Shown here: piece by piece, positions 1 through 64,000 of the stretch
How the letters are laid out: the number at the start of each line of letters is the position of its first letter
Numbering within the stretch: the stretch's first letter is position 1
From: Bryobacterales bacterium
GTDB taxonomy: Bacteria; Acidobacteriota; Terriglobia; Bryobacterales; UBA6623
Assembly: GCA_965226435.1 (NCBI GenBank)
Contig: CBDDCY010000007.1
Location: forward strand, 17,680 to 81,679
Direction: 5' to 3'
Length of the DNA stretch: 64,000 nucleotides
Translations under genes and position numbers: made by a program
The notes under the pieces: model-generated
The model's database searches: none
Told to the model about the DNA's origin: nothing
The model's input: the letters and a program-made list of their open reading frames with translations, nothing else

Positions 1-809
1 GCGAGGATGTCGACCATCTGGCTTTGACCACGATGGATTGCGACGTCAACGGCGACGATTGCTCCGCGGCGACCGCGATCGACGATGTAGATGACTGTCT
101 CCATGATGCCGTGGAGGTTGATATCGACGGTGGGTCGGGTTGGATCGGTTTCGAAGTGACCGATGACTGGACCATCGCGAGTGAAGACTGCGAAGTGGCC
201 GTGTGGGTTTGCTGGACCCCCGACACCGAGAACAATCTACCCGCGCCGGGAACGGGTCAGATGTCGGTGAGCTTCGCGCCTCTGAGCACGGTGGGCACCT
301 CGACGGAAGACGTCGAGCCGCGTCCGCGGTTCCTCGACGGCACCGGATCGGATCCGGAGAACATCGTCAATGTGGTGAAGTGTACGTCAACGATTCTGTT
401 CCCGTTCGTATCGAACCAGAACAGCTTCGACACCGGATTAGTGGTTTCCAACACGTCGGAAGACTGGTTGGGCACCGATCCGCAGGACGGCGCTTGCGAG
501 ATTCACTACCACGGCAGCACGACGGGTGGCGGAGCCGCTCCGCCGACCGATCCGACCTCGGTCATTAACGCGGGCGAGCAGCTGATTTGGCTGCTTTCCA
601 GCGGCAACCCGGCGCAGGATGTTGACCCGGCCACTGAGTTCCAGGGCTACGTCATCGTGGTTTGCGACTTCCAGTACGGCCATGGCTACGGTTTCATTAG
701 CGACGGCTTTGGTTCAGTGCCGACACTGGCGCAGGGCTATCTGGCTCTTATTCTGGAAATCGACAGCGACGGCTTGCGGCTCCCGGTGCCCGAAGCTCTC
801 GACCAATAG
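1..809 (+). CDS. C-terminal part of a cell-surface/S-layer-like protein (5'-truncated by the window)
   Basis: Frame open from position 3 to TAG at 809. C-terminus TILFPFVSNQNSFDTGLVVSNTS...FQGYVIVVCDFQYGHGYGFISD...GYLALIL resembles a domain I recall from large secreted Solibacter/Bryobacter proteins. Followed by a strong terminator. Confidence 0.55.
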   Translation, partial: EDVDHLALTTMDCDVNGDDCSAATAIDDVDDCLHDAVEVDIDGGSGWIGFEVTDDWTIASEDCEVAVWVCWTPDTENNLPAPGTGQMSVSFAPLSTVGTSTEDVEPRPRFLDGTGSDPENIVNVVKCTSTILFPFVSNQNSFDTGLVVSNTSEDWLGTDPQDGACEIHYHGSTTGGGAAPPTDPTSVINAGEQLIWLLSSGNPAQDVDPATEFQGYVIVVCDFQYGHGYGFISDGFGSVPTLAQGYLALILEIDSDGLRLPVPEALDQ

Positions 810-833
810 GTCGACTCAGTTCAATCTCAACAG

Positions 834-866
834 CGAGGGGGGCGGCAACGCCCCCCTCGTTTTTTT
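834..866 (+). terminator. Rho-independent terminator
   Basis: Perfect 11-bp stem CGAGGGGGGCG/CGCCCCCCTCG, GCAA tetraloop and a T-run at 860-866, starting 25 nt after the stop at 809. Confidence 0.9.
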
Positions 867-867
867 C

Positions 868-966
868 GGGAACCCGGGGGGGGAAACCCGTGGTGAAGGA
901 AACCCCGGACAGCTTCCGGGGGGGGAACTCGGGGAAACCCGAAGGGGAAACCCGGGACAGCTTCCT
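868..966. repeat. Short degenerate GGAAACCC(G)GGACAG-type repeat cluster (REP-like)
   Basis: Several GG(G)AAACCC units; GAAACCC(C/G)GGACAGCTTCC occurs twice; spacing is irregular. Confidence 0.5.
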
Positions 967-1139
967 AATAAAGAATCTTCACTCCAACAACGACCGGCCC
1001 CGTAGTCTGTTGTGGTCAGCCGTGACACCCAAGCCAGGTTGACAGCCCCGCTATTCTAAGCACGGAGCCCCCAGCCCACGCCCACATTGCGGCGACCCAC
1101 GGAAAAAAAGGACGCCCACGAGCGGATCAAAAAGAATTC

Positions 1140-1357
1140 GCGAAACGAAGCCGATTTTTCTCGCCATGGCTTCCACGCGCTCCAGAAGGGAGGCTATACG
1201 GAGGGATCGATATGGGATTCTACCAAACGAAGCCAAGCGCCCATGAAGGGTATTGATTCCAACAACTTACAAACCGACAAAGCGCATTAGACAAGGCAAG
1301 CCATGGCAAGCAAGGACAAGCAAAGACAAGACCGAGTCAAATCAAATCCACCTCCAG
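1140..1357 (+). repeat. ~215-bp dispersed repeat, copy 1
   Basis: Aligns in direct orientation with 6020-6227 (shared ACGAAGCC...CCATGGCTTCCA...GGAGGGATCGATATGGGATTC...CAACAACTTACAA...GCGCATTAGACAAGGCAAGCCATGGCAAGCAAGGACAAG...ACCGAGTCAAAT). This copy has an extra 10-nt CAAAGACAAG. Confidence 0.85.
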
Positions 1358-3601
1358 GTCTTCTCCCCGGCGTCCTGTCCCTCGCGTCTCGTCCGCGGCC
1401 GTCAGACCATGAGCCGACGAAAGATGCGCCCGCGAATCCCAACGGGTAAAGAATCCGCGAAACGAAGCCAAAGGGGGAGACAGTCCCCGAAACTACCCCC
1501 GAACTCCCCCGGGTGACAATTTACCGGACGATTCCCTCGAACCGGGATTGATTCGCTTACGGTCTACGCGCCGCCCCGCCGTTACTGGCAGACTCTGGAC
1601 GACGGGCGACCGTTGCTGCAGTTGTTCGAGCAACAGTCCGAATCACGCACGCATGAGTCCGGGTTGGGCAAGCATGAACCCGCGCATGCCGGATCGATAC
1701 TGCACTCATCATCATCGCAATCGGTCTGACCGTCGCAGTCGTCGTCGATACCGTTTTCGCAATTATCCGCCTCCGGAAAACCGGTCGGCGTGCACGCGAA
1801 GTCGCCCTTGCACGTTTTGTCGTTGCCGCCCCGGCATTTGTCCGTGCAGCAGTCGGCGTCCTCGAAGCAGGGGTCGCCTTGTAGGCCCAACGAGCAACTC
1901 TGCTGACAGGCCGGCGCCAGGTCGCAGTCGACCGTGTCGTCGCAATCCGTGAGGCCGTCGCAGTCGTTGTCAACTCCATCCGTACACGAGGCTTCCGACT
2001 CGCTCTGGCAAGCGCTGTCGTCACAATCCGCGACGTCGTTGCAATCGTTGTCAAGCCCGTCGTGACATGCGGTCTCGGGCGGCAGGCCGCTACAGGCATC
2101 GTCCGCGCAGTCTACGAGAAGGTCACAATCATTATCAATACCGTCGTCGCAAACTTCCGGGGCTTCAACACAGCTACCGCACTGCAACGGCAGGTCGAAG
2201 TTCTCGGTGACGTTCAGACTGTTGGGGCTGCCGCCGTCATCGGCGTTGGCGCCCATGCCGCGCTTGGCGAAGGCTTCCCAGATCAGACACTCGTTGGCGC
2301 CGCCGTTGTTAACTTGATCGGCCACGAGGATGGCGTCACGCGCATCGAGGAAGGTGGGGTTACAACCCTGCAGCTTCAATCCGTCGACAACGAGTTGGAT
2401 GGCGGTGTTGTTGCGGCCGCTGCCGTCGTAGAAATTGGGGTCGAAGCCGATGGCCGGATCAACAACCAGTTTCCAATACATCTCCCACACCGCGGTAGCC
2501 CATACCGTGCCGACACCGTGAGGCACCGACAGCGCACCGGTTGTGAGATCGCCGTAGGTTAGCGGATTGACCGCCATGTCCGTGGTGTAGGGATACGGCC
2601 GGATCCCCGCGCCCTCCGAACTATCGAAGATGACGTAGGAGCCGACGCCTCGCTGCGTTGTCGCCGTATCCGCCGCCGTCGCGGTGAAGAACAGGGCGCA
2701 GAGATCGCTCCATCCCTCTCCCGCCCGCTGGTTGCCGGACAGGCAACTGCTATTGGCGGCACCGCCGGTCAGCCGATTGGAGAGGCCGTGACAGTACTCG
2801 TGCGCGATGATGCCGGCGTCGAGATCGCTGTCGCGATCGAGTGGGGACAACCGACGAATCGTGCCTGCCGCCGGCAGCCCGCTCTTGATCGTTCCGCCAT
2901 TGTTTAGGCTGACCATGACCGAAGGGATCGTGATGCTGCCGCCGCCACCGCCGTCACCCATCGTGATCGGGCTTCCTGCAACGTTATTGACGATGATAAC
3001 GCCCTTTGCCCCCGCGTTTTGGGCGTTCTGGACCTTGACGACGAAGTCGCAAGAGCCCCTATCGGCAATGGCAATGTCGCCGCTGAAGTTGATAAGCGAC
3101 TCGCAGGCATCGGTTGAACTGCCCGTGTCGTCGTCGACCAGCTCCAAGCTTCCCGATACGCCGGTGTTGTTGAGCGCCGGACCGAACACCGCGCCGGAGG
3201 CGACGTAGCTGCCCGGCGCACTCCCGGAGTCAACCACCACCTCGTTGGCGTTCCCCGCTGTCCACTCGTACATTTGCATGCGCGGGTTGAACCCATCGGG
3301 GGGAGTCGAAAAATTGGCGTTGTTGATGCCGGAACCATCCTGGGCGTCGGCGTTGACCGAGTCACTACCGGCCCCCCCTTTTCCGTAGTTGTTTTCCTGG
3401 AAGTTGCCCGAGTCCTCGTCGAACCCGTACTGGTAAAGCAGATCGTGCAAGACGTTGTTCCAGTAGAAAAGGTTCGTGACCGCCGCGTCCCGATAGTCGA
3501 CGGGCTGCTGGGTCAGAAGATCAAGAGGCGACGTGAAATCAAGGCCGGCGCCGCCGTTCGGCTGGATATTGGGGTCGCAGGCCGAGTTGTTGCGGTCGCG
3601 G

Positions 3602-5015
3602 GAGCTATAACCATAAGTTGTGGATGAGCCTCTGAGGGGAGGCGGCGTATCCTGACGATTGAGGAAGCAACTCAATCGTTTTCTGGAAAGGAACAAGGAG
3701 GATACGCCATGAGTCAGTGTGAAGCTGCTGAGAGCAGCAGTCAAGTCAACCCCCAAGTCATTGATGGAAAGGAACGCTCGCCCTTGGATGAGGTGCTGCG
3801 CCAAGGAGCGCGCCAGATGCTCGTCAAGGCCGTGGAAGCCGAAGTGACCGCCTACATCGAAACGCATCAGCACGAAGTCGACCAGGACGGCCGGCGGCTG
3901 GTGGTGCGCAACGGTCACGCCCGCGAGCGCACCATCGTCAGCGGCGTGGGTCAGCTGAAGATCCAGGCGCCGCGGGTCGACGATCGCCGAGTCGATGAGC
4001 AGGGCCGGCGCTTTCGTTTCACTTCCCAGATCCTGCCGCCGTATCTGCGGCGCACGAAGAGTGTGGAGGAGTTGATCCCCTGGTTGTGCCTGAAAGGGAT
4101 CTCGACGGGCGATTTCAGCGAAGCGCTGGAGGCCTTGCTGGGGCCCGACGCTCCGGGCCTGTCGGCGACGACGGTGGTGCGTCTCAAAGACGTCTGGCGC
4201 CGCGAGTACGAGGCTTGGTCAAAGCGTGACCTCAGCGGCCAGCGGTTTGTTTACATTTGGGCCGATGGCATCTACTCGAATGTTCGTCTGGACGATGAAC
4301 GGCAGTGTTTGCTGGTTGTGATGGGAGCACTCGAAGACGGTCGCAAGCAACTGCTGGCGGTGCACGACGGCTTTCGCGAAAGCGAACTGTCGTGGCAGGA
4401 GTTGCTGGAGGACTTGAAACGGCAGGGGCTCGAGCTGCCGCCGAAGTTGGCGGTGGGCGACGGAGCGATGGGGTTTTGGGCGGCACTGCGGAAAGTCTAT
4501 CCGGCGACCGGTGAGCAACGCTGCTGGCTCCACAAGACGGCCAACGTGCTCAATAAGCTGCCGCAGAGCATGCAGGGCAAAGCCAAGCAGGCGCTGCGCG
4601 ACATCTATCTTGCCGAGAGTCGGCAGACGGCGGAGGCCGCTCTGGACCGTTTCAAGAACCTATACGAGAAGAAGTTTCCCAAAGCGGTCGAGTGCCTGGA
4701 AAAAGACCGCCAAGTGCTGCTGGCTTTCTACGACTTTCCGGCCGAGCACTGGGGGCACTTGCGGACGACGAACCCGATCGAGTCCACCTTTGCGACGGTC
4801 CGTTTGCGGCAGCGACGAACGAAGGGTTGTGGCAGCCGCGAAGCGTCGTTAACGATGGTCTTCATGCTGGCCCGCCAAGCCGAGCGCCACTGGCGACGCC
4901 TGAACGGTTCGGAAGTGATTGTTCATGTCTTAGAGGGAAAGGTTTTCAAGGATGGATTGATGGTTCAGGAAAACGCCGCCTGACCTCGCCCATCCACAAC
5001 ATTTGACAATATCTC
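3602..5015 (+). mobile_element. IS256-family insertion sequence, 1414 bp, apparently intact
   Basis: Imperfect 25-bp terminal IRs GAGCTATAACCATAAGTTGTGGATG (3602-3626) and CATCCACAACATTTGACAATATCTC (4991-5015); 9-bp target duplication CGGTCGCGG at 3593-3601 and 5016-5024. Confidence 0.93.
3709..4983 (+). CDS. IS256-family (Mutator-type) DDE transposase
   Basis: 424 aa; RNGH, YIWADG, LAVGDGAMGF, QRCWLHK and RTTNPIES motifs. Confidence 0.95.
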   Translation: MSQCEAAESSSQVNPQVIDGKERSPLDEVLRQGARQMLVKAVEAEVTAYIETHQHEVDQDGRRLVVRNGHARERTIVSGVGQLKIQAPRVDDRRVDEQGRRFRFTSQILPPYLRRTKSVEELIPWLCLKGISTGDFSEALEALLGPDAPGLSATTVVRLKDVWRREYEAWSKRDLSGQRFVYIWADGIYSNVRLDDERQCLLVVMGALEDGRKQLLAVHDGFRESELSWQELLEDLKRQGLELPPKLAVGDGAMGFWAALRKVYPATGEQRCWLHKTANVLNKLPQSMQGKAKQALRDIYLAESRQTAEAALDRFKNLYEKKFPKAVECLEKDRQVLLAFYDFPAEHWGHLRTTNPIESTFATVRLRQRRTKGCGSREASLTMVFMLARQAERHWRRLNGSEVIVHVLEGKVFKDGLMVQENAA

Positions 5016-6019
5016 CGGTCGCGGTCTTCCTGGGCGCAAACGTTGTTGCCGCGCGTGGTGGTGAACTCCGCGCCTGCGGACCCATTCGTGTCGTGCCAGC
5101 CGAAGGGCGAAGCGGCCACGGTCGCCGGGTTCACCTCAGTCGTTCGCCCGCCGTCGTTGGGTGACTCCTTGGGCAGGGCGAAGACCTCGTAGCTGTCGTT
5201 AGCGATCCAGTCGACCTTGGCCAGGATCTCGCCGCCGGCGGCGTCGACCCAGAGGTTCCACCAATGCTGCTGGTCGGTCTGACGAATGTTCATCTCCCAG
5301 CTCAACCGCACTTCACCCGAATCGAGTGCATAGTAGGCGAGCTTGACGGGGATCTCGTCGAGTGACAGGCCGGCTCCGCTGAAACGCGCCTGCTGCTCGC
5401 GTCCGCCGGTCCCTCCGGTTTGGACGAGCAAGCCCGAGATCTCAAGACCCAGCTCATCGGCGGCATCACGGATAGCGCTTTCGGCATTGAGCCCCGGTTG
5501 CTGTGAGTTGACCTTGCCGGCCAAATTGCCGACAAAGCGGGCGCCGACGCTCAGCACTTGACCGTCCGCGGTCACGTTGACGTTGATGGTGCCGTTGGCA
5601 ACCGCTATCCCTCGCAACTGTTGGCGGAAGTAGATGTGAGTCACGCCATTGTGCTTCGAAAGGTATTGATTCGTAACGGCTTTGCCGGCCAGATCTCCGG
5701 CCGTAAGGCCAAGAGCCGCGGCGTTATCGTCGAGATGGCTCAAGGCGACCTCAAGGGGCGGCTGTGCCTGCGCCCACACGGAGCCGGGCAGGGCAAGCAA
5801 AGCCAGGCTCAGCAACAGGAATCCTGATCGCGGTGTCTTGAGTCGGGTCATCGCTTGATCTCCTTGGTCGTAGGCCGGCAAGAAATACAGGAGAATCCTA
5901 GCACGATACGCAACTTCTGTCCATGGTTGTTCGATTCCATCTAAGCTTTGCCGTCCTGTTCGGGTTCGGCGCCACGGTTATCCCCAACCTGTTTCGAGGT
6001 GTTGAACCGGAAACCCGCT

Positions 6020-6227
6020 GCGACACGAAGCCCATTTTTCGCACCATGGCTTCCATGCGCCCCGGAAGGGAGGCCATACGGAGGGATCGATATGGGATTC
6101 CGCGAAACGAAGCCGAGTGCCCATTACGAGTATGTATTTCAACAACTTACAAGCCTACAAGGCGCATTAGACAAGGCAAGCCATGGCAAGCAAGGACAAG
6201 ACCGAGTCAAATTCAATCCACCTCCAG
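6020..6227 (+). repeat. ~215-bp dispersed repeat, copy 2
   Basis: Diverged direct copy of 1140-1357 at offset ~4880. Confidence 0.85.
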
Positions 6228-6383
6228 ACGAGATGGCCGGTGTCATCCGTATTGCCATGGTCGGCGTTGCCGTGCCGGACATGTTGATTCCGATCTACTA
6301 CCTTGTGGGCCGCGCACGCTTGGTGTAGGATCAATTAGTCGAGGCGGGCCGGCGCGTACTTTTTGGGAAACGGGAGGAGTGCA

Positions 6384-6716
6384 ATGGCAGTATCAGGAAT
6401 GCAATTCGGCTGGTTAGGGGCGCGTGATTTCCACGATGACCTCGTCAGCCATAGCGTGACGGTACAAGTGCGCAACCGCGATGCCGTCGCGGACATCGGC
6501 TTGTACTCGAAATGGGTGACAGGAGAAGAGGATCACGCCGTTCTGGCCCATATCAGTCAGATCGTGAGCGATAGCGGCGTGGAGAACTTTCCGACCTCCT
6601 GGGATGCGGGACCGCCTCCAACCCTGTTTCGACGCAACGTGACAAGCGTGACGTTCAAAGTAGTGGCCTTCCAGGCTCATGTGATGGCCAGGTGGATGAT
6701 CTATCGTTGGGTGTAG
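6384..6716 (+). CDS. Small hypothetical protein (beta-rich)
   Basis: ATG 6384 preceded by GGAGG; 110 aa; next gene starts 9 nt after the stop. Confidence 0.6.
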   Translation: MAVSGMQFGWLGARDFHDDLVSHSVTVQVRNRDAVADIGLYSKWVTGEEDHAVLAHISQIVSDSGVENFPTSWDAGPPPTLFRRNVTSVTFKVVAFQAHVMARWMIYRWV

Positions 6717-6724
6717 GTGACTCT

Positions 6725-7063
6725 ATGAAAGAAGCGACGGAACTACCTTTCGATTCGTCCCCGACGCAGACGTGTGTCGTGTACGATCAGCGGACGGGTC
6801 GTGTGGTACATGTCCACGACTTCATTCCAGCGGAGCCCGGCGGCTCCGCGGCCCCCAGCGAGATGCGGGCGGCAGCGCTCGAGGCGACAGGCTCTGTCGT
6901 GGAGCAGCAGTACCTAGCGGTAGCTGAAGTCCCAGAAGATCTTCTGGACTCGAAAGGAGCCTGCCGCGTCAACGCCGAGACGGGGAAGGTCTACGCCGAG
7001 TCTTTGGGTCCGGTGGATCCGGGTCCTACAGATCCTAAAGCCGAAAAAAAGGAAGACGGCTGA
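6725..7063 (+). CDS. Small hypothetical protein
   Basis: ATG 6725 right after the previous stop; CVVYDQRTGRVVHVHDF; operon-like pair. Confidence 0.6.
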   Translation: MKEATELPFDSSPTQTCVVYDQRTGRVVHVHDFIPAEPGGSAAPSEMRAAALEATGSVVEQQYLAVAEVPEDLLDSKGACRVNAETGKVYAESLGPVDPGPTDPKAEKKEDG

Positions 7064-7202
7064 CACACGGTTTCGCTTTGCTTCACACCGCGGGCTACTT
7101 TCCGGCGCCCCCTCCGGCGGCCGGCCCCTTGGTTTTCCACCCTCACGTTGCACACCCCGAGCGCCGGCGCACGGGCGTCCAAGACGTTTACTATAGAGAT
7201 GA

Positions 7203-7601
7203 GTGCGGAAGCAACTTGCAGGCGTTCTTTGCCCCGTCTTGCTGATGGCTTTTCAGCTGGGGCCGGTCGTCCATTTCCATGTGGACGAGCACGAGACTGC
7301 TCATGTCGGGGCCGAGCATCCGCAAGGGTTCGCGGCCCACATTCACGTTGACCCCAATGGACGGCCGACCGCCGAGGATGACGAGCCGAAAGTTGGTCCC
7401 GTTGACGGCGACGAAGACCTGGTTGAGCTTTCTTGGCTACAGTCGGAGCGACCGCAAACGCCTCATGCATTGCCCGCCGTCAGGTCGCCGGCCCGCGCGG
7501 CTACCCCGGTCGTCGCTGTTGTTGGAAACCCGCCGCAAGAGCCGCGAATCCACGATCCTCCGTTTGCATCGTCGATAATCCCCCGAGCTCCGCCCGCCTA
7601 A
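7203..7601 (+). CDS. His-rich leader protein ending in RAPPA (DUF2946/CzcI/CruR-like)
   Basis: Hydrophobic N-terminus, HFHVDEHETAH and AHIHV, C-terminal IIPRAPPA; stop 61 nt before the efflux operon. GTG start not certain. Confidence 0.7.
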   Translation: MRKQLAGVLCPVLLMAFQLGPVVHFHVDEHETAHVGAEHPQGFAAHIHVDPNGRPTAEDDEPKVGPVDGDEDLVELSWLQSERPQTPHALPAVRSPARAATPVVAVVGNPPQEPRIHDPPFASSIIPRAPPA

Positions 7602-7662
7602 CACCCGCCTAGGAACGATTCCTTTCTTTGGGCCCTAGGGTCCCCGTCCGCGAGGTTGAATC

Positions 7663-8886
7663 ATGATTGCGAAGGCATGCATATTCGCGCGCCTGAGCCT
7701 TCTGGTCTGCTGTTTGGCGACACTGACCGCCGCTCAAGAGCTGACCGAGAGGCAGGCGCTGCAACTTCTTCGAGAAAGTCCGCTGTACCGAGAATTGCAG
7801 GCTCGGGTGGAGGTGTCGCGCGCGGAATCGCGGCGCGGGACGTTGTACCCGAACCCCTCGGTGACAACAACATTCGAGGGCGCCGGACGAACGGATTACT
7901 ACATTTTCGAACAGCCTCTGGCCGTCAGCGGACGGCGTCGCTTGTTGCGGCGGGCCGGCGAGTCCGCCGTCGCCGCGGCCGAGGCCGAGGCCGACCACGC
8001 TTTGCATCAGATCGAAGCCGGACTGCGGGGCGTTTTCCATCAGCTCGCCTACGCGCGGAAGCGAAGAGGCGCCATTCGCGCGAGTATCGACGAACTACAA
8101 AAGCTCGTTCGCATCTTGCGGGAGCGCGAGAAGGCAGGCGAGGGATCGCGATTCGATCGTTTGCGCGCCGAACGAGAGGTTGTCGAGCGCGAGACCGAAT
8201 CGGCCGATGCGGAGGCCGCCATCGCCGAGTCGAGAGCGGCGCTGGCGGGCTTTCTCGGTGAGTCGGTGGATTCGGAACACTTGATTGCACGGGGCACGCC
8301 GGTGTCCGACGGTGCACTGCCGGATCTGAACGAAGCCCTCGCGGACGGCCTCGCCGCTCGTAGCGACTACCAGGTCGAGAACGAGCGGTTGGAACAGCTC
8401 CGGCTCGAGGGCGAGGCGGCGGATCGCCTGCGCATCCCCAACCCCGTCATCTCCGGCGGGCTGAAACGGGAGCAGATCGGCGACCGCTATGCGAAGGGTC
8501 CCGTGCTGGGTTTCTCGATCGATTTGCCGTTGTTCAACAAAGGACGAGTGGAAAAGCGGTTGGCCGAAGCCAAAGCGGCTCGCACGCGCGCCCGCCGCCG
8601 CGTTCTCGAGAGCCGCATTCTCGCCGAGGTGCGTGCCGCGCACGGTTCCCTTCGACTGCGCCGCAAGATCGCCGAGGACTACGAGTCGAAGTCCGGACGG
8701 CGTGCCGAAGAACTCCGCGAAATCGCTGAAATTGCCTACCAAGAAGATGAACTGGGCATCTTGGAACTGCTCGATTCCTATCGAGTGGCTCAACGCGCGA
8801 AGCTGCGGTTGCTGGAATTGCAAGCGGTCGCCAAGCAGGCGGAGATCGAGTTCGACCGCACCGTCGCCAAGGAGCTGTTGCCATGA
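7663..8886 (+). CDS. czcC: TolC/CzcC-family outer membrane efflux protein
   Basis: Signal peptide, YPNPSV motif, helical repeats, IDLPLFNKG, ELGILELLDSYR; overlaps next gene (ATGA). Confidence 0.85.
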   Translation: MIAKACIFARLSLLVCCLATLTAAQELTERQALQLLRESPLYRELQARVEVSRAESRRGTLYPNPSVTTTFEGAGRTDYYIFEQPLAVSGRRRLLRRAGESAVAAAEAEADHALHQIEAGLRGVFHQLAYARKRRGAIRASIDELQKLVRILREREKAGEGSRFDRLRAEREVVERETESADAEAAIAESRAALAGFLGESVDSEHLIARGTPVSDGALPDLNEALADGLAARSDYQVENERLEQLRLEGEAADRLRIPNPVISGGLKREQIGDRYAKGPVLGFSIDLPLFNKGRVEKRLAEAKAARTRARRRVLESRILAEVRAAHGSLRLRRKIAEDYESKSGRRAEELREIAEIAYQEDELGILELLDSYRVAQRAKLRLLELQAVAKQAEIEFDRTVAKELLP

Positions 8887-10427
8887 AATTGCACATTCTT
8901 GCCGCTGTCGTGATGCTGTCGGCTTGCGGCGGTTCGCCGCCGCAACCGGATGCCGCTGCTCCCCCCGCGGACGTCGACCCCGTCGCCGTCACCCGCTGGA
9001 CCGAGAAGACCGAGTTATTCATGGAGTACCCGCCGCTTCAAGTGGGCGAGGTGGCTCGTTTCGCGGTGCATCTGACGGACATGAGTTCCTTTGAACCCCT
9101 ACAGCAAGGACATGTCGAGGTGCTTCTGGTCTATGAAAACGGTTCCCGGGAGAGCTTCGCCGTCGACGGCCCCTCACGGCCCGGGATCTTTGGGGTCGAC
9201 GTCACCCCGACCCGAGCGGGATCAGCGGCGATGACGGTTCATGTGCGATCGACGACGGTCGAAGACGCCCACGATTTGGGGCCCACGACGGTTAGCGATG
9301 CGGGCCGACCCGGCGACGCTTCCCCGAGCGCGAACGGGGAGGAACCGGAGACCGGAGATATCTCCTTCTTAAAGGAGCAGCAATGGGCGCTCGACTTCGC
9401 GACGGAGCTTGTCGGCCTCAAGCCGATGCGCGAAAGCTTCGTCGTGTCGGCCACGATCGAGCCTCGCACTGGAGGCCGCTTGGCGGTGACCGCGCCGGTT
9501 TCGGGTCGCCTGCTGCCGACCGTCCAATTGCCGACTCTGGGAGCATCCGTCGAACCGAGTGAGAACCTCGGCACCGTCGTTCCCCTGTGGGGCGGATCGA
9601 CGAATCGCAGCACTCTACAGCTTCCAATCGACGAAGCGAAGGTCGCCTTAGAGTCGGCCCGGAGAGAGCGGAAGCGCGCCGAGAGACTGCTCGCGGCGGG
9701 CGCCGTCCCGGCTCGCCGGCTGCAAGAGGCCGAGGCCCGCGAGGCGGTCGTGACGGCGCAACACAAGGCGGCGGAAGAACGAATGGCCTACTACGAAGCG
9801 ACCCGCCGCGACGATCCTCACCGGGAATCACAATCCGCCTTCTCGATACGATCGCATCTCGCGGGAGTCGTTACGGCCGTCTATGTGACCGACGGAGCCC
9901 ATGTCGAGGAAGGCGACACGCTGCTGGAAATCGCCGCCACCGACATAGTGCATGTGTCGGGCGCGCTGCCGGAATCGCGAGCCCTGATTCTGCAAAAGCT
10001 GCGAGGCGCGGAAATCGAGATCCCCGGGTCGGAGGCCTCTTTGCCGGTCGTCAAGCTTATCTCGACCGCGCGAGTCGTGGACCCGGCGACGCGAACCCTC
10101 AAGACCACCTACTTAGTGGATAACACCAAGCGGAAACTGGCGATCGGCCAGTCCGTCTTCCTCCGCTTGTTTACCTCGGAATCGGTGGAGGCGCCTACTG
10201 TTCCAAGCTCGGCGGTTGTGGATGAAAGCGGCCGTAAACTCGTCTACGTGCAAACCGGCGGAGAGTCATTCGAGGGGCGTCCGGTAAAGCTCGGCAACCG
10301 CCGGGGCGGGGAAGTTCAGATCACTGAAGGGCTCCGGTCCGGTGAGCGGGTCGTCACACAGGGGGCTTATCTTGTGCGGCTGGCGTCAATCTCAGCCAAC
10401 GCCCCGGTTCACGGGCACGCCCACTAA
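8883..10427 (+). CDS. czcB: RND periplasmic adaptor (CzcB/CusB family), lipoprotein
   Basis: Lipobox LSAC; VTAPVSGR; VDPATRTL; VPSSAVVDESG...VYVQTGGESFE...GLRSGERVVTQG; C-terminal HGHAH. Confidence 0.9.
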   Translation: MKLHILAAVVMLSACGGSPPQPDAAAPPADVDPVAVTRWTEKTELFMEYPPLQVGEVARFAVHLTDMSSFEPLQQGHVEVLLVYENGSRESFAVDGPSRPGIFGVDVTPTRAGSAAMTVHVRSTTVEDAHDLGPTTVSDAGRPGDASPSANGEEPETGDISFLKEQQWALDFATELVGLKPMRESFVVSATIEPRTGGRLAVTAPVSGRLLPTVQLPTLGASVEPSENLGTVVPLWGGSTNRSTLQLPIDEAKVALESARRERKRAERLLAAGAVPARRLQEAEAREAVVTAQHKAAEERMAYYEATRRDDPHRESQSAFSIRSHLAGVVTAVYVTDGAHVEEGDTLLEIAATDIVHVSGALPESRALILQKLRGAEIEIPGSEASLPVVKLISTARVVDPATRTLKTTYLVDNTKRKLAIGQSVFLRLFTSESVEAPTVPSSAVVDESGRKLVYVQTGGESFEGRPVKLGNRRGGEVQITEGLRSGERVVTQGAYLVRLASISANAPVHGHAH

Positions 10428-10434
10428 CATCGCC

Positions 10435-13400
10435 ATGCTGAATACACTCATCCGATGGTCACTCGCAAACCGGCCTCTAGTCGTGGCGCTCACTGCCGCC
10501 TTTCTTGCCTGGGGCGGTTATGCGGTTAGCGGGCTTCCTATCGATGTGCTGCCCGACCTCACCGCGCCGACGGTGACCGTCATTATCGAGAACCCGGGCA
10601 TGGCGCCCACGGACATGGAGTTCCTGGTCACGTTCCCGCTCGAGACGGCGGTGAACGGCGCTCCCGGCGTTCGACGGGTTCGCTCGTCGACAGCGGTCGG
10701 GGTGAGCATGATTTGGGTCGAGTTCGACTGGGGCGAGGACGTCTTCCATGCCCGGCAGACGGTGACCGAACGCCTCAACGTAGCCGCGGCATCGTTGCCG
10801 CCGGGCACCACCCGGCCGCTGCTGGGACCGATCTCGTCGGTGATGGGAGATGTTCTCTTCGTGGCGTTGACGTCGGATCGCCACAGCCCCGTGGAAGTGA
10901 GAACGGTTGCGGACACGGTGATCCGTCGGCGGCTTCTCGCCATCCCCGGAGTCGCCCAAGTGACGCCCATTGGCGGTGGACGCAAGCAGTACCAAGTATT
11001 GCTCTCCTCGCGGAAACTCCAGGCCCATCAGGTTACACTGACCGAAGTCGAGGACGCCCTCACCGCCGCGAACGCCAACACCTCGGCCGGCTTCCTGGTC
11101 ACCGGTGGACAAGAATACCTGATTCAGGGCATCGCCCGGCTCACCGATTTGGATGACATTCGCCGAACCGTGGTCACCTCCAGGAACTCCATTCCAATCC
11201 ACATAGAAGATCTCGGCACAGTCCGGGTCGGCGAGGCGCTCAAGCGCGGTGAAGGTTCACTAAACGGCGAGACCGCCGTCGTGATCGGCATCCGAAAACA
11301 GCCTCAAGTGAACACCCTCGATCTGACGAGCTCGATCGACCAAGCCCTCGAAGACATGGCAGCGAACCTGCCCGACGGCATGCGAATCGACGACCGGGTC
11401 TTTCGTCAGGCCGATTTTATCGAGGTCGCGATCGCCAATCTCGAAACGGCCCTGAGCTACGGAGGCTTGCTGGTCGCCGCGGTCGTCATCATCTTCCTGG
11501 CGAACGCCCGCGCGAGCGCCATCACGCTGTTCGCCATTCCTTTCTCGCTGTTCGCCGCCTTCCTTGGGTTCCAGGCGCTGGGGTTGTCGATCAACAGCAT
11601 GACGCTCGGGGGCCTCGCGATCGCGATTGGCGAACTTGTGGACGATGCCGTCATCGATGTGGAAAACGTCTTCCGCCGTCTGCGCGAGAACGCCCGACTC
11701 CCTCAACCCGACCGACGCTCCGGCCTCGAAGTCGTCTACCAAGCCAGCCTCGAGATCCGAGGTTCGGTCGTCTTCGCGACGCTGATCATCATGCTGGTCT
11801 TCGCCCCATTGTTCTTCCTGGGCGGGGTGGAGGGCCGGCTGTTGCGCCCGCTGGGTTTCGCCTACATCACCGCCCTGTTTGCGTCGCTCGTTGTCGCGCT
11901 GACCGTTACGCCGGTGCTTTGTTCGTATCTGCTTCCGCGAACGAAAGCGGTGATGAAGAGGGACGCCCCGGCGGTGATTCGTTTTCTCCGGAAGCTATAC
12001 CTCCCGGTCATTCGCTGGAGCTTGGCCCACGGCTCCCTCGTGATGGCGGCGTCGTTCATGGTGGTCGCCGTGGGGGTTGCGAGTTTTGGGTGGATGGGCC
12101 GCTCGTTTCTCCCCGAGTTCAACGAGGGCACGCTGACGATCGGCGCGGTCACGATCCCGGGCACGAGCTTGGAAGAGTCCGACCGGCTGGGTTCCGCTTT
12201 GGAAAAGATTCTGCTCGAGGTACCGGAAGTGGTTTCGACCGGCCGCCGAACCGGCCGAGCCGTACTGGACGAGCATCTGCAGGGAGTGGAGGCAACGGAA
12301 CTAGAGGTGCGTCTGGAGATGGGCGAGCGCCCGAAGGAAGAGGTCCTCGAAGAGATTCGCGAACGGGCCACGCTGATCCCGGGAACGCGGATCAATATCG
12401 GTCAGCCGATCTCTCACCGTGTCGATCACATGCTCTCGGGAACCCGCTCGAACATCGCGGTCAAGATCTTCGGCGATGATCTCATCACCCTTCGCGCCTT
12501 GGCCGCGCGGGTCGAGCAAGCGATGCGAGATACTCCGGGCGTCGTTGACTTGGCATCCGAGCAACAGACCGACATTCCCACCGTGACGGTTCGCTTCCGC
12601 CGAGACGCTCTGGCCCGCTACGGCATGCCGGCGGGGACGGCCGCGCAAGCCCTCAAGACAGTGTTTCTTGGTTTGGAAGTCGGCTCGATTCTCGAAGGGC
12701 AAGTCGCTTTCCCCCTTGTAATTCGGTACGAGGACGGCCAACCAGAGGATATGGAGACGATTCGACAGGTGCTGATCGACACCCCCTCGGGGGCGCGAGT
12801 GCCTCTATCGGCGATTGCGGATATCCGCGAAGACCGTAGTCCGAACTTCGTGACGCGGGAGAACGGGAGGCGTAAGATTGTGGTCTCTTGCAACGTGGTC
12901 GGGGGCGATTTGCGGGGAGTGGTCACGGAGATTCAGAAGCGGATTGCCGAGGACGTGAAGCTGCCGCGCGGTTACCGCGTCGAGTATGGAGGTCAGTTTG
13001 AGAGTGAGGCCGAGGCGACCCGCCGTATCGTATCGCTCGGCACCCTTGTGATCGTCGGAATCCTGGTCTTGTTGGCGACGGTCTTCCGGTCCTGGCGTGA
13101 CGCGCTGATCATCATGTGCAACCTCCCGCTGGCGTTGGTCGGAGGCGTTGTCGGCGTCTTTCTCGGGGGCGGGATCTTGTCGGTGGCTTCTCTGATCGGC
13201 TTTATTACGTTGTTCGGCGTAGCCACGCGCAACGGCATCATGTTGATCTCACACATCCGGCACTTGATCAAGGAAGAGGGTGTGACGGATTTCAAAGAGG
13301 CGATCACCCGCGGCTCGTCGGAGCGTGTTGCGCCAATCCTGATGACGGCGATGTCGACCGGGCTGGCTCTGATACCGATCGGCCTCGGGTTGGGAGAAAC

Positions 13401-13521
13401 CGGCAGCGAGATTCACGCGCCGCTTGCGCTGGTGGTCATGTGCGGCCTCTTCAGCTCGACCGTGCTGAACATGATCGTCGTGCCGGCGGCCTATTGGCGC
13501 TTCGGCCGGTTGGAGAATTGA
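10435..13521 (+). CDS. czcA: Heavy-metal efflux RND permease (CzcA/CusA family)
   Basis: LPIDVLPDL, GLAIAIGELVDDAVIDVENV, FLPEFNEG, GFITLFGVATRNGIML, ERVAPILMT. ATG at 10435. Confidence 0.93.
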   Translation: MLNTLIRWSLANRPLVVALTAAFLAWGGYAVSGLPIDVLPDLTAPTVTVIIENPGMAPTDMEFLVTFPLETAVNGAPGVRRVRSSTAVGVSMIWVEFDWGEDVFHARQTVTERLNVAAASLPPGTTRPLLGPISSVMGDVLFVALTSDRHSPVEVRTVADTVIRRRLLAIPGVAQVTPIGGGRKQYQVLLSSRKLQAHQVTLTEVEDALTAANANTSAGFLVTGGQEYLIQGIARLTDLDDIRRTVVTSRNSIPIHIEDLGTVRVGEALKRGEGSLNGETAVVIGIRKQPQVNTLDLTSSIDQALEDMAANLPDGMRIDDRVFRQADFIEVAIANLETALSYGGLLVAAVVIIFLANARASAITLFAIPFSLFAAFLGFQALGLSINSMTLGGLAIAIGELVDDAVIDVENVFRRLRENARLPQPDRRSGLEVVYQASLEIRGSVVFATLIIMLVFAPLFFLGGVEGRLLRPLGFAYITALFASLVVALTVTPVLCSYLLPRTKAVMKRDAPAVIRFLRKLYLPVIRWSLAHGSLVMAASFMVVAVGVASFGWMGRSFLPEFNEGTLTIGAVTIPGTSLEESDRLGSALEKILLEVPEVVSTGRRTGRAVLDEHLQGVEATELEVRLEMGERPKEEVLEEIRERATLIPGTRINIGQPISHRVDHMLSGTRSNIAVKIFGDDLITLRALAARVEQAMRDTPGVVDLASEQQTDIPTVTVRFRRDALARYGMPAGTAAQALKTVFLGLEVGSILEGQVAFPLVIRYEDGQPEDMETIRQVLIDTPSGARVPLSAIADIREDRSPNFVTRENGRRKIVVSCNVVGGDLRGVVTEIQKRIAEDVKLPRGYRVEYGGQFESEAEATRRIVSLGTLVIVGILVLLATVFRSWRDALIIMCNLPLALVGGVVGVFLGGGILSVASLIGFITLFGVATRNGIMLISHIRHLIKEEGVTDFKEAITRGSSERVAPILMTAMSTGLALIPIGLGLGETGSEIHAPLALVVMCGLFSSTVLNMIVVPAAYWRFGRLEN

Positions 13522-13656
13522 CGGGGTCGATGAGCATCGGGTCGTTGCCGCGGTCGTCGACTTGCGCGTAAGCTATGCTCTAGTCGATGTCCGCCACGCG
13601 CCGCCGCTGTCTCGGCCGCGTGGACGAGTGAGAAACAGTTCACGGAGAGGTTCCCA

Positions 13657-15672
13657 GTGATGCGCAAAGCTCAAGTCTTCCTTCTACTCCTCGGTTCCGC
13701 GGCGTCCCTGTTTGGACAAGCCAACACGGGTGAAGCGACGATCCATGTGGATGCCTCGCAAAAGGCGTCCTACACGATCCCGCGGACAATTTTCGGCACC
13801 TTCCACGAACCGATTCGGAGCTCGAATTACGGAGGCCTGTGGGCTCAAATCCTGACCAACCCGAGCTTTGAGGAAAACCTCTGGAGCGTTCGCAATGTTG
13901 AGACGATGGTGCGCGAGCGGCCGGAACTGCGGCGGAGTTCGCACATCGGGCTGCCCCTTCCGTGGGAATCGCTTCATCCGAAACAGGGCTGGCGCTTCGA
14001 ACCACGTTGGGCCGATGCCGCCAACTCCTTCCGTTCGCTGATGGTAATGGCCTTGCCGGGGACCGAAACCGGAGTCCGGCAGGCCGTCTACCTGCCGGTT
14101 CAACGCGTGCTGCGTTATACCGGCTCCGTCTACGTCAAGCCGGCGGCCGGGCCAGTCGAGGTAGCGGTGTCGATCCGTCGCGGGAACAAGCCCGACGAGG
14201 TGTTCGCCAAGGCCGTTTTCACCGCCGGGGGCGAGGGGTGGACGAAACACGAATTTCAACTGGAGTTGCCCGAGGGCAAGCTGTCGCACAACGAGCCGGC
14301 GGATTTCGTCATTGCCCTCACCGACGACTCTCGCGCCCTCATCGATCAGGCCATGCTCTACCCGGCCGACCATATCGAGGGCTTCGACCCGGAGATGGTG
14401 CGGCTCTCCCGCGCGTTGAAAACGCCGCTACTGCGCTACGGCGGCAATTACACGTCGGGCTACCACTGGCGGGACGGCACCGGCCCGATGGACAAGCGCG
14501 TCAGCATGATCAACCAGGCCTGGGGCATCCCCGAGTACAACCACTTCGGCACCGACGAGTTCCTACGCTTCTGCGAACTCATCGATGCCGAACCGCAGAT
14601 TTGCCTCAACCTCGGCAGCGGTACGCCGCAAGAAGCCGCCGATTGGGTCAAGTACGTGAACTCCAAGTGGGGCGACAGAGGCGGCGGATTGTTATGGGAA
14701 CTCGGCAATGAGTTATGGGGTGACTGGCAGATCGGACGCCCGACCCTGGAGCAAGTTGCCGGCAGGACCAAGGCATTCAGCGACGCGATCCTAAAGGTGG
14801 ACCCGCGGGCGCGCCTGATCGCCACCGGGCAAGACCCTGACAGACACAAAGAGTGGAACGCAGCCCTGCTGACCCTCGCTCCGCAACCCTTTTCCTACAT
14901 CGCGACGCATTTCGTGGTGGGTGACCGCGTGGTCAAGAAGAACCCCTCCGCGGACTTCCGCATTCGAGCGCGATTAGCGCTGCCGGTGGCACTGGAACGC
15001 CTTCTTCGATCCATGAACGAGCAAATCGCCGCGCACCCGGGGGCGCGGGACAAGGTAAAGCTTGCCTTTACCGAGTGGCTGTTCGCCGGCGAGTCGGAGC
15101 GCGTACCGCACTTCGACAATATGGGGGGAGCCCTATGCGCCGCCGGCTTCCTGAACACGCTGATGCGAGTCGCCGATTTCACTCCCATTTCCGATATGAC
15201 CGGACTGGTCGAATTCGGAGGAATGCTCAAGAGACGGTCCACCGTCTACGCGGTCCCGGCTTACTGGGCCTTCCGGATGTATTCGAACTCGGACATCAAC
15301 CGACTCGTGGAAACCCGCGCCCAAGTTGAGAGCTACGACGTGCGCGAGGGGAACAGCCGCATTCCCGAGATCCTTGATGTTCCCTATCTCGATGTCGTTT
15401 CGGCGTTGAATGAAGCCGGCGACAAACTGACGCTGTTCTGCGTCAACCGCAAGACCACGGGTGCGATCAGCGCCAAGCTGAAGATCTCCGGTTTTCGGCC
15501 GGCGAGCGCCACGGCGGTCGAACTGCGCGCCGGCAGTGTCTTCGCCCAAAACAACGAATGGCGCCCGAACGCCATTCGCCCGAAAACCATCGAAATCGAG
15601 ACGACGGGTGAAAGTCTCGATTATGTATTCCCGCCGGCAAGCGTCACGGTTCTGACCCTACACGGCCGGTGA
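13657..15672 (+). CDS. Secreted GH51 alpha-L-arabinofuranosidase
   Basis: Signal peptide; LRYGGNYTSGYHWRDG, FGTDEFLRFCE, WELGNELWG, KLAFTEW, FPPASVTVL. Confidence 0.88.
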   Translation: MMRKAQVFLLLLGSAASLFGQANTGEATIHVDASQKASYTIPRTIFGTFHEPIRSSNYGGLWAQILTNPSFEENLWSVRNVETMVRERPELRRSSHIGLPLPWESLHPKQGWRFEPRWADAANSFRSLMVMALPGTETGVRQAVYLPVQRVLRYTGSVYVKPAAGPVEVAVSIRRGNKPDEVFAKAVFTAGGEGWTKHEFQLELPEGKLSHNEPADFVIALTDDSRALIDQAMLYPADHIEGFDPEMVRLSRALKTPLLRYGGNYTSGYHWRDGTGPMDKRVSMINQAWGIPEYNHFGTDEFLRFCELIDAEPQICLNLGSGTPQEAADWVKYVNSKWGDRGGGLLWELGNELWGDWQIGRPTLEQVAGRTKAFSDAILKVDPRARLIATGQDPDRHKEWNAALLTLAPQPFSYIATHFVVGDRVVKKNPSADFRIRARLALPVALERLLRSMNEQIAAHPGARDKVKLAFTEWLFAGESERVPHFDNMGGALCAAGFLNTLMRVADFTPISDMTGLVEFGGMLKRRSTVYAVPAYWAFRMYSNSDINRLVETRAQVESYDVREGNSRIPEILDVPYLDVVSALNEAGDKLTLFCVNRKTTGAISAKLKISGFRPASATAVELRAGSVFAQNNEWRPNAIRPKTIEIETTGESLDYVFPPASVTVLTLHGR

Positions 15673-15719
15673 AAAGTGCGGGGAAGCGCGTTGGAGCTTT
15701 AGCGTGTCCGACGCCCTGA
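15528..15719 (+). repeat. 192-bp exact direct repeat, copy 1 (GH51 3' end plus downstream)
   Basis: Identical to 18153-18344 (offset 2625), from CGCCGGCAGTGTC to ACGCCCTGA. Confidence 0.93.
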
Positions 15720-15980
15720 CGGGGCCCCGCGAAGGATCCTCCAAACCCTCAATCGCGACCTGACAATCGCTGATGCCGATGGGAACGGGATTTCCCGACA
15801 TGATCCACGGACGAGGGCTCTGTAGTTCGTCTTGAGGAGCTTAGTCCTGCTCTCGGTCGCCGAAGTCTTCAGTCTTCGTACCAGTTCTGGTTAGATGATG
15901 TGGATCTACGGCGGTCCCCGGTGGCAGCACCGCTCGTATGAAGGGCGTCAGGGAGACTTGTCCCGACACCCAGGCGAAGT

Positions 15981-17318
15981 TCACTCGTGCCGTAAAGCAT
16001 CATCGGGTGGACGTTCACTGTCTGCCGGGCGGGAGGGTAGGAGCCGAGGAGGGTAGCGGCCAGTAGGACAAGGAGACCGCGATTGTGAATTGGTAGGCCG
16101 ATGGTCTGCCTTGCGACCCAATCGCAGCGCGCGACGGACGTACCAGCCTCTGAGACGCTGAATTGGTTTCCAGTTCGTAATCGTCAAGGCTCCCATGTCG
16201 GTGGGGCTGCGGGTGAGTGGCTCACAGCCGTCTCGGGTGACAAGCACCGTATCGGAATGACGAACGCCACCGACTCCCTGCAGGTATATGCCCGGCTCGA
16301 TGCTGATCACCATGTTCTCGGCCAGAGTGTCGGGGCTGCCCTCGGCAACCCAGGGACCTTCGTGAGTTCCCAATCCAATCCCGTGGCCGGTTCGGTGTAG
16401 TCGCGTGTCTTCGCCGCTGTACCCTTCCTGTCGCAGAAAATCGTTGACAGTAGAGTCAAGCTCGGCACAAGAAACACCGGGACGAGCTTTCTTGAAGGCG
16501 AGGCGGCGGGCCTGGCTCATTGCTTTGAACGCCTCCCTGACCTCCGCGGACGGCGGAGCTGTGAAGTAGGTCCGCTCACACTCTGCCGCATAGCCGTTGA
16601 CCCGGGTGAGCACCAAGGCGATATGCGGCCCCATATCCAGCCTATCTGCCAAATCGGGGATCGAATGCGGTTGCGCACTGCGAGGGGCCGCCCAGGTCGC
16701 CATCACCACTTTCGTCGTTATGGGATCCCAATCATCAACCTCGCGGATGATCCGCAACGTAACGGCGCGGGTTTCAGTAAAACCCTCAGCGACCGTGGCT
16801 CCGTGGTACGAAGCCGCCAGGAGCCGGCGAACCCCAAGGTCGGCGTAGCCGGCCGCGCGTCGAATCAGGTTGATCTCGGTATCGGACTTAACGGCGCGCA
16901 GCCGTTCGACCAGCGGCTCGGTGCGGAGGGTGTAGTCTTTCATCTCCGCCGCAATTTCTTGCGGTAGCGCGGGCTCGACTCCGATTTCTTTGGCGTCACC
17001 GATTAGCTGCTGGATCACGTCCGGCCACCCACGACCACGCGGAGCTGGATAGTCCCAGTAGGTGCGAATATGCTGCTCCGCAATATTGCGGGTTTCCTTC
17101 ATGTGCTCGTGTTCAAGCTTCGGCACCAACAGGATTGGAGCCCCACGGGCACCGACTAACAGGAAGAACGGACGCTCCAGCGGCTCAAATCCGGCGCCAG
17201 TCAGATAGAAGAGGCTGTCGAACGCCGACACGATGAACAGGTCCAGGCCGGCTGCCGTCAGGTTGCCCTGGAGGGATTCCAAACGCTCTCGATGTTCGTT
17301 GGTGGAAACTCGCAGCAT
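15981..17318 (-). CDS. M24 Xaa-Pro peptidase/creatinase-family protein
   Basis: LFYLTG, LRAVKSDTEI, GYAAECERT, HRTGHGIGLGTHEGP, ISIEPGIY, GVRHSDTVLVT; likely ATG 17318 with GAGG RBS. Confidence 0.9.
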   Translation of the reverse strand: MLRVSTNEHRERLESLQGNLTAAGLDLFIVSAFDSLFYLTGAGFEPLERPFFLLVGARGAPILLVPKLEHEHMKETRNIAEQHIRTYWDYPAPRGRGWPDVIQQLIGDAKEIGVEPALPQEIAAEMKDYTLRTEPLVERLRAVKSDTEINLIRRAAGYADLGVRRLLAASYHGATVAEGFTETRAVTLRIIREVDDWDPITTKVVMATWAAPRSAQPHSIPDLADRLDMGPHIALVLTRVNGYAAECERTYFTAPPSAEVREAFKAMSQARRLAFKKARPGVSCAELDSTVNDFLRQEGYSGEDTRLHRTGHGIGLGTHEGPWVAEGSPDTLAENMVISIEPGIYLQGVGGVRHSDTVLVTRDGCEPLTRSPTDMGALTITNWKPIQRLRGWYVRRALRLGRKADHRPTNSQSRSPCPTGRYPPRLLPSRPADSERPPDDALRHE

Positions 17319-17322
17319 CTGC

Positions 17323-17886
17323 CTATCCTCGCAGTCGATCGACTGGACGAACACTCAGGTCCGGGCGTCGGCGCACCCGAAAGAGGACCAAGATCAACCT
17401 CTCAAGCAGGGACCACAGACCAACAGCGTCAAGCAATGGGTTGAGGTAGTTGGTCACCACGCAATAGTGGCTGGTCTTGCGACCTTGATGATGCCGGGCG
17501 TGATGGTGTACCGACTGAACGACGCCGACGTCCTGGAGGAAAGAAATGAGGCGACCGTTTTCGCGGCGGCTCCGATGCGCCCACTTGTGAATCTCGTTGG
17601 CGTTGACACCGATAGCGACGACCAGCATGACCTCCCAGATCAGGCTGTTCAGCAACCACGCCACAAGCAGGGCGATACCCCCCATTACCAGTAGAATGTC
17701 CGCGCTCTGGAACCAGGTGTGTCTCGTGAAGTAGGTCGGTTCATGATGGTGCAGGATGTTCGGCCCAGTGATCAACTCCCCGGTGATCGGCCAATGCTCC
17801 TGCCCGCAAGCATCCTCCAACCAGTGGAAGAATCCCGACAGCAAGTCCGCGATCAGTATGCAGGCGACAGCTTCGATGAGCACCAC
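17323..17886 (-). CDS. CarF/TMEM189/FAD4-like lipid desaturase
   Basis: Histidine boxes SGFFHWLED, ILHHHEP, NEIHKWAH, HHHARHH, then YCVVTNYLNPLLD; 187 aa, hydrophobic. Confidence 0.8.
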   Translation of the reverse strand: MVLIEAVACILIADLLSGFFHWLEDACGQEHWPITGELITGPNILHHHEPTYFTRHTWFQSADILLVMGGIALLVAWLLNSLIWEVMLVVAIGVNANEIHKWAHRSRRENGRLISFLQDVGVVQSVHHHARHHQGRKTSHYCVVTNYLNPLLDAVGLWSLLERLILVLFRVRRRPDLSVRPVDRLRG

Positions 17887-18152
17887 GGTTTTCCCCTATT
17901 TGGTTGTATCGCTTCGTTGATCGTTACTCTTGCAAGAATACGAGGCCTTGGAGAGCCTGGCTAGAGAAGTGGTGACAGTTTATGAACTGTCACAGTTGCG
18001 CGAGGGAGGGATATTGGCCCCTGTGAGAAGCAAGGAACTTTCTCGAACGCTACGGAGATCGGCGATAACACCGCGCTCGACGCCCCCGTTGGCGAAATCC
18101 TGAATCTCCCTTGCCAAGGTCGCTTCAAGCACGCCGATGAAGGGCAGATGAT

Positions 18153-18344
18153 CGCCGGCAGTGTCTTCGCCCAAAACAACGAATGGCGCCCGAACGCCAT
18201 TCGCCCGAAAACCATCGAAATCGAGACGACGGGTGAAAGTCTCGATTATGTATTCCCGCCGGCAAGCGTCACGGTTCTGACCCTACACGGCCGGTGAAAA
18301 GTGCGGGGAAGCGCGTTGGAGCTTTAGCGTGTCCGACGCCCTGA
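18153..18344 (+). repeat. 192-bp exact direct repeat, copy 2 (orphan GH51 3' end)
   Basis: Identical to 15528-15719. Confidence 0.93.
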
Positions 18345-18443
18345 TGGGGGTAATGACGGCCTGAGAATAGCCGATTGCCGGTGGGAGCGGGATTTCCCTA
18401 CAGTAACCCGCGGACAAGGGCTATGTGGTTCGTTTTGAGGAGC

Positions 18444-21200
18444 CTAGTCCTGTTCGCGGTCGCGGAACTCTTCGTACCAGTTCTGGACGATGTGGATCGA
18501 AGGTCGACTCGCTTGCTCGTCTTCCACGTCTTCGATAACAACGAATCGTTGCCCGTCGGCGGAGACGTCGTATTGATACGCGATATCCAAACCTATATCA
18601 CCTTGGCCCGGAAGGCGGAATAGCGATTTGGGCGACCCGGTCGAAAACTCTCCAACGGTCGAAACGGAAACCGCCACGAGGGTCTGCCCCTCGACGTAAA
18701 AAAGCTCCCCGCCATCCTCGCGCCAAAGCGGTTGCCGACCTCCGTCGGCCGTGAGCTGCCGTTTACCACTGCCTTGTGGAAATGGGCGCACATAAATTTC
18801 ATTTCGGCCCGACTCGTTTGAATCGTAGGCAACGAACCGGCCGTCCGGCGAAAGCTGTCCATTGGTCTCTGAAAACTCGGTCTGAAGAAAGACGCGCGCC
18901 TCGAAAGTCCCCTCTTGCGCTTTGCGCTGGAGATACCCAATGTCCCACCCGGTTTGCGGATCCACAAGGCTGTAGAACAGAATCCCGCCGTCGGCCGACC
19001 AGCTGGCAGGGAATTCGAGTAGGGGCTCGCCGATCACAAGTGTTGCTTCGCCGCTGCCGTCGGCCGATCGAATGAAGATGTCCTGATTGCCTCGACGGTT
19101 GGAGCTGAAAGCAATCTCCTTCCCCGAGGGCGACCACACCGGGAAATCGTCGTTGCCCGGGTCGAATGTCAAGCGCGTACTTACAGAGCGATCTACGTCG
19201 TGCACCCAAATGTCCATGTCTCCTCCCTGCACGAATTGAACTGCCACGCGCCGATCGTCAAGCGACAATGCCGGTTGCACCATCCCTTCCTGGGGTCGGC
19301 CAATCACGCCCATCTTTCGTCCGGCGCGGTCGAACCAGGCCAACTGACGCGGCCTCATGTCCTCGAAGTCAACGGCCACCAACGTACCGTCATCCGCCAG
19401 ACTCGGGTCGGCCAGACCCTCCGCGACACGGAACGCCTCACCGGTGGCGCGTAGCGTCTCGATCGAGAACGGCAAGGCCCATAACCCCGCCTCAAGAACG
19501 TTCGTCTGATACACAATATGTCCGCTCGGAGCATAGATGGGGAAAGCGCCGGTTGCCAGGACCGAGAACTGACCGTTTTCCAGGTTCTTGACGGCAATCT
19601 CTTGATCGTTCGCTGTCCCCACAGTGAAAACGATGGCGCGAGCAGCGGCCTTTTCGGGTAAGAACGAAGGAAACCAATTGCCTCTTCCCCTTTCGGTAAT
19701 CTTGCGTTCGAATAACAACCTCGGCTCCCCGCCCTGATCGGGGATCTCGAACATTCTCGGAGGCAACCCCGCGCTGAACGCAATCGAGCGGCCGTCCGGG
19801 CTCCACGAACCGGAAGCATACGCTTCCCGGGGGACCGAACAAAGGGTGATGACCGAGCCGCCCTCAACGGGAACCTTTTTCAAATGGTTGTCCGCGGCGA
19901 ATCCAATGAACCGGCCGTCGGGTGACCAGAATAGACCCTGGTGGTAGGCACCCTGGGTTCCAGCAAGCATCCTTGGTTCTTTGTTGTCTATATCCCGTAC
20001 CCAGAGTGTCGGTTCGTCCCCGGCCGCCAGGTAGACGATATGCTTCCCGTTGGGTGAAATCGCAGCCCGCCCGCGGGGAATGGTTGAGGCCACAGGATGG
20101 AGATTCTCGGGGGTGAATGAAAACCGGCGCACGGCCGGTTCGGGAGCTTCTTCACCGAAATGAACGAAAGAAACGACCAAGAGCGCGATCAGCAGCACGG
20201 CCGAGACTACGGCAAGCAGCAGTTCACGGTTCGTGGGGGTTCTTGTTCTCTGTTGGACTGAGTCAACACCGGCGACTGTTGCGCGCGTGCCCGGTTCACG
20301 CCCCTCGGCGTCGGCGACCGTCGCGGAAGCGGACTGGTCCCTCGAACGCGCGGGTGGTGCTCTCACGATCGTCGAGCGTCCCGACTCCATTTTCTTATGC
20401 AGGCTCTTGAGGTCGACGACCAAATCACCCGCATCCTTGTACCGCTCCTCGCGGTCCTTGGAAAGGCACTTGGCGACGTAAACCTCCAGTTCCATGGGCA
20501 CGCCGGCACGGACGCCCGTAATCGGCTCGTGCTCCTCGTTGAGGATCTCGTAGACCAGCGCCTGATCGTAGAGGCCCTTGAACGGCCGCTGTCCGCAGAC
20601 CATTTCGTAGAGCACGCATCCCAGAGCCCAAATGTCGGCGCGGTGATCGACCTTGGCGCCCTCGGCCTGCTCCGGCGACATGTAGGCGACCGTCCCGAGC
20701 GTCGTATCGAACTTAGTGAGTTTGGAACCCTCGGTCAGCAGAGCGAGACCGAAGTCCATCACCGTGACGTGGCCCTTTTCGTCGACCATCACGTTGCCCG
20801 GTTTGATGTCGCGATGGACAACGCCCTTTTCGTGAGCGGCTTCCAGTCCGTTAGCAATTTGTTGGGCGATATCGAGGGCTTCGAGGATCTTCAGCGGCCC
20901 TTGCTCGATCTTCTTGTCGAGACTGTCGCCTTCAATGAAGGCCATTGCCAAAAAGGTTTGGCCCTCCTCTTCGCCGATTTCGTAAACGGGGCAGACGTTG
21001 GGGTGATGCACCGACGCCGCGGCTTTGGCTTCTCTGTGGAAGCGTTTGTTCGCTTCCTCGTCTTTCAGTAGGTGAGCAGCCAGGAATTTGAGAGCGACGG
21101 GACGGTCGAGCTTCATGTCCTCGGCCTTGTAGACCACCCCCATCCCGCCCCGGCCGAGCTCGGAGCGGATCTTGTAGTGGGAAATGGTTTGGCCGATCAA
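18444..21200 (-). CDS. Hanks-type Ser/Thr kinase with TM segment and PD40/TolB-like beta-propeller
   Basis: LGRGGMGVVYKA, VALKFL, HRDIKPGN, DFGLA, GTVAYMSPEQ; multiple SPDG/WSPSG repeats; TTG start. Confidence 0.95.
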   Translation of the reverse strand: MIGQTISHYKIRSELGRGGMGVVYKAEDMKLDRPVALKFLAAHLLKDEEANKRFHREAKAAASVHHPNVCPVYEIGEEEGQTFLAMAFIEGDSLDKKIEQGPLKILEALDIAQQIANGLEAAHEKGVVHRDIKPGNVMVDEKGHVTVMDFGLALLTEGSKLTKFDTTLGTVAYMSPEQAEGAKVDHRADIWALGCVLYEMVCGQRPFKGLYDQALVYEILNEEHEPITGVRAGVPMELEVYVAKCLSKDREERYKDAGDLVVDLKSLHKKMESGRSTIVRAPPARSRDQSASATVADAEGREPGTRATVAGVDSVQQRTRTPTNRELLLAVVSAVLLIALLVVSFVHFGEEAPEPAVRRFSFTPENLHPVASTIPRGRAAISPNGKHIVYLAAGDEPTLWVRDIDNKEPRMLAGTQGAYHQGLFWSPDGRFIGFAADNHLKKVPVEGGSVITLCSVPREAYASGSWSPDGRSIAFSAGLPPRMFEIPDQGGEPRLLFERKITERGRGNWFPSFLPEKAAARAIVFTVGTANDQEIAVKNLENGQFSVLATGAFPIYAPSGHIVYQTNVLEAGLWALPFSIETLRATGEAFRVAEGLADPSLADDGTLVAVDFEDMRPRQLAWFDRAGRKMGVIGRPQEGMVQPALSLDDRRVAVQFVQGGDMDIWVHDVDRSVSTRLTFDPGNDDFPVWSPSGKEIAFSSNRRGNQDIFIRSADGSGEATLVIGEPLLEFPASWSADGGILFYSLVDPQTGWDIGYLQRKAQEGTFEARVFLQTEFSETNGQLSPDGRFVAYDSNESGRNEIYVRPFPQGSGKRQLTADGGRQPLWREDGGELFYVEGQTLVAVSVSTVGEFSTGSPKSLFRLPGQGDIGLDIAYQYDVSADGQRFVVIEDVEDEQASRPSIHIVQNWYEEFRDREQD

Positions 21201-21269
21201 GATGGGGCTATTGTACCGCTATGACGAATAGCCGCCATCGCCCGCCCGTAATCAATGCCCGCGATATCT

Positions 21270-21755
21270 TCACTCCGGCCACTGCAAGTGTTTACGCAAG
21301 AACTCGAAAGTCCCGCGGCCGTTAATCGTGTGAGGGCCGTTGAAGAACTCGATCCGGGTACGGTCGGCCAGATTCATCTTCGTCACGTAAAACCGCCGCA
21401 CCTTAGCGTATTCGTAGGCCACCCACTCGTCCGGGGCAACTCCGTCGAAGTGGCCACGCTCGACCATGAAAGGCCGCGGCGCCATCAGGTTTCCGAGTTC
21501 CGCGTAGTTGACGACATTGGCAAGATCAAATTCGATCATGTCGTACTCCCTCGTGAGTAGGTAGCTATAGGAGGCGTCCACACTGGTGTTCTTCCAAACC
21601 CATTCATTAAAGTCCGCCGAACATATCGACAGAGCGTAACCATCCAAGAGAGGCGGCACGCGAACCGCCGTCTTTCCACCATAGGAAAGGCCGTAGAAAC
21701 CAATGCGCTCGGCGTCGACAAAGGGCAGCTCGGAGAGCCACGCTAGGATGCGCTG
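21270..21755 (-). pseudogene. C-terminal fragment of an alpha/beta (dienelactone hydrolase-like) hydrolase
   Basis: QRILAWLSELPFVDAERIGFYGLSYGGKTA (GxSxG), ERGHFDG, FNGPHTI; in-frame stop just upstream of 21755. Confidence 0.8.
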
Positions 21756-21877
21756 AGCGCGAAGGCGTTAGCGCACTAGAACCGGACTTTCCCTTTAGCC
21801 TGCCCAATCCGAGAGACATAGCCCCGGAGTTGATCGAATAGGCCCCAGATCTCAAGCAGGGATTGGGATTGTCGAGG

Positions 21878-23602
21878 CTACGGTTGTCCGGGTACCGTAG
21901 GAAATTCCAGAATCAAGCTTCTGACTACGGGATTCTTGTGCTTTTCCTCCGGGCGCACGCGCAGCATAACCCGGTAAAACCGAACCGTGTGCACCGACCG
22001 CAGTCGAGGGTCCAGTTCGGCTGCTGTCGCCCAAAACTTTTGGAACGGCAGGGCTTCGCCGGTCTCAATACCGATGGCGGCGATTCTGAGCAGCAGCATC
22101 CTGAAACGTTCCGGACGAAACTCCTGTCGGATCACCGAAAGATCGATGGGAGTTTCAGAGCCGTCCTGTTCGCTGGAGTAGAGGCTGATGAACCTGTCCT
22201 CCTCCTCGACATTGTAGGCAAAGATCGGGAAACACGCGAAGGGCCACGCCATCTCGGCCCGGAGCAGGCCCGCAACGGCGGCTCCTAAAAGAACTAAGTT
22301 TCCTGTCCAAGCAACTGTGCGCGGAATACGATTCTTAACCGGCTGGATTAGCTTATCGGATCGAGTCGACGCTTTAGCGGACTCCGATACGACGCGACAT
22401 ACACGCGAGTCCGCAACCGACCGGTATATTCGGTTGCCTATCCTTTTCACGGGTCTGAGATAGAGAAAGGGCACCACCGGCCAAAGGAAGGGGATACGCC
22501 GCGCCATCTCACGGTAGGCATCGTAACCCTTGTAAGCCCTTCGTCCTACAAGCATGTGCATGTCTCTCGCCCAGCTTTGGCGCTCACCCTTCCCGGAAGG
22601 AATGAGCTTGACCTGCTCTTCGTCCAGAAAATTAATGTAAGTTAGTCTATCGAAAACATCGAAGACCCGAAGCATGCCGATAACGCGCCGGCAGAGCAAG
22701 CAATTTCCGTCGTATAACAGGATCCCCTGAAGGGGGAAGAGCTTCGCGCCTACCCACCTACACCACGACGAAATGTCAAAGAATGCGACGTAGGCGAACT
22801 GTAGGGCTGCAAATGGAATGCCGAGAGTAAAGGCGTTAGCGTTGTGAAAAGCGAGCCCCGCCCATGCCGCAAAGGTTCGAGTGCGACGGAATGCGATGAG
22901 AAACACAAAACCGATTTCAAACAGCACTACTCCGGCAGCCATCAAAGTCAGAATGGTGTCGGGCAAAAGGTCGATTCGCCAGCCGGACAACTCCGGAGTG
23001 CGGACCCATTGTCGGTAGAGCATGAATCGAATGGTATCACTGGAGATCCAAGGCCCCGAGAGAATTTTCCAAAACCCAGGAAACAAATAGATAAGCCCGA
23101 TAGTTAACCAAACAAATCGCAAGGGCGCTCCGTATGCGGCTGATGGTCCGGGAATTTCGTATAGTCGCTGGGCCGCATGGCGCCACGCCCGAATTACCGC
23201 GTCCAATGAGAGAGCGTCCCCGGATCGCCCCGCCGCCAAGAGCGCCGTAAACCATACCAGAAAGTGATAATGATTGACTTTGCCGAATAAATTGGGAACG
23301 CCCAGCACGTATATGCTCAGCAAAGTTACGATGAGAGCCGAAGAACGTGAAAACAGACCCACCATTCCAGTAAGACAACACACTGTCAGGACAACTTTGG
23401 CTGTTCCGACCCATAACGGGTTGAGGTAAAAAACGGGTAGGATTCTCGGCAAGCCTTCCGGGAGCAGCAAATACTCAGTGGGCAACCTGCTGTAGAGAAC
23501 GGCCGGACTGCCATCGAGCGTCAAAAGCAGGGAAAAAAACACAGCGATCCGGAAGACCGCGAGATTTATTGGGTGCGAGGGGGCGTCGATCTCTTCTGCC
23601 AT
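21878..23602 (-). CDS. Membrane protein: HTTM-like domain fused to DCC1-like thiol-disulfide oxidoreductase (DUF393)
   Basis: LAVFRI...GKVNHYH...GLIYLFPGFWKI...VVLFEIGF TM region, then LLYDGNCLLCRR; looks more AT-rich than its flanks. Confidence 0.75.
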   Translation of the reverse strand: MAEEIDAPSHPINLAVFRIAVFFSLLLTLDGSPAVLYSRLPTEYLLLPEGLPRILPVFYLNPLWVGTAKVVLTVCCLTGMVGLFSRSSALIVTLLSIYVLGVPNLFGKVNHYHFLVWFTALLAAGRSGDALSLDAVIRAWRHAAQRLYEIPGPSAAYGAPLRFVWLTIGLIYLFPGFWKILSGPWISSDTIRFMLYRQWVRTPELSGWRIDLLPDTILTLMAAGVVLFEIGFVFLIAFRRTRTFAAWAGLAFHNANAFTLGIPFAALQFAYVAFFDISSWCRWVGAKLFPLQGILLYDGNCLLCRRVIGMLRVFDVFDRLTYINFLDEEQVKLIPSGKGERQSWARDMHMLVGRRAYKGYDAYREMARRIPFLWPVVPFLYLRPVKRIGNRIYRSVADSRVCRVVSESAKASTRSDKLIQPVKNRIPRTVAWTGNLVLLGAAVAGLLRAEMAWPFACFPIFAYNVEEEDRFISLYSSEQDGSETPIDLSVIRQEFRPERFRMLLLRIAAIGIETGEALPFQKFWATAAELDPRLRSVHTVRFYRVMLRVRPEEKHKNPVVRSLILEFPTVPGQP

Positions 23603-23639
23603 GATTCACTACAAGGAGCCGGCACGATGAAGATCAGAA

Positions 23640-23946
23640 CCAGGATTTCCATTTTGGCCCTGGCACGGTTACAGGATACACTCCCGTTGCGCCGAATATC
23701 ACGTCTTTTCGCGCTGAACCCTGCACATCACCTCCGCCGGTATGGCGCCAGGGCTCGTCCGTCCGCTCACAGACGTTGATTGAGCGGACTGAACGGCGCT
23801 CCGGCCGACACTGCTCCCTGCGAAACCTTTTTGGAGCCAAAAACTGTTGATCATCGCCCAGGGCAACGCTACCCACCCGGCACAGGCAGCGCCCAGATCC
23901 TATGCAGCATGTCACCGAACAGCCGCCGGTTCAGATGCCCCTCCAC
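23640..23946 (-). mobile_element. Remnant 3' end of an IS1380-family element
   Basis: Minus frame 23946-23869 reads VEGHLNRRLFGDMLHRIWALPVPGG*, which I recall as the C-terminus of acidobacterial IS1380 transposases; candidate terminal IR CCAGGATTTCCATTTTGG at 23640-23657. Confidence 0.55.
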
Positions 23947-24873
23947 CGTCGCCGACAAGCTCGACACCTCCACCCGAACCGTCGGCAAATGGAAGCGTCG
24001 CTTCCTCGAAGCCCGCCTCGACGGCTTCGAAACTCGACGGCCCGGTCAGCCGCCCCGCGCCCTGACCCCTAAACTGCGCGCCCGCATTCTCAACGCCACC
24101 CGTCGTAAGCCCCACGACGGCTCCACGCATTGGTCGTGTCGCAAGCTCGCCAAACAACTCGGCGTCAGTAAAACGATGGTCCATAAAGTCTGGCAGGAGG
24201 CCGGCCTCAAGCCCCACCGTCTGGAACGCTACAGGGCCTCCAACGATCCCGACTTCGAGCGTAAAGCCGCCGACATCATCGGGCTCTACCTCGACCCGCC
24301 GCAACACGCCGCCGTGTTTTGCGTCGATGAAAAAACGGCCATCCAAGCGCTCGATCGTCGCGATCGCGTGTTGCCGCTATCGCCGGGACCAGCCGAGCGC
24401 CATGGCTTCGAGTACAAACGCAACGGCACGCTGTCACTCTACGCCGCCTTGAACACTCAGACCGGCCAAGTGCAAGGCAAGACGGCCGCGCATCACACCA
24501 GCCGCGAATTTGTCGGCTTTCTCGAACAAGTCGTCGCGGGGCAACCGACCGAGCAGGAGATCCACATCATTTGCGACAACCTCTCGGCGCACAAAACCAA
24601 GCGCGTCGAAACGTTTCTCGAAGCGCACCCGAGCGTTCAGCTTCACTTCACGCCGACCTACTCCTCGTGGCTCAATCAAGTCGAACTTTGGTTCGCCAAA
24701 CTGCAACGCGACGTGATTGCGCGCGGCGTGTTCACCTCGACCGCCGACCTGGCCCGCAAGCTGCGCCGCTACATCAATGCTTACTCGAAAGACGCCAAAC
24801 CGTTCCGCTGGAAATACTCCGACCCTTCACGACGCATTCGCCATGCATAACTTTTCTCTAGGACAGTCCACTA
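23947..24873 (+). mobile_element. 5'-truncated IS630-family element
   Basis: Transposase similarity starts at VADKLDTSTRTVGKWKRRF; WSCRKLA HTH; DDE motifs CVDEK, ICDNLSAHK, LNQVELWF; right end GGACAGTCCAC followed by TA in CTAG; left end and first codons are missing. Confidence 0.85.
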
Positions 24874-26180
24874 GTTGATCGAACTGCCGGTGCAACCGCG
24901 GTGTGGGATCATAGTCGTCGCGTCGGTCCTCGGGCGCCGAGTGCCCCGGCATGAGCTCTTGACGAACACCTGGCAGGTCCAGCAAGGCTGCCAATGCTTC
25001 CTCGGATCCCGGTGGCCCTTCGCCGTCGCCACTCGCAATCAGTCGCAATCTCTTCCCGGCTCCAAGGCTCGAAAAGAAGCGGCGGTTCCGTTCTACTTCT
25101 TGGCGAACGGACGCCAATGACGGGGTGGTCAGGACTCCGTTTGGAGTCGCGCCCTTGCGCTGATCGGTTTCAGGCGGGGGGCCGTTTACCTCCGGCGCGC
25201 CACTCGCTTCCACAATGAGGGCGCGAGGGGCGACAAGACCGGCAATCTCCGCGTCGCCAAACTCCTTGAGCAGCGACCATATGTCCCGGTAGACAGGTTC
25301 GCTCCACACTTGTTCCCGCAGTTGAAAGTAGCCGCTGACGAACGCGGCGTCGATGCGCGTATCGAGCGCGGCGCTGTAGAGGGCGAGAAGCCCGCCCTCG
25401 CCGTAGCCCGCGACCGCAATGGGCGCCGGGTGCGTCTGGTTCTCGGCGGCGAACCAATCCACCAAAGCCAAAACCTTCTGTACTTCGTAGCCGATAATGT
25501 GCCTTCCCACCTCGAACGCCATGCGATAGAGGAATTCACGGTGGGGCTGGTTTGTCATGCGGAACTCCGCGATGCCGGACCAGGTGTCGTTGCGGTCGAT
25601 GAGCACGGGGATGACCACCTGGCAACCGTTTTCGGCCAGTCGCCGCGCGAACTGCGCCACCGGATCGACTCCCGGTGCGAGACCGACAAGCATCTCCGGA
25701 GTCCAGTCAGCGTCGGGAACCGCCACCACGCGAGCGATCGGAGTGCTACTGGGCTGCAGCAGCAGCCCTTCCGCGGTTACACCGTTGAGAACCGGGCCGG
25801 CGGACGGCGAAGACCTTGTAGCCGTTCCCGCTTGCGACTTCCGCCGACGCGGATGTCGTTGCCACAAGTTCGAGCGCGGCAACAGGCAGCCTCTTATCGA
25901 CCGCGCCGATGATCTTACGGAGTCGCCGACGGTTCGGTTCGACAGAGCGGTCATAGGCTTCTCGAGAGCTGAAATCACGATTCCAGAATCGATCGCGCTC
26001 GCCGGCCATATCCCTGGTCTTCTTCTCCAAGAAGGTGTTGATGCCGTCCACCATCCGGGCGGCCATATCTCCTTCCATTGCAAGCGCCGCCGTGCCGGGC
26101 AGCCTGTCTTGGCCAAAGGCGGCGGCGGAGGCGGCGCACAAAGCCACAGTCAACCAACTTACGGTTCTTAGCGTTTTCAT
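24874..26180 (-). pseudogene. N-terminal part of the same secreted alpha/beta hydrolase, frameshifted near 25797 and cut by IS630
   Basis: Signal peptide, MVDGINTFL, VFAVR then a frame change to PVLNGVTAEGLLL; GYGEGG; ends RQFDQL at the IS630 TA site. Confidence 0.8.
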
Positions 26181-26229
26181 CCTTGTTCTTGCTCCCTGAG
26201 ATGAATTTTCCGCCGGGCTTGGCCCGCTG

Positions 26230-28839
26230 TTACGGTTGCCTCCGCCCGATCCTACGCTTGAACTCCCCGGGCGATGAACCCTTTCTCACCAGGACGACAG
26301 TCTCGTCCGATTTCACGAAAAACTCCAAAAGCCGGCCGGCCATTCCTTCCGCCTCGGCCTCATCCCGATAAACAACAACTTCCTCCTCGCCCCAGGGGTT
26401 TCGCAAACGGCACAGGCTCCCACCCGCCGAGCGCAGTTCCACAAACCGCACCACGCCGCCCTTGATCGCCGACGTCGCAAGAAATCCCCCCCTCACCGGC
26501 AGCGTGTACTCCGCGTCCCACCCCTCGGGCCAAGCCGGGAAAACGCGCACCACCGGATCACCGCCCGGCCGCGCCGGAACCCCCTGCAACAGCGCCAATT
26601 GCAAGGCGTCCAACGCGCGCCCCAAACGCTCGGCGTCATTCGCCTGTGGGCCTTCCACCAACGACATCCGGTTCCGCAAAGCGTTGCTCCCCGTCCGCCC
26701 GGGCCTGACCGTGTCGTCTTTTCCCCAGCCGCCGATTTGGCTCGGAATCAGAATCTTGACGTCCGAAGCCCGCCCCAGCAGCGCCGCCGTCCGCGGGCTC
26801 GGGTCCAGCGAATCAATCTTGGTCCGTGAATTGATCCCTCCGGGGAACAACGACTCGAAGGAATCATTCGCAGTTTGCATCAACTTCGCATCCTCGGTCT
26901 CGAGCGTGCACAAGTCGTAGTGAATCGCCGGAACGATCGTATGGTAGCTGCGGTTGGTCCCGTCGCCCCAGGCATGCGGTTTCCGCCCGTTGGCCCACAC
27001 CCGCGGCATGCCGGGCTTCCTCGGGTCGAGCGCGTCGGGATCGTCGTTGGTCGGCAGCGGCGTTAGATTCGCGAGCAGCTCGCGCCAGGCCTCGCGGGGA
27101 TCGGCGTCGACGTCGAGCAGTTCCGATGCTCGAATCGCGAGCGGCAGCACGCCGTACATCGCCGAGAGTTCCTCCATCGTGTCTTGCGCGCCCCACACCG
27201 GCTCATGGTTGTTGACGTGATGGATGTGGTATTTCCCGTCCGCGCCTTTTTTCAAGTTCGGAAAAAACCGAAAAAACTCGGCCACGCCCCGCAACATCGG
27301 ATACGCCCGATCCCGAAGCCAATCCTGATCCTGCGTGAACTGGTAGCGCTCCCAAAAGAGAAACGCGATTTTCGCGCCGCTCGACAGAATGTGCAACACA
27401 TGCCCGTTCGCGCCCGCGCCCTTGTCGGAGAACGTCCACCGCCCGTCGACCCACTTGCCGTGAGCCTTCCAATTCCAGCGGCTCGAATGCGGCGGCTTGC
27501 GCCGCGCGAACTCCCGAAAAGCTTGCGATCGCGCCTCCCACGGCTTTCGGAACAAATACAGCTCCCGCATCTCGGCCGCCATCTTTTCCGGCAACTCGGC
27601 CAACCCGTCAAACCACGTCGTTTCGGGAATGAAAAGGCCGCGGCTGCCCCACTGTTGCCGAGCCGCCCGCGCTCCGGATTCATACATCCCCGAATACATG
27701 TCGAACATCGGGTCCGTCAACCGCAACCGATTCGTGCCGAGCATGCCTTGGTAGTAGCTGCTGACGTTATGCCACCAAAACTGGCTGCCCCACTCGCGCC
27801 GATCGCCGCCGGTCGTCCACAGCATGCCGTTGAACTTCGGCGGGAACTTTCCGCGCGACGTCGATGCCATCAAATAGAGAAAGTAGTTGTAGTGCGCCTC
27901 GACGAAATCGGCCACGCCGTCTTCGCTTTCGAGATGAACAAACGACCGCGCCCAAAACTTCCCCCACCAATCGCGATTCGCCGCGAGCAAGCCGTCGAAC
28001 CCCACCCCGGCGGCCGCCTCGAGTTGCCCCAGCGCCTCGGCGACAATGTCGTCATCTTTCGCGAAACTCGCCGCGCTCCCAAGCAGCACGGTGAACGTCC
28101 CACGCCCCGCGGCGGCCGTCAAAACCATCTCGTCTTCACTCACCGACTTGACTTTCACCGCCCGTCCGATCACCGCCGCGGCCAGCGCCGAGTGGTTGTA
28201 GTAGTCGCCCTCGCTGAATCGTTGACGAAGGACGACACGGTTCCCTCGCGTCAAGAAATCCGACCGCGCCAGATGGCTGCGTGTGCGCACCACCGGCGGG
28301 CGCAACATCCTCAGACTTGTCTTGATCGGAGTGGGCCTCTCGCGCTTGTCTTCGATCGACAACGCGATCACGTCCTTGTCGTGCCAAGCCAGTGCCCGCA
28401 CGCTCACTCCCCGACCTTCCACGCCGAGCAGGCCGTCATACACCGATAGATGCTGCACCGTCCGCTCTTCGGGAAAGACATCGTCGCCGAAATCAACGAA
28501 GTCGATATCCACGAACCCAACTCCGCAGCAGTAGTCGGAATGGCGCTCAATAAAGCTCCGCGTGCGGCTGTCGTTCGAGAAAACGTCCACGCGGTTGATC
28601 TGAAATTTCAGCGCTGTCGGAGAAGTCCAAGCCAGCGTGCCCATGCGACCGTTGCCGATCGGCAGCCCCTCTTCGCTTCGCCCCGCCGGCGTGTCGTAGT
28701 GCAGGTCGGCCGCGGAAACGAGACTGCGCTGGTCAACATCCAAGATGGTGGACGAGACGGTTTGCCCCTCGGAGGTAACGCCCAAGAATGCCGCGGCCGC
28801 CAAGGCGACAAACCCCAAACGGCAATAGAAACTCTTCAT
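26230..28839 (-). CDS. Secreted GH95-like glycoside hydrolase
   Basis: GLPIGNGRMG, YFLYLMASTSRG, YPMLRGVAEF, VFPAWPEGWDA, VRGGFLA, RLRNPW. Confidence 0.75.
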   Translation of the reverse strand: MKSFYCRLGFVALAAAAFLGVTSEGQTVSSTILDVDQRSLVSAADLHYDTPAGRSEEGLPIGNGRMGTLAWTSPTALKFQINRVDVFSNDSRTRSFIERHSDYCCGVGFVDIDFVDFGDDVFPEERTVQHLSVYDGLLGVEGRGVSVRALAWHDKDVIALSIEDKRERPTPIKTSLRMLRPPVVRTRSHLARSDFLTRGNRVVLRQRFSEGDYYNHSALAAAVIGRAVKVKSVSEDEMVLTAAAGRGTFTVLLGSAASFAKDDDIVAEALGQLEAAAGVGFDGLLAANRDWWGKFWARSFVHLESEDGVADFVEAHYNYFLYLMASTSRGKFPPKFNGMLWTTGGDRREWGSQFWWHNVSSYYQGMLGTNRLRLTDPMFDMYSGMYESGARAARQQWGSRGLFIPETTWFDGLAELPEKMAAEMRELYLFRKPWEARSQAFREFARRKPPHSSRWNWKAHGKWVDGRWTFSDKGAGANGHVLHILSSGAKIAFLFWERYQFTQDQDWLRDRAYPMLRGVAEFFRFFPNLKKGADGKYHIHHVNNHEPVWGAQDTMEELSAMYGVLPLAIRASELLDVDADPREAWRELLANLTPLPTNDDPDALDPRKPGMPRVWANGRKPHAWGDGTNRSYHTIVPAIHYDLCTLETEDAKLMQTANDSFESLFPGGINSRTKIDSLDPSPRTAALLGRASDVKILIPSQIGGWGKDDTVRPGRTGSNALRNRMSLVEGPQANDAERLGRALDALQLALLQGVPARPGGDPVVRVFPAWPEGWDAEYTLPVRGGFLATSAIKGGVVRFVELRSAGGSLCRLRNPWGEEEVVVYRDEAEAEGMAGRLLEFFVKSDETVVLVRKGSSPGEFKRRIGRRQP

Positions 28840-28896
28840 CAGTACACCTGGTTGTCCGTCTGGCTATCCGTCATCGAAAGTAGCCCCCGGGCTCTA

Positions 28897-28977
28897 GGCT
28901 CCGTAGGAGCCCCGGAATTTAGCCCATGGCTTTAGCCGTGGGGGAAATAGACAATAAGCGATAAGCCCTGGAAGGGC
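28897..28977. repeat. REP-like palindrome cluster
   Basis: Hairpins GGCTCCGTAGGAGCC, CCCATGGCTTTAGCCGTGGG and GCCCTGGAAGGGC between pirin and the GH95-like gene. Confidence 0.6.
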
Positions 28978-29062
28978 GTTGGAACAATCGTCCGATGCCA
29001 CCTCGCCCCCTCACTCCACAACCGCCGATATTCAATTCCGTCAATCCTGTCTTGCGCGCCCT

Positions 29063-64000: not shown

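Follow-up and report, generated by a model that had tools for sequence, protein, structure and literature searches.

A histidine-rich leader upstream of an acidobacterial czcCBA operon, a candidate metal-sensing arrest peptide

In the DNA studied here a small, histidine-rich protein is encoded directly upstream of a czcCBA heavy-metal efflux operon beside which no regulator gene is found. The question raised by this locus is what such a protein does, and in particular whether its translation could control the pump genes in cis, as the initial annotation had suggested in calling it a candidate metal-sensing arrest peptide. By analogy with CruR of Bordetella pertussis and CutF of Rhodobacter capsulatus, the gene is most likely an acidobacterial candidate for the metal-sensing arrest-peptide leaders of the CruR/CutF type. 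What is new is an unannotated, cysteine-free family of leaders; the kind of regulator has already been described.

The leader gene and its operon

The window, i.e. the whole 64-kb stretch of DNA that was analysed, contains a single credible small open reading frame ending in R[AGS]PP, and this is the leader (Table 1). Its protein reads MRKQLAGVLCPVLLMAFQLGPVVHFHVDEHETAHVGAEHPQGFAAHIHVD...PRIHDPPFASSIIPRAPPA* and ends, by direct reading, in IIPRAPPA followed by the stop codon, RAPP being residues 128-131. The N-terminus is basic and then apolar (MRKQLAGVLCPVLLMAFQLGPVV), and the histidine cluster of the protein is HFHVDEHETAHVGAEHPQGFAAHIH. The hydrophobic N-terminus, the HxH clusters and the C-terminal PRAPPA described in the initial annotation were all found in the ORF at 7203-7601. 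The distance of 61 nt between the stop codon and czcC was likewise correct, the TAA lying at 7599-7601 and the ATG of czcC at 7663. The span of 7203-7662 assigned to the feature begins at the right codon, but 7662 is the end of the spacer and not of the ORF, which closes at 7601.

Based on conservation of the codon itself and of the N-terminal residues, GTG is taken to be the correct start of the leader. Met15 was ruled out as a start because Ile is found at this position in the orthologues L003/L004. A basic n-region and 19 apolar residues can be read at the putative export signal, in which no clear signal-peptidase site could be seen by eye. When AlphaFold2 was run with the family alignment, one helix (residues 2-19) was predicted and the rest of the leader was disordered, with a mean pLDDT of 58; a folded metal-binding domain was rejected on this prediction of disorder. 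None of the 26 aligned members of the leader family matched a Pfam model at E <= 1, and no NCBIfam model matched the leader protein of the window.

In five lineages (the window, L003/L004, L006, L008 and L010) the GTG or ATG start of the leader is preceded at 8-9 nt by a -10-like hexamer of the form TAnnAT (TACTAT, TAATAT or TAGAAT). Before the start codon no Shine-Dalgarno sequence can be made out, and a consensus promoter scan gave no full sigma-70 match. The position of the hexamer together with the missing Shine-Dalgarno sequence suggests that the mRNA is leaderless or nearly so, with GTG as its start.

Table 1 Features of the leader and the czcCBA operon (positions in the window)
Feature	Position	Strand	Remarks
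-10-like hexamer TACTAT	7189..7194	+	8 nt before GTG start
Leader gene, His-rich mini-protein, putatively exported	7203..7601	+	132 aa, GTG start, TAA stop
Putative N-terminal export signal/signal anchor	7206..7271	+	R2 K3, apolar L5-V23, read from sequence
His cluster H24-x-H26 ... H30, H34, H39 ... H46-x-H48, putative metal-binding sensor	7272..7346	+	
Variable spacer segment, length conserved	7347..7526	+	dN/dS 0.6-1.08
Semi-conserved acidic/amphipathic block D-x-x-A-V-x-L-S-W-x-Q-S-E	7410..7448	+	residues 70-82
Putative arrest module NPPQEPRIHDPPFASSIIPRAPPA	7527..7598	+	HDPP 7551-7562, RAPP 7584-7595
61-nt spacer	7602..7662	+	small hairpin 7608-7613 / 7634-7639; czcC Shine-Dalgarno GAGG 7652-7655
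czcC-like outer-membrane factor, OEP/TolC-type	7663..8886	+	PF02321, E = 7.7e-25
czcB-like periplasmic adaptor, CzcB/CusB-type	8883..10427	+	TIGR00999, TIGR01730
CusA/CzcA-family heavy-metal RND permease	10435..13521	+	TIGR00914, 800 bits vs cutoff 701

Downstream of the leader the order czcC-czcB-czcA bears out the metal RND operon that had been proposed, the permease matching the heavy-metal family model TIGR00914. The start of the permease gene was set after the 1028-aa gene call of the orthologue L005. Among solved structures the nearest to the permease were CusA (501 bits) and ZneA (448 bits), multidrug pumps scoring at most 282 bits. The methionine triad of CusA, M573/M623/M672, is aligned to G, A and H in the permease (the offset of the chain numbering was inferred from the tag length), and assignment to the CusA-type Cu(I)/Ag(I) subgroup was therefore rejected. 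As the Cu(I) triad is replaced, the pump is more likely, judging from its sequence, to export divalent cations than Cu(I)/Ag(I). By reading of its translation, CzcB has a lipoprotein-type signal (LSAC) and a His-rich C-terminal tail (VHGHAH).

The association of leader and pump is constant. In all 12 loci for which downstream DNA was available (the window, L001-L006, L008-L011 and L013), czcC lies 55-94 nt downstream of the leader, and it is followed by czcB and czcA wherever the contig reaches far enough, also behind leaders that are only 26-40 % identical. A regulator gene next to the operon was sought in the window and none was found, in agreement with the earlier reading: the upstream neighbours are a transposase gene and a truncated M36 peptidase gene, and the downstream neighbour encodes an arabinofuranosidase. 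At L013 the leader-czcC unit is directly preceded by co-oriented genes for a PAS histidine kinase and for a response regulator (1453-3638); this pair is absent at the other loci. Two-component system and leader may be combined in some lineages.

Conservation and selection in the leader family

A word-indexed search with the leader returned three close relatives, and a genome scan gave four MAG loci of Bryobacterales (Acidobacteriota) with 63-92 % identity to it. When 1.84 billion cluster representatives were searched exhaustively with an HMM, 30 proteins were obtained at E <= 1e-3. The family thus collected comprises about 30 cluster representatives which are 25-92 % identical and share the same architecture, with a core of about 120-150 aa. 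The short members have a common layout: a hydrophobic N-terminus, the pattern aP-x-x-H-x-H ... H ... H-x-H, an acidic stretch with A-V-x-L-S-W-x-Q-S-E, and a C-terminal P-R-x-H-D-P-P-x6-P-R-[A/S/G]-P-P.

An alignment of 26 sequences, with a mean column identity of only 27 %, was used to define the constrained positions. Eight columns (H24, H26, H46, P119, P120, R128, P130 and P131) are invariant, and P21, H39, H48, H117 and P127 are conserved in at least 90 % of the sequences. The N-terminus is hydrophobic in every one of the 26 homologues. Each member has 8-14 histidines; outside the signal region no Cys is conserved, and three of the 26 have no Cys at all. Conservation of RAPP in homologous leaders had been named in the initial annotation as a check on the arrest-peptide idea, and R-[A/S/G]-P-P proved invariant in these 26 diverse homologues, as RAPP in 15, RSPP in eight and RGPP in three. 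The lack of conservation that would have spoken against the idea was not observed, and the earlier interpretation is in this way supported in part.

The spacing of the conserved elements is constrained as well. HDPP and RxPP are set 11 residues apart, counted from H to R, in 26 of 26 members, and the same Arg follows the first HxH at a distance of 104 residues in 16 of them, with a range of 93-107 over the whole alignment. The motif is separated from the stop codon by one residue in 17 members and by 1-13 residues across all 26.

Selection was estimated between orthologues by the Nei-Gojobori method. The overall dN/dS of the leader was 0.41-0.58, and it was unevenly distributed: 0.33-0.42 for residues 2-50, 0.6-1.08 for residues 51-108 and 0.08-0.23 for residues 109-132. 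The C-terminal peptide is the most constrained part of the leader, and the middle, which is near-neutral, acts as a spacer. The dS of the last 24 codons was ordinary (0.17-0.64), and together with the low dN/dS of the C-terminus this indicates that selection acts on the peptide and not on the RNA that encodes it. The leader gene is real and under purifying selection, the spacing of its modules is fixed and its linkage to czcCBA does not vary.

Comparison with known arrest leaders

The literature agrees with the initial annotation that RAPP is an arrest motif of the ApdA/ApdP class (PMC12992588) and that CruR is a DUF2946 protein which uses RAPP for copper-dependent control of its downstream gene (PMC9426467, PMC12992588). 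Arrest at RAPP occurs with E. coli ribosomes as well as with those of B. subtilis (PMC10951233). In in vitro translation RAPP and RGPP cause arrest and RSPP is partly permissive, and in many phyla no tetrapeptides are more depleted than RGPP and RAPP (PMC12992588). According to the source data of the same study, the observed/expected ratios in Acidobacteriota proteomes are 0.12 for RAPP, 0.08 for RGPP and 0.20 for RSPP, which places all three motifs of the leader family among the most avoided tetrapeptides in this phylum.

The leader has three features of the RAPP class: a motif near the C-terminus, conservation at the peptide level and a position directly upstream of, and co-oriented with, czcC. 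With ApdA/ApdP and the RAPP/RGPP class of small ORFs (Sakiyama 2021, PMC7897499; Morici 2024, PMC10951233; PMC12992588) it shares the same C-terminal-proximal motif, an N-terminal localisation signal and the place upstream of a regulated gene, signal and regulation being proposals in the case of the leader. ApdA and ApdP differ in monitoring the activity of Sec or YidC and not metals.

CruR (BP2923 of B. pertussis; Roy et al., mBio 2022, PMC9426467) resembles the leader in several respects. Its RAPP is near the stop codon (three residues away, compared to one in the leader), the distance between metal motif and RAPP is fixed, disorder is predicted, and it heads a metal-homeostasis operon. Expression of its downstream gene depends on RAPP (PMC9426467), and in vitro the ribosome is arrested with one of the two Pro codons in the P site and the other in the A site (PMC12992588). 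The spacing of CXXC to RAPP in CruR is conserved and matters for regulation (PMC9426467), and the fixed distances from HxH to R and from HDPP to R in the leader family are a parallel to this. However, CruR is a DUF2946 protein with CXXC which senses cytoplasmic Cu independently of its signal peptide, and its spacer is 162 nt, compared to 61 nt for the leader. In addition, Cu relieves the stalling of CruR, Rho then terminates transcription before an uptake gene, and the result is repression; the proposed target of the leader is an efflux pump, for which the logic would be opposite.

CutF (R. capsulatus, cutFOG; Ozturk et al., mBio 2023) is closer to the leader in its logic. Both are small, Sec-targeted (for the leader, putatively so) and directly upstream of a metal-detoxification gene, and both have an N-terminal signal and a metal-binding motif (the two being putative in the leader), a C-terminal proline stall motif and a spacer of less than 100 nt; induction by metal would be the logical direction for either. 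In CutF, binding of periplasmic Cu during co-translational export is coupled to a stall at the C-terminal PPP, which melts a stem-loop over the cutO ribosome-binding site (PMC9973294; bioRxiv 10.1101/2025.02.05.636593). The differences are that CutF is a DUF2946 protein with CxxxC and PPP that senses Cu, whereas the leader family has histidines in place of a Cys motif and ends in HDPP-x7-R[ASG]PP, and that the stem-loop masking the cutO ribosome-binding site has no demonstrable counterpart at the leader.

Membership of the leader family in DUF2946 (PF11162) was rejected. When the family was compared by hhalign with 10 DUF2946 sequences from the EMBO J 2025 supplement, the probability was 11 % and the match was confined to the last 15 tail columns; the family has no Pfam match and neither CXXC nor CxxxC, and shares with DUF2946 the C-terminal RAPP feature alone. 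The mechanism of CruR and CutF is therefore transferred to the leader by analogy and not by homology, the resemblance being, as far as can be judged from the sequences, one of design only.

CzcI of Cupriavidus metallidurans (czcNICBADRS) is, like the leader, small and exported (putatively so for the leader), its gene directly precedes czcC, and a role in metal-sensing regulation has been suggested for it. It is without the C-terminal proline motif (PMC9973294) that the leader has. No match to the leader was obtained at E <= 1 in a tblastn search of 72,556 plasmid records, and since Pfam and NCBIfam also gave no shared match, the leader was not assigned a CzcI or plasmid homologue.

The idea is less novel than the initial annotation implied, because leaders of this kind upstream of OEP and RND genes are listed in two surveys. 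Ozturk et al. (mBio 2023) found OEP genes (CusC/CzcC) to be the commonest downstream neighbours of CutF-like genes, and the His-only clusters of their survey, SSN 14 and 17, adjoin HupE/UreJ and not RND pumps (PMC9973294). In the source data of the EMBO J 2025 survey, the genes enriched downstream of RAPP small ORFs include those of the TolC family (530 cases, 5.5-fold), RND adaptors (620 cases, 16-fold) and CusA/CzcA (50 cases, 28-fold); these RND-linked entries are uncharacterised and are not discussed in the text of the paper (PMC12992588). The exact motif of the leader family had no match in the part of its uORF list that was covered. One protein of the list, MYN68176.1, encoded upstream of a TolC-family gene, matches the leader-family profile over its full length (hhalign 93 %, E = 3e-7) and is, on this profile comparison, a probable relative.

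Proposed mechanism and alternative explanations

In the reading that we prefer, stalling at RAPP is modulated by metal and controls czcCBA in cis; on the analogy with CruR and CutF we consider this probable, with moderate confidence. Stalling, export, binding of metal, the direction in which the operon responds and an output at the RNA level are all inferred from the features described above. The leader would be a short-lived, largely disordered mini-protein acting as the cis regulatory leader of the heavy-metal efflux operon. Its N-terminal signal would take the nascent chain to the Sec translocon, bringing the His cluster (residues 24-48) into the periplasm. The ribosome would then stall at HDPP-x7-RAPP, Pro130 occupying the P site and Pro131 the A site, just as at the RAPP of ApdA, ApdP and CruR. 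At the stall about 80-100 residues would lie between the His cluster and the peptidyl-transferase centre, a length that spans tunnel and translocon: with Pro130 in the P site some 35-40 residues would be in the ribosomal tunnel, a further 20-25 or so could span SecYEG, and the His cluster would already be outside. The amphipathic block at residues 70-82 would at this stage lie close to the translocon or to the end of the tunnel.

If the histidines bound a divalent metal (Zn, Co, Ni, Cd or Cu(II)), the pulling force on the nascent chain would be altered and by this the lifetime of the stall, as has been proposed for CutF, and a ribosome that remained stalled for long at the leader's end would permit expression of czcCBA. 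Stalling induced by metal that switches the operon on, i.e. the CutF logic, is the direction we prefer as the sensible one for an efflux pump. For the output there are two options: the stalled ribosome could keep the ribosome-binding site of czcC open, as in CutF, or the stall could block premature termination or decay of the transcript in the spacer, as in CruR.

The RNA between the leader end and czcC was analysed for both options. Folding of 7560-7680, which had also been recommended as a check, gave neither an unusually stable nor a convincingly covarying switch. Across orthologues the small spacer hairpin shows one compensatory change (G-C to A-U, in L004), while in L003 one of its pairs is broken. 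From six close orthologues RNAalifold predicted a helix between the codons for A129-A132 and the czcC Shine-Dalgarno sequence with one covarying pair. The fold stability of the leader end and spacer was not above that of shuffled sequences (z = +1.5 and +0.1), and the predicted accessibility of the Shine-Dalgarno sequence was unchanged when the footprint of a stalled ribosome was blocked. Any sequence coding for Pro-Pro is C-rich and pairs with the Shine-Dalgarno sequence at about -9 to -10 kcal/mol, and in an exhaustive comparison the native RxPP codons paired no better than their synonymous alternatives (fraction at least as good 0.22-0.97). A scan for anti-Shine-Dalgarno partners placed the best partner at differing positions in differing lineages. 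With these three controls (accessibility, synonymous codons and partner scan) an RNA switch of the SecM/CutF type that hides the czcC ribosome-binding site had no support beyond chance, and we do not claim it. No intrinsic terminator was found in the spacer, the one terminator-like match (7497-7513) being inside the ORF and at the level of shuffled sequences, and the excess of C over G in the spacer was small (21 vs 16).

An RNA switch is thus not demonstrable, which would be expected if the leader worked in trans as a mature protein, i.e. as a periplasmic or membrane-anchored, His-rich accessory protein of the pump. Such a CzcI-like or chaperone-like protein could buffer metal, hand it over to CzcB/CzcA or modulate the pump, with the C-terminus as a protein contact or degradation tag. 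It would account for the invariant His cluster; the leader also holds the place that czcI has upstream of czcC in Cupriavidus (PMC9973294), and CzcB of the window likewise has a His-rich tail. We nevertheless consider it unlikely. Disorder is predicted beyond the signal helix, and the strongest selection is on a motif that bacterial proteomes purge for stalling ribosomes. For a simple binding tail, neither the position of the motif within 1-13 residues of the stop in all 26 members nor the fixed spacer length would be expected, and CzcI itself is without such a motif. The plasmid records offered no similarity to the leader.

It is less probable still, and in our view quite improbable, that stalling at HDPP and RAPP is constitutive and unrelated to metal. 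The stall would then couple translation of the leader to initiation at czcC, or buy time for targeting, and set a fixed level of expression, and the metal would be sensed by an unlinked regulator. The Shine-Dalgarno pairing available to any Pro-Pro coding sequence fits such an arrangement, as does the two-component system directly upstream of the distant homologue at L013, but most loci, the window included, have no adjacent regulator, and a constitutive stall leaves no role for an invariant His cluster at a fixed distance from the stall site. A chance open frame over a conserved element that is really a non-coding 5' UTR, conceivable in GC-rich genomes where spurious ORFs are plentiful (several overlap the leader region) and given the missing Pfam and NCBIfam matches, is effectively refuted by the family alignment, in which homologues with 25-40 % identity retain frame, length and motifs, and by the selection estimates: at either end of the ORF dN/dS is far below 1, and synonymous divergence is ordinary.

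Metal-modulated stalling in cis thus remains our preferred explanation, and it can be taken one step further, to a more specific version which is possible but which we regard as rather doubtful. In this version the family consists of distinct, independently evolved, cysteine-free translational sensors of periplasmic divalent metal (Zn, Co, Ni or Cd), which would act through histidines and switch on an HME-RND pump without a protein regulator. The invariant distance of 11 codons from HDPP to RAPP would have a function: it might hold a following ribosome back just before it collides with the stalled one, or HDPP might make an extended contact at the tunnel constriction. The GTG-start mRNA would be leaderless. 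The features specific to the family are the histidine-only putative sensor, the invariant double proline module HDPP-x7-RxPP and the likely leaderless GTG-start mRNA.

If correct, the model would extend metal sensing by arrest peptides from copper and cysteine, as in CruR and CutF, to divalent metals and histidine, and would place an RND efflux pump of Acidobacteriota under the direct control of an arrest peptide. A response of czcCBA to metal with no two-component or MerR/ArsR regulator adjacent would be accounted for as well. To our knowledge almost no gene regulation has been characterised in this phylum. The fixed spacing of the two Pro-Pro motifs makes the family a simple test case for the tuning of RAPP stalling by upstream sequence. 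As the general class is already catalogued, the gain would be a well-defined new family and a testable model rather than a new principle.

In three metatranscriptome runs, contigs 95-97 % identical to the leader, and so from a related strain, extend over its 3' half only (7326-7591, 7385-7544 and 7412-7609). No contig extends over czcC; these are assembled contigs of low depth, from which absence cannot be read. Two of the contig ends, 7591 and 7609, fall close to the codons of the predicted stall or to where a stalled ribosome would have its leading edge, possibly by coincidence. As weak evidence, the coverage is compatible with termination or trimming of leader transcripts close to the stall site while the pump is uninduced.

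Upstream of the leader, an IS256/Mutator-family transposase gene (PF00872, E = 9e-62; 3709-4983, + strand) abuts the truncated M36 fungalysin peptidase gene (4946-5881, - strand), of which nothing remains beyond the propeptide and profile positions 1-58 of 368. L005 has an intact peptidase of 943 aa, encoded 246 nt upstream of the leader, and the IS therefore appears to have interrupted the copy in the window. In three metatranscriptome assemblies the depth over the transposase region was 90-620x, compared to about 0-5x for the neighbouring genes; the transposase is probably a multi-copy, expressed element. DNA near-identical to 7150-8150 of the window was found in many public runs, sponge metagenomes among them, and the source is probably a sponge-associated lineage of Bryobacterales.
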